64,000 nt of DNA from a virus (Duplodnaviria > Caudoviricetes), in IMG/VR virus record IMGVR_UViG_2850126897_000005, positions 19,416 to 83,415 of that record. The stretch is one strand, 5' to 3'. The notes beneath the pieces were generated by a model, which was given only the letters and a program-made list of their open reading frames with translations, did no database searches and was not told the origin of the DNA. The position numbers and the translations under genes are program-made. How positions within the stretch are numbered: position 1 is the stretch's first letter; each line of letters starts with the position of its first letter. Below, piece after piece: positions 1 to 64,000 of this stretch.

Positions 1-1
1 T

Positions 2-481
2 ATAGAACTAGATGGCGTTAAGAAAGTTAGCGTGGAGTTTGCTAATGGTTATTATGAATTACCAGAAGATTATAAAAAAGCCGTTGATAAATTTACTAGT
101 AAAAATGGAAAGGAAATACCTCGATGGACAAGTTTAAATATAGATAAAAGAGCTATTTTTCTTGATGAAAAGTCAGGGAAGAATCTGCTATTACATGTTC
201 TTATGATATATGGTGACGCGTCAGAAGCTTTACATGGTACCCTTTACGGGGCATTGTTTCATTTGGGAACCTATAATATTGGTTCAATACCAACAGATCA
301 AAATTCACTTGATGAACATAGAAACAGCGCATTATCTTTTTTATATTTCATGGCAAGCTCTGCTATTGGAACGTTATTTTTTGCTTTAAAGGATAATGGC
401 GTTGAAGTTAATGAGTCATATGAGCAGATGGAATCTAAATTTAAAAGTGTGACTATTAATACTGGTCTGGCTAAATCATAA
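2..481 (+). CDS. C-terminal part of an AT-rich cargo protein, possibly HEPN-like/DUF5677 (5' truncated by window edge)
   Basis: Frame is open from position 2 (IELDGVKKVSVEF...); YGDASEALHGT resembles the Y-x3-S-x3-H motif of HEPN-like helical families; family call is weak. Confidence 0.4.
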   Translation: MELDGVKKVSVEFANGYYELPEDYKKAVDKFTSKNGKEIPRWTSLNIDKRAIFLDEKSGKNLLLHVLMIYGDASEALHGTLYGALFHLGTYNIGSIPTDQNSLDEHRNSALSFLYFMASSAIGTLFFALKDNGVEVNESYEQMESKFKSVTINTGLAKS

Positions 482-491
482 TTAGGCTGAG

Positions 492-1202
492 GTGATTATG
501 GATGTTAATTGGATGAGTAAGTTTGATTGGGGTATTGCCATTGCAATTTTATCACTGTTATTTACTACAGTTGTTAGCTTTATTACAATCCGATATACAA
601 AAAAATCTTTAGAGTACACCAAAAAGTCTGTACAGATTGCAAATGATTCATTAGATGCAACGACAAAATCAGTTGTTACCTCGATCGAGATTTATGAACG
701 CCAAAAAAAAGACGATTTTGAAAAAGAAAATACAATAACAAGATCGGAGAAGAAAGCTTTGAATTATTTGATTTATACTGAAGCTAATGGTAATTTTATT
801 GTTTTTCAGCCTGTTTTCGATTTTTGTACTTTTATTAGAAGTAATAAAGTAAAATACTATTTATATAATAACAAGGGGAGCGAATCATTTTTAAAGTACG
901 CTGTAAATGATAATGAAGAGATTGCTTTCTTGTTTTCAAAACAATCTTTAGATGTAATAGATAAATATTTACTTGATACTGCCAGAGTAGACAGCATATT
1001 AGTTGAAAAGTTAGTTTTACTAAAAATTAGTACATTAACATATAATAACTCATTTATTATCGCCTTAGAAACCATGATGAAAGCTAATTTAGATAAAAAT
1101 GAATTAATGGATTTTATAAATAAGTGGATGGTGTTTGTTTCAGCATATAATAAACAATATAAAGATATAATAGACTATTGTAAGCTAAACATGAAATTGT
1201 GA
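492..1202 (+). CDS. Cargo protein: single N-terminal TM helix, heptad coiled coil, soluble domain
   Basis: Hydrophobic WGIAIAILSLLFTTVVSFITI followed by YTKKSLE-YTKKSVQ heptads; AT-rich; SD-like GAGGT upstream. Confidence 0.7.
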   Translation: MIMDVNWMSKFDWGIAIAILSLLFTTVVSFITIRYTKKSLEYTKKSVQIANDSLDATTKSVVTSIEIYERQKKDDFEKENTITRSEKKALNYLIYTEANGNFIVFQPVFDFCTFIRSNKVKYYLYNNKGSESFLKYAVNDNEEIAFLFSKQSLDVIDKYLLDTARVDSILVEKLVLLKISTLTYNNSFIIALETMMKANLDKNELMDFINKWMVFVSAYNKQYKDIIDYCKLNMKL

Positions 1203-1286
1203 TATGATTATATTTAATATATAATAGTTACACTATTGGTTTGAACACCCAATCTTAACACTTGCTGTGTCTACTGAGAGAAACGT

Positions 1287-1880
1287 ATGGCACAGCATAG
1301 CTTTATCAAAATGTCTAACGACACTCTTGTACCGGCTAATCCAGCGGCAAGGGATTTTTTGCATTCCAAAATCAAGTGTGGTGATGTGCTTTCGGCTGAT
1401 TTCAAGAAAGCTCGTAACCCTCGTTTTCACCGTAAATACTTCGCTTTACTCAATCTAGGGTATGAATACTGGGAACCAACCGGCGGTACCATTTCGCCTG
1501 AAGAAAAAGAATTGGTTCGTGGTTACGTTAAATTCCTTGCTTACTACACAGATAACGACGATGCCCTCCAATCCGCTGCAGATGTTTACTTAGACGATGT
1601 AGCACAGAAACGCGCTCACAATATTTCAGCGACCAAATCCTTTGATGCTTTCCGCTATTGGGTAGTAGAGCAATCAGGCCATTATGAAACTTTTGAAATG
1701 CCAGACGGTAGCCTACGCCGCGTGGCTAAATCAATCAGCTTTGCCAAAATGGATGACCTAGCCTTTGGCGAACTCTACAAATCCACACTTGATGTGCTCT
1801 GGAACTTCATTTTATTCCGCAAATTCCCCACTCAAGAAGCTGCTGAAAATGCGGCGGCTCAGTTATTAGATTTTACCTAG
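1287..1880 (+). CDS. DUF1367-family phage nin-region protein
   Basis: RNPRFHRKYFALLNLGYEYWEP and SISFAKMDD motifs; position before Ref-like gene and Q. Confidence 0.8.
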   Translation: MAQHSFIKMSNDTLVPANPAARDFLHSKIKCGDVLSADFKKARNPRFHRKYFALLNLGYEYWEPTGGTISPEEKELVRGYVKFLAYYTDNDDALQSAADVYLDDVAQKRAHNISATKSFDAFRYWVVEQSGHYETFEMPDGSLRRVAKSISFAKMDDLAFGELYKSTLDVLWNFILFRKFPTQEAAENAAAQLLDFT

Positions 1881-1891
1881 AGGCAAGACCA

Positions 1892-2206
1892 ATGACCAAG
1901 AAATCAAAGACCAAAGAAGATAAACAGTGGCTATCAGATGTGGCCGCACTTGGCTGTATCTGCTGCCGCAATATGGGATATGGCGCAACCCTCGCGGAAA
2001 TCCATCATGTAAGAACAGGGCAGGGAATGGCGCAGCGAGCTAGCCATAAAGACGTTTTACCGTTATGCCCACATCATCACAGGCCTAGTTATGACACTGG
2101 TTTTCATGCAGCGCCTAAAACATGGCAGGAAATTCACGGTACCGAAATCGAGTTACTGGAACAAACGAAAAGAGAAGTCATGGAGCTGCGCGCATGTCGA
2201 GTATAA
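1892..2206 (+). CDS. Ref-like HNH recombination-enhancement nuclease
   Basis: CICC...EIHH...LPLCPHHH zinc/HNH pattern; nin-region position. Confidence 0.75.
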   Translation: MTKKSKTKEDKQWLSDVAALGCICCRNMGYGATLAEIHHVRTGQGMAQRASHKDVLPLCPHHHRPSYDTGFHAAPKTWQEIHGTEIELLEQTKREVMELRACRV

Positions 2207-2727
2207 AAAGTATTTCTGATGGACTCGTACTCGGTGCAGAGCAAGAAGCTTGGTTGCAAGGTTGGCTATCCAAATTCGGTGCTTGGGTTTACAGTGGTAG
2301 ATTAGAAAAACGCCAAAGCAGTATCATTGCTGAATTTATGGCAACGGTAGAAAAACGTGATTATCCAGAAAGGGAAATGTGTAACGATGACGACGGAATG
2401 TTAATCACCAAGGTGGTTGATAAAATTTATCATATAGACCGAATTGCATTCACGTTATTGTTATTACGTTATGCCTTTGTGAGCTCTGACCGTGCCATTG
2501 CTCGTTATTATTATGGTATTGCACAGCCACGCCAGATGGTTCGTAGGAATCGTACGCTTGAATATCGAAAACCCTCGATGGCCACATGCCGCCGTGAGGT
2601 AAAAGAAATCATCCGTTCTGCAGAGTATTTAATTTACCCACATCTCTATAATGCATTTAAAATACGCGATAATGAGTGGAAAAAGAAAAATAATAGTAAG
2701 AACGTGTTGACTTCCTTGATCCAATGA
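2194..2727 (+). CDS. Q: Late antiterminator Q
   Basis: WLQGWLSKFGAWVY and MCNDDDGMLI motifs; last gene before a pR'-like promoter and terminator; start set at ATG 2194. Confidence 0.8.
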   Translation: MSSIKSISDGLVLGAEQEAWLQGWLSKFGAWVYSGRLEKRQSSIIAEFMATVEKRDYPEREMCNDDDGMLITKVVDKIYHIDRIAFTLLLLRYAFVSSDRAIARYYYGIAQPRQMVRRNRTLEYRKPSMATCRREVKEIIRSAEYLIYPHLYNAFKIRDNEWKKKNNSKNVLTSLIQ

Positions 2728-2735
2728 GCCACTAT
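2707..2735 (+). promoter_or_regulatory. pR'-like late promoter
   Basis: TTGACT-N17-CACTAT overlapping the end of Q, followed about 40 nt later by an intrinsic terminator. Confidence 0.55.
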
Positions 2736-2772
2736 TTCAAGGTAAGTTGCCATTTTAGTAACTTCACCAACT

Positions 2773-2798
2773 AACCCAGCCAATGCGCTGGGTTTTTT
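2773..2798 (+). terminator. Intrinsic terminator (tR'-like)
   Basis: AACCCAGC-caatgc-GCTGGGTT followed by T-tract. Confidence 0.8.
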
Positions 2799-2869
2799 GT
2801 TTTTATCTACAGACAAAAACTTATGCTTAAGTAAAATATAGTTTTAATATCTTACTTGAGGATGAGTTA

Positions 2870-3481
2870 ATGTCAGATTGTGTTGAAGGTACAATAGAAA
2901 AACTGCTATGTGATGTCTATAACGAAATGTTTTCTAAGAAAAAAGACCATTTCTTGTATTTTGCAGAAGAAGGTATTTCGTTTGAATTGTGGCTAACCAC
3001 TGAGTTAGCGATGTATTTTAGGAATGAGAAATATAACGTTGATTTCACACCAGGAGTGGTTATTAAAGAAGAGGTTGTTGGTGTTGAGAATCAAATTAAA
3101 ACTAAATATAGCTGTAGATACCTAGATTTATTTGTTTCAAACGAAATAGATCAGTGTGCAATTGAATTAAAAATAGCAACGCCTGCAACTCAATCAAAAT
3201 ATAATATTGCTTGTAGAAATGATATCACTAAGTTATCCAACATAAGTAAGATATCGACTAAAGCGAAGATTGCAGATTATAACAAAATGAAGAAGCTATT
3301 TGTTCTGGTTGTTGTTTCTAAGCGTAATGAAGTTGGATATAAGGCCAACTGGAATGAATGGCTAGATAAAATATACGAAGATTCAAATGAAAAAGCGGAA
3401 AGTTTAATTAAATATTCAGAGTTTTCAGAGAAAGATAATGAAGATTTAACAGCGGTGGTTTACCACAAATTTGTCAAATAA
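2870..3481 (+). CDS. PD-(D/E)XK restriction-endonuclease-like cargo protein
   Basis: E in N-terminal helix (FELWL), YLDLFV, AIELK and NDITKL; AT-rich insert. Confidence 0.6.
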   Translation: MSDCVEGTIEKLLCDVYNEMFSKKKDHFLYFAEEGISFELWLTTELAMYFRNEKYNVDFTPGVVIKEEVVGVENQIKTKYSCRYLDLFVSNEIDQCAIELKIATPATQSKYNIACRNDITKLSNISKISTKAKIADYNKMKKLFVLVVVSKRNEVGYKANWNEWLDKIYEDSNEKAESLIKYSEFSEKDNEDLTAVVYHKFVK

Positions 3482-3554
3482 AGCTTGCTGTCACCTTTGT
3501 TCAGAGTTACATGTGTGTTCACGACCAATAACTGACCAAAGGTATAGAAATATC

Positions 3555-3752
3555 ATGTTAAAACAGATTGATATGACAGAAGAGGCAAAAATTGTTTTAG
3601 AAGTTGTTCCACACTCCTGGTGGGCAACAATAGAAGAAATCTCAAGTTACACTGAATTAGCAAAATCACGCTGTCAGTTGATATTAACGCAACTAGCAAT
3701 GGCGGGATTTATCAAAGAAAACATCGAAGAAAATACATTTCAAAATATCTAG
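3555..3752 (+). CDS. Small winged-HTH (TrmB-like) phage protein
   Basis: MLKQIDMTEEAKIV...RCQLILTQLAMAG matches the small lambdoid gene usually upstream of the DNA methylase; start set at ATG 3555. Confidence 0.7.
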   Translation: MLKQIDMTEEAKIVLEVVPHSWWATIEEISSYTELAKSRCQLILTQLAMAGFIKENIEENTFQNI

Positions 3753-3761
3753 CACTGTGAA

Positions 3762-3811
3762 AATGGGCGGCTGGTGGGTGTTGGTAGCACCTTACCAGCC
3801 ATTCGCCCGTT
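3762..3811 (+). other. Nested RNA hairpin in the methylase leader
   Basis: AATGGGCG/CGCCCGTT, GCTGG/CCAGC and GGTG/CACC nested stems. Confidence 0.55.
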
Positions 3812-3895
3812 CAGATACGGATCACGGACAAACTAAAGCCCACTGCTTATGTGCACAAAGCAAGTGAAGCTTATCAAAAAAGGTTTCCCTGATCT

Positions 3896-4945
3896 ATGAA
3901 AAACACTGTGAATTTAAACAGTATCAATTTAGTCAATGACGACTCACTAAACTACATAAAAACACTTCCAGACAACTGTATTGATTTAATCGCAACTGAC
4001 CCGCCATACTTTCAAGTAAAGTCGTGCAGTTGGGATAATCAGTGGGAAAATGTCACGTCTTATCTATTATGGCTTGATGAAATGCTTGCGGAGTTTTGGC
4101 GCGTTCTGAAGCCGAATGGCAGCTTATATATGTTCTGCGGTTCAAAACTTGCAGCAGATACTGAGTTGTTATTGAGAGAACGCTTTAACGTCCTGAATCA
4201 TATCATATGGGCAAAACCATCAGGACCATGGCGTAGAGCATGTAAAGCTGACCTACGCAGTTTCTTTCCAAGTACTGAAAGAATTCTTTTCGCTGAACAT
4301 TATCAAGGCCCATACAAAGGCAAAAGTAGTGATTATTTACAGCAATGTAAGCAGCTAAAAGAAAACGTGCTCAAGCCTTTGATTGAGTATTTCAAGCAGT
4401 CGCGTGAATCGCTTGGGATAACAGCGAAAGAAATAAAGCAAGTAACCGGTAAGCAAATGGCGTCTCATTGGTTCAGCTACAGCCAATGGCAATTACCTAA
4501 TGAGTCTGATTACCAAAAGCTACAAGAATTATTTCGCCGTGTAGCAAGTGAAAAGCACAGTGAAAACCCGTTAAATCGAAGTCATTCAGATTTAGCAGAA
4601 ACTCAAGTAACACTTAACCGAGAATATCGAGAGCTTGCCGAGCAGTATCAACTGTTACGCCGTCCTTTCTCGGTTACTGTTGATGTTCCTTATACTGATG
4701 TTTGGACCTATCCGCCTGTGCAATATTACCCGGGTAAACACCCTTGCGAAAAGCCAGCCATGATGATGGAACACATTATTAATAGCAGTAGCCGAGAGGG
4801 TGATGTTGTTGCCGATTTCTTCATGGGCTCTGGCGCCACAATAAAAGCGGCATTAAAGCTTAATCGCAGTGTTGTCGGGGTAGAGCTTGAAACTGAGCGA
4901 TTTGAGCAAACAAGATTAGAGATCTGGAGGGATATTATTATCTAA
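3896..4945 (+). CDS. Phage N6-adenine/N4-cytosine DNA methyltransferase (beta class)
   Basis: DPPY catalytic motif near the N-terminus; HPCEKP and DFFMGSG SAM-binding motif near the C-terminus. Confidence 0.92.
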   Translation: MKNTVNLNSINLVNDDSLNYIKTLPDNCIDLIATDPPYFQVKSCSWDNQWENVTSYLLWLDEMLAEFWRVLKPNGSLYMFCGSKLAADTELLLRERFNVLNHIIWAKPSGPWRRACKADLRSFFPSTERILFAEHYQGPYKGKSSDYLQQCKQLKENVLKPLIEYFKQSRESLGITAKEIKQVTGKQMASHWFSYSQWQLPNESDYQKLQELFRRVASEKHSENPLNRSHSDLAETQVTLNREYRELAEQYQLLRRPFSVTVDVPYTDVWTYPPVQYYPGKHPCEKPAMMMEHIINSSSREGDVVADFFMGSGATIKAALKLNRSVVGVELETERFEQTRLEIWRDIII

Positions 4946-5044
4946 TTCATAGGATCTTGCATTATATCTTGAAATCTTCCATCGTAGCAAAATTTAAGAT
5001 AAGGATTATAATAGAATAAATATTTTTCGCTGAATGGATTTATT

Positions 5045-5425
5045 ATGGAAATCACAACTGAAAAAGAGTTGGCTCAAGCTCTTAAAGGAAATATTGATAC
5101 AATCACAGTGACTGGTAATCTAGCTAAAGCCACCATTAAAATTAAGGCAACAGGGAGTGTTGCATGGGCAGTTGCTTTTGGGGCAATCGGTATCGCTGCA
5201 TTTGCTACATATGCTACAGTGGGAACAGGAGGAGCCGCTACTCCTGTCACTGGGTTTGCTGCTATTGGTGGTTCTGGCGCAGCAGTAGGGATATTAGGTA
5301 CAGCAACCACATGGAGCGCAATATCTATTGCTGTTGCTGCTGGTGGTGTAGGTGTTTTAAACAAACTAAGAAAATATAAAATAGTTGAAAAAACGGGTGA
5401 TAGGATTGTACTTAAAAGAAAGTAA
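5045..5425 (+). CDS. Gly/Ala-rich hydrophobic cargo protein (glycine-zipper-like)
   Basis: Long small-residue hydrophobic core between charged termini; perfect TATAAT at 5007-5012 upstream and terminator downstream. Confidence 0.7.
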   Translation: MEITTEKELAQALKGNIDTITVTGNLAKATIKIKATGSVAWAVAFGAIGIAAFATYATVGTGGAATPVTGFAAIGGSGAAVGILGTATTWSAISIAVAAGGVGVLNKLRKYKIVEKTGDRIVLKRK

Positions 5426-5443
5426 TTCTATTACGATTAGAAA

Positions 5444-5470
5444 GGGCTGCGCAATTGCGTGGCCTTTTTT
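5444..5470 (+). terminator. Intrinsic terminator
   Basis: GGCTGCGC-aatt-GCGTGGCC followed by T6. Confidence 0.65.
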
Positions 5471-5508
5471 ATTAACTCAATCTCGGGCACTCCGTAGGGG
5501 GTGAAATC

Positions 5509-5778
5509 ATGCGTATGGATAAATATAGCAACGCAGCCTACGGTAGTGCTGGGCTTACAGCATTCTTTGCGAGCTTATCGCTTTATGAATGGGGCTTTAT
5601 TATTGGGATGGCGTTCAGCATCATTCTTGGTCTCGCTACTTTCTTTATGAATCGACGAGAGCAACGAAAGCGAACACGTTTATTTGAAGAACTCGTTAAT
5701 AAAACCGACCCACAGAACCCTTCAGCTACTGCACGAAAAGCCGCCGAACTTATGGCGAAAGCACCTAAGGATATCTAA
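5509..5778 (+). CDS. Holin with Met-Arg-Met dual start
   Basis: Small protein with TM segments and basic C-terminus directly before lysozyme; begins MRM. Confidence 0.85.
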   Translation: MRMDKYSNAAYGSAGLTAFFASLSLYEWGFIIGMAFSIILGLATFFMNRREQRKRTRLFEELVNKTDPQNPSATARKAAELMAKAPKDI

Positions 5779-6248
5779 TGTCACTTAAACAAAAATTAAC
5801 TGTGCTTGTTGGCGCAGGGGCTTCGGCTATCGCTTTAACAGTGATTGCACATTTTGAAGGTGTTAGATATGAACCTTATGAAGATGTGGGAGGGGTATTA
5901 ACGGTCTGCTATGGCCATACGGGAAAAGACATTGTCCCTAATAAAGTTTATTCAAATGAAGAATGCAACGAGCTGTTAGAGCTAGATTTTATGAGAACTA
6001 AACTGCAGGTCGATCGCCTGGTTAAAGTTCCTGTTGATGAACATACAAAAGCCGCTCTTTATTCATTTGCTTTTAACGTTGGTACCGGGGCATTCGCTAA
6101 GTCGACAATGCTAAAAAAGCTAAATGCAGGCGACCAATACGGAGCTTGTGAAGAATTGAAAAAATGGGTTTACGCTGGTGGAAAGGTATGGCGTGGACTA
6201 GTTAATCGCAGAGAAGCGGAGGCGGCAATATGCCATGGAAATCTATAG
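5778..6248 (+). CDS. SAR endolysin, GH24 lysozyme
   Basis: N-terminal Gly/Ala-rich SAR segment, then HFEG...YEDVGGVLTVCYGHT catalytic motif. Confidence 0.93.
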   Translation: MSLKQKLTVLVGAGASAIALTVIAHFEGVRYEPYEDVGGVLTVCYGHTGKDIVPNKVYSNEECNELLELDFMRTKLQVDRLVKVPVDEHTKAALYSFAFNVGTGAFAKSTMLKKLNAGDQYGACEELKKWVYAGGKVWRGLVNRREAEAAICHGNL

Positions 6249-6403
6249 TGGTTGTAATTTGCTTTATGCTACTCGCGATATCAATTATTGCTTTTGGCGC
6301 TTACCGTTTGACAGATAACACATGCGGCATTGATAAGGCCAGTTTAGAAAAGCGCTGCCAGAAAGCTATCGATCACTACAAAGGTCAGCAAGTTAATTTT
6401 TAA
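6230..6403 (+). CDS. 57-aa single-TM protein between endolysin and Rz (absent from ORF track)
   Basis: GGAGG SD; MPWKSIVVVICFMLLAISIIAFGAYRLTDNTCGIDKASLEKRCQKAIDHYKGQQVNF read by hand. Confidence 0.65.
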   Translation: MPWKSIVVVICFMLLAISIIAFGAYRLTDNTCGIDKASLEKRCQKAIDHYKGQQVNF

Positions 6404-6423
6404 TCTTCTATATGGTAATCACC

Positions 6424-6873
6424 ATGAATACAGTCAGAGTCGCGTTATTTATCGCTGCGTGGGTGGCCATATGGGGAATGTGGAAACAACATGAAAGGAT
6501 AGGTGAGCTAAACACCAAGAATACCGAACTACTCGTTGAGCTGACAGAGCAAGTCAAAATCAATGAAGATTATCAAGAGCGCGTCCAATCCCTTCATAAA
6601 CTTGATACTAAACATACTCAAGAGCTAACAAATGCAAAAGCTGAAATTGATAAGTTGCGTATTGCTGCTGAGCGCAATCCTGAGCGGGTGTACATCAGAG
6701 CCAGTTGCCCGAAAGGCGAAACCAATTCCACCTCCGGCTTGGATGATGGAACAGCCGCCCGACCTACTGAGTCCGCTATCCGAAATTATTGGTTACTCAG
6801 ACAACGAATTGCAGAGTCAGAGCAAATGATCAAGGGGCTGCAGGAATATATCGCCTCAACTTGCATGCAATAA
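6424..6873 (+). CDS. Rz: i-spanin
   Basis: N-terminal TM, coiled-coil periplasmic domain, embedded Rz1. Confidence 0.88.
   Translation: MNTVRVALFIAAWVAIWGMWKQHERIGELNTKNTELLVELTEQVKINEDYQERVQSLHKLDTKHTQELTNAKAEIDKLRIAAERNPERVYIRASCPKGETNSTSGLDDGTAARPTESAIRNYWLLRQRIAESEQMIKGLQEYIASTCMQ
6632..6829 (+). CDS. Rz1: o-spanin lipoprotein embedded in Rz
   Basis: Lipobox LSGC and Pro-rich mature part, in a shifted frame inside Rz. Confidence 0.88.
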   Translation: MQKLKLISCVLLLSAILSGCTSEPVARKAKPIPPPAWMMEQPPDLLSPLSEIIGYSDNELQSQSK

Positions 6874-6933
6874 AAAAGGCTATGTTATTATCTCTGGGTT
6901 AATTACATAATTCTGAGGTTAATAAGATAAGTT

Positions 6934-7236
6934 ATGACTGCTGAACTAATTTGCAAAACTATTGGTGCTATTTTAGGGGGGAGTGGTTCGATACTGATTG
7001 CATGGAGAGCCTACAATATACTTAAATGGATAAAAAATACTGTAGATAGTCACGAGTTATCGCTAATAGCAATTACTCAGGTTATTAACCGAGAACCGCA
7101 AACCGTACCTATGATAACCGGCATGACGACACATCTGGATAACTATGAAAAAGGATGGGGGATTAAGTTATTTGTTATAGGATTTATTATGATAATTCTA
7201 GGGGTTATTTTTACTGTAATCTCATTTTGGTTATAA
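6934..7236 (+). CDS. 100-aa two-TM cargo protein
   Basis: Hydrophobic N- and C-terminal segments; AT-rich; followed by terminator. Confidence 0.6.
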   Translation: MTAELICKTIGAILGGSGSILIAWRAYNILKWIKNTVDSHELSLIAITQVINREPQTVPMITGMTTHLDNYEKGWGIKLFVIGFIMIILGVIFTVISFWL

Positions 7237-7263
7237 CAGGTTGTAATTTATAAACCCATTACA

Positions 7264-7288
7264 AAGCCTACTTTCGAGTGGGCTTTTT
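7264..7288 (+). terminator. Intrinsic terminator
   Basis: AAGCCTACT-TTCG-AGTGGGCTT followed by TTT. Confidence 0.8.
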
Positions 7289-7311
7289 AATAGGTTAAGG
7301 AGATAAACACG

Positions 7312-8334
7312 ATGGCTAAACCGGATTGGGGGACGCTACAGCAACAGTTCCTCACCGAACATGCTAAATCAGGAATATCCCCTAAAGAGTGGTGTGAAGA
7401 CCAGGGACTTAATTACGCAACAGCAAGGCGATATATTAAAAGGCCAGCTGCGCAATCTGCACAAAAAACTGCGCAAAAGAAATTGCGCACTGCGCACGAT
7501 AAAGAATGCGCGAAAGAGCCTATGTGTAATGGTCCTATACCAACTGCGCAAATTAGCGAACAAGATAATGCGCACGATGATGAAAACACATTTAACCTGC
7601 GCAACTACGGGCTTAACGATATGCAGTTCAGATTCGTCAATGAGTATCTTGTCGATTTAAATCGGACGGCAGCTTATAAGAGAGCCGGTGGAAATGGCGA
7701 AGGTAATACTGCTTATGTTGGCGCTAGTCGGATGTACAGAAATGCTAAGGTCAATCGCGCAATTACAGACGCATTAGCGGATAGAGAACGCAGAACTCAA
7801 ATTACCCAAGATGCCGTATTGAAAATGTGGTGGGATATTGCGACCGCAGACGTTAATGAACTAACTGAATATCGTCGATTATGTTGTCGTCATTGTTGGG
7901 GCTTTGGATTTAATTATCAGTGGCGTGATGCGGTTGAATATGATGATGCAGTGAAAAAAGCCATGGCAGCAAGTAAACCACCTCCGCAAGATGTGGGTGG
8001 TTACGGTTACGATGACACATTAGACCCTAACCCTGATTGCCCTCGATGTAATGGCACGGGTATTGGCCGTGCGTATTTTCATGATACGCGTGACTTAACT
8101 GGTGCGGCTCGTCGTTTATTCGCTGGTGTGAAAGAGGGTAAGTTTGGTGTAGAGATGATCACTCGTAATCAAGACGATGCGCTTAAAATGGTCGCACAAC
8201 ATTTAGGAATGGTTAAGAACAAGACTGAGATAACTGGTGCTGATGGTGGACCCATTCAATCAACAGGGATAGACCTTAGTCATTTGAGTTTTGAGCAGCT
8301 TTTGCAATTGAGAAGCAAAAATAAGAAATATTAA
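7312..8334 (+). CDS. terS: Terminase small subunit
   Basis: N-terminal HTH (MAKPDWG...LNYATARRYI), FVNEYLVDLNRTAAYKRAG core, CCRHCWG/CPRCNG zinc motif. Confidence 0.85.
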   Translation: MAKPDWGTLQQQFLTEHAKSGISPKEWCEDQGLNYATARRYIKRPAAQSAQKTAQKKLRTAHDKECAKEPMCNGPIPTAQISEQDNAHDDENTFNLRNYGLNDMQFRFVNEYLVDLNRTAAYKRAGGNGEGNTAYVGASRMYRNAKVNRAITDALADRERRTQITQDAVLKMWWDIATADVNELTEYRRLCCRHCWGFGFNYQWRDAVEYDDAVKKAMAASKPPPQDVGGYGYDDTLDPNPDCPRCNGTGIGRAYFHDTRDLTGAARRLFAGVKEGKFGVEMITRNQDDALKMVAQHLGMVKNKTEITGADGGPIQSTGIDLSHLSFEQLLQLRSKNKKY

Positions 8335-8340
8335 TATAAT

Positions 8341-8369
8341 TTGCATATTTATCAACTAGGTATTATAAA
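8341..8369 (+). promoter_or_regulatory. Putative sigma70 promoter of the FRG gene
   Basis: TTGCAT-N17-TATAAA. Confidence 0.5.
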
Positions 8370-8401
8370 TTACATTCTAAATTTTTAATAGGCTAAATTC
8401 A

Positions 8402-9118
8402 ATGCAGAATAACTCAAAAAAAATAATTATAGATAGTTTTATTTCGTTTATAGAAAACATAGAAAGATTAAGCAAAAGTAAAAATCTGGTTTTATTTAGA
8501 GGGCAGTCAGTAAAAGGAAATTTACTGCCGGGCATATGTAGAAAAAATCCTGAGATAAATACTACAAACATTGAAAAAAATAAGTTAGATGAATTAAGAC
8601 GAATGGGGAGTTCTTTTTTTATTGATTCTAATATGAATGATTGGGATTTGTTAGTTCTAGCTCAACATTTTGGAATGAAGACTAGGTTACTTGATTGGTC
8701 AAGTAATCCTTTAGTTGCATTATGGTTTGCTTGCGACGGTGATTCTGTAAAGGATAGATATGTTTATGCTTTAGTGCCTGAAAAATATTCAACGGATAAA
8801 AAAGGTCCATTTGAGCTCGGTGCTACACAAGTATTTAAACCTAATCTAAATAACCCTAGAATAATAGCACAGCAAGGATGGTTTACTTGTCATAGATATT
8901 CTAGAAAAAATAAAAAATTTATTCCCCTTGAAAAAAATATTGATATAAAAAATCAAGTAATCGAAATGAAAATAAAATCAGAATGTCTTATGGATATACA
9001 AATTTCATTAAATAGGTGTGGGATTAATAGTCGCTCTATATATCCAGATATGGAGGGGTTATGTAAATATTTAAATAGGGATGAATTTAATTTTGAGGTA
9101 AACGGTGATGATATTTAA
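8402..9118 (+). CDS. FRG-domain protein inserted between terS and terL
   Basis: FRGQ...LLPGICR...LAQHFGMKTRLLDWSSNPLVALWFAC signature; AT-rich. Confidence 0.88.
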   Translation: MQNNSKKIIIDSFISFIENIERLSKSKNLVLFRGQSVKGNLLPGICRKNPEINTTNIEKNKLDELRRMGSSFFIDSNMNDWDLLVLAQHFGMKTRLLDWSSNPLVALWFACDGDSVKDRYVYALVPEKYSTDKKGPFELGATQVFKPNLNNPRIIAQQGWFTCHRYSRKNKKFIPLEKNIDIKNQVIEMKIKSECLMDIQISLNRCGINSRSIYPDMEGLCKYLNRDEFNFEVNGDDI

Positions 9119-9164
9119 CATAAGGTATGAACTAACACTTTAAATGTCATCATATGTACATGGG

Positions 9165-9191
9165 AGGTATATCTTTTATAAAGATATACCT
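9165..9191. repeat. Perfect 12-bp inverted repeat
   Basis: AGGTATATCTTT-tat-AAAGATATACCT between FRG and terL. Confidence 0.85.
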
Positions 9192-9234
9192 ATGTTTATA
9201 TTTCATTATTAATCTTCAATACCAAGTGATAGCT

Positions 9235-10632
9235 ATGAATATCGATTTCAGCTTGTTTGATGAAGAGATCGAAAGGGAGATAGCGCGCCGCAGTTTGCAT
9301 GAATTCATTCAGTATATAAACCCTGAATACATTACAAGCCATTTCTCTCAAACAGTGTGTGATGCGCTCGACCAGTTCTTGGTTGATATGATGGACGGGA
9401 AGCGCCCTAAGTTAATATTAGGGGCACCGCCACAGCACGGTAAATCTGATATTGTTTCCCGTTATCTTCCCGCTTACTTCTTTGGAAAATACCCTAACAT
9501 GCGTGTTGGGGCGCTGTCGTATTCGTCTGATTTAGCCGGTGATATGAACACCGATGTTCAGCGAATTATGATGTCGGCTGAATATCGTGTGTTATTTCCT
9601 AAGAGCTGGTTAGGTAACAAGCCCGAGAATGGCATCGCTGTTAAACGTAACTCTGATGAGTTCGGCATTGCCAATCACAAAGGCAGCTATGTATGTGCGG
9701 GTGTTGGTGGACCATTAACGGGTAAGAAAGTTGACCTCGGGATTATTGATGACCCGATAAAGAACTCGAAAGAAGCACTTAGCCCAACGGTTAAAAAGTC
9801 GATTTGGAACTGGTACGTTTCGACCTTTAAGACTCGCTTATCAAAAAACAGCGGTGAAATCATCATGGCCACTCGTTGGGCGACCGATGATTTATCTGGC
9901 CAATTAAAAGAAAAAGCCCCTGAAACCAAGGTACTTGCATTCCCTGCCATTAATGAGCAAGGGGAAGCGTTGGTACCTGAACTTCACCCTATCGATAAGC
10001 TGTTGGAAACCAAAGCAATACTGGGTGATTATTTCTGGTCTGCGATGTATCAACAGTCACCGAAGCCGGGCGACGGTCAAATCTTCCACGAAGAGTTTGT
10101 ACGCTATTACTTACCTAAAGACCTACCTGATAAATTCGACAAGGTTATTCATAGTTGGGATATGACCTTTAAAGACAGCGACGGTACCGACTATGTAGTG
10201 GGGCAGGTTTGGGGCAAGAAAGATGCCAATGCCTATTTGCTCTATCAAATCCGAAAACGCATGAGCTTCACCCAAACTAAGGATGCGGTGAAGCTGCTAG
10301 CGGAAAAATTCCCTGAAGGTCGGCGTAAGCTGGTGGAAGACAAAGCCAATGGCCCTGCAGTTATCGACTCTCTTAAATCATCGGTATCAGGACTAATCCC
10401 CGTTGAGCCTGACGGCAGTAAAATCGCACGTGCTCATGCCTGCACCGCTGAGTGGGAGGCTGGCAATGTGTGGTTACCGCACAAAGACATTGCACCGTGG
10501 ATAGTGGAAACCGTGGAGGAAATTACCACGTTCCCGTTCGCTGGCCATGACGATACGGTGGATGCGATGACGCAGGCGCTGCGTGATTTATACCAGAAGA
10601 AAAAAGGCGGTTTCTTCACAACCAAGAGGTAA
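9235..10632 (+). CDS. terL: Terminase large subunit
   Basis: Walker A PPQHGKS, Walker B IIDDP, C-terminal nuclease SWD...HDDTVDA; start set at ATG 9235. Confidence 0.93.
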   Translation: MNIDFSLFDEEIEREIARRSLHEFIQYINPEYITSHFSQTVCDALDQFLVDMMDGKRPKLILGAPPQHGKSDIVSRYLPAYFFGKYPNMRVGALSYSSDLAGDMNTDVQRIMMSAEYRVLFPKSWLGNKPENGIAVKRNSDEFGIANHKGSYVCAGVGGPLTGKKVDLGIIDDPIKNSKEALSPTVKKSIWNWYVSTFKTRLSKNSGEIIMATRWATDDLSGQLKEKAPETKVLAFPAINEQGEALVPELHPIDKLLETKAILGDYFWSAMYQQSPKPGDGQIFHEEFVRYYLPKDLPDKFDKVIHSWDMTFKDSDGTDYVVGQVWGKKDANAYLLYQIRKRMSFTQTKDAVKLLAEKFPEGRRKLVEDKANGPAVIDSLKSSVSGLIPVEPDGSKIARAHACTAEWEAGNVWLPHKDIAPWIVETVEEITTFPFAGHDDTVDAMTQALRDLYQKKKGGFFTTKR

Positions 10633-10636
10633 TTCT

Positions 10637-12139
10637 ATGTGGCCGTTTAAAAGGCGAAAAATTGCAGAGCAGATTGCACCGCTGAAGCGGTCAGCGTTTA
10701 CCACAGATTTGTACCCTGCATTAGCAAAAGAGAATGGATTTAACGGGTTAGTTCTACCACCGCCGATGATTAACGGTGTGGGGATGGACAGTATTGATAC
10801 TTCTGTTCCTTCATTCAAAGGCGAGCAAGTTTATGGTGTGCCTGAATCGCAAGCGGCTTGGTATGCCTCGCAAATGTTTATTGGCAACAATATGTGCGCC
10901 ATCATTGCGAAACATTGGCTAGTGGATAAGGCCTGTAATATGCCTGCTCGTGATGCCATTCGCCAAGGGTATGATATTGATTGCGATAATGACGATGACA
11001 GCGCTATCAGCAAGAAGCTACGCAAGCGCGATAAAAAGTACCGCATACAGCATCATTTGAAAGAGCTTATTCACTTTGGGCGTGTGTATGGCGGCCGATT
11101 AGCACTGTTTGTTGTAGAGACATCAAACCCGAAAGAATGGTACGAAAACCCGTTTAACCTCGATGGCGTGACTAAAGGGATGTACAAGGGGATCAAGCAA
11201 ATTGACCCACAATGGGTGACGCCTGATTTAACTGATTCCAATATCCAAGACCCTGCCAGCATGGATTTTTACGACCCAACCTATTATGTGATCGCGGGTC
11301 GCAAATACCATAAATCGCACTTTATTAAGTTTGTCCCGTTCCCCGTGCCTAACGTGCTGAAGCCGCTGTATAACTATTTCGGCGTATCCGTGCCAGAGCG
11401 TATTTATGAGCGTGTCTATGCTTCAGAACGGACAGCCAATGAAGCGCCACAACTGGCGATGACCAAACGGTTATTAACTATCGGTATGGCTGACCCTGAA
11501 GGTGCAGATAAGAACACCATTCAGGAAAACATGCTTTATTTTATGGAGATGCGCGATAACTATGGCGTGCAGGTAATGGGGAAAGAGGACGTTGCACAGC
11601 AGTTCGACACCTCGTTAGCGGATTTAGACGCCACCATTATGACGCAATACCAGTTAGTCGCAGCGGCGGCAAACGTGCCTGCAACTAAGTTACTCGGTAC
11701 CACGCCAAAGGGCTTTAATGCGACGGGTGAGTATGAAGAGTCGAACTACCGTGAAGAGCTAGAAAGCGTCCAATCAAACGACTTAGAAGAACTTTTGCAG
11801 CGTCATTACGACATGTTGATGCGTAGCGAAGAACTACCACTGACTGAAATATCGGTCACGTGGGCGCCACTCGATAGCCCAACGGCGGCCGAGAGCGCTG
11901 ATATTGAGTTGAAATCTGCTCAGACGGATGCGGCTCTAGCGGCTACGGGCGCAATTGATGGGTTGGATATCCGTAAAAAACTGGCGGCTGATAAAGAGTC
12001 GAGCTATTACGGCATTGATGTGAACGAGAGTGACTATGTCGAGACGAATGCGAGTCCGAACGAAAAAGGCGAAGTGGGCAACCTCCCGCCAAGCAGTATT
12101 GAAGGGCAAACCTCTGCAGTATTCAGCAGCGCCATCTAG
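10637..12139 (+). CDS. Portal protein (DUF1073 type)
   Basis: Follows terL; about 500 aa; AAAANVPATKLLGTTPKGFNATGE motif. Confidence 0.85.
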   Translation: MWPFKRRKIAEQIAPLKRSAFTTDLYPALAKENGFNGLVLPPPMINGVGMDSIDTSVPSFKGEQVYGVPESQAAWYASQMFIGNNMCAIIAKHWLVDKACNMPARDAIRQGYDIDCDNDDDSAISKKLRKRDKKYRIQHHLKELIHFGRVYGGRLALFVVETSNPKEWYENPFNLDGVTKGMYKGIKQIDPQWVTPDLTDSNIQDPASMDFYDPTYYVIAGRKYHKSHFIKFVPFPVPNVLKPLYNYFGVSVPERIYERVYASERTANEAPQLAMTKRLLTIGMADPEGADKNTIQENMLYFMEMRDNYGVQVMGKEDVAQQFDTSLADLDATIMTQYQLVAAAANVPATKLLGTTPKGFNATGEYEESNYREELESVQSNDLEELLQRHYDMLMRSEELPLTEISVTWAPLDSPTAAESADIELKSAQTDAALAATGAIDGLDIRKKLAADKESSYYGIDVNESDYVETNASPNEKGEVGNLPPSSIEGQTSAVFSSAI

Positions 12140-12905
12140 CCGTTATCAACGTGACATGTCACGGTTAATCAGCTCAATGATTAAAGACTATGAAAACGTA
12201 TTTAGTGAACTGAGTGATGATTTTGACGGTGCCACGATGGATGCCAGCATTGCGAGTCAAACGCGAATTTGGCTCAACCGGTTAAAACGCAAGTGGGATA
12301 AAATCTTTAGTACGCAATCGAGCACCATGGCTGATAAGTTTGTTTCCCAAGTCGATATCGGTGCGCAGCGTAATTTAGATGATTCCCTTAAACAGCTTTC
12401 CGGTGGTATCACAATTAAAACTCCTGTCATGCCGGACGCGTTAAAAGACCGAATGATAGCCGCCATGGCTGAAAATGTTTCCCTGATTAAATCCATTCCT
12501 AGCCAATTTCATCAACGTATCGAAAGTGCCGCCTTGCGTTCTATCTCACAAGGAGGCGAGGGTGCGAAAACCTTATTAGATGAAATCAGGCACACTGGCA
12601 GCGTCACAGAAAGCCGAGCGAATTTTATCGCCGTTGACCAAACGCGAAAAATTACGACTGCAGCAAACTATGAACGCATGAAATCAGCGGGAATTCGTAA
12701 GGCTATTTGGCATCACTCCGGTGGAAGCGCCGAGCTGAGAGAGTGGCATCTACAGTTAGACGGTGAAGTATTTGATTTAGATAACCCGCCAATTATTGAC
12801 CCCAAAACGGGCGAGCGTGGATTGCCGGGTCAATTACCTAACTGCAAATGCTTTTGGACGCCTGTTATCGATTTTAGTGGGGAAGAAAGTGGCGAGGAGA
12901 CATGA
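12036..12905 (+). CDS. Head morphogenesis protein (SPP1 gp7 / Mu F-like)
   Basis: RANFIAVDQT and HLQLDGEVF...PGQLPNCKC motifs; start uncertain. Confidence 0.82.
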   Translation: MSRRMRVRTKKAKWATSRQAVLKGKPLQYSAAPSSRYQRDMSRLISSMIKDYENVFSELSDDFDGATMDASIASQTRIWLNRLKRKWDKIFSTQSSTMADKFVSQVDIGAQRNLDDSLKQLSGGITIKTPVMPDALKDRMIAAMAENVSLIKSIPSQFHQRIESAALRSISQGGEGAKTLLDEIRHTGSVTESRANFIAVDQTRKITTAANYERMKSAGIRKAIWHHSGGSAELREWHLQLDGEVFDLDNPPIIDPKTGERGLPGQLPNCKCFWTPVIDFSGEESGEET

Positions 12906-14158
12906 CAAAACGAACCTATGACAACAACGGCTGGCTCGAAGTGACAGATAACCCCATCTCTAAAGTTGGGGTTTTTGATTATTTGGGGGCAGAAATTGGT
13001 GCGCCAGTACCCGATAAAATCTATCGCGTATTGCGGCCACCGGAAGAACTGGCCAGCGAAGCGACAATTAACTCTTTCAAACTCACCCCGTTCATCATTG
13101 AACATGAAATGTTAGGCAAGCACGCGACCCCAGCGGAGAAAAAAGGCATTCAAGGGGTGATTGGTGAGAATGTCTATTTTGACCCTCCGTATCTTAGAGC
13201 CAATATCAAGATCTTTTCAGATGTGGCGCTTAGCAATATCGATAGCGGCAAAATCGACCTTTCACCCGGTTATCGCAGTAAATATGAATTCACCTCTGGC
13301 ATTTATGAAGGCCAACACTATGACGCAATCCAGCGTCACTTACGTGGCAATCACCTCGCATTAGTGGACGAAGGGCGAACTGGCCCTGACGTCGCTGTGC
13401 AAGATCACCTCGTTATCACTATCGACACAAAGGAACTTATTCGCATGAACGAAGAAGAAAACAAAGAGAAGCAAACTACCGATGAAGGTGCGTTTACAGC
13501 GGAGCAAGTCACTGCGCTGAAAAGCATTATTGCAGAGGTGATTGCACAAACTAAGCCTTCAACCGATGAAAATCCGGAAGAAGAAAAGAAATCCACTGAT
13601 GCTGATCCCGAAGAAGAACAAAAAGCGGAAGAAGCCGTGACAGCTGCCGAAGTTGCAGCGGAAGAAGCAACAACGGGTACACCTGAAGCGGTAGAAGCTG
13701 CCGAAGTTGCGATTGAGACTGCCGTTGAAGCTATCGAAGAAGCCAAAGAGCATCTCGACCAAGCGACCACGGATAGCTTAAACCGTCGACTCAAACGCCT
13801 AAAAAACGGCATCGGCACAATGGATGAGATTGCATCTTTAAAGCGCAAAATTAAGCGTTTGGAAGCGTCAAAACCCACCATGGACACTGGAGTGCTGTTA
13901 AAGCAAATCGGCGAACGCGATTCATTAGCTCATAAGCTGACCCCATTCCTTGGCGTATTTGACCATGCAGCCATGACCAAGCAACAAGTGGCGGAGTATG
14001 GCGTTGATAAGCTGGGTATCCAGTGTGGTAAGGGCAATGAAGCCATTGCGCTAGATGCGTGGATGCAAGGGCGTGTGCCAGATTCACAGAAAGCCACAGT
14101 GACGATGGATTCCGCGGTAAATAACCAATCAATTTTAGACAAATGGAGTGCGAAATAA
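12902..14158 (+). CDS. Prohead protease/scaffold (DUF2213 type)
   Basis: NPISKVGVFDYLG, LSPGYR and NHLALVDEGRTG motifs; acidic scaffold-like C-terminal half. Confidence 0.85.
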   Translation: MTKRTYDNNGWLEVTDNPISKVGVFDYLGAEIGAPVPDKIYRVLRPPEELASEATINSFKLTPFIIEHEMLGKHATPAEKKGIQGVIGENVYFDPPYLRANIKIFSDVALSNIDSGKIDLSPGYRSKYEFTSGIYEGQHYDAIQRHLRGNHLALVDEGRTGPDVAVQDHLVITIDTKELIRMNEEENKEKQTTDEGAFTAEQVTALKSIIAEVIAQTKPSTDENPEEEKKSTDADPEEEQKAEEAVTAAEVAAEEATTGTPEAVEAAEVAIETAVEAIEEAKEHLDQATTDSLNRRLKRLKNGIGTMDEIASLKRKIKRLEASKPTMDTGVLLKQIGERDSLAHKLTPFLGVFDHAAMTKQQVAEYGVDKLGIQCGKGNEAIALDAWMQGRVPDSQKATVTMDSAVNNQSILDKWSAK

Positions 14159-14655
14159 TGGCAATTCCTAAATCAGTGGCGCATGGCTTAACGTCTGGCG
14201 TAGTGGGTGAAATCAGCCATGCAGGGCCTATTCGTGCTGTTGCCGCCATTCTCAGCTCAGCAGATGAAAAGCAAAATATCTTCGGTCGGGCTTACACCTA
14301 CAAAGATGATTCGGTGGAGTCTGTGCAAGTGGGCGGTAAAGGGGCGTTCGCGGGGATCATGATTAGCCCGAAAGCGTATCGTGTTGAAGTGGGTTATGCG
14401 CGTAACGGTACGCAGGGTGAGTTTTTGGCAATGGGCGAGGTGTACGTCGAACTTAAGGAAGGGGTAGGTAAGATCAATGCGCCAGTTGTCTTTGATGAAA
14501 CTGACGGTTCTTTATCTTCTAAATCCGTACCTGCAGCTGGCGATCGCGTGATTGGTTTTGTCAGTCGTCACGTTGAATCCAGCGAATCAGCCCATTTGAG
14601 CGTTATTCGCTTAACGGAAATCCCATACCCAGCGGCAGTAAAGGAAGGTGAATAA
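14158..14655 (+). CDS. Capsid decoration/cement protein
   Basis: Between scaffold and capsid genes; overlapping stop/start. Confidence 0.6.
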   Translation: MAIPKSVAHGLTSGVVGEISHAGPIRAVAAILSSADEKQNIFGRAYTYKDDSVESVQVGGKGAFAGIMISPKAYRVEVGYARNGTQGEFLAMGEVYVELKEGVGKINAPVVFDETDGSLSSKSVPAAGDRVIGFVSRHVESSESAHLSVIRLTEIPYPAAVKEGE

Positions 14656-15722
14656 TGCCAGTTAGCAAGCAAAAGTTTTATATGTCTGGCCGCGATATTC
14701 GCAAGCATGGTCAACTTAATATCCAACCTAACCAACAGTGGACGTATCGCGAACTTGAGCAAATTGGTTTTGGTGGCTTGGCGTCGATGGACTCCGCGAT
14801 TAGCGGTGCGGCAATGCAAGGGGGGTTAATTCAGCGTGAAATGTTGCAACATGTTCTCCCTGGTCTGATTCGTACTGCAACCCGTGTTCGTGTGTTGGAT
14901 GAAATCACCGGTGTATTGAATGCGGGTGAATGGCACGATGAGGAAATCATTCTGAACGTGGCAACACCAACCGGTAAAGCCGAGCTCTACGGCGACCATA
15001 CCAACGTGCCGTTAGCATCATACATTCAAGACCAAGAACGCCGCGGTATCGTGCGTTTTGAACAAGGTTTTCAAGTCGGTAAGTTAGAGGAAGCGCGCCA
15101 GTCTGCAGCTGGGTTTGAAGCCGCCGCAGAAAAGCGTAACTCAGCGACAGAATCCTTAGAACAAGGGCGTGAGCGGATTGGTTACTATGGGTTTAATAGC
15201 CCTGAAACCCGTGTATTTGGCTTGATGAATGAACCGAATCTACCCGCTTATGAAACCGCATCGAAAAAATGGAAGGGCGGCACGTTTGCCGATATCACCC
15301 AAGATATTACCGATATGTTCTCGCGCATTGAAATGAGTTCAGGCGGGATTATCAAAGACGATATCGCGATCACGTTGACGTTACCGCTGGGCTATCGTTC
15401 AACGCTCAATGTCGCTAACCCTGTGGCGCGTGGTGAAACGGTGTATCAATGGGTGAAAGAAAACTATCCAAACCTGCGCTTTGTGTTCTCACCTGAATTT
15501 GTCGGGGCGAATGGTGGTGCGGATGTGGCGTATATGTTCGCAGATACCATCGATGATGGCTCAACTGCAACCAGCGCGACTATCTTACAAGTGGTACCCG
15601 TTAAGTACCAATTATTGGGTTCACAAGCACAAATCAAAGGGTATTTAGAGGATGCGACCAACGCGACAGCGGGTGTCTTTGTCACGCGCCCTTGGGCTAT
15701 CACCCGCCTAACTGGCATTTAA
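14655..15722 (+). CDS. Major capsid protein (DUF2184 type)
   Basis: 355 aa; GYYG...FGLMNEPNLP motif; followed by terminator. Confidence 0.85.
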   Translation: MPVSKQKFYMSGRDIRKHGQLNIQPNQQWTYRELEQIGFGGLASMDSAISGAAMQGGLIQREMLQHVLPGLIRTATRVRVLDEITGVLNAGEWHDEEIILNVATPTGKAELYGDHTNVPLASYIQDQERRGIVRFEQGFQVGKLEEARQSAAGFEAAAEKRNSATESLEQGRERIGYYGFNSPETRVFGLMNEPNLPAYETASKKWKGGTFADITQDITDMFSRIEMSSGGIIKDDIAITLTLPLGYRSTLNVANPVARGETVYQWVKENYPNLRFVFSPEFVGANGGADVAYMFADTIDDGSTATSATILQVVPVKYQLLGSQAQIKGYLEDATNATAGVFVTRPWAITRLTGI

Positions 15723-15743
15723 CCTGACCACTTCCTTTTTTAC

Positions 15744-15765
15744 GCCCTCAAATGAGGGCTTTTTT
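15744..15765 (+). terminator. Intrinsic terminator after capsid gene
   Basis: GCCCTCA-aa-TGAGGGC followed by T6. Confidence 0.75.
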
Positions 15766-15778
15766 ATTGGAGAAAACC

Positions 15779-16120
15779 ATGTCTCTCTATGTCTATTGCA
15801 CGTTATCCAACGATCAAAACTACTCGGTCACGGATGGCAAAGTGTTTATTGCAGGTCAAGCCAATATCATGACCAAGCATATGTATACCCCGCGTGGGCG
15901 CGTTACGGAAATCAGTGATGAGCAATACGCCCAGCTTAAAGATAACCACGTTTTTCAGTTACACAAAGAAAACGGGTTTATTAGCGTTGAAAACCGCAAA
16001 GAAGATCCTGAAAAAGTGGCTACCAATATGGAGGCTAGCGATAAGTCAGCGCCAGATACCGTGGAATCTTTGGAAGCAGAAAAACAGGAAGTCCCTAAAA
16101 CCAACAAAAAGGGTAAATAA
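15779..16120 (+). CDS. Phage virion-associated protein
   Basis: GGAG SD; lies in the head-tail joining block. Confidence 0.7.
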   Translation: MSLYVYCTLSNDQNYSVTDGKVFIAGQANIMTKHMYTPRGRVTEISDEQYAQLKDNHVFQLHKENGFISVENRKEDPEKVATNMEASDKSAPDTVESLEAEKQEVPKTNKKGK

Positions 16121-16554
16121 TGATGGAGGCGAGCACATTTCCCCTAACGTCATTTCGTGTGCTCTATCCATCGTTTAATGGTGTGAGTGATGATGACATT
16201 TATATTATTGCTCAATCTGCCCTGAACTATTTTTCGCATTGTCGCGGCGTTTGCACTAACGAACTATGGATGTTGGTTGTTGCTCATATGCTATCACTGC
16301 GAAAGTGGATTGCGGATGATGAATCCCCAACCGGTGTTGTGACTAGTGTGACCATCGATAAAGTCAGCGTGTCATTCTCTGCGCCCCCTGCGGGGTCTGA
16401 TTGGTCACACTGGTTCAAAATGACCACCTATGGCCAACAGTTCTTAGCACTGATAAAACGCTGTAGTGTGCCGCAATACATCGGTGGAGCTGGTGAACGC
16501 TCGGCATTTCGCGGTGTGGGTGGGCGATTTACGCGCGGGGGTCGATTACGTTAA
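16120..16554 (+). CDS. Head-tail adaptor (DUF4054 type)
   Basis: TTYGQQFLAL motif; synteny. Confidence 0.75.
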   Translation: MMEASTFPLTSFRVLYPSFNGVSDDDIYIIAQSALNYFSHCRGVCTNELWMLVVAHMLSLRKWIADDESPTGVVTSVTIDKVSVSFSAPPAGSDWSHWFKMTTYGQQFLALIKRCSVPQYIGGAGERSAFRGVGGRFTRGGRLR

Positions 16555-17012
16555 TGACCAAATTAGCGCAGTTAAAAGCGGTTTACGATGAGTTAGCCAA
16601 GAAACAACTGAAAGTGGGTTTCTTTGAACACTCGAAGTATCCCGATGGTACGCCCATTGCCTATATTGCGGCTATTCAAGAATTGGGTTACCCCGCCGGT
16701 GGCATTCCTCCCCGTTCGTTTTTTCGCCCGACGATGAGTGATAAAAAAGCAGAGTATGGTCAGTTAATTTTCCGTGTGGTCAAAGCGGCGGCCGCTGGCA
16801 ATATTTCCGTTACCGATGGGCTAATCCAAGTAGGCGCAAAAGCGGCTGGGGATGTGAAACTGGCCATTAAAGCGGTAACCACACCTGCCTTGGATGATTC
16901 AACGATAAAAGCCAGAGCGCGGCGCCATAGCAAAGGGAAATCCACCGATAAGCCCTTAGTCGACACAGGGCAGATGTTACAAGCCGTCAGTTTTACCGTG
17001 GAGGATAAGTAA
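16554..17012 (+). CDS. Neck/tail-completion protein
   Basis: IPPRSFFRP and KPLVDTGQML motifs. Confidence 0.7.
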   Translation: MTKLAQLKAVYDELAKKQLKVGFFEHSKYPDGTPIAYIAAIQELGYPAGGIPPRSFFRPTMSDKKAEYGQLIFRVVKAAAAGNISVTDGLIQVGAKAAGDVKLAIKAVTTPALDDSTIKARARRHSKGKSTDKPLVDTGQMLQAVSFTVEDK

Positions 17013-17380
17013 TGTTCGGAAATTTACACCGTATCGCTTCTCGATATATTCCTCAGCAAACAGCCCAGTGGTTTCGCTTTAAAAACCGTGAGCCCGATGA
17101 GCGAGGGCATGACCAAAACCAATATCATGAGCCAGTGGATATTCGGGGGAGTTGGCAAGCCGTCGATACCCAAGATGCACAATCAATGGGCTTTGATTCA
17201 AACACGGTTTATCGGCGTTTTTATACCTCCCATGATATCAAAGGCATTCAGCGCGGTACGTCCCCCGATTACCTTGTTTTTAATGGCAAGAAATATGATG
17301 TGATGGGGGATGCGGATTGGTATGAGCAGGACGGCTGGAAATCGGTGATTTGCATTGAGGTAGGGGCCTATGACGGATAA
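17012..17380 (+). CDS. Head closure/head-tail joining protein
   Basis: Synteny; coupled stop/start. Confidence 0.65.
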   Translation: MFGNLHRIASRYIPQQTAQWFRFKNREPDERGHDQNQYHEPVDIRGSWQAVDTQDAQSMGFDSNTVYRRFYTSHDIKGIQRGTSPDYLVFNGKKYDVMGDADWYEQDGWKSVICIEVGAYDG

Positions 17381-17885
17381 TGACGTTGATATTGCCATTC
17401 GCAAGCAGTTATTACGGCAGCTGGCCGAAGTCGGTATTGATATCCCTGTGAAAGCGGGTTTTCAATCCACTAAACAAGGCCGTGAAGATAATATGGTGAT
17501 GTTCTTTTCCATCAATGAAAGTGGGCATGGTTGGCAAGGTCGCAATTACAATGTCCAAGGCAACAATGCCAATCACCAAGAAACCCAATTATCGGAGAAA
17601 ACGTACCAAGTTCAGGCATTCATTACCCAATTAGGCCCATATACAGCTAATGATATTACCGCCATTGCTCGAATGGTTGTCAATTCACTGCCTTTTGTGA
17701 CCACACTGAGAAAGCAAGGTATTGGTGTACAACGGGCAACATCCGTTCGCCAGCCTTACTTTGTGAATGATCATGGCGACTACGAACAAAACCCCTCGTT
17801 TGATTTTAATGTGACGTTTAAACGCTCTCTTTTCCCTGATACAGCTGCCATAAGCGCGCTCTATCCTGATATCCACCGCATATAA
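17370..17885 (+). CDS. Tail terminator/neck protein
   Basis: Immediately before sheath. Confidence 0.65.
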   Translation: MTDNDVDIAIRKQLLRQLAEVGIDIPVKAGFQSTKQGREDNMVMFFSINESGHGWQGRNYNVQGNNANHQETQLSEKTYQVQAFITQLGPYTANDITAIARMVVNSLPFVTTLRKQGIGVQRATSVRQPYFVNDHGDYEQNPSFDFNVTFKRSLFPDTAAISALYPDIHRI

Positions 17886-17894
17886 GGTTTTACT

Positions 17895-19382
17895 ATGCCA
17901 ATTAAACAAACTCGATACGTTGATATCGCATCGGCGGTTATTGGCGCATCTGCTGTTCCGATGCGTAAATTAACCGGTCGCTTATTTTCCACTAACCCCA
18001 AAATTCCTGCAGGTAAAGTTTTAGAGTTTGCCAGTGGTCAAATAGATGATTTGCTGGGTGTTGATTCTCCCGAGGCCCACTTTGCACGACAATATTTTAG
18101 CTATGTCAGCCCTGCACCGGTGAGTAAGCCGAAGGAATTACAAATTGCGTCTTATGAGCCCGTCGGGCGAGCGCCTACGCTATTTGGGACAAAAGCCGCC
18201 GCATTAGCAGATTTAAAAATCATTGCGGATGGGACGCTATCAGTCACGATTGGTACCGTCACTAAAAGCTACAAAGACATTGATTTGTCCGAAGCGAAGT
18301 CTTATGCGGATATTGCGTCCACCATTCAAGCAAAACTCAATGCAGAAAGAGAACCTCAATTTTCCAGTAGCTACTTGACGTTTAATTCACTCGACAGCGC
18401 CTTTGAGCTGAGTGGCGGTGTGCAAGAACGCGCATCCATTAGTGTTGAATATTCGGTGCTGGCGAATGCCATGGGGCTGTCTTCCGGTACGGCATCTGAA
18501 GGTAACCCCGCACAAACGCCACTTGAAGCGTTTATGGTGGCAGAGCAGGTTTCCGATTCATTTGGTAGTGCGACATTCTTGGATGAGTTGACGTTAGAGC
18601 AAGTAGTGCCACTGGCGCAGTATGTTTCCGGTGAGAACGTCAAATACCAGTTGCACATTAGCGTGAGTGAAAAGCAGGTTGAAGATTTTAGCGCAGCGTT
18701 GATGGGAACGGCTTCGGTGGGGTTAAACCTCAAAACAGATACCAACTATTTTATTCAAGCCTTACCCATGGCCGTTATGGCGGCGACTGATTACGACCGC
18801 ACTAATGCCACGACAAACTACATGTTCCGTCAGTTAGGTGTGACGTTCCCTGCGCAAGTGACCACAGACAAAGCGGCTGACCGATTCGATAAGCTGCGCG
18901 TGAACTATTACGGTGAAACCGCGATAGCCGGCTCACAAATTCGTTTTTATCAGCGGGGCTTCTTGTGCGGTGGTGCGTCTAATCCACTGGATATGAGTGT
19001 TCACGCCAATGAGCAATGGTTAAAAGCCTATATTGCTCAGCAATGGTTTAACGTGTTGTTGGCCACACGCGGGGTTCCTGCGAATAAAGATGGTGAAGCG
19101 CGTGCGTTGATGGTGATTGCCGGTGCGGTCACCAAAGCGATAAATAACGGCACGATTTTAGCCGGTAAAACGCTGAGCGACGTGCAAAAGCTTGCTATTG
19201 CGGATGCGTCGGGTGATGACCTTGCGTGGTATGACGTACAGGATAAAGGCTATTGGTATAACGCGCAGATTGTTGAAAACACGGGTGAAAGCGACTTGCC
19301 TGAGTATGTCATGAAATACGTGCTGATTTACGGCAAAGGCGATTGGGTTCGTAAGGTCGAAGGCTCTCATAATTTAGTCTAG
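17895..19382 (+). CDS. Tail sheath (DUF3383 type)
   Basis: 495 aa before tube gene; NYMFRQ and NEQWLK motifs. Confidence 0.85.
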   Translation: MPIKQTRYVDIASAVIGASAVPMRKLTGRLFSTNPKIPAGKVLEFASGQIDDLLGVDSPEAHFARQYFSYVSPAPVSKPKELQIASYEPVGRAPTLFGTKAAALADLKIIADGTLSVTIGTVTKSYKDIDLSEAKSYADIASTIQAKLNAEREPQFSSSYLTFNSLDSAFELSGGVQERASISVEYSVLANAMGLSSGTASEGNPAQTPLEAFMVAEQVSDSFGSATFLDELTLEQVVPLAQYVSGENVKYQLHISVSEKQVEDFSAALMGTASVGLNLKTDTNYFIQALPMAVMAATDYDRTNATTNYMFRQLGVTFPAQVTTDKAADRFDKLRVNYYGETAIAGSQIRFYQRGFLCGGASNPLDMSVHANEQWLKAYIAQQWFNVLLATRGVPANKDGEARALMVIAGAVTKAINNGTILAGKTLSDVQKLAIADASGDDLAWYDVQDKGYWYNAQIVENTGESDLPEYVMKYVLIYGKGDWVRKVEGSHNLV

Positions 19383-19391
19383 GAGTAGAAC

Positions 19392-19844
19392 ATGCATGAT
19401 GTATCTGCAACCGGCTTGAGTTTTACCATTCAAGCCAGCAAAACCTTTCCCACTGGGATTTTAATTACCGCCTTTGCTGACGATGCTGACCCGCTGGATT
19501 TACCGGCTGTCGATATTGCGCAAACGGGTATGGACATTAACGGTAACTTGGTGAGTTGGTCCACACCGACACCACAAACCGTCACGATTAACGTATTGGC
19601 GGGCAGTGAAGAAGATCAAAACTTGTCTATTTTGCTCGAGGCGAATACCGCGAAAAAAGGGCGCCGACACGCAGGGGATATTATTACTTTTGTTGCGTCT
19701 TATGGCGATGGCTCAACGGTCACGGCGCGCAATGGCAAAATCACCAATGGTAGTCGTGGCAACTCAGCCGCCTCGGCAGGGCGTTTGAAATCTAAAGCCT
19801 ATACCTTTGTGTTTCAGGATTTCGACAGTACGCGTATCCGTTAA
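19392..19844 (+). CDS. Tail tube protein
   Basis: 150 aa after sheath; FADDADPLD motif. Confidence 0.8.
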   Translation: MHDVSATGLSFTIQASKTFPTGILITAFADDADPLDLPAVDIAQTGMDINGNLVSWSTPTPQTVTINVLAGSEEDQNLSILLEANTAKKGRRHAGDIITFVASYGDGSTVTARNGKITNGSRGNSAASAGRLKSKAYTFVFQDFDSTRIR

Positions 19845-19859
19845 TTTATTTCAATTTCT

Positions 19860-19881
19860 GGCGGGGTTTCCCGCCTTTTTT
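19860..19881 (+). terminator. Intrinsic terminator
   Basis: GGCGGG-gttt-CCCGCC followed by T6. Confidence 0.8.
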
Positions 19882-19894
19882 ATTGGTGTTTACC

Positions 19895-20353
19895 ATGATG
19901 ATTAAACCTAAAGAAGTCGCTATCAAAGACGTTGATGGCGTTGAAAAACTATTCATTATTAGTCGCCTACCCGCCACAGTCGGGCGTGAAATCCTAGCCA
20001 AATACCCGTTATCTAACGCCCCCAAAATTGGTGACTATGAGGTCAGCAAAGAGGCCATGCTCAAAATGATGGCCTATGTGTGTGTCACTATCGACGGTGA
20101 AGAAATCCCCCTTAAAACACAAACACTTATTGATAACCATGTGCCTGATGGCGAATCGTTGATCCGCTTAGAGTTGGAAATGTTGAAATATAACACCAGT
20201 TTTTTCGGCAACGACGGGAGCCAAGGTTTCCTCCACTTCCTGCTCAGCAAGGTAAGCGGTTCACTCCCGTCGATTATAAAAACGCTGATGGGTTCTTTGC
20301 CGTCATCGTCAGCGAACGCCTCGCCACCTTCACCGAACTCAAAACCTCAATAG
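19895..20353 (+). CDS. Tail assembly chaperone (G-like)
   Basis: Between tube and tape measure; contains in-frame slippery heptamer T TTT TTC at 20200-20206. Confidence 0.8.
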   Translation: MMIKPKEVAIKDVDGVEKLFIISRLPATVGREILAKYPLSNAPKIGDYEVSKEAMLKMMAYVCVTIDGEEIPLKTQTLIDNHVPDGESLIRLELEMLKYNTSFFGNDGSQGFLHFLLSKVSGSLPSIIKTLMGSLPSSSANASPPSPNSKPQ

Positions 20354-20436
20354 ATTTAGAAGAGGCAATGGACTTGTGGGAAATTGCCATCACTAACCGT
20401 TATAACGAAGCCCTTGCGGCTTCAAAGGATAGATAA
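20200..20436 (+). CDS. -1 frameshift extension of the tail chaperone (GT-like)
   Basis: -1 frame closed by TAA at 20191, open from the heptamer to TAA 20434-20436, which overlaps the TMP ATG. Confidence 0.78.
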   Translation, partial: FFRQRREPRFPPLPAQQGKRFTPVDYKNADGFFAVIVSERLATFTELKTSIDLEEAMDLWEIAITNRYNEALAASKDR

Positions 20437-22946
20437 TGTCATTAATGGATACCTTTGTGCAGGTCTTTGAGTTTGATACGAGGCAAGCGGATGGGGCATT
20501 TAAAAAGGTGCAACGTTCGACCGATGACATTATCGATGGTATGAAACAAACCCAACAGGCGGCGCAGCAAAGTTCACTGACCATCGGGAGTGTAATGACA
20601 GAGCTTTGGCAATCACTGCAGGGATTGTCGACCGAACATGTCATTCAGTTCACTACCAATGCCAGCGAGGTCAGTGCTGAGACAAGCCAAATCGTGGCTC
20701 GGTTAGATGCGGTGAGCTCATCATTAAGCACATTGGATGAGCAACGGCAAAATGCAGACGCAGCTTGGGTCTTTGCGGGGGATGCGCTAGGGGAGTGGGG
20801 GCAATCACTGCAAGCTGAAATCAGCCAACTGAAAAATGATCTCGGCTCGTTATCGGTGGGTGACCAAAAAAACGCATTAGAACAGGTAAAAGGCTCAGTC
20901 AGTGAGTATATTAATGAGCTGCAAAAAATCCCGACCACTACTGCCGATGGCGCCGCTGAAATTGAACGTGTGATGGCAGACTTACGCCAATCGGTGCAAG
21001 GCTTATCGATTGAACATTCGATTGATTTTGTCACTAATGCAGATGAGGTTATTGCCCAAACAGGCTCGGTTAAAACACAATTAGAGACAGTAACAGATTC
21101 GATGGCCAACCTTGAGGTACAGCGGTCAATATCTGATGCAGGCATGCAATCCACACAGGTTGTTTTGGGCGAACTTGATGCAAACTACCAGGCACTGCAG
21201 CAAAATGTTATTCAACTTAATCAAGGTGTCACCGACCTTACGTTAGCCGAACACCAAGGTATCACCGCGAAGCAACTGTCCAACGCCATTATTCAGGCAC
21301 TGCAAGGTAATTACAGCGAGTTAATTCGCCTTGTGGAGTCGATGAAAGTGAAGGGAATTGAAGCAGCGACCAGTGAAATTAAAGCTCAGCAATCCGTGCA
21401 AAAAGCCCTTGAGAATACCGAAACCAAATACCAGCAAGCGGGTAATACGGTCATGTCGTTTGCCAAAAAGGCATTGGGGGCGGTTGGCTTATTGATGGGG
21501 GCGACTGCCTTGGTGGGGGAATCGATTTCACGTTTGGCTGATATTGAAACCCTCGATAAACTGGGTAAAAAAATCAATGTAGCGACTGCCGATGTGGACG
21601 CTTTCGCGGGTTCAATGGCTGAACTGGGCGGTACGCGTGATGCGGCGCAAGCGGATTTATCCGCGATGGCCAAATCGTTTGGTTTTGCGAAAAATATCAT
21701 GGAAAAAGTGCTTCAGACTGCCGATAAAGTGCAGGGCATGAAGTTCGACAAAGCTAAGGCAACGCTTGCGGGGCTGGGCGTGACGGATGATAAAACCGTC
21801 GAGATGATGATGAAGGGACGCAAAGAGCTCGAGCGCATGATAGGCATTCAAAAAGAATACTCAGGTATTAACAAAGAGAGTATTGAACAATCCATCAAAT
21901 TCAACAAAGCCATGCAAGGCTTTAAGCAATCATCAGGTTTGCTGAAAAACAGCTTTCTTGAAATGGTGATCCCGATTTTAACCAAAGGGCTAGAGTGGGT
22001 TAACCGCTTTGTGAGCTTTTGCAAAGAAAACAAATCGCTCATTGTGGGGTTCTTTATTGCGATAGGTTCGGCTATTGCGGTGTTTTATGTGCCTGCCATG
22101 TTATCGGCGGCAGCCGCGACCTTGGCAGCAACATGGCCCATCTTGGCGATTATCGCGGTTATTGCCTTACTGGCTGCGGCGTTTGCCTTAGTTTATGACG
22201 ATATCATGAATTTTATTGATGGCAATGATTCGATGATAGGGCGTATTTTGGATGAATACCCCGAACTTAAAGCGGTCATTATTGCGCTGTGGGAAGCCTT
22301 TAAAGCCTTCTTTGATTTTGTCATCGCCTTGTCTCAGGTCGTCGCCGATGTGGCGGTGGCTGCTTTTCACTTTATTATTGATGGTGGCAAGCAGTTATGG
22401 GCATGGCTCACGGGGTTTATTCGCGATGTAGTGGATTGGGGCAAGCAATTTGAAGGCGTTTTTACGGTGGCTTCTGATGCCGTTGTAGGGATTTTTAAGT
22501 GGCTATGGGCGCAAATCAAACAGTATTTAGGTTGGATTAATGACGGCTTAGACGCGATTAAAAATGGTTGGAGCACTGTCAAAGGGGGGTTTGGTTTTGA
22601 GGATGCACAAATGACTCAAACGGTTGAACGCAGAGTCACGTCTGATGGCACGATAGAGCACCAAATTCCCGAACAGCCCAAGTTATCTGAAGAAGATACT
22701 GCATTGTTAGTAAAAGGACTGAGCCAACAAATTAACGGCATGTCGAACAATCCAATCAACTCGATAACCAGCCAAGCTATCAGTAATCAATCCAATACCA
22801 CCAATGAAACTAATTTGTCGATTGGTGAAATCAAAGTGGAAACCCAAGCGACGGATGCGCAAGGCATGGCCAGTGGCACGAAAGATGCGTTGCAATCCCA
22901 GCTACAAGATTTAGCCCATCAAACCAGTTCGGGGGTAAGCAAATGA
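20436..22946 (+). CDS. Tape measure protein
   Basis: 836 aa, helical Ala/Gln-rich with a hydrophobic stretch; follows chaperones. Confidence 0.88.
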   Translation: MSLMDTFVQVFEFDTRQADGAFKKVQRSTDDIIDGMKQTQQAAQQSSLTIGSVMTELWQSLQGLSTEHVIQFTTNASEVSAETSQIVARLDAVSSSLSTLDEQRQNADAAWVFAGDALGEWGQSLQAEISQLKNDLGSLSVGDQKNALEQVKGSVSEYINELQKIPTTTADGAAEIERVMADLRQSVQGLSIEHSIDFVTNADEVIAQTGSVKTQLETVTDSMANLEVQRSISDAGMQSTQVVLGELDANYQALQQNVIQLNQGVTDLTLAEHQGITAKQLSNAIIQALQGNYSELIRLVESMKVKGIEAATSEIKAQQSVQKALENTETKYQQAGNTVMSFAKKALGAVGLLMGATALVGESISRLADIETLDKLGKKINVATADVDAFAGSMAELGGTRDAAQADLSAMAKSFGFAKNIMEKVLQTADKVQGMKFDKAKATLAGLGVTDDKTVEMMMKGRKELERMIGIQKEYSGINKESIEQSIKFNKAMQGFKQSSGLLKNSFLEMVIPILTKGLEWVNRFVSFCKENKSLIVGFFIAIGSAIAVFYVPAMLSAAAATLAATWPILAIIAVIALLAAAFALVYDDIMNFIDGNDSMIGRILDEYPELKAVIIALWEAFKAFFDFVIALSQVVADVAVAAFHFIIDGGKQLWAWLTGFIRDVVDWGKQFEGVFTVASDAVVGIFKWLWAQIKQYLGWINDGLDAIKNGWSTVKGGFGFEDAQMTQTVERRVTSDGTIEHQIPEQPKLSEEDTALLVKGLSQQINGMSNNPINSITSQAISNQSNTTNETNLSIGEIKVETQATDAQGMASGTKDALQSQLQDLAHQTSSGVSK

Positions 22947-23470
22947 TCACCGAGGTGAAAATCTTCAATGTCGATAACTTTTCGACGTTATTTGAAACGG
23001 CCAATCCAATTCAAATTAACGTGCGTGACGAACACAAAGCAACACAATTTACCGTTGAGTCGGGGGAAACACGCAGTGACCATGTGGTAGTTCAGCCCGT
23101 TGAAATTGGCATGGATTTAATTTTAGCTGGCGAAATGAAAAGCGCCTTTGAAACCCTACAGCAAGCCTACGATAAACATCAGTTAGTGGGTATCCAAACG
23201 CGGGTGAAAACCTACCAACCGATGTTGTTAGTGAATCTCTATCACGATGAAATTCCAGAGATGACCGATGCGATTAAACTCTCGCTGCGCTTTAGTGAGT
23301 GGCGAACGGTTGAGCCAGAATATGGCGACCTGCCGCCCCGTAAGGTGGAAAAAAAAGAGCAATCGAGCACAGTGAATCGCGGGAAAGTGCAAACATCCAC
23401 GGTGCCAGAGAAAAAGAAAAAATCGGCAGCAACCAAAATTGCTGACGGTGAATTGACGTTAGGGTGGTAA
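22943..23470 (+). CDS. Baseplate/tail initiator protein
   Basis: Synteny after TMP; PVESG-like motif TVESGE. Confidence 0.65.
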   Translation: MITEVKIFNVDNFSTLFETANPIQINVRDEHKATQFTVESGETRSDHVVVQPVEIGMDLILAGEMKSAFETLQQAYDKHQLVGIQTRVKTYQPMLLVNLYHDEIPEMTDAIKLSLRFSEWRTVEPEYGDLPPRKVEKKEQSSTVNRGKVQTSTVPEKKKKSAATKIADGELTLGW

Positions 23471-23473
23471 TCC

Positions 23474-23767
23474 ATGCAAGAGATCCCTTTAAATGCCGTA
23501 CCTAATCAACGTTTGCGCGTGAGCCTTGGCGGTGATGAGTGGGAGCTGACGATTAAAGCGGCGCGAACAACAATGTGCTGCGATATCAAACGCAACGATG
23601 TGGTTTTACTGCAAGGCATTCGTGTGATGCCCAATCAACCGCTGATCCCCTACCGCTATTTATCAGGTAACGGTAATTTTGCCTTTATCACAGAAAATGA
23701 TGAATATCCGTGGTGGGCGCAATTTGGTCAATCGCAGTATTTGGTGTGGTGGGGTGAAAATGATTGA
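23474..23767 (+). CDS. Small baseplate protein
   Basis: Synteny; IPLNAVPNQ N-terminus. Confidence 0.65.
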   Translation: MQEIPLNAVPNQRLRVSLGGDEWELTIKAARTTMCCDIKRNDVVLLQGIRVMPNQPLIPYRYLSGNGNFAFITENDEYPWWAQFGQSQYLVWWGEND

Positions 23768-24575
23768 TTTACGCCGCATACGATTAGGGATTGAAGTTAA
23801 TGGTCGGCTGCAATGGTATGAAGGACTGCGTATTCGTGCCAACGGCACTAAATATGCCAATCCCCTGCAAAATGAATGCACGGTCAATATCGATGGCCTC
23901 AATGCGACAACACGCAATATGTTGCTGACCGAAACCAGCCCTTATACCCAAGCGAAGAAACCGCATCGTTTAATTGTCGAAGCTGGTCGTGTTAGCACCG
24001 GTATTTTTCGCATTTATGTCGGGGATATTGTTAGTGCAGAAATCGCCTCACCGCCGGATGTGAAATTGACCTTAAAAGCGAAAACCAACAATACAACCGC
24101 ACGTGATATTGTTTCTTCATCGGGTAGTGCCATAAGCAAAATGAGCGAGCTGGCTAAGAACATAGCGCAGGATTGCGGGGTTAAATTGGACTTTCAGGCC
24201 ACCGATAAAAATATTGCCAATTGGTATTTTTGTGGGCCGGCACTCAAACAAGTGGAACGACTGCAAGACACGGGCAATGTGAAAGCGTTTATTGACGATG
24301 ACATGCTGTATGTGAAAGACCAGGACAAAGCGTTAAGTGGCCGCTTGCGTATTCTGAACCAAAAATCGGGTATGGTCGGTATTCCTAAAGCCACTGAGAA
24401 GGGCGTCGATGTCACTTATTTAATTGATAGTGAGTCGTCATTGGGCGGCATATTACGCCTTGAAAGCAAGTTTAATCCCGCCTTGAATGGTGATTATATT
24501 ATTGAGCAACTTAAGTTTGATATAGCGTCTCACGACGATCCCTTCTTTTACCAAGCGACCTGCAAACGAGTGTAA
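23760..24575 (+). CDS. Baseplate hub protein
   Basis: Synteny; SGMVGIP motif; start set at ATG 23760. Confidence 0.7.
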   Translation: MIDLRRIRLGIEVNGRLQWYEGLRIRANGTKYANPLQNECTVNIDGLNATTRNMLLTETSPYTQAKKPHRLIVEAGRVSTGIFRIYVGDIVSAEIASPPDVKLTLKAKTNNTTARDIVSSSGSAISKMSELAKNIAQDCGVKLDFQATDKNIANWYFCGPALKQVERLQDTGNVKAFIDDDMLYVKDQDKALSGRLRILNQKSGMVGIPKATEKGVDVTYLIDSESSLGGILRLESKFNPALNGDYIIEQLKFDIASHDDPFFYQATCKRV

Positions 24576-24578
24576 ATC

Positions 24579-25271
24579 ATGAACCAACCCAATAATGATA
24601 TTGCTAGCGAAGGCAGCTTGGCAGGGCAGTTTATGGCTGCGTTTCGTAGCCTATTGATGAATATTGACGACATGCTCCCCGCGACGGTGGTGAGTTATGA
24701 CGATAAAACTAACCGCGCTGTGATTAAGCCACTCGTCATGATGGTATCGACGGAGGGGCAAAAAGTCGGGCGAGCGGCAGTGCTGAATATTCCTGTTTTC
24801 CGTTTTGGTGGCGGGGGCTTTTTTATCCGTATGCCGATCAAGGCGGGTGATTTCGGTTGGTTAAAAGCCAATGACCGTGATATCAGCTTAATCTTTCAGC
24901 GTGGCGGCTTAGAGGATGAACCGAATACGGCTCGTTTACATACCTTTAGCGATGCGATGTTTTTCCCTGACACACTTAAAGGCTGGTTGATTGATGGCAA
25001 AAATACGGATGCCTTGGTGATTCAGTCCATGGATGGCTCCGTATGTTTGTCACTGCATGAGGGTAAAGCGGTTTTAGATTCGCCCGTTCTTGAAGTCAAT
25101 GTGCCCGAAACCACGTTTAACGGCAATGTTACGGTTAATGGTAATCAGGCTATAAACGGTAACAGCGATTCAAACGGCGGTACGATGAAACACAACGGTA
25201 AAGATATCGGCTCAACACATAAACACAGCGGTATTCAAAGTGGTAATAGCAATTCAGGAGTCCCCGTATGA
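24579..25271 (+). CDS. Baseplate central spike (gp138/gpV-like)
   Basis: N-terminal OB-like region; C-terminal HKH metal-binding tip (STHKHSG). Confidence 0.82.
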   Translation: MNQPNNDIASEGSLAGQFMAAFRSLLMNIDDMLPATVVSYDDKTNRAVIKPLVMMVSTEGQKVGRAAVLNIPVFRFGGGGFFIRMPIKAGDFGWLKANDRDISLIFQRGGLEDEPNTARLHTFSDAMFFPDTLKGWLIDGKNTDALVIQSMDGSVCLSLHEGKAVLDSPVLEVNVPETTFNGNVTVNGNQAINGNSDSNGGTMKHNGKDIGSTHKHSGIQSGNSNSGVPV

Positions 25272-25612
25272 AGACATTTAATGTCAACAGCAGTAACGAC
25301 ATCCATCTTGGCAATGACGGAAACTTGTCGATTGTGAGTGGTGAACGGGCATCTAAAAACCGTTGTGAACATTATGCCAAAGCACTCCGCGGTGAAATGC
25401 TGCATAAGCTCGATATGGGGATTCCTTACTGGAAAACCACCTTTGGGCGACAGGCGGACATTCCGTTATTTGAAGCGGCGTTTCGTGACCGAATACGTGA
25501 CTTGGATGATGTGATATCGGTGGTGTCATTTTCGGCATTAATCGCAGATAACTCGCTGAACTATACCGCGGTGATCCAAACCATTTATGGGGAGATAACG
25601 CTTAATGGCTGA
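25268..25612 (+). CDS. Baseplate wedge protein (gp25/W-like)
   Basis: Between spike and J; LRGEM...GIPYW motif. Confidence 0.7.
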   Translation: MKTFNVNSSNDIHLGNDGNLSIVSGERASKNRCEHYAKALRGEMLHKLDMGIPYWKTTFGRQADIPLFEAAFRDRIRDLDDVISVVSFSALIADNSLNYTAVIQTIYGEITLNG

Positions 25613-26792
25613 TTATCAATATCTCACATCACAGGGTGTAATTGTGCCGGATACCAGCACCTTACGTGATGACGTTGAAAACGAATTTAAAAGTGTCTTT
25701 GGCCAGCAACTGGATGTTAACCCCGAAACCCCGCAAGGCGCATTGATCACCATGGAGGTCGAAAATCGGGACGCCGTTGTACGCAATAATGCAGAGTTGG
25801 CCAATCAAATTAACCCCGATTTAGCCGGTGGTATTTTCCTTGATGCAATATGGGCCTTAATGGGCGGGCAGCGTTTTGATGCGACCCACTCCTTTTTATC
25901 GCAGGTGAAATTCACTGGGATTGCCGAGACCATTATCCCCAAGGGGTCACAAGCAGCCACGCTGAATGGCGACTTATTCGAAACCACCAAAACTTTAATT
26001 ATCGGTAAAGATGGCTCAGTCACTGGGGATATGCGCGCCATTGAAACGGGAGCGATTGAGTGCGGTGTGGGCCAACTCAATAAAGTGGCCAGTTCGGTAT
26101 TAGGTTGGGAAACCGTTCATAACCCCAGCAATGCGGTGTTGGGTCGAGATGCCGAATCAGACCTACAATCAAGGCGACGACGTAAGCAGACACTAGCCAA
26201 AAACACCGTCAGTGTGGGAGAAGCGATTACTTCGGCACTGTATGAGTTAGAAGGGGTGCGTTCGTTAGCCTATCGAGAAAACTACACTGACCAACCGATG
26301 ATGTTTGATGGGATCACGTTAGTGCCTCATAGCATTTATGTGTGTGTTGAAGGGGGCGATAAAGAGGCAATTGCTCGTTCGCTACTGCGCACAAAAACGC
26401 TCGGTGCGGCTTTTAATGGCAGTGAAGAAGTGGAGGTATTGGAAAACATCAGCGGCCAAATTTATCCCGTTAAATTCGATAGGGCGAAAGAAATTGTGTT
26501 GTTCTGCCGAGTAACGGTGAAAAAAGCCACCGTCGATGCACAAACGATTATTCCCGCCGCGGTTGAGTCATGGGCAAATGGGGATATCGATGGCGAGGGC
26601 GGTTTAGTGGTGGGGCGCGATGTATCACCTTTCGAAATATCAGCCGGTATCAATGCCGTCGAGCCTCGGTTGTTTATTACACGTGTCGAACTTTCAACGG
26701 ATGGCAAAGCCTGGTCTTCAAATAATTATGAAATCAAAATGAATGAGGTGGCAAGGCTCAAACGCAGTGCGGTACAGGTGGTGTTGGTATGA
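25605..26792 (+). CDS. Baseplate J-like protein
   Basis: GRDAESDLQSRRR motif; 395 aa. Confidence 0.85.
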   Translation: MADYQYLTSQGVIVPDTSTLRDDVENEFKSVFGQQLDVNPETPQGALITMEVENRDAVVRNNAELANQINPDLAGGIFLDAIWALMGGQRFDATHSFLSQVKFTGIAETIIPKGSQAATLNGDLFETTKTLIIGKDGSVTGDMRAIETGAIECGVGQLNKVASSVLGWETVHNPSNAVLGRDAESDLQSRRRRKQTLAKNTVSVGEAITSALYELEGVRSLAYRENYTDQPMMFDGITLVPHSIYVCVEGGDKEAIARSLLRTKTLGAAFNGSEEVEVLENISGQIYPVKFDRAKEIVLFCRVTVKKATVDAQTIIPAAVESWANGDIDGEGGLVVGRDVSPFEISAGINAVEPRLFITRVELSTDGKAWSSNNYEIKMNEVARLKRSAVQVVLV

Positions 26793-27448
26793 GTAAAATT
26801 CAATCATTTGATTTTCACTCTGATTTATTAAAGGCGATCCTTTGGCAATATGAGGATGCGACAAACCTTAAGGCGTTAGCCAAGTACAAAGCGGACTATT
26901 TTGAACAATCCACAGTCCAGTTTTGGCGCGATTGGTACCGTGATGTGTTTAATATCGATACTGCGAACGAGTTTGGGCTAAATATTTGGGCGCGCATACT
27001 CGATGTGCCGTTGGGGATTGATGTCCCGCCTAGTGATAAAACGAAAATCGGCTTTGGTTTTGGTAAAAAGAACGCTAATTTTAAAGCCAACTTTCGGCGT
27101 AATGCCGATTACACCTTATCGCTGACAGTCGACCAAAAACGTCTCATCGTGCGTATGCGCTATTTTAACCTCACGCAAAGCCCAACGGTCACCAATATTA
27201 ATGAATTTCTTAAACGGTTCTTTTGGCAAGCCGACAGCAAAGTGTTTGTGCTTGATCCGCTGGATATGACCTATCTGTATTACGTGTTTAATTTCAACCC
27301 GGACGAACGTTTACGGGTTCTTCTTGAAAACTTTGATCTTATGCCTCGCCCATCGGGTGTGGGTGTCAAATACCGTATCGTGACAAAGAAAGCCTTCGGT
27401 CACGGTCAACATCGTAAAAACTTCCTTAGCAGTAATTTCGGAGCTTAA
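26789..27448 (+). CDS. Baseplate wedge protein (DUF2612 type)
   Basis: GLNIWARILDV and PRPSGV motifs. Confidence 0.8.
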   Translation: MSKIQSFDFHSDLLKAILWQYEDATNLKALAKYKADYFEQSTVQFWRDWYRDVFNIDTANEFGLNIWARILDVPLGIDVPPSDKTKIGFGFGKKNANFKANFRRNADYTLSLTVDQKRLIVRMRYFNLTQSPTVTNINEFLKRFFWQADSKVFVLDPLDMTYLYYVFNFNPDERLRVLLENFDLMPRPSGVGVKYRIVTKKAFGHGQHRKNFLSSNFGA

Positions 27449-27453
27449 AACTC

Positions 27454-28971
27454 ATGACAAAAATCTTTAAAATCCCCTTTGCAACACAAGGGGATAGAAC
27501 TTCTATTCCTGATGATGTGCAAGCCGATGGCGCAGTTTCTTACACGCAAGGCTATAGTTACGATTATGAGCGTGACCAACAAACTGACCCTGCGGCCAAA
27601 GATATCGAACGTGAGAAGATGAACGGGATATTTCACGATATCACGGAAGCGATAGGCGAGTTGCAGAGCTTTGGTTTCCCTAAGTGGGCGACAGAAGGCA
27701 AGCCATACCCAATCCGTGCGATTGTTCATCATAAAAACAAAACGTGGCAGTCGAAGATTGAAAATAACAATGTTGAACCTGTCGCAGGCACAGCATGGCA
27801 GGAACTGAAAGCCGATTTAAGCGCCGGTGATATCAATGTTTATACCAAAACGGAGTCTGACAAGCGTTTCCAGCCATTAGGCAACTATCAGCCTGCTGGC
27901 TACAGCTACTCTAAAGCAGAATCTGACACCAATTATCAACCCAAAGGTAACTATGCCCCCGCAGGCAACTACGCACTTAAAGGTGAAAGCTATACGAAGG
28001 CAGAAGGGGATACACGATATCAGCCAAAAGGCAGCTATCAGCCATCAGGGGATTATGCCTTAAAAGGAGATAGTTATACCAAGGCTGAAACTGATAGTAA
28101 GTATCAGCCCAAAGGTAGCTATCAAGCGGCGGGCTATAGTTATTCAAAAGCGGAGTCTGATACCAATTACCAACCCAAAGGTAATTATGCTCCGGCGGGT
28201 AATTATGCACTTAAAGGTGAAAGTTACACCAAGGCCGAAGGGGATACACGATATCAGCCAAAAGGCAGTTATCAACCATCGGGGGATTATGCAACAAACA
28301 CAGCACTTAATAACGGCCTCAATACTAAACTCAATACGAGCAGTGTCGTTCAGGCAACGGGCGCATCAACAACAAATGTGATGAGCCAAAAAGCCGTCAC
28401 CGATGCATTACAAAATGCGGTCAATCTTAATACCATTTACCCTATTGGTATTGTTGTGTGGTTTGCACAAAATAAGAACCCCAATACATTATTCCCTGGT
28501 ACGAAATGGCAATACATCGGCGAAAATAAAACAATTCGTTTAGCTGCTGCAAGTGGTGCGAATGTGTTAACAACCGGTGGTTCGGATTCAGTTACTATAG
28601 GTAAAGGCCACCTTCCTGCGGTATCACTTAAGTATTCGGGTACAACTGTTTCAAGTGGAGGGCATACCCACACACGTGGGACAATGAATATTACGGGGGA
28701 GTTTGGATATATCCGGAGTGATAATGCTATTCACTCCATGGCAACAGGCGCTTTTAGTCTTACTAACGGGGGAACTGGCTATAATGGTAATAACACTACT
28801 GGTGGCTATAAATATGTATTTAACGCATCTAAAACATGGTCAGGTGAAACGTCTAATAGTGGAGCGCATACGCATACCTATTCAGGTAACACGGAAAACC
28901 TCGGTTCAGGAACGGCCTTAACAGTTACCAATGCCTATATCATGCTGATGGGGTGGTATCGATTAAGTTAA
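27454..28971 (+). CDS. Tail fibre protein
   Basis: YQPKG(S/N)Y repeat shaft, IYPIGIV collar-like motif, GGHTH/GAHTH tip motifs. Confidence 0.88.
   Translation: MTKIFKIPFATQGDRTSIPDDVQADGAVSYTQGYSYDYERDQQTDPAAKDIEREKMNGIFHDITEAIGELQSFGFPKWATEGKPYPIRAIVHHKNKTWQSKIENNNVEPVAGTAWQELKADLSAGDINVYTKTESDKRFQPLGNYQPAGYSYSKAESDTNYQPKGNYAPAGNYALKGESYTKAEGDTRYQPKGSYQPSGDYALKGDSYTKAETDSKYQPKGSYQAAGYSYSKAESDTNYQPKGNYAPAGNYALKGESYTKAEGDTRYQPKGSYQPSGDYATNTALNNGLNTKLNTSSVVQATGASTTNVMSQKAVTDALQNAVNLNTIYPIGIVVWFAQNKNPNTLFPGTKWQYIGENKTIRLAAASGANVLTTGGSDSVTIGKGHLPAVSLKYSGTTVSSGGHTHTRGTMNITGEFGYIRSDNAIHSMATGAFSLTNGGTGYNGNNTTGGYKYVFNASKTWSGETSNSGAHTHTYSGNTENLGSGTALTVTNAYIMLMGWYRLS
27886..28292 (+). repeat. Two 173-bp copies (234-bp period) inside the tail fibre gene
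   Basis: 27886-28058 and 28120-28292 encode near-identical 57-aa peptides. Confidence 0.9.
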
Positions 28972-28988
28972 GTGATATTAATAAATAA

Positions 28989-29024
28989 AAGTGTGGCGTG
29001 CATTGTAATATGCACACCACACTT
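28989..29024. terminator. Hairpin between convergent fibre and gtrC genes
   Basis: AAGTGTGG..TGCA-loop-TGCA..CCACACTT. Confidence 0.6.
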
Positions 29025-29027
29025 AAA

Positions 29028-30662
29028 TTAAAAGATCACTTGTTGTTCAATTGTTTTTTTGTTATCCATATCTACAATGAAATTAATGGATTTTATATTT
29101 TTAGGTGAAACTGGAATAGTGAAACCAACTAAATTCATACCATAAATAGAGTCTATCTTGTTATTCTCTTCAGTATGTATTTTGTTTTTGTCATCCATTA
29201 CTATTATTCTATAGCTTTCATTTGACATTAACTTTTTGTTATCAACAAGTTGTAGGGCTATAGTTGTTCCTTTCAAAAATCTATCTTTACCTAAGAATAG
29301 ATTTGAAACATTTGTATTTGTTACATTAGGTAGTGGCAGTTTTATCCCATCTAAAATAACTGCGTAGTTATAGTCTATTTTATAGGTTTCAATCGGATGG
29401 CTAATGTTAAAGTATTCAGCCATTGCATTAGGATTATGATATAAATCCATTTCGTCACCACCTCTGAAAGAGCGTGGATAGTAATACTCGGGTATCTTAT
29501 CGGTTTTAGAATCACCAATTATTTCTTCGTTTATTGCATAAATTCTTATTTTCTCTTGAGTCGTTATTGCATTATATGAATAGACCATTTGAATATATGA
29601 AAAAATGAAACCACAAAGAGTTAAAATACCAATAAAATATGTAATTGCGATTCCTCTTTTATTTTTCATACTAAATGCGTATCCAATAGAAAAGGAGCAT
29701 GAAATAACATAAAAAAGGTGAGCGCCACTCAAAGACCTAGTAGGAAATGTTGGGGATGCAACCATGGAAAATATACTTAAAAAGCCTAATACGATAAACA
29801 ATAATGAAAGATAAAAGCTTTTTGACTTCTTTTCACCTACATAAGTTAGCAGTAAAAGTAATGAAGCAACTAGTACACCCCACGTTTTAGTAAATGAATG
29901 TGAAAGTTTATCCGATAAAAAATATGTGATTTTTTCTATCGTACTGAGGGAGTAAAAGTCAGTGAAAAGAGCGGCTCGATGAAAATTGCCAGGGCTCGAA
30001 ATCAAAGTTACAAATCCAAGTATAACAAGTACAGATGAAAAGATAATAAGTCTGTTTTTATGTTTAAAAAAAACATAACAGGAGGTAATTACTGAAATGG
30101 CAACTATAATCCAACTCGTATTTTCATTACTGCATCCAGCAAAAAAAGAACTGATTATGAGAGGGATTAGACACTTTTTATCATCAAGATAACGAAATAA
30201 AAAATAAAGATAAATAACAATAAATAAATTTGTGACAAGATAATTTGCTGCACCAACAACCCAAAAAACAATTTGACCAAGAGCTGGGTTTGTAACCCAG
30301 TAAATTGAAAATAAAACAATAAACTGTAAAAAAAATGTTTTTTTACTTGTGTCAGAGTTACTACTTATTTTAGTAATTAAAAAGATCATCATTGTTAATA
30401 CAAATGCAATCATACTATTTTTTAGTATGTTAGAGCCTGATGTAAGAACTAGAGTGCTAAAATAGTCTGATACAAATCTTCCACTCCATGAAAGGTAGTG
30501 AGATACATGAGCAGATAATGAATTTCCTTTAATATAATACACATAGTCATCAGAATGCATAGGTGTATAGTATTCGACTAAAAAAATAAGCGAAAAGACA
30601 ATTAGGACACTTATGTAGCCTAAATTAATACGTTTTAAGTAGTTAGTCATTTTTGTTCTCAA
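29028..30662 (-). CDS. gtrC: Serotype-specific polytopic glycosyltransferase (GtrC-like)
   Basis: About 11 TM segments, TPMHSDDY periplasmic acidic motif, WSGRF; third gene after gtrA and gtrB. Confidence 0.75.
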
Positions 30663-31581
30663 TATAATCTGTCTTTTTTAGCAAGTATCTAGGCCTTGCT
30701 TTGCTTTCAGTATAAATACGACCAATATACTCACCGAGTACACCAATACCAATAAGCTGAACTCCACCTAAAAATAGAATAGAAACAAGTAATGAAGGAT
30801 AACCAGGAACAGGATTACCCCAAATTAATTTATCTACCATCATCCAACCACCATAGATAAAAGATGCAAAAGCAACAAATAAACCAATGTAAGTCCAAAC
30901 GCGTAATGGAAAAGTAGAAAAACTCGTTATACCTTCTAAGGCTAAGTTCCATAATTTCCAGCCATTGAATTTACTTTCTCCAGCAGATCTTTCTGCTCTG
31001 TTGTATTCAACAACATCAATTTTTCCACCCACCCATGAAAGGATACCTTTCATGAATAAATTACGCTCAGGTAATAATTTTATATATTCGACACTCTGAC
31101 GAGATATCAACCTAAAATCGCCAACATTTTCTTCAATTTCAGGCGCGCTAATTTTATTATGGAGCTTGTAAAACCATTCAGCTGTTTTGCGTTTTAACCA
31201 TGTATCACTAGTACGATTAGCTCTTTTTGCGAGAACAATATCTGCGCCTTGTTGCCATTTATCTATGAGCTGTGGAATAACATCAATAGGATCTTGAAGG
31301 TCTACATCAATAGGTATTACAGCTTCTCCAGTTGCGTATTCAAGGCCCGCAAACAAAGCCGGTTCCTTACCAAAATTTCGCGTGAAGTTTAAAGGGAGCA
31401 CTAAAGGGTCAGCAATAGCTAATGCATTGATAATATTTTCAGTGCTGTCTTTACTTCCATCATTTATGAAGACTATTTCGATATCATATTGATTAAGAAT
31501 CGGGTGTTCTCTTACTGACTTATAAAATATAGGGATAGCTTCTTCTTCGTTATAAACGGGCACTACTAATGATATTTTCAT
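30643..31581 (-). CDS. gtrB: Bactoprenol glucosyltransferase
   Basis: GT2: [27 protein letters not shown]; two C-terminal TMs. Confidence 0.95.
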
Positions 31582-31952
31582 TGTGGAGTATCTCTGAAAA
31601 CAAAGATTTTGGAGTAAAGAAAACCTAATACGAGGCTAATCGAAGAAAAAATTATTAAAGTTGCGATAGGGGGGAATCGTAGCTGGTCTGAAACATAACC
31701 AGTCAAATAACTTAATAGCCCCATAAATAAGGTAAATGATAAGTATCGTGCTGTAGTCGCTTTAGCTTTGAACGTGAATTTTGCATTAGCAAAAAAGGAA
31801 AAACTGACAGCAGCTATGAAGCCTATTAAGTTAGCTATAGCTTGAGAGGTTGAAAGGAACACTGTCAGTAGCCCAAAAATGGACCAATGTATAAGAGTGT
31901 TTAAAATTCCAACCGAAAAGTATTTAGTGAATAACTTAATCATTTCAATCAT
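31578..31952 (-). CDS. gtrA: Bactoprenol-glucose flippase
   Basis: Four TMs; [14 protein letters not shown] and [11 protein letters not shown] motifs. Confidence 0.93.
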
Positions 31953-32176
31953 TCGTATTGAGAAGAGAATAAGTAATTTAGTATACCTGAATATACCTAC
32001 TGATGCAGCAAACTGATAAGGAGAGTTTATGTGAAATGTCGTGTTAGTCTTACTTTATTCTCCACCAAATTGTGAGGCGGAAAAGCAAGCCTATATTATA
32101 AAATAGGGGAAATGGGATTTTACTACAGTACCACTACGAACTATTTATATTTTGGTAGGTGTACTCAGAAAGCAAT

Positions 32177-32202
32177 AAAAAAGCCCACCGAAGTGAGCTT
32201 TT
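32177..32202 (-). terminator. Intrinsic terminator downstream of the ssrA 3' fragment
   Basis: Minus strand AAAAGCTCAC-TTCG-GTGGGCTTTTTT. Confidence 0.8.
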
Positions 32203-32212
32203 AGTAACTTTC

Positions 32213-32268
32213 AAATGCGCGTGCATTTCACGTGCACTTTCTAGTCTTAATGTTGCCAGTGTCTAGTC
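32213..32268. repeat. Short repeats, candidate integrase arm sites of the left prophage
   Basis: CGTGCATTT (32220), CGTGCACTT (32231), inverted copy at 32213, TCTAGTC at 32240 and 32262. Confidence 0.45.
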
Positions 32269-32329
32269 CAACTGATTTTGCTAACTTCCTGTTTTTAAAC
32301 CTGTTGTCCTATCACTGACCCACCAAATT

Positions 32330-32373
32330 TGGTGGGCTGGCGGGAGTTGAACCCGCGTCCGAAATTTCTACAT
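32330..32373 (-). pseudogene. ssrA: Displaced 3' fragment of tmRNA gene, att core at the prophage junction
   Basis: Minus strand ATGTAGAAATTTCGGACGCGGGTTCAACTCCCGCCAGCCCACCA matches the enterobacterial ssrA 3' end except the T of CAGCTCCACCA is missing. Confidence 0.88.
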
Positions 32374-32436
32374 TCTTTATTGTATGTTGTGAATTTATTT
32401 ATTTAATATAATTTTCAATTGGTTGCGTTACATTGG

Positions 32437-32486
32437 TGGACATTGATTTACAACTGTTATAAAACTATATGGACACATACTGGACA
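32437..32486 (+). repeat. Three TGGACA direct repeats, arm-type sites of the P2-like integrase
   Basis: TGGACA at 32437, 32470 and 32481; resembles the P2 Int arm site TGTGGACA. Confidence 0.6.
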
Positions 32487-33542
32487 TTAAAGGTATGCGA
32501 TTGGCTCCCCTGTGTGATTTTTAATAAGACCATAATCAAAATTATTTGTTATGAGGGTCACATCATTATACATATATTGTTCTACCCAAAAGAAATCTAT
32601 ACTCTTTATTGGTTCTTTATTAACAAACATAAAAATATCAAGAGTAATAGAATGCAAAGATTTTAATAAACTTTTCAGAAAAATATTATCTAATAATTTG
32701 GTGTTAAATAGTGAATAGTGATAATTTGATGATTTATCAGAGGAATAAGATAATTTCGATATATCTATTTCAAGTGCTTCCATTAGCCTAATTATAGTTG
32801 ATTCTAGGGATAAAATGAAATCTTTATATTTACTAGGTTCTTCATATGACGTTGGTATGATGTATTTACCAAATATAATATTAATATCTACCCATGACTG
32901 GTTTATTTCATCAAAATAATGAGTGGATATTCCAGATAATTCACTGGTTAACCCTCTTGAATCATTGGAAAAAATAAACATTTTATTGTATAGATAATAT
33001 GGGTTCTTAATATTAATTAGTGTTTTTATTTCTAATTCATTCGGGGTTTCTTTTTTATTATTTAGTGGGTGTTTTTTTACAATAGTAATTATTTCATGTT
33101 TTAAGTTTTTCTCAAAGTACTCTATAGCTGATTTTTTATGGTTTAAATAAAAGTCAATGCTATTTTTAGACTGGGTTTGGCTTATTTGCTCATTTGTTTG
33201 AATTGTTCTATGTATGTTATTAACAATAGCAGTAAACGGTATTGAGAGCGACAACAAACCTAGAGGGAACGCATTGTTAACAATGAAATCTTTGTAATTA
33301 TCTCCTCCTAACTGTATATCAAAAGGGTACCATGAAAAAATACCAAAATATAAAAATGAAAATATGGGGATAATTATAGCAAGCCAAAATAATGATTGTT
33401 GCGTTAACGGCTTTGAGTCCATCCCAAAGGGTTTGGCAACATATGCAACTGTCATAATTGTAGCAATAGCATGAAAGTATATAAAAATTGCTAAAAAGGA
33501 GTCATGAAATTTTTCTACCCAAAGAGAAAAAAAAGCATTCAT
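32487..33542 (-). CDS. 3-TM membrane protein, NIHRTIQT family, copy A
   Basis: Starts 2 nt after int stop; LFWLAIIIPI, PLGLLSLS, NNIHRTIQT motifs. Confidence 0.8.
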   Translation of the reverse strand: MNAFFSLWVEKFHDSFLAIFIYFHAIATIMTVAYVAKPFGMDSKPLTQQSLFWLAIIIPIFSFLYFGIFSWYPFDIQLGGDNYKDFIVNNAFPLGLLSLSIPFTAIVNNIHRTIQTNEQISQTQSKNSIDFYLNHKKSAIEYFEKNLKHEIITIVKKHPLNNKKETPNELEIKTLINIKNPYYLYNKMFIFSNDSRGLTSELSGISTHYFDEINQSWVDINIIFGKYIIPTSYEEPSKYKDFILSLESTIIRLMEALEIDISKLSYSSDKSSNYHYSLFNTKLLDNIFLKSLLKSLHSITLDIFMFVNKEPIKSIDFFWVEQYMYNDVTLITNNFDYGLIKNHTGEPIAYL

Positions 33543-33544
33543 CT

Positions 33545-34561
33545 TTAATCTTCCATAAAATTCAAAGGGTTTTTAGTCACTGCATCTTCTAAATGACTTG
33601 GTGCAAAGTGTGCGTAAATCATCGTCATTTTGATATCAGAGTGTCCGAGAATATCTCTTAAAACTAAAATATTGCCGCCGTTCATCATAAAATGGCTGGC
33701 GAAAGTATGGCGTAAAACGTGGGTGCATTGTCCTTCAGGTAATTCAATTCCTGCTTTATTGACAGTGCGCTCGAATGTTTTACGGCAAGGGGTGAATAGC
33801 TTCCCACGCTTCTTAGGAATTTCATCATATAATTCCTTTGAAATCGGAACGGTACGCACCTTTTTACTTTTGGTATTTCTGTAGGTAATACGGTAGGGCG
33901 TGACTTGGCTACTTTCTAAATTTTCGGCTTCACTCCAACGAGCTCCTGTTGCCAGGCAAATTTTGGAGATCATCAAAACGCTTTCGCTATTAGATTCTGA
34001 AAGTGCTTCAAGTAATAATTTAATTTCATCTTGATATAAAAACGTCACCATACTTTCATCAACTTTGAAAGTAGGTAGCCCAGCTAATGGGTTGGCCAAT
34101 GACCAATGACCTAATTTTTTTAGCGTACCAAAAACCGCAGATAAATTACGTTGCTCATGATTTACAGTAACGGGCTTAATTGCCATTAATCGACCGTTAA
34201 TATCAGGAATTTCACCCTTTAGGCGTCCTTCACGATAAAGGCTAAAATCAGAAGCGGTTAACTGGGATGCAATAGGATCACCAAGCCCTGCACAAATGGC
34301 CTTGAGTTTTGACATCATTCTGTCAGCATCGGTTAACGTTCTGCCATATAAATCATGCCACTGCGTGATTAAATCCGATAATCGCCTGTTATCCTGTTTT
34401 TCACCTAGCCACGGTTTATCTTCCATTTGTCCCAGGATATATTTTTCATAGGATAAGGCTTCGCCTTTGGTCACGAACTTTTTGCGAATACGTTTACCAT
34501 TGACGCCATTCGGTCTTAAATCACACAGCCATTCGCCAGACTCAATTTTTCTTACAGTCAT
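33545..34561 (-). CDS. int: Tyrosine integrase, P2/186 family
   Basis: R (TGARWSE), HVLRH, LGH...TMIYAH catalytic residues. Confidence 0.96.
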   Translation of the reverse strand: MTVRKIESGEWLCDLRPNGVNGKRIRKKFVTKGEALSYEKYILGQMEDKPWLGEKQDNRRLSDLITQWHDLYGRTLTDADRMMSKLKAICAGLGDPIASQLTASDFSLYREGRLKGEIPDINGRLMAIKPVTVNHEQRNLSAVFGTLKKLGHWSLANPLAGLPTFKVDESMVTFLYQDEIKLLLEALSESNSESVLMISKICLATGARWSEAENLESSQVTPYRITYRNTKSKKVRTVPISKELYDEIPKKRGKLFTPCRKTFERTVNKAGIELPEGQCTHVLRHTFASHFMMNGGNILVLRDILGHSDIKMTMIYAHFAPSHLEDAVTKNPLNFMED

Positions 34562-34569
34562 CTCTATAT

Positions 34570-35160
34570 CTATTGGTTTTCAATAATCGTCACTACACGA
34601 CCTAACACGGTTAAGTCTTCTAAATCACAATCAAATGGAATTCCAACGCCTGAAACACGGACTTTTTTAATTGGAATTCTTGTTAGCTCACGAACGCTAA
34701 TTTTCCCCTCAATATTGACAAGCCATTTGCCATCAAAAACATCTGCAAATTTTTTATCGACGATTGAATAGGTATCGCCATCTTGAACACTCATTGGTTC
34801 ATCAGGGAGTGGGGCGGTATTTTTAAACATGACCTTATCGAACATCACGCTACTGGCTGGTATTAATTCACCATTCATTAAACGGAAATTAGACAGTTTG
34901 AGGATATCTATTTTTACATTTTCAAAAGGTTTTCCTTTACCAAATGTAAGCCATTCAATATTTGCACCAGTTTCTATAGTACAACGAACTACCATATCAG
35001 CAGGGAAAACAGCACGTTTGTAGCGCCCTGAAATTCCACTAGACCCCATATTGAAATGCTCAGCCATCTGTAATTTTGATGAAAAACCATAGGCTTCCAT
35101 GATTCTATCTAAAACGCTTGCATTATCAGGGCATGAAATAAAATCAAATGTCTCGCACAT
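34570..35160 (-). CDS. cI: 186-type CI repressor
   Basis: N-terminal HTH (VLDRIMEAYGF...WLTFGKG) and 186-like C-terminal domain; GGAG SD before ATG 35160. Confidence 0.88.
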   Translation of the reverse strand: MCETFDFISCPDNASVLDRIMEAYGFSSKLQMAEHFNMGSSGISGRYKRAVFPADMVVRCTIETGANIEWLTFGKGKPFENVKIDILKLSNFRLMNGELIPASSVMFDKVMFKNTAPLPDEPMSVQDGDTYSIVDKKFADVFDGKWLVNIEGKISVRELTRIPIKKVRVSGVGIPFDCDLEDLTVLGRVVTIIENQ

Positions 35161-35181
35161 CGAAAACTCCAAATCTCTCAC

Positions 35182-35236
35182 TTCGTGAGATTAATTCACG
35201 AATCGAATTGACATTTCACGATTCGCGAGTTAAATT
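35182..35236 (+). promoter_or_regulatory. Lytic promoter pR with candidate CI operator
   Basis: TTGACA-N17-TAAATT at 35208-35236; inverted repeat TTCGTGA-N7-TCACGAA at 35182-35202. Confidence 0.7.
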
Positions 35237-35307
35237 CTCTCATGTTGATAGATAACAAAGGTTGGCATTAATTCGCACTTAATGCGCATAACAGGAGATT
35301 TTGCCTC

Positions 35308-35499
35308 ATGAAACAAAATACCGCAACAGTTTCACATTCTGAGAATCGTTGGGTTCCTTTAAAGACGTTCTGTGAACGTACAGATATCAAAATTCGCACA
35401 GCGAGATACTACATTCATACTGGAAAGCTAAAAATTAAACCTAAGACAAAACCAAATGAGCGTGTCTTTGTTGACTGGTTTGCTTGGAATAATGGCTAG
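35308..35499 (+). CDS. apl: Apl/Cox excisionase-repressor
   Basis: Small wHTH divergent from cI; WVPLKTFCERT and VFVDWFAW motifs. Confidence 0.78.
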   Translation: MKQNTATVSHSENRWVPLKTFCERTDIKIRTARYYIHTGKLKIKPKTKPNERVFVDWFAWNNG

Positions 35500-35560
35500 T
35501 ATTGTTCGCGTTTAGTGAATATTGCTAAACGAATAGTGAAATAATTAACAGGAAAACACC

Positions 35561-36070
35561 ATGTTTGATTATCAGGTTTCCAAACAAGCACACTTTGATA
35601 ATGCCTGTCGGGCATTTGCCACATCACACAAAGGTGAGCTTGTTCAGATTGCGAATGATATCGGCATGAACCCACAAATGTTACGCAATAAGCTAAACCC
35701 CGAACAGCCGCACTTAGTTACCTGTGCAGACTTGTTTAAGCTAACCGATGCCACCAAAGACCCATCATTGTTAGATGGTGTACTGGAGCAACTGAATTGC
35801 CAGCCATCTGTCCCGATGACAGATATTGGTGATAACAATGTGCAAGGTTATCTATTAGGGGCAACCGCTGAGGTCGGTAAATTAGCCAATCATGTGGTTG
35901 ATGGCGGCCATATCAACAGTATACGGTCAGCAGAAATTAAGCAAAGCGTGAACAATGCAATCCGTTGTTTAGCCTTAGTTGGCGTGACTATCTCAGAACG
36001 TTTTCATTCAAACCCTGCATTAGTATCCGCGATTGATACGGTAGTAGGCTTTGGCCAATCAATGGTGTGA
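35561..36070 (+). CDS. cII: 186-type CII activator
   Basis: MFDYQVSKQAHFDNACRAF...LRNKLNPEQPH signature. Confidence 0.92.
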   Translation: MFDYQVSKQAHFDNACRAFATSHKGELVQIANDIGMNPQMLRNKLNPEQPHLVTCADLFKLTDATKDPSLLDGVLEQLNCQPSVPMTDIGDNNVQGYLLGATAEVGKLANHVVDGGHINSIRSAEIKQSVNNAIRCLALVGVTISERFHSNPALVSAIDTVVGFGQSMV

Positions 36071-36077
36071 GGACAAT

Positions 36078-36212
36078 ATGACTCAAGCACACAAGCAGCA
36101 ATATAAATACAAAGTTACAGGCGATTCATTTAAAGCAAAATCTAACAATGATTTAAAAGTGATCATCCCTGTAATTGTTTTTGCCACTATCTATTTACTA
36201 GCAAGAATATAG
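36078..36212 (+). CDS. 44-aa protein with C-terminal TM (absent from ORF track)
   Basis: GAGG SD; MTQAHKQQYKYKVTGDSFKAKSNNDLKVIIPVIVFATIYLLARI read by hand. Confidence 0.55.
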   Translation: MTQAHKQQYKYKVTGDSFKAKSNNDLKVIIPVIVFATIYLLARI

Positions 36213-36221
36213 GTGGAAATT

Positions 36222-36572
36222 ATGTATCAGAACCCAATAGAGCTAGAACAACGCGCCCAATATATGCAGTTAGACCAGCGTATTAATGGGCTTAATAAAA
36301 CATCAGAAATTAAATCAAAACACTTTGGTTTAAAAAATGATGAGCTGAAATATTTTATAAAAGAAATGCGCGACCGTTTTAATGAGCATCACGAAGAAAA
36401 TAAAAAGTTTTTAGGCGTAATTTTCTATATGGCGAATATTGATAAAAGCCGCCACGATTGCCAATTTGAAGATCTCACTACGAAAGAGATTTTTAATATC
36501 GTCAAAGCCATTAATCACATAAAAGCGATTAGTGCATTTTTACCAAAAAACTTAGCTTTACCTCTTAATTAA
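36222..36572 (+). CDS. P2-family early protein (DUF5347-like)
   Basis: Position between cII and repA. Confidence 0.6.
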   Translation: MYQNPIELEQRAQYMQLDQRINGLNKTSEIKSKHFGLKNDELKYFIKEMRDRFNEHHEENKKFLGVIFYMANIDKSRHDCQFEDLTTKEIFNIVKAINHIKAISAFLPKNLALPLN

Positions 36573-36642
36573 ATAACCGACAAAAATTAATGACATTGAT
36601 TTGTCAGGGTTTTTTACACGCTAAATTTAGGAAAACAGATAA

Positions 36643-36894
36643 ATGAATATACCAGAACCGATGTTTACGCCTGTATATGATTTAGGTAATGGCGAAGATA
36701 CCACGATGCTTGCTGTCATAAAGCAGAACCGTGAAGATGAAAAAAATACACGTTCGATCATTTTCGCTTCTCGCTTACGTCGCCTTTCCAATCAAGTCAT
36801 GAAAGACAAGCTGGATTATGCGCAAATAGCTCAACTGTTAGAGAGTGAAGCCAATCACATCGAACACCAGGCGCAAGAACTGAATTATGTTTGA
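36643..36894 (+). CDS. P2-family early protein (DUF2732-like)
   Basis: ASRLRRL...AQLLESEA motif; overlaps repA start. Confidence 0.6.
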   Translation: MNIPEPMFTPVYDLGNGEDTTMLAVIKQNREDEKNTRSIIFASRLRRLSNQVMKDKLDYAQIAQLLESEANHIEHQAQELNYV

Positions 36895-38944
36895 AGCGCA
36901 GGAACACAATAGCGACGTATATATTTCAATACGTCGCCATCAAGAAGCCAATAAGCCAGAGTTGCCGAAATCAGCGACTCTGGCTGAACGCATTATGTGG
37001 GATGCCAATAGAGATGATGCCGAGTGGCGTCATGAAATTATTGCGCACGTCCCCGATTTCCTTGCCATCTATTTTGCTACCAAATACGCCAAAATCTTTA
37101 AAAAATCAGGTCGTCGTCGTGCCAATGAATTTTTACGCAAAACCGCTAAGAATGTATTGCCACGATTTGAACGTGTGATGAAACAGTATGAGTTTAAACA
37201 CTATGCATCGGGTAACGTGCCATTTCCTTTTATCGAACAACTGGAAAATATTGCGCAGTTAGATAGAACGGTTATCAAATCACTAGCCAGTGATATTGCT
37301 AGCTTTATGAGTGAAAACTACCAATCAGCAACAGAGCAATACGCGAACAACGACCCACAAAATGAATATGAAGCCCGTGAGCGTTTAGATAAAACCTATT
37401 CATTTATCGCTAAATTAACGCTGCAATCAGGCACACAGCCCCCTTATTGGCAACAATTCATGCATGGCCGCAAGAAACCAACCGACGATCAGCTATGTGC
37501 TGCACTGCTACGCATGTTTGATGCTGCGTGGTGGTACCGTCGTTTAAAACGTTTGTGCGATGTAAAACGTGAACACCTCGCCATTGCGATTGGTCAGGTA
37601 CAAAAATCAGCATCGCCTTATGTCTCTAAAACGACATTGCATCGATGGGTAGAACAAAAGCGCGCTAACTGGCAATACCTAAAAGATTTTGAGTTAGAAG
37701 ATGAGGACGGTAACCGTTCTGATTTATCAAAAATGGTATTGGGTAGCGTGGCAAATCCTGCCGTTCGTCGTTGCGAATTGATGGCGCGAATGCGTGGCTT
37801 TGAGGATTTAGCAGATGAAATGGGTTGTGTGGGCGAGTTCTATACCATCACCGCACCTTCAAAATACCATTCAGCCTACCAAGCAGGCGGCTTTGTCACT
37901 AATTGGATGGGAAATGATCCGCGCGCAACACAAAAGTACCTTTGTGGCGTTTGGCAAAAAATCAGAGCGGCTTACGCAAGAGCTGGCATTCGTGTGTTTG
38001 GCTTTCGCGTTGTTGAACCCCACCACGATGGCACACCACATTGGCATATGTTGTTATTTGTTCGCCCTGAACAGGTAGACGAGCTGCGCGATATCTTTTG
38101 TTATTACGCTCGGTTGGAAGATTCGGAAGAACTGCAATCTTATAAAGCGCTAAAAGCCCGTTTTCATGTAGAGCCTATCGATAAAGAGAAAGGCAGTGCC
38201 ACAGGTTATATCGCTAAGTACATCAGTAAGAATATTGATGGCTATGCTATGGATGATGAAATTGATGAAGAAACAGGACAGAAAGCCAAAGAAATGGCGC
38301 GTTCGGTTTCGGCTTGGGCATCACATCATAAAATTAGACAGTTTCAACAAATAGGCGGTGCACCTGTGTCTGTATGGCGTGAATTACGTCGTATGGGTGA
38401 TGACGTCGAAGCATCAACAGGTTTAGATGTTGAGTTTGCCGAGGTTCACAAAGCGGCAGATACAAGCAATTGGAGCGAGTACACGAAATTACAAGGTGGT
38501 GCATTTGTACGACGAGCTGACCTTATTGCGCGCCTTTGGTATGAGCGTGAAGAAAAGACCAACGCATACGGTGAGCCCGTCGATTGCATCAAGGGGGTTT
38601 ACTGTACTTTGGTGGGTAACGACTCCCCAATTATCACACGCATTAAGAACTGGCAGATTGTGCCGAAGTTAGCCGAAGCGACAGCGGAGGCTGGTTTTGA
38701 TGGCGCGATTAGCGCCCCTTGGAGTTCTGTCAATAACTGTACGGAGGTTCTCGGTACGGTTAAAGATAGAAATGTGGCCATCAATAATATTGTGGATGCA
38801 GCCAAGTCGATTGGGATAATTTTTGACCCTGATAAGGATAAACCAATGTTGCTTTCATTATGGAAAGGAGCTGTTTATACAGAGAATGGCCAAAGCGTGA
38901 GGTTTCACGGGAATGGCCATATTCAGAGGGTAGCGACTAAGTAA
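36887..38944 (+). CDS. Rolling-circle replication endonuclease gpA
   Basis: FYTITAPSKYH, EPHHDGTPHWH (HUH) and YIAKYISKNIDG motifs. Confidence 0.95.
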   Translation: MFEAQEHNSDVYISIRRHQEANKPELPKSATLAERIMWDANRDDAEWRHEIIAHVPDFLAIYFATKYAKIFKKSGRRRANEFLRKTAKNVLPRFERVMKQYEFKHYASGNVPFPFIEQLENIAQLDRTVIKSLASDIASFMSENYQSATEQYANNDPQNEYEARERLDKTYSFIAKLTLQSGTQPPYWQQFMHGRKKPTDDQLCAALLRMFDAAWWYRRLKRLCDVKREHLAIAIGQVQKSASPYVSKTTLHRWVEQKRANWQYLKDFELEDEDGNRSDLSKMVLGSVANPAVRRCELMARMRGFEDLADEMGCVGEFYTITAPSKYHSAYQAGGFVTNWMGNDPRATQKYLCGVWQKIRAAYARAGIRVFGFRVVEPHHDGTPHWHMLLFVRPEQVDELRDIFCYYARLEDSEELQSYKALKARFHVEPIDKEKGSATGYIAKYISKNIDGYAMDDEIDEETGQKAKEMARSVSAWASHHKIRQFQQIGGAPVSVWRELRRMGDDVEASTGLDVEFAEVHKAADTSNWSEYTKLQGGAFVRRADLIARLWYEREEKTNAYGEPVDCIKGVYCTLVGNDSPIITRIKNWQIVPKLAEATAEAGFDGAISAPWSSVNNCTEVLGTVKDRNVAINNIVDAAKSIGIIFDPDKDKPMLLSLWKGAVYTENGQSVRFHGNGHIQRVATK

Positions 38945-38998
38945 TAGTAAAGTAGAAGCATATAAGATAATGGTTAATAAACTATATTACGTAGTTTA

Positions 38999-40099
38999 TT
39001 AGCCATAGTGAAATTCAAAATATTCATTAAGGGCATTTTTAGATTCTATTTTTATTTCTTTTAATTCTATGCAAAGATTAAATAATTTAGTTATTAAAAT
39101 GTTTTTTGTTTCAATGAAATAACTAGGAGGTGGTTCGTTAATTATATCCAAAATACTATTATATACTAACACTAGCATTCCTATATAATTACTAACCGCA
39201 GTCATGAGATAATATATATTTTTATAATTCAAATAATCCATTGTTAAAGCCATTAATTTCTCTTCCTCAGGGTCAATACGTTCAATTTCATTTATTCCCT
39301 CATCTTTTAATGATTTAATTACTGTATCCAAATAATATTCTAGTTGGCTATCTTTGTTTTGTAAGTAACATAGAGTTATTATTTCTTTTATTTTCCTGGA
39401 TAATTTATTGTTAATATCCACTATGCGTATTTTTTCTTTATTACAATGAATAAAACCACTGTATATTTGTTGAATAATTTTATCCACTTCAACGTTTAAA
39501 GAAAAGAAATTGTTTTTTATTTTTGAAATAAATTCACGATCTACGGAATTATTTGCTCCTAATACAGGGTTACTTTTCTTATATATTTCGGAGTACAATG
39601 TGTTAGGTGATAATATAGATATTTCCAATTCTGTTTCTGGTTGTTTTTTTATAACTGATTTAAACTCATCAATAATAAATTTATGATGAGCATAAAAACT
39701 ATCTGAAATATTTTTTTGCTCAGAAACGGAAATTTGTTTTTCAGTTTGTATCGTTCTATGAATATTCGAGACTATAACTCCAAAGATCGGAGATAGTGCC
39801 AGTACACCTAATGGGAGCTTACTTTCATCAAAAAAAACACTAAATCCAGCTGAGTCAAAATTTATCTCGTTTGAAAGAAATACAAAATATTCAAGGTAAA
39901 AGAAAACACCGATAGGCACTATAATTCCTAACCAAAACAAGTATTGCTTATCTAAGCTATCTGATTTTATCTCAAAAGAAACCTCTCTAGTTCCTTTTAA
40001 GGATGCATCAGTTACTAAATAAGATATGGCAAAAAGTACTGCTATTGTGACTAGTAGCATAATCACTGGAATTTGTTCAATAGGTGATGTTCCCTTCAT
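38999..40099 (-). CDS. 3-TM membrane protein, NIHRTIQT family, copy B
   Basis: LFWLGIIVPI, PLGVLALS, SNIHRTIQT; ATGA overlap with copy C. Confidence 0.8.
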   Translation of the reverse strand: MKGTSPIEQIPVIMLLVTIAVLFAISYLVTDASLKGTREVSFEIKSDSLDKQYLFWLGIIVPIGVFFYLEYFVFLSNEINFDSAGFSVFFDESKLPLGVLALSPIFGVIVSNIHRTIQTEKQISVSEQKNISDSFYAHHKFIIDEFKSVIKKQPETELEISILSPNTLYSEIYKKSNPVLGANNSVDREFISKIKNNFFSLNVEVDKIIQQIYSGFIHCNKEKIRIVDINNKLSRKIKEIITLCYLQNKDSQLEYYLDTVIKSLKDEGINEIERIDPEEEKLMALTMDYLNYKNIYYLMTAVSNYIGMLVLVYNSILDIINEPPPSYFIETKNILITKLFNLCIELKEIKIESKNALNEYFEFHYG

Positions 40100-41139
40100 T
40101 TTACATCCTTGTTATATTTTACTGATGCTTGCCCTAACTGTTTTCTAATCATATATTTACCATAAAAATTTTGAGTAAACTTATTTTCGATTGAAAAATC
40201 ATACCCTATAGAATAGAGTAATTTTTCTATGAATTTATCAATTTCTCGTAGTGCTTCCCATATATTATGCATGATATTTAATTGATGATAAGTTTCACCC
40301 TTATCATAATCATAAGTAAAATCTAAGTATTTGTAATTCTCTTGCTCTAAACCAAAGTGCTCAAATAGATAAATTATGCTATCGTGTATGTCATAAATAA
40401 TTTTGTTTATTCTTGTTTCATTTCCTACATACCTTATTATTGTTTCATCTGAGTTAATATGAAAATTCATCAGGTAACTCGTGGAATGTTTGTATAAATC
40501 ACCATATAGCTTATCTAGTTCAGTAATGAAATTATTAGATATGGCATTATTAGCACCTGCTAGAACAGATGACTCTTTGAAAATATCTCTATATAATTTC
40601 ATTCTGCTTTTTATTGTATATTCACATGATAAAAACCCAACTTTAAATTCTTTTAATTCATCACATATTATTTTCATGTGGGAGTTAAAAGAATCAAAGT
40701 TGTTTTTTAATTTTGTTATTTTTATTTGATCTTCCGTTCTTTCAATTTGTTCTTTTGTTTGTATAGTTCTATGAATATTTGATACGAATACCCCAAATAT
40801 TGGAGAGAATGCTAGAATACCCAAAGGTAATTTACTTATTTCAAGAAATTTATTATATCCTTGCCAAGAGCTATCTAATTCAGTTCCATACCAAGCAACA
40901 ATCCCAAATAAAATAAAAGAGAATATTGGTAATAATATAGCTATCCAAAATAAATTTTGTTTATCTAAACTATCAGGTGTTAATTTGACCATCTCCCTAG
41001 CTCTTTTACAAAAAAGAATGAGAAGAATAGTTGGTGGAAAAATACACACGATGAGTATGAACCACCAATTTAACTGCGTTTGTTTTTTATTTTTTTTATT
41101 TTGTTCAATATCCATACCACCCCCTATCAAAATTTGCAC
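40096..41139 (-). CDS. 3-TM membrane protein, NIHRTIQT family, copy C (start may be ATG 41115)
   Basis: LFWIAILLPI, PLGILAFS, SNIHRTIQT. Confidence 0.8.
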   Translation of the reverse strand: MQILIGGGMDIEQNKKNKKQTQLNWWFILIVCIFPPTILLILFCKRAREMVKLTPDSLDKQNLFWIAILLPIFSFILFGIVAWYGTELDSSWQGYNKFLEISKLPLGILAFSPIFGVFVSNIHRTIQTKEQIERTEDQIKITKLKNNFDSFNSHMKIICDELKEFKVGFLSCEYTIKSRMKLYRDIFKESSVLAGANNAISNNFITELDKLYGDLYKHSTSYLMNFHINSDETIIRYVGNETRINKIIYDIHDSIIYLFEHFGLEQENYKYLDFTYDYDKGETYHQLNIMHNIWEALREIDKFIEKLLYSIGYDFSIENKFTQNFYGKYMIRKQLGQASVKYNKDVK

Positions 41140-41193
41140 AGAATTCTAATCGATCAAAAAATTTTAAACTACCTCTTTCATACTAGGTAAATT

Positions 41194-41213
41194 TACTGTA
41201 TAAATAACCAGTA
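41194..41213. promoter_or_regulatory. LexA (SOS) box overlapping the tum promoter
   Basis: TACTGTATAAATAACCAGTA (CTG-N10-CAG); plus-strand TTTCAT-N17-TATAAA at 41176-41204. Confidence 0.85.
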
Positions 41214-41242
41214 AAGTGATTTTATGTAAGAGGATCATGTAG

Positions 41243-41449
41243 ATGCTAGAGGCGTCAGTGGCGTTGGAACGGATAGAAATCATCGCCAGGTTTGGGAGTT
41301 TGGATTTATGTAATGATAAAGAGCGCCAAGTTGTATTAGCGCTGATTATGGAAATCGCAGAGGACACACGCAGAATTGAGAAACATAAAATAAAAAAGTC
41401 ACTCGAAAGTGACCAACGGAAAGCAGCTTTAAACGGGGCTGGACTTTAA
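41243..41449 (+). CDS. tum: Tum-like SOS antirepressor
   Basis: VALERIEIIARF...KERQVVLALIMEIA resembles 186/Fels-2 Tum; LexA box upstream. Confidence 0.78.
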   Translation: MLEASVALERIEIIARFGSLDLCNDKERQVVLALIMEIAEDTRRIEKHKIKKSLESDQRKAALNGAGL

Positions 41450-41692
41450 CAAGTCTAGCGCCATTTGGCGCTGTTCAGGGTTTAAATTCTGTATCATCGA
41501 ACCAATCATTTTATTACTTTTCGCGCTTGGGCTAATCGTATGGTCAAACGTCAGGCTTAATACATAAGTATGGCCGCATTCGACGTCACTACATGCACAA
41601 TAGAGATCTGAAATTTCACGATGCTTTCTATTTGATTTACGAATAATCGCCTTTTCCCCACACTCAGGGCAGAATATTTTTAATACTCGCAT
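41429..41692 (-). CDS. ogr: Ogr/Delta-family late activator
   Basis: CPECG...LYCACSDVECGH zinc finger; start set at ATG 41692. Confidence 0.88.
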   Translation of the reverse strand: MRVLKIFCPECGEKAIIRKSNRKHREISDLYCACSDVECGHTYVLSLTFDHTISPSAKSNKMIGSMIQNLNPEQRQMALDLLKSSPV

Positions 41693-41802
41693 GTTCCAAA
41701 TCTCCGCTTGATAATGACCCCGTAATTTTAGCTTATTTTTACACATTTTTCATTTCCCTATGAACATTAAATTCCGTAAACATCATTAATTTTGCGTTAT
41801 TT

Positions 41803-42828
41803 TTAATTAAATTGGTGGCTATCTTCTTGAAAAGTGATCTTTAAATGATCGGGCACCTCACCATCATTATTTATCGCGTTTGCAAACATGCGCTGAACAG
41901 GAATAATTTCATCTTGTCGGTACGCTTCACGGGCATTGCGCGGGTCACCTAAGCCGCCAACATTGCCAGGAATAATCCCTGCCAACCCCGCAGGGAAACG
42001 ATGTGCGGTTAAAATATCCTGCGCACTGATGTTTTTCACATTACTAAATTCATCATTGGCCGAAATATCACCAACAGGAATAAACTTGATACCGTCCGCA
42101 TCCCCATTGGGAATATGCACAAACATGGTTTCAAAGTTACCAATCCCTTTGCTTTGCTCTAATTTTTTGGTGATCATCACTTCCACTTCATCGGTGAGCA
42201 TTGGATCATTACAAAAAATCATTCCCCCAGTATGTGCCCCGTTGTGGTAGTAACGACGACGAAAGATGGTGGCCTCACTGTTTAACATGGCCGCATGAAT
42301 GCCCCCGATATAATCAGGAATGCCATAAACTTGCTGTTGGGGGTCATACTGTTTTATGTAAATCACATCGTCGGGGGTATACACCATCGGCTCACCTTCT
42401 TGCAAAATCACAAAATCATCGTTTTTGCGACGACGCATAAACAGCGCTGGCAGCACATACAGCCCAACCACTTCCCCGTAATAATTGCGCAGCTTTAAGA
42501 TGGGCGTATCACCAAACACAATATAATCCAACACGCTGGCACGCAGCTCCTGATGCGTGAGGCCACCGCCTTGGTAATCCGATAACACCATATTGGCACG
42601 CGCATGAATAACGCCCCCGTGTTGGCCATTTAAATTCACCAATTGCGCCAAGGCGGTGCGGTCTATCGGTAAGCTGTAATGGTCATAATCATTGTCATAC
42701 CAAATGTTTTGGTATTCCGTATGGGTGGTTAAAATGGGTTCTGGCTTGCCTAATGTGATGATGTTCATCGATTTTTGGCTCGTAGTTTGCTTTTGTGCGG
42801 TTTTCCGTAACTTTTTCTTACTCATCAT
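41803..42828 (-). CDS. Portal protein (gpQ, PBSX type)
   Basis: YDPQQQVYGIPDY and AHRFPAGLAG motifs. Confidence 0.93.
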   Translation of the reverse strand: MMSKKKLRKTAQKQTTSQKSMNIITLGKPEPILTTHTEYQNIWYDNDYDHYSLPIDRTALAQLVNLNGQHGGVIHARANMVLSDYQGGGLTHQELRASVLDYIVFGDTPILKLRNYYGEVVGLYVLPALFMRRRKNDDFVILQEGEPMVYTPDDVIYIKQYDPQQQVYGIPDYIGGIHAAMLNSEATIFRRRYYHNGAHTGGMIFCNDPMLTDEVEVMITKKLEQSKGIGNFETMFVHIPNGDADGIKFIPVGDISANDEFSNVKNISAQDILTAHRFPAGLAGIIPGNVGGLGDPRNAREAYRQDEIIPVQRMFANAINNDGEVPDHLKITFQEDSHQFN

Positions 42829-44603
42829 GCAGCCTTTTGAAATTTATATTTAGATTTACGCTGTCTTTCATTGTTTAGCGGTTCGTTGGCCACGGCGTGT
42901 GAGGTGGCAAAAAACACGTCTGCGTGACCCGTTTCCTTACTGCGATCCGCGATAAAGGTCATTGAGCCCCCTTTACCCGTGGTGGTGTGCCGAATGGCTA
43001 AGAAGCTGGCCATAATTTCTTTTTGCTCGACGTCCCAGGCAATGCGCTGCTCATCCACCAAATCAATCATTTTGAGCACCAGTTGAGTTTTGGTGTTTTG
43101 GCTGTAGTGAATGGCGGTAGTGACGCGCGGAGCAAAGTCGGCCACCATCTCATATACCCCGTGACCAATCCCTGTGGTATCGATGCCGATGTGGGTAAAA
43201 CGGTATTGGCTGTACAGGTCTTGGATTTGTTTGGCTTGGTGTTTCCAGCTCATGCCTTGCCAATAAAAAGTGGCGAGGACGCGAAAATATTCCCCTGCCA
43301 CCAAAGGCGGTGCAACTATCACAAAGGTGGACGTATCCCCTGAACGTGCAGGGTCGTAACCGCCCCAAACCTCTTTATCACCAAACGGCCGTGGGGCATT
43401 AATATCGTGATCATCCCAAACACCAATATCGATGGCACATTTTTCAAGGTCGTTATATTTGAAAACCGACGCACCACTGTCGACAAACACGCACATATAC
43501 AGCATATTAAAGGTGTCTTTGTTATAGCGGTTGCGCAGTTTTTCAATGGATGCCAGGTTAAACCCGTTTCGGACGGCATCTTCAATTGTAATGACATATC
43601 GCCACTGGCCATCGGGGCAATCACGGCCACCGTCTTGCATCTCTTCAAAGCTTGGGAATTCCACATTCTTACGTTTGGCATCACTGCCGCGCCACTCGTC
43701 ACCTGTCCAAAATGGGTAAGCAGGATGGGTTTTGGCGCTGGGCGTGGAAAAATAAGTGGTGCGCCATTTATCGTGGGTCGCCATCGCAGAGGCCACTTCA
43801 TTCAGGCGTTTAAAATCAGGTACCCAAAAGTATTCATCGCAATACAAATGGCCACTGTATGACTGTGCGGTGTTTTTATTGGTGGATAAGAAGCGCAGCT
43901 CTGCGCCATTGCTTAAACGGATAGGGTTACCCGTGAGCGTGACACCAAAGAATTTGTCCGCGATATTGACGATATAAGAACGGAACACCTCCGCTTGTGG
44001 TCGTGAAGCGGATAAAAAGATTTGCGGGTCGCCAGTGAGTACCGCGTCTTCAAACGCTTCAAAGGCAAAATACCAGGTCGCCCCAATTTGGCGTGACTTG
44101 AGGATATTGCGAATGACCTTTTTAATATTAATGCGCAGGTGTTTTTGGTAGCCAAATAGCATTTCATCCGCGAATTTTTGAAAGTCTTCAGGGGTCAGTT
44201 CAGAGATATCATTTTTCTTATAACGACGTTTTTTCTTACTTTCGCCATCGTCGCTTGTACTGTATTCCCCGCCAGACTCCGCTTGCGCTTTGATTTCAGC
44301 CAGCTTTTCTTTGTGCTTATTGGCCTGCGCCATCAATTTGACGTGATGGGCTATCAGTCTGTCGAGCTCCTCCAGTTCAAGTTCCGTTTTTTTATTGCGC
44401 TCCGATAACAGCGCAATGCGCCGGTTAATTGCCTCTAACACGCTCTCATGGTTGAGCATATCCGCCCAGCACCACTTTTGCGCCCAATAGTAGACAATCC
44501 GCCTGTTAGGCAGGTTAAGTTCCTCCGCGATTTCAGCAGGGGTATAGCGTCGCAAGTAAAGTGACTTGGCGACCTGTATTTTTGCATCTGAGTGTTTAGC
44601 CAT
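42825..44603 (-). CDS. Terminase ATPase subunit (gpP)
   Basis: KSRQIGATWYFA, LYCDEYFW and GYDPA motifs; N-terminal HTH. Confidence 0.94.
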   Translation of the reverse strand: MAKHSDAKIQVAKSLYLRRYTPAEIAEELNLPNRRIVYYWAQKWCWADMLNHESVLEAINRRIALLSERNKKTELELEELDRLIAHHVKLMAQANKHKEKLAEIKAQAESGGEYSTSDDGESKKKRRYKKNDISELTPEDFQKFADEMLFGYQKHLRINIKKVIRNILKSRQIGATWYFAFEAFEDAVLTGDPQIFLSASRPQAEVFRSYIVNIADKFFGVTLTGNPIRLSNGAELRFLSTNKNTAQSYSGHLYCDEYFWVPDFKRLNEVASAMATHDKWRTTYFSTPSAKTHPAYPFWTGDEWRGSDAKRKNVEFPSFEEMQDGGRDCPDGQWRYVITIEDAVRNGFNLASIEKLRNRYNKDTFNMLYMCVFVDSGASVFKYNDLEKCAIDIGVWDDHDINAPRPFGDKEVWGGYDPARSGDTSTFVIVAPPLVAGEYFRVLATFYWQGMSWKHQAKQIQDLYSQYRFTHIGIDTTGIGHGVYEMVADFAPRVTTAIHYSQNTKTQLVLKMIDLVDEQRIAWDVEQKEIMASFLAIRHTTTGKGGSMTFIADRSKETGHADVFFATSHAVANEPLNNERQRKSKYKFQKAA

Positions 44604-44650
44604 AGTGGTGCCATTGTGCAATGTTCAGAAATTGCAGGCATCTACCTGTT

Positions 44651-44674
44651 TTCGGTAATGGCGGGATAACCGAA
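44651..44674. promoter_or_regulatory. Candidate late-activator site between the divergent late operons
   Basis: TTCGGT-N12-ACCGAA inverted repeat. Confidence 0.5.
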
Positions 44675-44751
44675 CTCAACCATTCGCACCGTGAATAAGA
44701 ATTGGCAATACTGATGGCTCAAAAGGAACGGAATGCAGCTAAGGATTTTGA

Positions 44752-45507
44752 ATGTCGCAATTACGCACAACATGGCTCTGCATTGCCACGGAAGGTGAAA
44801 CCGTTGATGGTCGGGAAATTCTGCCCGAGGAAATTATCGAAATGGCAGAAACCTATGATACCGATTTGTATACCGCCATGATTTGGCCTCGACACAATAA
44901 GCCAGGCGAAGACCGCGGTGACCCACTGGGTGAGGTTATTGAGTTACAAGCGGATACCGATGAAAGCGATACGTTACGTTTGTATGCGGTACTTAGGCCT
45001 TTTACCCGCTTATTGGAAATGAACAGCCAAAACCGTGGGGTGTTTACCTCGGTCGAGATGAATACCGATTTTCGCAATTCAGGCGTGACATATTTAGAAG
45101 GCTTGGCGGTAACGGACACCCCAGCCAGTGTAGGTACGACAAGGCTAGACTTTAGTCGTCAAAAACAAAGGAAACGAAAAATGGCAAAACCCGCAAAGAA
45201 AACATGGCGTCAGCACTTTGGCATTGAAGAAGTCAAAGAAGAAAAGCCAACCGAAACCACTGTTGATGATGAAGTGTTATCGGGCATGGCGGCAGATTTG
45301 GCGGCAGCACTGACTAAAATCGCTGAATTAGAAACCATGTTGGAACAAGCGCAAAGTGATGTGGAAGTGGTGAAAGACGTGGTAGACACCGAAGATTTCG
45401 CCAAGCTGCGCGACAACTTACCGGAAATCACCAAATCATTCAGCAAAGTGGCGACCCCACTCCCAGGGAAAAACCCCGCAGGCCGTAAAGAGTTTGTACA
45501 CCTCTAA
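44752..45507 (+). CDS. Capsid scaffolding protein (gpO)
   Basis: IATEGETVDGR and YLEGLAVTDTPASVGT motifs. Confidence 0.93.
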   Translation: MSQLRTTWLCIATEGETVDGREILPEEIIEMAETYDTDLYTAMIWPRHNKPGEDRGDPLGEVIELQADTDESDTLRLYAVLRPFTRLLEMNSQNRGVFTSVEMNTDFRNSGVTYLEGLAVTDTPASVGTTRLDFSRQKQRKRKMAKPAKKTWRQHFGIEEVKEEKPTETTVDDEVLSGMAADLAAALTKIAELETMLEQAQSDVEVVKDVVDTEDFAKLRDNLPEITKSFSKVATPLPGKNPAGRKEFVHL

Positions 45508-45553
45508 TCCGTTGTGATCAGAGCCCATTACTGAATTTTGGAGAGGGATTTCC

Positions 45554-46585
45554 ATGTTTTTAAACAATACGGCCAGAACGTATTTAAAAGGCCATAAATC
45601 AGGCCTTGAACGCTCATACAACATTGATGATGCGTCGAAATATTTTGCCATCACCGAACCCAAAGAAATTGCGTTGCGTAAAGCGATTATGGAATCCGTT
45701 GAGTTTCTCAACCTGATTTACTGCGCGGACGTTGACCAATTGGCTGGCCAAGTGATTTCGGTGGGTAACCCTGGGTTATTCACGGGGCGTAAAAAAGGTG
45801 GCCGTTTCATGCGTGAAACGGGGATTGATGGCAATGAGTATAAATTAGCCGAAACCGACTCAGGGGCGTTTTTACCGTGGGATGTGCTGTCCGTTTGGGC
45901 AAACTCAGGCGGTGAAAATGAGTTTTACCAACGGATGCAAAATTTCGTGAATGAAAGCTTTGCCCTCGACATGTTGCGTATTGGTTTTAACGGTACCCAT
46001 GTGGCCGATAGCACAGACGCGAAAAAGTACCCGAACGGGGAAGATGTGAACAAAGGGTGGCACCAAATCGCCAAAGAATGGGACGGGGGTAAACAAGTGA
46101 TCTCCGAATCCATCACTTTGGATGAAAAAGGCGATTTCCGTTCACTCGATGCGATGGCGCAAGAGGTGGTAAATACCTGTATTCCTGTGCAATACCGCAC
46201 CGACCCACGCCTTGTGGTGTTAGTGGGTGCTGACTTGGTGGCTGCGGAGCAGCATCGCTTATATCAAGCCGCTGACCGCCCAACGGAGAAAATTGCCGCG
46301 CAATTACTGGGTACCACTATCGCTGGCCGAGCCGCCTACATCCCGCCATTTATGCCAGGGAAACGCTTAGTGGTTACGACGTTATCCAACTTACACCTGT
46401 ACACGCAGCGCAATACGCGCCAGCGTAAAGCGGAATTTGTGGATGACCGTAAACAGTATGAAAACAATTACCTCCGTAATGAGGGTTATGCGTTGGAATA
46501 CCCTGAGCTGTACGGAGCAATTGATGAGTCAGCGGTCACTATCGGTGAATTGATTGAGCCGAAAGACACGGTAGAGACAGACTAA
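45554..46585 (+). CDS. Major capsid protein (gpN)
   Basis: ALDMLRIGFNG and DVNKGW motifs. Confidence 0.94.
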   Translation: MFLNNTARTYLKGHKSGLERSYNIDDASKYFAITEPKEIALRKAIMESVEFLNLIYCADVDQLAGQVISVGNPGLFTGRKKGGRFMRETGIDGNEYKLAETDSGAFLPWDVLSVWANSGGENEFYQRMQNFVNESFALDMLRIGFNGTHVADSTDAKKYPNGEDVNKGWHQIAKEWDGGKQVISESITLDEKGDFRSLDAMAQEVVNTCIPVQYRTDPRLVVLVGADLVAAEQHRLYQAADRPTEKIAAQLLGTTIAGRAAYIPPFMPGKRLVVTTLSNLHLYTQRNTRQRKAEFVDDRKQYENNYLRNEGYALEYPELYGAIDESAVTIGELIEPKDTVETD

Positions 46586-47286
46586 TGTTATCACCCGGTC
46601 AACGCCACCGCTTAAAGGTGGAAATGCGCCAAAAGCTGGAGCAGCAACAAGCGGTTGCCATTGCCGATGGCGAAAGTATGCACTTACAAGCGCGTGCCGT
46701 TGACAAGGATGCCGCACGGCTCAAAGGGATGACCAACGCAGAACGCACCGAGATAAAACGGCAGGAATTTTTGCCCAATTATCTGCCGACTGCCCAGCGT
46801 TATCTGGACGACGGGAAAATCTATAAAAACCCGATTTTTGCCTACTGTGTCGTGTGGCTGTTTGATGTGGGGGAATTCCAGCAAGGATTGGATTGGGCGG
46901 ACATCGCCATTGAGCAAGGACAGCTCACCCCGACAGGCTTTAAAAGTGGCTTTCCTGCCTTTGTGGCTGACACCATCTTGCAATGGGCGCAGCTTGAAAG
47001 CGAAGCAGGTCATGCCATTGAACCCTATTTTTCACGCACGTTTCACAACGTCACCGAAAAATGGCGAGTGCACGAAAAGATTAAGGCCAAGTGGTACAAA
47101 TTCGCGGCCTTGGAAATCCTCAAAGGGGATAACAGTGAAGCGAAAGCCAGTGCCATTGATAACGTGGATGATTTAGAAAAAGCCGATGCCTACCTTGCGA
47201 GGGCGCATCAGCTAAACCCGAAAAGTGGCGTAAGAACCCATCGCACGCGTATTGCTATGCGACTGCGGGCACTTACTGCCGAATGA
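46585..47286 (+). CDS. Terminase endonuclease subunit (gpM)
   Basis: MLSPGQRH and VWLFDVG motifs. Confidence 0.9.
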   Translation: MLSPGQRHRLKVEMRQKLEQQQAVAIADGESMHLQARAVDKDAARLKGMTNAERTEIKRQEFLPNYLPTAQRYLDDGKIYKNPIFAYCVVWLFDVGEFQQGLDWADIAIEQGQLTPTGFKSGFPAFVADTILQWAQLESEAGHAIEPYFSRTFHNVTEKWRVHEKIKAKWYKFAALEILKGDNSEAKASAIDNVDDLEKADAYLARAHQLNPKSGVRTHRTRIAMRLRALTAE

Positions 47287-47298
47287 CTACCGCAAGCC

Positions 47299-47366
47299 AA
47301 GTGGGCGCAGCTGAGGCAATGCAATTAATTGTAATTGGCCGAGGAAGCTGGCCTTGCCCACTTTTT
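47299..47366 (+). other. Long hairpin with T-tract between gpM and gpL
   Basis: AAGTGGGC/GCCCACTT closing stem with inner AGCT and AATGCAAT/ATTGTAATT stems. Confidence 0.5.
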
Positions 47367-47381
47367 AATTAAGGACAGCCC

Positions 47382-47834
47382 ATGTTTGATGGTAATAGCG
47401 GTAATTATCGCCAAGAAATCATTACCAATGACGGTTTTTGGCCTGATGTGGATTTACTGGAATTTCAGAAAAGCCGTTCGTTGCCGACCAGTATCGATAC
47501 GGATTTTTTGGCCGATGCATTACTGAACACTATCACTGAAATCAATGGTGAGCTGATAAGCGTGAAAAATCAGCATCACGCCAAAGGATACCAGCAAGCG
47601 GCAGAAGTACCTGGTGTGCAACGCAATGGCCGTAATGCATTATGTGCGCAGTATTTAAAAGCGGTATTTGCACGAGCCAAAGCGGATTTATTGGGGGAAT
47701 ACAGTTCCATCGTGAACCGTGCCCCGAACTCGCAGCAAGAAAGCCCTGAACTGCGCAACCGCCTGTTAGCGGAATCCTCATTAGTGATCCGCAATATGAA
47801 AGGCTTAAAACGCGCCACGGTAACCATGATATGA
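47382..47834 (+). CDS. Head completion protein (gpL)
   Basis: NDGFWPD and YLKAVFARAKA motifs. Confidence 0.88.
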   Translation: MFDGNSGNYRQEIITNDGFWPDVDLLEFQKSRSLPTSIDTDFLADALLNTITEINGELISVKNQHHAKGYQQAAEVPGVQRNGRNALCAQYLKAVFARAKADLLGEYSSIVNRAPNSQQESPELRNRLLAESSLVIRNMKGLKRATVTMI

Positions 47835-48301
47835 GCAAATTGCAGCAATTAACCGCCTTTTTAAAGGCCAACTTGCCTGATGGTGTGTGCAATGTGGAGT
47901 TTTCTAGCGTCACTGATAGCATTCAATTCATCCCTGCTCAGCGCGATTTGGGCAATGACCAATACCGAATGCACATCAAACAATATGACGCGACGATTGC
48001 GTGGGGGCGTTTCCCCTATCGCCAAGTAAACCCTGATTATATCGGTATCTTGATTGATGCGTGGCTCAATGAAAATGACGATATCGATGATATTCAGCTG
48101 GATTTAGAGCGCCCATCCATGGACGTGGATTTAAATGAAAGCCACCAAGCGGTGGTGATTGTCACGCTGCAACTGGCGGAGAACGTCAACATGCGAGAGG
48201 ACGAAAACGGCATTGTGCCGATGGATGGCAAGCGCTGGACACTGTGCGACCCCGATGTGTGGATTGCCCAAGAAGCGGATATTGCAGGCGTTCACGCATG
48301 A
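47831..48301 (+). CDS. Tail completion protein (gpR-like)
   Basis: MSKLQQLTAFL N-terminus; synteny. Confidence 0.8.
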   Translation: MSKLQQLTAFLKANLPDGVCNVEFSSVTDSIQFIPAQRDLGNDQYRMHIKQYDATIAWGRFPYRQVNPDYIGILIDAWLNENDDIDDIQLDLERPSMDVDLNESHQAVVIVTLQLAENVNMREDENGIVPMDGKRWTLCDPDVWIAQEADIAGVHA

Positions 48302-48966
48302 TAAGCGGCCAGTTAAACCAAACCCAATTTAACACGCTGCAAGAAGCGCTTAAGCGGTTTGATTTAACCCCGAAAAAACGCCAACGCCTGTTATGGCGCA
48401 TCGCGAAATATGGCGTGATAGCGGCAGCAAAACGCAACGTTCGCAACCAACAAACGCCAGAGGGCGAACCGTGGCCACAGCGCCAGGGAAACTGGCGTAA
48501 AAAGATGCTGCGCAACATGCCCAAAGTGCTGCACATCAAGGAACTACCTGAAACACAAAGCGTGCGGGTTTACCTCAAAGGGGGCAAATACCGCAACGGC
48601 AAAAAACAGATCCCTGCGGGTGTTGTGGGCTATTCGCAACAACATGGGATGAACGTGACCGTGAATAAATCCAGCTTTAAATCTGAGCGCGATAAAACAC
48701 GGCCAGCCACCAAGAAGCAAGCCAAAAAATTACGGGCGCTGGGATACAAGGAGCGCAAAGGTAAAGGCTGGCGCAAACCGCCTGTTAAAGCCATTGAAAG
48801 CGGGATGAGCTTTGCTAAAGCAGGTTTATTAATTCGCACCTTAAGCGATGAGACGCCGCAAAATTCATGGGTGATTGATGTGCCAGCGCGTGAATTTTTG
48901 GGCATCAATCAAGATGAATTTGAAAAAGCCCTCGCACGGCAACTGCAAGGGATTGGGTTTGGTTAA
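48298..48966 (+). CDS. Virion morphogenesis protein (gpS-like)
   Basis: QQTPEGEPWPQR and PAREFLG motifs; start set at ATG 48298. Confidence 0.82.
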   Translation: MISGQLNQTQFNTLQEALKRFDLTPKKRQRLLWRIAKYGVIAAAKRNVRNQQTPEGEPWPQRQGNWRKKMLRNMPKVLHIKELPETQSVRVYLKGGKYRNGKKQIPAGVVGYSQQHGMNVTVNKSSFKSERDKTRPATKKQAKKLRALGYKERKGKGWRKPPVKAIESGMSFAKAGLLIRTLSDETPQNSWVIDVPAREFLGINQDEFEKALARQLQGIGFG

Positions 48967-48990
48967 ACAACCATAAAAGAGGGATTTTTT

Positions 48991-50112
48991 ATGACATGGC
49001 CATCTGTACAGGTGAACCAAGTAAATCAGCTACAAGGGGAAACCAAAGAGGTTGAACGCACGGTATTGTTTGTGGGAACAGGCAATACCAACGTGGGCAA
49101 AACGGTTTCCGTCAATACACAAACGGATTTTGATGATGTGTTAGGCCGTGAAGATAGCGCACTGAAACGCAATGTGATGGCCGCCATGAATAACGCGGGG
49201 CAAAACTGGTCGGCTTATCTTCATGTGATGGCGGTTGATGCTGAGCCGCTGGGGTTTGTGGATGCAGTGATTGCCGCGCAAGACGTGGCCAGTGTGGAGG
49301 GTTACGTTTTACTGACCACGGCCAGCAAAGAAGTCATTGATGCAGCCAATACCTTGCGTGAAACCTTGATTGCCAAGTATGGCCGTTGGGTCTGGTCAAT
49401 CATTACCGTGGATGCCCCCACCAAAGACGAAAGCTGGCCAGACTATGTGGCTCGCATCATTACGTTGCAAAAAGGCATTGCTGCCCCGTCGGTGCAACTG
49501 GTACCGCAACTGTGGGGTAAAGAAGCGGGTGTATTAGCAGGCCGTTTATGTACCCGTTCGGTGACCATCGCGGACACGCCAGCGCGGGTAAAAACAGGCG
49601 CATTAAAAGACATGGGCGCAACGCTCCCCCTTGATGGCACAGGTAAAGAGATTGATTTAGCGACTTTGCAGGCGTTAGAGAAAAACCGCCTCAGTGTGCC
49701 AATGTGGTACCCCGACTACGACGGTTTGTACTGGGCAGATGGCCGCACATTAGACGTGGAAGGCGGTGATTTTCAAAACATCGAAAACCTGCGCATTGTC
49801 GATAAAGTGGCGCGAAATGTACGCATTCGGGCAATTGCCAAAATTGGTGATCGCAGCTTAAACAGTACGCCCAATTCCATTGAAACCCACAAAAGCTATT
49901 TTGCCCGTGTGATGCGTGAAATGGCGCGCTCTAGCCAAATCAACGGCATTACGTTCCCTGGGGAATGCAAACCGCCACAAGATAGCGATGTGGTGATCAC
50001 TTGGATGAGCAAAACCAAAGTCGCGGTGTATTTTGTGGTTCGAACCTATGAATGCCCAAAAGGCATTGAAGCGAGTGTGATCTTAGATACCAGCTTGGAG
50101 GGCGCGGCATGA
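48991..50112 (+). CDS. Tail sheath (HP1-type, DUF2586)
   Basis: MTWPSVQVNQVNQLQG and PMWYPDYDG motifs. Confidence 0.88.
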   Translation: MTWPSVQVNQVNQLQGETKEVERTVLFVGTGNTNVGKTVSVNTQTDFDDVLGREDSALKRNVMAAMNNAGQNWSAYLHVMAVDAEPLGFVDAVIAAQDVASVEGYVLLTTASKEVIDAANTLRETLIAKYGRWVWSIITVDAPTKDESWPDYVARIITLQKGIAAPSVQLVPQLWGKEAGVLAGRLCTRSVTIADTPARVKTGALKDMGATLPLDGTGKEIDLATLQALEKNRLSVPMWYPDYDGLYWADGRTLDVEGGDFQNIENLRIVDKVARNVRIRAIAKIGDRSLNSTPNSIETHKSYFARVMREMARSSQINGITFPGECKPPQDSDVVITWMSKTKVAVYFVVRTYECPKGIEASVILDTSLEGAA

Positions 50113-50564
50113 GTAAACGGATTTCGGGTCAGTCGTTTGATTTTAACCTAGACGGCTCACTCATTCATGTTGAGAAATCAACGTTAAACCTTACGGATAA
50201 CACAGGCGTCGCTCAAACCAATGGCGTGCCCGATGGTTGGGTTTCAGGGGATGTGTCTGCAGAGGGTGAGCTGGAATTTAGCACCAAAGCGTTAGCCATT
50301 TTAAAAGCCAAAGCCCGTGCGGCAGGCTCATGGCGCAGCATTCCCGAAGTGGATTTGATGTGGTACGCCAAAGCAGGCGGCGAGGAAATGAAAGTAGAAG
50401 CCTTTGGCTGCAAATTGCTGTTATCGGACATTTTGGATTATGACCCAAAAGGCGGTACCACGGTGAATTTAAAAGTGAAATTCCTTGTCACCAGCCCTGA
50501 TTTTGTGCGTTTGGATGGCATTCCTTACCTTGAGTCAGAGTTGACAGACAAATTAATCGGTTAA
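50109..50564 (+). CDS. Tail tube (HP1-type, DUF2597)
   Basis: RISGQSFD and VTSPDFVRLDGIPYL motifs. Confidence 0.88.
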   Translation: MSKRISGQSFDFNLDGSLIHVEKSTLNLTDNTGVAQTNGVPDGWVSGDVSAEGELEFSTKALAILKAKARAAGSWRSIPEVDLMWYAKAGGEEMKVEAFGCKLLLSDILDYDPKGGTTVNLKVKFLVTSPDFVRLDGIPYLESELTDKLIG

Positions 50565-50572
50565 AAGGAAAA

Positions 50573-50881
50573 GTGTTCATGGAAGAACATGAAAAAACAT
50601 TTATCACCCTGTTTTTTATGGGCGTGCTCATTGCCGTTGGCAAAATCCTCACCAGTGACGAACAAATTACCGCACGTTTGTTTTTCGGGCGTGTTTTTCT
50701 GGGGGCGGCAATTTCAGTCATGGCAGGTGCCGCGCTGATTTGGTTCCCCAATATCTCCCCCTTAGCGGTCACGGGGATTGGTACCGCTTTTGGGATCGCA
50801 GGTTATCAGTTAGTTGAAATGTGGCTTAAAAAGCGTGGAAAAGCGTTATTACAAGGAAAGTTAAAAGATGACATTAAGTGA
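50573..50881 (+). CDS. Holin
   Basis: Three TMs, basic C-terminus, directly before endolysin. Confidence 0.85.
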   Translation: MFMEEHEKTFITLFFMGVLIAVGKILTSDEQITARLFFGRVFLGAAISVMAGAALIWFPNISPLAVTGIGTAFGIAGYQLVEMWLKKRGKALLQGKLKDDIK

Positions 50882-51200
50882 GAAACAAGCCTTATTCACC
50901 GTGATGATTGGCAGGCTGATTTTATGGGCAGATGAGCACGGATACCGCCTGACCTTTGGTGAAGCCTTTCGCACTAGTGAGCAAGCCAGCGCGAATGCCA
51001 AAACAGGCAAAGGCATCAAAAACAGCTTGCACACCTCACGCCTCGCCGTGGACTTTAATTTATTTATCAACGGCCAATACCGTGAAGATACCCCAAGCTA
51101 TTTGCCTCTAGGCGAATATTGGGAATCTATCGGGGGCACTTGGGGCGGCCGATTTAACGATGGTAACCATTTCAGCTTAGCCCATAACGGAGTGAAGTAA
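50868..51200 (+). CDS. Endolysin, M15-family peptidase
   Basis: SLHTSRLAVD and WGGRFNDGNHFS zinc-peptidase motifs. Confidence 0.9.
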   Translation: MTLSEKQALFTVMIGRLILWADEHGYRLTFGEAFRTSEQASANAKTGKGIKNSLHTSRLAVDFNLFINGQYREDTPSYLPLGEYWESIGGTWGGRFNDGNHFSLAHNGVK

Positions 51201-51598
51201 TGGCCAAGCAACTTGCGTTTGTGTTCGCGCTAGGAATAGCGGCCTTTGGCGCAGGTTGGTGGGTGAATGAGCTTTATCACGACAGCTTACAGCTCAACAT
51301 TGAACGCGCTGCCAAACAAGCAGGCGATAAAGCCCGAGCCGAAGCACAAGCCATTTCCCGTGAGTCTGCGCGTCAGCTTGAAAACCAATTGGAGAATATC
51401 GCCAATGCAACGCCCAGGGAAATCAGAACCGAAGTTATTAAACCTGTGTTCACTAACGTGTGTGTTAGTCCTGAGTTTGTCAGCTTGTACAACCGCGCCG
51501 CCGAGCGTATCGAGCGAGAGTTATCAGGAAAACCTGTTAACCAAATGCCCAATCTTGTTGCCGAGACTGAACGGACAAACGGGCAAGCACGTCAGTGA
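51200..51598 (+). CDS. i-spanin
   Basis: N-terminal TM and coiled coil after endolysin. Confidence 0.78.
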   Translation: MAKQLAFVFALGIAAFGAGWWVNELYHDSLQLNIERAAKQAGDKARAEAQAISRESARQLENQLENIANATPREIRTEVIKPVFTNVCVSPEFVSLYNRAAERIERELSGKPVNQMPNLVAETERTNGQARQ

Positions 51599-51686
51599 AC
51601 CGTTAGAACTGTTTTTAACCTTGTACGGCAATTGTGCCGCACGTCATAACCAGTTAGTGGATGACATTAATCGCAAAAGGAATTGA
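51405..51686 (+). CDS. o-spanin lipoprotein overlapping the i-spanin
   Basis: GGAG SD; lipobox LSAC. Confidence 0.72.
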   Translation: MQRPGKSEPKLLNLCSLTCVLVLSLSACTTAPPSVSSESYQENLLTKCPILLPRLNGQTGKHVSEPLELFLTLYGNCAARHNQLVDDINRKRN

Positions 51687-51689
51687 ACC

Positions 51690-51950
51690 ATGAGCCAACA
51701 AATCACATTAGACATTGCCGGAAAAGATTACCGTTTCGAACCCAACATGACCGCCTATAACGGGTTTATCAATGAAATGGCAATGGACAACAAAATTGCC
51801 CCTGCCCACACCTATTTACGTCGCATTGTGGTGAAAGACGACAAAGATGCGCTGGATGAATTATTAAAAATGCCCGGTGCCGCGCTGCAAATCGCTTCAT
51901 CCATCAATGAGCAATATGCCCCGAAATTGGACATTAGCGTAAAAAACTGA
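51690..51950 (+). CDS. Tail assembly chaperone
   Basis: Before TMP; ends in slippery A AAA AAC TGA. Confidence 0.82.
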   Translation: MSQQITLDIAGKDYRFEPNMTAYNGFINEMAMDNKIAPAHTYLRRIVVKDDKDALDELLKMPGAALQIASSINEQYAPKLDISVKN

Positions 51951-52141
51951 GGGCGCGGGTTGAATCTATTGAGCGTAATGAGTTGGAGCAATTTATTGCG
52001 CTGCGTCGTCATTACTATCCTCATGATAATGACGAAATTGATAGTTTGGCTCGTGCTGCATGGCTGAATAACCAACACTGGGAAAATATGCGCATTGCCG
52101 TGGCCAATGGCATTGCACTGGCGTTAAAGGGTGATAAATGA
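51941..52141 (+). CDS. -1 frameshift extension of the tail chaperone
   Basis: -1 frame KKLRARVESIERNELEQ...ALKGDK, stop overlapping the TMP ATG. Confidence 0.8.
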   Translation, partial: KKLRARVESIERNELEQFIALRRHYYPHDNDEIDSLARAAWLNNQHWENMRIAVANGIALALKGDK

Positions 52142-54213
52142 ACTCATTAGATTTTACTTTAAGCTTAATTGATAACGTGACACAGCCGTTAAAACAGGCT
52201 CAGTCTGCGTTATCCAATTTTGCCCATGAGAGTCAAAAAGCCTTTACCCAAAGTGCCATTGGCGTGGCAGGGTTAGCGGGTGCGTTGTTTTCCTTAAAAG
52301 GCCTACTTGATCCCGCGCTGCAAATGAATGAAGCGCTACAAACCGCCAGTTTGCAAGGCGTGGATACTAGCGCAATGAAAAACATCACCCAATCGGCCAT
52401 GAAATTCAGTGCGCAATATGGCAAATCCTCGGTGGAGTTTACCCAATCGGCGCTCACCATTCGCAAGGCCATCCAAGGCGTAGCTGATAACGAACTGCCT
52501 TATTTAACCACGGTGACCAATACCACGGCCACCGCCTTAAAAAGTACCGCAGATGAAACCACCGCCTATATGGGGCAGATGTTTTCGCAGTTTTCCACCT
52601 ATGCCAACCAAGTGGGCAAAAGCCAATTTGCCGAAGAACTGGCAGGCAAAGCGCTGTATATGTCGCAAACCTTTGGTACCTCAATGGCTGACATTACAGG
52701 ATTAATGGAGGGCGCAAGGTCGGCAGGGACTCACTTTGGCGTGGGTATCGATGAACAACTGGCCGTGTTGGGGGAATTACAGCGCACATTGGGCAGCGAA
52801 GCCAGCAGCGCCTATGAGGGCTTTATGACGGGCGCGGCAGATGGCGCTAAAAAACTGGGGCTAAGCTTTGTCGATGCGTCGGGAAAAATGAATTCCTTGC
52901 CTGAAATGTTGGGTAAATTACAGCAAAAATATGGCGCAAATATTGATGGCAACCTCAAGGCGCAAAAAGAGATTGAGGCCGCGTTTGGGGATTCGGCCAT
53001 TGTGGTGAAGCAGCTCTATGGCGATGTGGATGTGTTACGCAAAAATATCACCGCCCTAGGCGCGAACGATGGCATGAAGCGTACCCGTGAAATGGCCGAG
53101 CAATTGGCCGACCCGTGGGAACGACTAATGGCCATTTGGACTAACGTGCGCGTGGCCGTGGGGATGACGCTATTGCCTGTCATTAATCCACTGGTGAATA
53201 AAATCGCGGAGATGGGGCAAACCGTCCAACGTTGGCTCACCTTGTTCCCCAATATCGCCAAATACGTGGGCTATATCTCAACCAGTATCACTGGCGTGGC
53301 CGCTGCGGGAGCGATGGCCAATATCGTGATGGGGATCAGTAAATTTATTTGGGCGGGACTCCTAGTGGTCTGGAAACTGAGCCTTGCGACGTTGAAATTA
53401 ATCCCAGGTGCCGTTTGGCTGGCTAATAAAGCGATGGTGGTTTGGCAGGCCACTTTAAAACTGTTGCGAGGTACCTTGTTGGCGCTACGGATGGCCGCCA
53501 TCACCGCAGGTATGGGTTTTAACCTGATGAGTTTGCCCATCATTTTGATTATTGGGGCGATTGCATTATTAGGCGTGGGAATTTATTACCTGATTAAACA
53601 TTGGGATGCCGTTAAGGCCGCTATTCAAGATACCACCACATTTAAAGTGTTGGCTGCGGTTGTGATGGCACTTGGCCAAGTGTTTAGCGATGTATGGGAA
53701 TGGATTGGCCAAGGTTGGGAAACCCTGTGCAATTGGTTTGGTGAGTTTTCATTAACCGAAACCTTTGAGGCCGTTGCCAACAACATCCGCGATATTTTCG
53801 GCAATGTATGGGCATGGGTCAAACAGACCTTTGCAGATATCTATAACTCGTTTGTCGATACCTTAAATTATTTGCCTGGTGTTGAAATTGAACGCATGGA
53901 GGTCAACACCCCAGGCGCCCAACCCACCAATAGCGTGCCTAATGTTGAGAGCATGGCTGCGGTCGATATTATTCGCCAGCAACAATTGTTTATGCAGGCG
54001 CAAGTTGAGCAAGCGGAGCCCATCACCAATACACAAATATTAACGGGCAAACAGCTCAAAGGCATTGATAAAAATGGCATTGGGAAAAATGCCGTGGGTT
54101 CAACAACCAGTCATGTCGATAACAGTCGAAATTATGAAAATGTGGTCATTAAAGTTGAAACAATGCCATCACCACAACAATTAACGGAATATGAGATGTT
54201 AGCGCATGGATAG
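52138..54213 (+). CDS. Tape measure protein
   Basis: 691 aa; EQLAVLGELQ/EASSAYEGF motifs; TM stretch. Confidence 0.9.
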   Translation: MNSLDFTLSLIDNVTQPLKQAQSALSNFAHESQKAFTQSAIGVAGLAGALFSLKGLLDPALQMNEALQTASLQGVDTSAMKNITQSAMKFSAQYGKSSVEFTQSALTIRKAIQGVADNELPYLTTVTNTTATALKSTADETTAYMGQMFSQFSTYANQVGKSQFAEELAGKALYMSQTFGTSMADITGLMEGARSAGTHFGVGIDEQLAVLGELQRTLGSEASSAYEGFMTGAADGAKKLGLSFVDASGKMNSLPEMLGKLQQKYGANIDGNLKAQKEIEAAFGDSAIVVKQLYGDVDVLRKNITALGANDGMKRTREMAEQLADPWERLMAIWTNVRVAVGMTLLPVINPLVNKIAEMGQTVQRWLTLFPNIAKYVGYISTSITGVAAAGAMANIVMGISKFIWAGLLVVWKLSLATLKLIPGAVWLANKAMVVWQATLKLLRGTLLALRMAAITAGMGFNLMSLPIILIIGAIALLGVGIYYLIKHWDAVKAAIQDTTTFKVLAAVVMALGQVFSDVWEWIGQGWETLCNWFGEFSLTETFEAVANNIRDIFGNVWAWVKQTFADIYNSFVDTLNYLPGVEIERMEVNTPGAQPTNSVPNVESMAAVDIIRQQQLFMQAQVEQAEPITNTQILTGKQLKGIDKNGIGKNAVGSTTSHVDNSRNYENVVIKVETMPSPQQLTEYEMLAHG

Positions 54214-54538
54214 CCAATACATTGATTTATTAATCACTCAGCGTGATTTTACCTTGAATTCAGGCAGTGAGCCGATTTTGTGCAATAACCGTGTTTCCAT
54301 CGCTCAAGATTGTGTCCATGCCATTATGGAAAGCGGTTTGGCCACACAATTGGTGGGCGAACGTAGCCCCACCTTACGGGCAGATATTCGTAACCAAATT
54401 GAGATGCTTGTGGAAAATGACGAGCGCATTGTCCCAGGGACAATTTCCATTCACGAAGAATCACCCGTGAAATTGTGGATCACCGCAGAAACTTACGATT
54501 TTGGCCGCATGGACGTGGGAGTGGACTATGGCGACTAA
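54206..54538 (+). CDS. Baseplate protein (DUF2590, gp25-like)
   Basis: YIDLLI...DERIVPGT motifs. Confidence 0.82.
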   Translation: MDSQYIDLLITQRDFTLNSGSEPILCNNRVSIAQDCVHAIMESGLATQLVGERSPTLRADIRNQIEMLVENDERIVPGTISIHEESPVKLWITAETYDFGRMDVGVDYGD

Positions 54539-55712
54539 GCCCGATGTTGATTATGAAAAGGTTCTGCAAGATAGCGGTATGCCGACCACTGAGGCTGAAA
54601 TTCACGCGCAATTTAACCAAGTGGTGGCCGATGAGGGGTTAGTGACCAATACCTCACGAATGTCTCCGTTTTGGCGGCTCATTACCTCCATTGTGACCAA
54701 GCCCGTAATGTGGCTAAAAGAGGCCTTGGTCAATGTCGTCATGCGCAATATGTATCTGGCCACGGCATCAGGGGCATGGCTTGATTTGTTTGCTTGGGGC
54801 GTCAACTTAACCCGCAAACCTGCTACCCAAGCGCACGGTGTGATCCGCTTTTATAAAGTGGCAGGCGCTAGCGCGGTCACTGTGCCTAAAGGCACCATCA
54901 TCCAAACGGAGCGCATCGCGGGGGTGATTTACAGTGTGAGTACCACCCAAGCCGTGGAGATTGCCGCAGGCCAGCAAAGCCAGTTAATTCCTGTGATAGC
55001 AGATATGGCAGGCGGTGCGCATAACCTCGCCCCAGGCTATTTTCGTATTTTGCCCGTGGCCGTCGCAGGGATTGAGCAGGTGCAAAGTGAAAATGACTGG
55101 TTAACAACGCCAGGCGCGGATGCTGAAAGCGACGATGACTTGCGTGACCGCTGCCGCAACCAATTCAATTTAGTGGGGAATTACCATACCGATGCGGTTT
55201 ATCGCGGCATGATAGCCAGCCTTGTGGGCTTGAGCATTGACCGCATTTTCTTTTTGCATGATGCACCACGTGGTGCAGGTACCGCCAATGCGTATTTGTT
55301 ATTAGACAGTGGCGTGGCAAGTCAGCCTTTTATCGACCAAGTGAATGACTACGTGATGAAACAAGGCCATCACGGCCACGGTGATGACATGCGGTGCTTT
55401 GCCATGCCAGAAACACATCATGCGTTAGTTTTAACCTTATTCGTCGATAACATTGGCAACTTTAGCGCGGAACAACTGAGCAGCTTAAAAAATGAGGTGA
55501 ACGATTTGGTGCGCTGTGCCTTTCGTGAAAACAGTTTGTACCAGGTCAAACAAACATGGCCATATTCACGGTTTTCATTCTCTAACTTGGGGCGCGAGCT
55601 GCACCGCCAGTTTAGTGATATTCAGTCACTGCATTTTTCCTTGGGGGATATCACCAGCGAGCTCAACGTGCCCCGCTTAACATCGTTAGTGGTTGAGGTG
55701 AAAAATGTCTGA
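54528..55712 (+). CDS. Baseplate J-like protein
   Basis: GADAESDDDLRDR and PRGAGTANAY motifs. Confidence 0.88.
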   Translation: MATKPDVDYEKVLQDSGMPTTEAEIHAQFNQVVADEGLVTNTSRMSPFWRLITSIVTKPVMWLKEALVNVVMRNMYLATASGAWLDLFAWGVNLTRKPATQAHGVIRFYKVAGASAVTVPKGTIIQTERIAGVIYSVSTTQAVEIAAGQQSQLIPVIADMAGGAHNLAPGYFRILPVAVAGIEQVQSENDWLTTPGADAESDDDLRDRCRNQFNLVGNYHTDAVYRGMIASLVGLSIDRIFFLHDAPRGAGTANAYLLLDSGVASQPFIDQVNDYVMKQGHHGHGDDMRCFAMPETHHALVLTLFVDNIGNFSAEQLSSLKNEVNDLVRCAFRENSLYQVKQTWPYSRFSFSNLGRELHRQFSDIQSLHFSLGDITSELNVPRLTSLVVEVKNV

Positions 55713-56367
55713 CTTTCACGAAAAACTTAAACGCCTTGCACTGCCAAGTTGGATGGACAAAGGCGAGCCCGCCAAGCTACTGGCAGCATTACGTCGTTTC
55801 TGGACGATGATTTACGGCTGGCTAACGTGGCCATTAGCCCAATTGGATGCCGAAACCTGCACAGAGTCATTATTGAACTTGCTAGCATACCAGCGAGATA
55901 TTCAGCGCTTCAATGGTGAGCCATTGGACTTATACCGCAAGCGGGTGAAATACGCCTTTATCAACGCCAAAGACAGTGGCAGCGTGGCGGGGTTTATCGC
56001 CATTTTTGAACGGTTAGGTATTGGCAAAGTGCTGATTAAAGAGCGCCAGCCGCACATTGATTGGGACGTGATTATTCTCGTGCTCAATGATGAGCAGCTC
56101 TCTCGTGCCCCTGATTTGCTGATTAACATCATTTACCAGTATGGGCGCACCTGCCGACGCTATCAGTTTGAAGTGATTAACGATTATCAACTGAATATGC
56201 GCGTGGGCAGCATTGAGGGCGATTACATCAGCTATCACGCGAAATTACCCGTACCTATTTTGACGTTACGAGTGGGTGAAATTGCCAATGATATTCAAAT
56301 CAGTTATGCGACGCTGCAAGGAAGCAGCGCACCCAATATGACCTATGGGGCATCATTAAAAGGATAA
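55705..56367 (+). CDS. Tail protein I-like
   Basis: LNLLAYQRDIQRF and QYGRTCRRY motifs. Confidence 0.82.
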   Translation: MSDFHEKLKRLALPSWMDKGEPAKLLAALRRFWTMIYGWLTWPLAQLDAETCTESLLNLLAYQRDIQRFNGEPLDLYRKRVKYAFINAKDSGSVAGFIAIFERLGIGKVLIKERQPHIDWDVIILVLNDEQLSRAPDLLINIIYQYGRTCRRYQFEVINDYQLNMRVGSIEGDYISYHAKLPVPILTLRVGEIANDIQISYATLQGSSAPNMTYGASLKG

Positions 56368-56370
56368 ATT

Positions 56371-57675
56371 ATGTCATCAGTCATTACCCTTGAATTTGAG
56401 CACTACAAAGCGCAGGAAGCCGCAACAGGTAAGCCCATCATTTTAGATGAATTTGTGTTTGCCTTAGTGCCAAATTTAGACCCAAAGAAACCCATTGAAC
56501 GTACTGAACAACTGCCCGATGCCAAACATATCGTGCACCGCCAAGTAATTAATAAAGCGGGATTAGTCAGCGAAAATGCGGTGGCTTACAGCGTGACGTT
56601 GGGCACGGAAATCGGTGATTTCGAATTTAACTGGATTGGGCTGTTGAACAAGGCTAACAATTCCGTGGCGATGATCACCCATGCCCCGACACAAAAGAAA
56701 CTGCGCACGCAAGGTGGCCAACAGGGCAACGTCTTAACCCGCTCATTTTTACTGGAATTTGACGGGGCGGCCAAAGATACCGCCATTAATACCACCGCAG
56801 AAACGTGGCAAATTGATTTTACGGCTCGCTTAACGGGGATCGATGAAGCGCAGCGTCTCATTAATACCGACAGCTACGGTGAGGCGGCTTTTTTTGGCTC
56901 TGCCTTTGAAGTCACTCGCGATGGTGAACAATTTACCGTGAATAGCGGTTTAGCCTATGTGGGCGGTTTGCGTGGTGAGCTAGCTAAAAGCCAAGTGTTT
57001 AATAAACTGCGTGATACGCACATTTATGCGGATTTCAGCTATCAAGGTAACTTACTTAGCCAATGGCAAACGGTGGTTAAACTTACCACGGGCAACCAAC
57101 TCAAACACTATGTGGATAGCCACGGATATGCCCATTTTGTATTTGCCATCGCGGCGATTGATAAAACAGGGGTTATCACCGATTTGCGCCCACAAGGGGC
57201 GAAATGGGAACAAAGCATCGCGCAAATCAAACAGCAATATGCGCTAAAAAGTGAGATGAAATCATGGCGCTATGTTGCCAAAGGCAATGAAACAACCCTC
57301 ACCCCAAACGAGGTATTTCATCGCTGTTTGCTGTTTATTAATGGCCTTGAGCAATACGCCAATTATTCTTTTGCCGTTGAAAACAATACGGTTTATTTAG
57401 CCGAGCCGTTGCTAAAAGACGACCACATTGAGGTACTGATTAATGTGCCGGTGATTAGCCCACGTGCATTACATGCCGGTTCTGAAACTGATGTGTTACG
57501 CAATGAAGTGGAGGCGCTCAGAACCACGGTGAAGAACTTGAAGGGAAAGGATTTTATTAGCGCGGACAGCCAGAACTTAGCGGCCATCGGCTCTGATGAA
57601 AACATTTTTATTTCAGAAAAACAGTTGCAGCACATTCACAACATTGAAGTCGAAACCACCATAAAAGGGAAATAG
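56371..57675 (+). CDS. Tail fibre anchor protein (tail-collar N-terminal domain), no distal tip domain
   Basis: GDFEFNWIGL and WQIDFTARL N-terminal motifs; ends in a beta-domain and short coil. Confidence 0.8.
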   Translation: MSSVITLEFEHYKAQEAATGKPIILDEFVFALVPNLDPKKPIERTEQLPDAKHIVHRQVINKAGLVSENAVAYSVTLGTEIGDFEFNWIGLLNKANNSVAMITHAPTQKKLRTQGGQQGNVLTRSFLLEFDGAAKDTAINTTAETWQIDFTARLTGIDEAQRLINTDSYGEAAFFGSAFEVTRDGEQFTVNSGLAYVGGLRGELAKSQVFNKLRDTHIYADFSYQGNLLSQWQTVVKLTTGNQLKHYVDSHGYAHFVFAIAAIDKTGVITDLRPQGAKWEQSIAQIKQQYALKSEMKSWRYVAKGNETTLTPNEVFHRCLLFINGLEQYANYSFAVENNTVYLAEPLLKDDHIEVLINVPVISPRALHAGSETDVLRNEVEALRTTVKNLKGKDFISADSQNLAAIGSDENIFISEKQLQHIHNIEVETTIKGK

Positions 57676-57680
57676 CGAAC

Positions 57681-57953
57681 ATGGCAATTAAACGCACGAT
57701 CACACTGAATTTTAAAACCTCTGACGGTAAAACCTTACCCGTATCTTTTGATGTAAGCGACGGTGAATCCGCCTTTGAGGTCTGGAAAAAACTGCCAGGG
57801 AATGCAGCCAAAACAGAGGCGCAATTTTTTGCCGAACAAAAAGGCACTGATGGCAAGAACGGCACCAATGGTGCAGATGGTAAAAACGGAAGTAATGGTG
57901 CACAAGGTGCCAGTATCGTCAGCGTCTCAGTCCAAGTTAAAGAGAATCCGTGA
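57681..57953 (+). CDS. 90-aa collagen-like fibre subunit
   Basis: GESAFEVW...KG followed by eight G-X-Y triplets. Confidence 0.72.
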   Translation: MAIKRTITLNFKTSDGKTLPVSFDVSDGESAFEVWKKLPGNAAKTEAQFFAEQKGTDGKNGTNGADGKNGSNGAQGASIVSVSVQVKENP

Positions 57954-57961
57954 GGTGATGC

Positions 57962-58267
57962 ATGGCGAAAGGTCGCACGGTCACACTGACGTTTAAAAAT
58001 AGTGCTGGCACTAACTTGCCACCTGTTTCTTTCGTCGTCAATGACGGGGAAAAAGGCGATAACGCCCATATTCAGGTGACGTCCATTATTCCCACAATTA
58101 AAGGTGGTGAAACGTCATTTAGCATCGGCAATGTGGCCGTGTTATCTGTGCAAATTAATGGCATCACTCAGCCCCAAGGCTATGCGTACACCGTGGAAGG
58201 AACCACATTGTATTTGGCCGAAGCCTTAAAAAATGGCGATTTTATTTCTATTGAGGTAACAAAATGA
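57962..58267 (+). CDS. 101-aa fibre adaptor-like protein
   Basis: N-terminus similar to 57681 ORF, C-terminus similar to a domain of the 56371 ORF; GAGGTG SD. Confidence 0.7.
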   Translation: MAKGRTVTLTFKNSAGTNLPPVSFVVNDGEKGDNAHIQVTSIIPTIKGGETSFSIGNVAVLSVQINGITQPQGYAYTVEGTTLYLAEALKNGDFISIEVTK

Positions 58268-58836
58268 GTAAACCAACAGGGAAGTTGATCCGATTAACCG
58301 CAGGGAATGTCGGTGCGGTGCCCGTCGGACGAAAAGTGAATAATAAACCGCTAAGTGCGGATATTTCGTTAAGTGCGGGGGATGTGGGGGCGTATAGCAA
58401 AACAGAAACGGATAACAAAGTTGCGGATGCAAAAAAAGCAGGCACCGACGCACAAACTAAAGCCAATGCCGCCAATACTGCCGCAACCAATGCCAATAAT
58501 AATGCCAATGGCCGTGTGCCAAGTGGCCGTAAAGTGAATGGTAAACCGTTAACGTCGGATATTACGTTAGGTGCGGGGGATGTGGGGGCGTACACCAAAG
58601 CAGAAACAGACAGCAAAATATCTATGTCATCGAATGGAGCCGTGATGAATATTCGAAGAGGAGCTTCAGTTAATCCACCTAAACAAAATGAATATGGACC
58701 AAAAGAAAGTCCGGCTGGTTGTATTGTTACGAGTGTTAGGCACGACCCGACAACATCTTATGGGATATTTTTTACTTACAGACCGCTTCAAATATTAGTT
58801 AACGGAGCGTGGAAAACACTTGCGGGAGATGCGTAA
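58264..58836 (+). CDS. Distal tail fibre protein
   Basis: Two RKVNxKPLxxDIxLxAGDVGAY repeats (198-bp period); C-terminal [12 protein letters not shown] motif. Confidence 0.8.
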
Positions 58837-59345
58837 TGCAATTAAATAATTTTATACAATACATACCTAACGATGAGAAAAAAATTCAAAATATCCAATA
58901 TTTCATTTCTGATAATGGTATTGATTTTTATGAATCATTTGAAAAATTCAAACTAAAATATAAGATTGGTTTTGATAAACAAGGAATTATTAGAACCGTT
59001 TCTGAAGATATATCCGCTATCTACCCTTTAGATTTGAGTATTGTAGATGTTGCTTCTCTACCCGATAATTTCGATATAGATGGGCAATGGATATTTGAAA
59101 ATGGAGAGATAAAACAATATATATTCACATTAGAAGAAGTTATTTTTTTCGCCAACCAACAAAAAAAGACTCTATTGGATAAAGCAGCAGCAATCATAGC
59201 TCCTTATCAAGACGCCATAGATTTAGGTATTGCCACTGATAAAGAGCTCAAACAGTTAAACGCTTGGAAACAGTATCGCGTTGATTTAAATCGCATTGAC
59301 ACTGCAACCGCCCCCGATATTGCATGGCCAGAGAAACCTCAATGA
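58836..59345 (+). CDS. Tail fibre assembly chaperone
   Basis: [13 protein letters not shown]...[12 protein letters not shown]...WPEKP motif. Confidence 0.88.
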
Positions 59346-60088
59346 CCGATCAACGTTATCAGTGGCGTCAACAAAACATGAAAATGGCGGCAGGTTTGCC
59401 GCCGATCACCTGTTCTATTTTGCCTGTGCATCCGTTTATTTATGGCATCGGGCAAACGAATAGCTCAGGCAGCTATCTCAGCCCCACCAATGCGATTAAC
59501 CATTTAGCGGACAAGCTTACTGGCGCAGGCCATGTTTCGGTATTAGTACTGATGGTGACAGGGAAGTCATTTGCCGAATTTATGCAGCAATTATCGGCTT
59601 TTTCGGCGGTATTTCCACTGCCTGTTTTTGCCCAAGTCGAGAGGATGGCCAGAACGGCACACACGCTGGCCACCACAAAAATGCAATTGCCAGGGAAAAT
59701 GGCAGGCGGCTTACCTTTGCCACAATCCCTATCAACGACGACCAGCCGTATGGCGTCTAACGCACAGTTAATTGAAGCGGCAAAAGCAGCGGCAAGCCAG
59801 CCTAGCGGGTTGGATAGCATGAAATCGGCACTGTCGGATTTCAGCCAACAAAAAGACAATGCCTTAAAGCAGATGAGTGATGCCCTAAACGGACTTTTAG
59901 GCCAATCAGCGACCGTTTGGGCATTTGCAGGCACAGATGATGCCAGCATTTTGGCCGATAAAATGCGAAAAAACATTCCTGAGCCCGACGCAATATTTAC
60001 CCTCGCCACCTTATTTGTCGGCATTGAAATTCACGCTTTAACAAGGATGTTAAATGACACAGACCATCACCCTTGCCCTAAACGGTGA
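59342..60088 (+). CDS. HP1-type tail/baseplate protein
   Basis: Synteny; SYLSPTNAI motif. Confidence 0.65.
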
Positions 60089-60593
60089 AGCCATCCCACT
60101 GAAAAACTTGGCCGTAACGCCCAGTATGATGTTTCAGGACAAAGACCAATCGGGGCAATCCTCCAGTACGGCCGTGGCAGAGCAAGGCATTAAGCCCAAA
60201 GAGCTGCGCATCACGGGGATTTTGCCTTTTACGGAACACAAGGCGTTTTCACGCCTTTTTGCGTTAGCGGAAGCCAAAGAAAACGGCAATTTAAAGCGCT
60301 ATCGTGTGGCCAATTTGACGGCTCAAGCGATTAATTTTCGCATCGGTACATTCACCAATTCCATTGATGCCAGCAAAATTGAAGGGAAACAGGCGTGGCA
60401 AATTACTTTTACCTTGCGTGAGCATTTATCCGTTTCAGAAAAACGCGAAGCTCGCGCTAACAGTAAAGTGGCCAGCAAAACACAAGGGGGCAGTGCAACA
60501 AAAGGCGCTCAATCAGGGGCATCCGATGAAACCGAGCAATTAACCTGGTTTGAAGAAAAAGTGTTAAAACCGATTAACGATTCGTTGGAGTAA
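60054..60593 (+). CDS. HP1-type baseplate protein
   Basis: DQSGQSSSTAVAEQGIKPKEL motif. Confidence 0.7.
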   Translation: MTQTITLALNGEAIPLKNLAVTPSMMFQDKDQSGQSSSTAVAEQGIKPKELRITGILPFTEHKAFSRLFALAEAKENGNLKRYRVANLTAQAINFRIGTFTNSIDASKIEGKQAWQITFTLREHLSVSEKREARANSKVASKTQGGSATKGAQSGASDETEQLTWFEEKVLKPINDSLE

Positions 60594-60598
60594 AGGGA

Positions 60599-62272
60599 AT
60601 GAAACCCATCAATCGACTGTATTTATCCGGTGATGAAATTCAAGTCACCGATATCAACATTATGTTAGAGCTCTCTGCCGCAGGTCGCGGCTTTGTAACC
60701 GTGAAAACCGATGAGGACTACACAGGCAAATTAGTGCGCCTCGATGTCGGTTATCCCGAATTATTATTGCGTTATTTCACAGGGTTTGTGGAGCGCTCGC
60801 AGCCCTCAGCCAACGGGTTTCAACGGCTATTTATTCGTGAACTGGTTGGCGTGTTTGAACGTGAATGGCCATGTTCTTTTCAGCATCCCACTTTGCGCAC
60901 TATTGCCGAACACCTGCAAAAAGAAAGCGGCTTAACCTTTCAATTACCTGATGCGCCTTATGTGAATGAGCCTATTCCTCACTTTACCCACAGCGGCACG
61001 GGCTATCAGTTATTGGCCAACTTAGGGCATGTGTTCAATATTGATGACTATGTGTGGCATCAGCTCCCTAATGGCCATGTGTATGTGGGCAGTTGGCCAC
61101 ATTCGCTATTTGCCAATAAACCCGTAGAAATTCCCAATGAATTTGCCAACTCGCAGGCAGGTGGGAACAGTATGACCATTCCGATGGTGCAATCATTAAG
61201 ACCAGGCGTAAATACCAACGGCAAACGCCTGCACAAAGTGAACCTTATCAATGAAGATATGGCGCTCACGTGGGCAGTCATCAATAAAATCACTGGAAAA
61301 CCCGCTAACAAGAGCCCCGTTCAAAACCAAATCGACAATGCCTATCCTGAATTGGCCGCAGGTTTACACCTACCAAAAACTGCCCGTATCGAAGCCCATA
61401 GTGAGCCCGTTCGTGCCGGTGATATTTCTGACCCGTACCGCCCACGCTATGCGGTGGATGTGCAATTATTGGATGCTGACGGGAACCCATCCAGCGCCCC
61501 AATTTACCGTGCGGTACCATTGCCGCTGCCAATGGCAGGGGGCGAGAGTGGCTTATTCCAATATCCCCCCGTGGGTACCGTCGTGGAAATTGCCTTTGAA
61601 GGTGGCCGACCTGATAAGCCATTTATTCGCCAAACTCTTAGCCAGGGAAACTCGCTACCCGATATCCAAGCAGGGGAACAATTGCAGCAACAGCGCCAAG
61701 AGGTTTCCCAGCGCATTACGCGAGATGGTAGCTGGCAACGGCAAACTGACCAGACCATTAGTGAGTCATCCATGCATCGACAAGTTACCGCAGACACCGA
61801 ACAGCGCACCTTAGTCACCCGAGACACCACGATTCAAGCCACCGATAAAACGATGGTGCTTGGCACTGCAACATTACTGGCAGGCGCTATCCAGCAAATA
61901 GCCGATGGTGATTACAGCATTGCATCAAAGGGCAGCTTTGTAGCCAGCATCGGCAAAAAAGCAGAGATTGATATTACCGAAGATATCACACTCACCATTG
62001 GCCAAAAGCTGATTGAAAAGGTTGGCGCACTGAAGCAAAGCATCGCAGGCACCAAACAAGAAATCATTGCACCGGTTGTTTGGATTGGTAGCCAAGAAAT
62101 TAATGTGGCGCAACTGATGATTGATACATTGGATATTGTGAAAGAGTTGGCCGAACTCACCGCCAACCACAGCCACCACAACACAGGAGCGCCATTGAAT
62201 GCCAATGCCATCAAAGGCACAGCAAATAAATCAGATGGCTTGAAAGAAAAGTATCAGCCAGTTATTGGTTAA
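60599..62272 (+). CDS. Baseplate hub-spike protein
   Basis: RPRYAVDVQLLD, beta-helix-like repeats, C-terminal HSH tip. Confidence 0.75.
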   Translation: MKPINRLYLSGDEIQVTDINIMLELSAAGRGFVTVKTDEDYTGKLVRLDVGYPELLLRYFTGFVERSQPSANGFQRLFIRELVGVFEREWPCSFQHPTLRTIAEHLQKESGLTFQLPDAPYVNEPIPHFTHSGTGYQLLANLGHVFNIDDYVWHQLPNGHVYVGSWPHSLFANKPVEIPNEFANSQAGGNSMTIPMVQSLRPGVNTNGKRLHKVNLINEDMALTWAVINKITGKPANKSPVQNQIDNAYPELAAGLHLPKTARIEAHSEPVRAGDISDPYRPRYAVDVQLLDADGNPSSAPIYRAVPLPLPMAGGESGLFQYPPVGTVVEIAFEGGRPDKPFIRQTLSQGNSLPDIQAGEQLQQQRQEVSQRITRDGSWQRQTDQTISESSMHRQVTADTEQRTLVTRDTTIQATDKTMVLGTATLLAGAIQQIADGDYSIASKGSFVASIGKKAEIDITEDITLTIGQKLIEKVGALKQSIAGTKQEIIAPVVWIGSQEINVAQLMIDTLDIVKELAELTANHSHHNTGAPLNANAIKGTANKSDGLKEKYQPVIG

Positions 62273-62293
62273 TAAAGTTTTAGTCCAACTCTT

Positions 62294-62315
62294 GCCCACA
62301 GCCGTGGGCTTTTTT
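62294..62315 (+). terminator. Late-operon terminator
   Basis: GCCCAC-agcc-GTGGGC followed by T6. Confidence 0.8.
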
Positions 62316-62388
62316 ATACCTGTAATTTAACAGCGTGTAAGCTACTCTCAGAACACCAACCATCAAACCACATTAATCAACCTTTTAT

Positions 62389-62741
62389 TTGGATCATATC
62401 AACAGCATGGCGCAGATGCAGCGCTACCCCACGAAATAAAGTCCTCTACCACGTAAAATGCACTACACCGCACCCGCCTGCGCGTTTTGGATCATAAAAT
62501 TATTTCAGTTTTAAAATTCTACAAACTATATCGCCAAGCCGCGCCAATACTAGGGAGTTGCCGAAAATCTCAAACTGAAATGTGTGCAAAGAATTTCAGG
62601 GAATTTCAGTTTTTGGATCACAAATCAGACCGCGTTAAAAACACAATACAATGAAAAACATAGATAATTTGCATTTTACGTGGAGTTGGTTGGATCACGA
62701 TATCAACCGCATAATTTCAAGAAGTCAGTAACCGTGCGGCT
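62389..62741. repeat. Non-coding repeat array, candidate cos/packaging region
   Basis: 14-bp inverted repeat at 62449/62670, four TTGGATCA copies, ATTTCAG/CTGAAAT motifs. Confidence 0.55.
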
Positions 62742-62909
62742 TGAGAAAAAATGAAATGAGCTATAAAAATATTTGGTAAAACTTAGTGTAACACAGCTTT
62801 ACAACTATAATTTTTAAACAATTAATAATTTCTTGACATATTAGAAAACAATCGTAGTATGAAAATAGTATCAAAACATTATGATTTTACCAATGATGAT
62901 TAGGTTTTA

Positions 62910-63152
62910 ATGAAACATAAAACTAATGGAGGTTTTAACATGTTTTTTAATAATGGGATTCAGAGAAGTTTTAATCGTGCAATGTTTGATCAGATGCCGC
63001 GTAAAGATCAAGATGAGGTGTTACAGCAAATTTATGACTCTGGCTACTCAGTAAAAGATATCGCTAAGACTCTTAACATGAATCCACAAACATTATACTC
63101 CCGCATCGATGCTCACCGTGGTAGGGGAGTCCAGCTGAACCCCAGTAATTAA
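62910..63152 (+). CDS. Stand-alone small HTH protein
   Basis: YSVKDIAKTLNMNPQTLYSRI; TTGACA-N16-TAGTAT at 62833-62860 upstream. Confidence 0.7.
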   Translation: MKHKTNGGFNMFFNNGIQRSFNRAMFDQMPRKDQDEVLQQIYDSGYSVKDIAKTLNMNPQTLYSRIDAHRGRGVQLNPSN

Positions 63153-63170
63153 ATAGTTACCAATATAAAG

Positions 63171-63192
63171 TTAAGGGGGAATGCCCCCTTAA
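63171..63192. terminator. Hairpin between convergent genes
   Basis: TTAAGGGGG-aatg-CCCCCTTAA. Confidence 0.75.
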
Positions 63193-63265
63193 TGTTGTTA
63201 CACTGCTTTGATATCAGCATTACTAACATTTTGACCTAACTGAACTTACAACAGTGAGTAATCGA

Positions 63266-64000
63266 TTATGAAGCATGCGACATAGCTTCTTGCATAAAAA
63301 CTTCGTGTGATAAGGATTCATTCATAATCATAAAGTCAGTAAAGTTAGCAAGGTGAGTAAAAAATTCATGATTAGAATTTTCGTCTACCATGCAGCAAAA
63401 CCAAAATCTTCTCTCCGCATCAATACTATCTTTTATTATTGCCCTTGCAATATCATTTTTGTTTAAATCAGCTATTGAAGATAAAGATCTTAATATGCTA
63501 AGTAATAAATCAGTTTCAGTATTGATTCTACCAATATAATTTATGCTTATAGATTTACAATGTTCTAATACTATCCTATGAGATGTTACTTTATTTTCTA
63601 TGATCCAATTAGCTGTTTCGTGGTTCCGATCGGAAATCATAGTATCAAAATAGCAGTCTACGCTATTACCAAAAGTGGTATTTGCCTTATCTAAAGCTTG
63701 ATTAAAACGCTGACATAGGCTTTCTATCTGGCTTATGCAGTTGTCATCTTTCTGGTTGACTAAGGCATCAAAAGTAGCTTTAGTCATTTTTTGTGTATTC
63801 TTAAGGGTCGCAATCAATACCATCAGAGATACAAAGGACAGTGTAGATGCCAGCAGCACATTTATAATAGTGAAAAGGTTTGACCAATTATCGAATTTTG
63901 AACTATTAAAATCAGCAACGCCTAAGATACCAGTAACCATAAAAAACATTAGGCTAAGAATTAATACGGCTACTAGCGAAAGTAATAATATAGATTTCAT
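63266..64000 (-). CDS. Two-TM cargo protein with soluble C-terminal domain (start may lie outside window)
   Basis: Two N-terminal hydrophobic helices, then coil; AT-rich. Confidence 0.68.
   Translation of the reverse strand: MKSILLLSLVAVLILSLMFFMVTGILGVADFNSSKFDNWSNLFTIINVLLASTLSFVSLMVLIATLKNTQKMTKATFDALVNQKDDNCISQIESLCQRFNQALDKANTTFGNSVDCYFDTMISDRNHETANWIIENKVTSHRIVLEHCKSISINYIGRINTETDLLLSILRSLSSIADLNKNDIARAIIKDSIDAERRFWFCCMVDENSNHEFFTHLANFTDFMIMNESLSHEVFMQEAMSHAS

Follow-up and report, generated by a model that had tools for sequence, protein, structure and literature searches.

The effector of retron Ec48 (Retron-Eco6, a type IV retron; families NF038235 and PF28197) requires its transmembrane (TM) helices for defence, and the system drives cell suicide after phage proteins inhibit RecBCD (bioRxiv 10.1101/2020.06.21.156273). 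Among the defence hotspots of P2 phages, the repA–portal interval is the major site and the int–att interval a minor one with 3% of systems, according to a recent survey (PMC13586616). Here we describe three paralogous membrane proteins, designated A, B and C, that occupy both intervals in a 64,000-nucleotide window, the whole stretch of DNA analysed, taken from an 83-kb IMG/VR provirus record. Their membrane module is remotely homologous to that of the Ec48 effector.

Three paralogous membrane proteins in a P2/186-like prophage

The element, a P2/186-like Providencia prophage, belongs to the 186 type within the P2 family; homologues point to Providencia as the probable host. Its genes are ordered cI, int and A; a cII-like CP76 gene, DUF5347, DUF2732 and repA; B and C; and a tum-like ORF, ogr, portal and terminase (Table 1). 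B and C are flanked by repA on one side and by the tum-like ORF, ogr and portal on the other. Copy A begins 2 nt past the int stop, and no further gene separates it from the probable att, a tmRNA fragment ~70 nt beyond its end; ARAGORN detected no intact tmRNA gene at this fragment. These positions agree with the initial annotation, which had placed B and C between repA and portal and a third copy beside int.

Table 1. Features of the prophage region, in coordinates of the 64,000-nucleotide window
Feature	Position	Strand	Description
tmRNA (ssrA) fragment	32330..32419	-	Probable att junction; Rfam RF00023, 21 bits, E 2e-5, below gathering score
Copy A	32487..33542	-	ORF, 351 aa; phrog_17460 E 2e-38; HRTIQT at 33195-33212
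int	33545-34561	-	Pfam Int_N/Phage_integrase; cI-int operon leads into copy A
cI	34570-35181	-	Pfam Phage_CI_repr/Phage_CI_C; 186-type lysogeny operon
repA	36887..38944	+	ORF, gpA-type replication initiator; homologues carry Phage_GPA; one border of the hotspot
Copy B	38999..40099	-	ORF, 366 aa; phrog_17460 E 4e-34; AF2 pLDDT 81; 27% GC; predicted TM helices at residues ~12-30, 53-77 and 95-113, then juxtamembrane HRTIQT (39743-39760) and predicted cytoplasmic helical C-terminal domain
Copy C	40096..41139	-	347 aa from GTG 41139; phrog_17460 E 1e-27; AF2 pLDDT 71; HRTIQT at 40756-40773
LexA-box-like sequence	41196..41211	.	CTGT-N8-CCAG; in the 127-bp gap between the C start at 41115 and the divergent tum-like ORF
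tum-like ORF	41243-41449		Divergent from copy C
ogr/delta late activator	41429-41746	-	Pfam Ogr_Delta; other border of the hotspot, with portal
portal	41803-42828	-	Similarity to Phage_portal genes of sister loci

The three genes had been proposed as paralogues, B (366 aa) and C (347 aa) overlapping by ATGA. All three ORFs are present and encode 347–366 aa, the stop of C and the start of B share the ATGA, with an AAGGA ribosome-binding site visible upstream, and the pairwise BLASTP E values lie far beyond chance (A–B, 7e-24; A–C, 2e-23; B–C, 4e-36). The motif list reported as common to the three proteins coincides with the invariant columns of their three-way alignment, and codon arithmetic returns the same HRTIQT coordinates for B and C. 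For copy C, translation likely starts at ATG 41115 rather than at GTG 41139, giving 339 aa, because GGGGGTGG precedes this ATG and the resulting N-terminus matches the MDIEQ N-termini of homologues. The AT-richness remarked on for B and C is likewise evident: each of the three copies has a GC content of 27%, against 45–48% in the backbone genes repA, portal and terL, which suggests that all three are of foreign origin.

Each protein carries two to three TM helices at its N-terminus, three hydrophobic helices being predicted by hydropathy and by two AlphaFold models. In these models the last of them runs on as one long helix, with HRTIQT as its first cytoplasmic turn. The loop before TM2 is rich in K/R and the TM2–TM3 loop is acidic, so that, by the positive-inside rule, the C-terminal domain is predicted to be cytoplasmic. 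A sharp modularity was observed along the chain: residues 1–148 of copy B are 78–93% identical to homologues P0004–P0011, whereas the remaining 218 residues are 19–25% identical, in line with the divergent C-terminal domains described earlier. After the long helix, the AF2 models of B and C display the same order of elements, namely a small hairpin, a short helix bearing the LY motif and four or five long helices. This shared order despite low identity suggests that the C-terminal domain is one fold, either fast-evolving or exchanged by recombination. Among solved structures none resembled the model: a profile search of PDB sequences returned designed coiled coils alone (E > 0.02), Foldseek gave no PDB match at E ≤ 0.001, and VIA-align against 48,161 chains reached a best Z of 7.8 with generic helical bundles, which the tool itself rates as uninformative for helical proteins.

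The gap upstream of C contains a LexA-box-like sequence 81 bp from the start of B/C. Its position and AT-rich spacer suggest a possible role in expression of the two genes. The loose pattern CTG-N10-CAG shows no enrichment in the window, with 11 matches against 8.5 expected, and a promoter scan of 41140–41240 identified no consensus promoter for C.

A widespread family remotely related to the retron Ec48 effector

A, B and C all match phrog_17460 (PHROGs v4) over the conserved N-terminal 200–300 residues, with E values of 1e-27 to 2e-38; this family carries no functional annotation, so membership assigns no function. An exhaustive profile search recovered 1088 representative clusters with E values of 1e-3 or lower, of which 246 reach E ≤ 1e-30; they come mainly from Enterobacterales, with members at prophage cargo sites. 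Those from Providencia, Proteus, Morganella, Serratia, Enterobacter and Citrobacter are named "hypothetical protein", and further members occur in Kosakonia, Lelliottia, Erwinia, Pseudomonas, Klebsiella phages and Vibrio phages. At E ≤ 1e-4, 17 of 401 species-representative Enterobacterales genomes match the family (~4–5% of sampled species genomes).

Conservation among 166 family representatives is concentrated in two clusters. The first marks the start of TM2 (L49, Q52, F55 and P62), and the second spans TM3 and the juxtamembrane helix (P96, H114, R115, T116, Q118, T119, Q122, I123, K129, N130, D133, H138, K140 and Y169), where H114 (99%), Q118 (100%), K129 (98%), N130 (97%), D133 (98%) and Y169 (95%) are nearly invariant. 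Past about residue 180, the sequences of these representatives are essentially unconserved. Pfam and NCBIfam scans of family proteins gave nothing meaningful, and PADLOC-DB v2.0.0, scanned with B and C, returned 0 families at E ≤ 1, consistent with the earlier failure to match the family to a named system. It is thus an uncharacterised, widespread family of prophage membrane proteins. The initial description of an undescribed membrane family stands insofar as the family is genuine, still uncharacterised and anchored in the membrane, and its C-termini diverge. That description needs amending in that relatives exist, NF038235 being linked to the family through intermediates.

NF038235 (retron_Ec48_2TM; curated cut-off 65 bits) does not match A, B or C at E ≤ 1, nor anything in the 83-kb record at E ≤ 10, and it matches three remote family members with E values of 5e-9, 8e-4 and 6e-3, all below cut-off. 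Using hhalign, the family aligned with these intermediates at 98.5% (E 2e-15), and the intermediates aligned with four true Ec48 effectors at 96.5% (E 7e-10). Direct comparison of an 18-sequence seed alignment with four Ec48 effectors gave a non-significant 0.6%; the 166-sequence family profile and 19 Ec48 effectors aligned in the same register over 113 columns, at 66.9% (E 5e-5). Language-model searches from B and, independently, from A both lead to clusters labelled "retron Ec48 family effector membrane protein", with scores of 0.89 (172 shared features), 0.90 (177) and 0.89 (167). As the tool itself cautions, only four of the ten best named hits agree. A shape search found a 178-aa cluster at a TM score of 0.74 (normalised by target), 18% of whose members carry PF28197. 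The membrane modules of the two groups share common ancestry at the superfamily level; since A, B and C have no match above threshold, the seed comparison reached only 0.6% and HRTIQT falls opposite a gap, this homology rests on transitivity together with a moderate direct score.

Within that superfamily the two groups are distinct. By precomputed Pfam annotations, from which alone PF28197 was judged, none of 36 homologues has any Pfam hit, whereas all 16 true Ec48 effectors carry PF28197. As a control, all four true Ec48 effectors examined directly follow an RVT_1 gene, whereas the 83-kb record contains no reverse transcriptase (RVT_1); an RNA-family search of 31500–42000 found none except the tmRNA fragment. 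A, B and C belong to the same superfamily as the Ec48 effector, but are neither members of the Ec48 family nor part of a retron.

Genomic positions and copy number

In 70 of 80 IMG/VR loci, int is immediately followed by the family gene in the same orientation; 69 of these 70 also have cI upstream. Given this preference, copy A is the canonical copy. The repA–portal (repA–ogr) hotspot holds a member in 4 of the 80 loci, all of them sister phages of the present one, so B and C occupy a second site that is used in Providencia phages. The initial annotation had set the pair in the repA–portal hotspot; B and C do lie there, but the main home of the family is the int–att position of 186-like prophages.

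The cI–int–family gene layout recurs in Serratia and Enterobacter genomes, where the host chromosome or another island starts right after the family gene, and again in Klebsiella phage Kp4865-2 and a phage-plasmid of E. coli. The family gene of a Vibrio Vinavirales prophage comes after an S24 repressor, at the element's end. Altogether, family genes are carried by unrelated phage types (P2-like, lambdoid, Vinavirales and inovirus-like), and one member sits in a filamentous-phage-like unit that is duplicated in tandem. In Proteus mirabilis, all that is left of int beside the gene is a 65-aa remnant, an arrangement that suggests retention of the gene by the host. Outside prophages, many remote members adjoin housekeeping genes rather than defence islands. 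These remote members have no recurring neighbour or conserved partner, only housekeeping or unrelated phage genes around them, and are solitary; no partner able to restrain a toxic effector was found.

The four sister loci (L024–L027), whose terL, portal and ogr proteins are 91–100% identical by tblastn, each hold one family gene in the hotspot, encoding 361, 365, 388 or 434 aa; two of them also hold unrelated genes (313 and 248 aa) that have no Pfam match. The gene content of the repA–ogr hotspot thus varies among otherwise near-identical phages, the pattern of P2-type hotspot cargo. A tandem pair after int was found in 1 of the 80 loci (L048). B and C had originally been presented as a candidate system of two coupled genes, which this comparison does not support: with a single copy in each of the four sister phages and almost all other members solitary, B and C probably form a stack of two paralogues, which fits better than an obligate heteromer.

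Proposed function and comparison with known systems

The distant relation to the cell-killing Ec48 effector suggests that the three copies are probably single-gene anti-phage proteins. We put at about one half (0.5) the probability that the three proteins, made by the lysogen, act on their own as effectors of abortive infection or exclusion. The effector model is favoured by the position in the lysogeny operon, by mobility between unrelated phage types and by the way a conserved effector module is joined to a hypervariable domain.

In this model, the three independent paralogues would each be a single-gene inner-membrane effector. The membrane module comprises a two-TM core, an extra N-terminal helix characteristic of the subfamily and the long juxtamembrane helix with the pattern H-R-T-x-Q-T...Q...K-N..D....H.K, fused to a fast-evolving cytoplasmic helical domain. 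The lysogen would produce A from the cI–int transcript, and B and C from a tum-adjacent promoter, perhaps under LexA control. The proteins would reside inactive in the inner membrane until the variable C-terminal domain senses a cue from an infecting phage, replacing the retron as sensor or brake; the membrane module would then oligomerise and harm the membrane, aborting the infection. The conserved polar stripe on the juxtamembrane helix may serve oligomerisation or gating, and the different C-termini of the three copies may broaden the range of phages recognised.

A broader proposal, which we hold tentatively and at slightly less than even odds, is that the family represents widespread, retron-less, Ec48-effector-like single-gene immune proteins in which a hypervariable cytoplasmic sensor fires a membrane-damaging module. 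The int–att slot of 186-like phages would then be a dedicated site served by the lysogeny promoter, and the present phage would stack three specificities, one possibly under SOS control.

Several alternatives were weighed against the effector model. The proteins may have no part in defence and act as a prophage-addiction toxin, a membrane modulator of induction or lysis timing, or an envelope factor of lysogenic conversion. That no defence model matches is compatible with such roles, as are the remote members beside housekeeping genes and the one in the duplicated filamentous-phage-like unit; the LexA-like box near the B/C start, which is shared with tum, would fit expression at induction. We nevertheless consider a non-defence role rather unlikely, as the gene is dispensable to the phage, near-identical sisters differing in both copy number and C-terminus, and is found across unrelated phage types, while a conserved effector module joined to a hypervariable domain is a pattern typical of immune sensors.

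Superinfection exclusion without cell death, through a block of DNA entry or injection at the inner membrane as with SieA, Sim and T4 Imm, would agree with the predicted inner-membrane location, the predicted expression of A from the lysogeny operon and the position at the prophage end. The P2-like phage K139 has its exclusion gene, glo, in a lysogen-expressed region. Injection blockers, however, usually vary on the periplasmic side, whereas both the positive-inside rule and the analogy with Ec48 effectors predict a cytoplasmic location for the hypervariable C-terminal domain, and the sole relatives of known function work through cell suicide; exclusion of this kind is accordingly improbable.

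An obligate two-component system of B and C, as a heteromeric channel or an effector plus regulator, is very unlikely: translational coupling through ATGA, membrane modules that are 37–41% identical and could co-assemble, and the other tandem pair, in L048, are outweighed by the four sister phages with one gene in the same hotspot, by the single second tandem copy among the 80 loci, 70 of which have a gene directly after int, and by the solitary remote members, with no conserved B-type/C-type pairing seen.

If the anti-phage role of the effector model is true, a common single-gene defence family would be added to the temperate phages of clinically relevant Enterobacterales, including Providencia, Proteus, Serratia, Enterobacter, Klebsiella and E. 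coli. The killing module of retron Ec48 would then be able to work without a retron, with sensing shifted to a swappable domain, and the int–att position, read through from the cI–int operon, would be a regular site for defence cargo. The sharp boundary between conserved and hypervariable parts also offers a natural system in which to map how specificity is encoded.

Among known proteins, the lactococcal AbiC-like putAbiC family (PF16872) resembles the present family in length and in having TM helices at the N-terminus ahead of a helical domain. It is a weak neighbour by features (0.76–0.78) and by shape (TM 0.31–0.41) that lacks sequence support: a scan of the record for PF16872 at E ≤ 10 came back empty, hhalign against 13 Enterobacterales putAbiC proteins gave 3.6%, and a weak PF16872 match in a Pseudomonas genome proved to be a TPR protein. 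SLATT pore-forming effectors were also considered and set aside: no SLATT family turned up when 18 family members were scanned against Pfam at E ≤ 10; the membrane partner of DRT10 is a SLATT protein, unrelated to the present family.

With the cargo of P2 hotspots, such as tin, old, PARIS and the AC1 TIR+TM system (Rousset 2022, PMC9122126; PMC13586616), the present genes share their location, B and C in repA–portal and A in int–att, their AT-richness and their exchange between sister phages. They differ in that the searched text of PMC9122126 and PMC13586616 does not name the family, which also has no PADLOC model.

The closest likeness is to the Ec48 effector, in which TM helices at the N-terminus likewise precede a helical domain in the cytoplasm. 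The two groups align in a core made up of the periplasmic loop, the final TM helix, a helix of the N..H..H.K type and a segment reading (L/W)Y..IF..S..G; both are Proteobacterial and found on mobile elements. The present family is ~110 residues longer, with an extra N-terminal TM helix, and has an invariant HRTIQT(E/K)xQI motif that Ec48 effectors lack, HRTIQT aligning to a gap. The four true Ec48 effectors examined adjoin RVT_1, whereas A, B and C have neither a reverse transcriptase nor msr/msd nearby. The feature is real and is best classed as a putative membrane abortive-infection effector of the Ec48-effector superfamily that operates without a retron.

A LexA-like box upstream of C and B

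The overlapping family genes C and B may be under SOS control. A LexA-box-like sequence (CTGTATAAATAACCAG) lies between C and a tum-like ORF of 68 aa on the opposite strand, upstream of both: 32 bp separate it from the ORF and 81 bp from the probable start of C. This divergent arrangement of tum and a family gene recurs in a sister Providencia phage (L025; see table below), where the hotspot between repA and ogr also carries two genes without a Pfam match, representing further cargo of unknown kind.

Features of the window and of homologue loci (locus coordinates are each locus's own)
Location	Positions	Strand	Feature	Source
Window	41196-41449		LexA-box-like sequence and tum-like ORF	
Window	29028-31952	(-)	O-antigen modification cassette, gtrA / gtrB / gtrC-like (domains GtrA_DPMS_TM, Glycos_transf_2, DUF6056)	
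L025	3789-5513	(-)	two additional genes (313 and 248 aa) between ogr and tum	hotspot of sister Providencia phage
L048	5953-7680		tandem pair of family genes after int	one IMG/VR provirus
L017	11073-17110		Cap4-nuclease-domain gene; HamA gene with DEAD helicase (Hachiman-like); another helicase	Serratia marcescens
L021 (of L021-L023)	about 7794-9245		family member, 414 aa	Proteus mirabilis
L127	3729-10963		tandemly duplicated 4.2-kb unit	one Enterobacterales genome

Surroundings of the attachment site

Stacked paralogues are found a second time in L048, there at the int-att site. In L017, the Cap4, HamA and helicase genes lie just outside the prophage end bearing the family gene, and the attachment site therefore borders a defence island. 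In the window, the neighbouring prophage ends in the gtr cassette, immediately before the ssrA-derived junction common to both elements; the cassette is likely a serotype-converting module. Its GC content is 31-35%, and it encodes a 544-aa DUF6056 membrane protein.

Family members on decayed and inovirus-like elements

The Proteus mirabilis member (L021-L023), directly preceded by a 65-aa P2-type integrase remnant, looks like cargo kept after decay of the prophage; in the vicinity are NADAR/PRTase-CE genes and DUF4747 genes, and a lambdoid prophage has its tail end there too. The duplicated unit of L127 pairs a remote family member (252 aa) with a II/X-family replication protein resembling those of filamentous phages, and the family is therefore carried by inovirus-like elements too.
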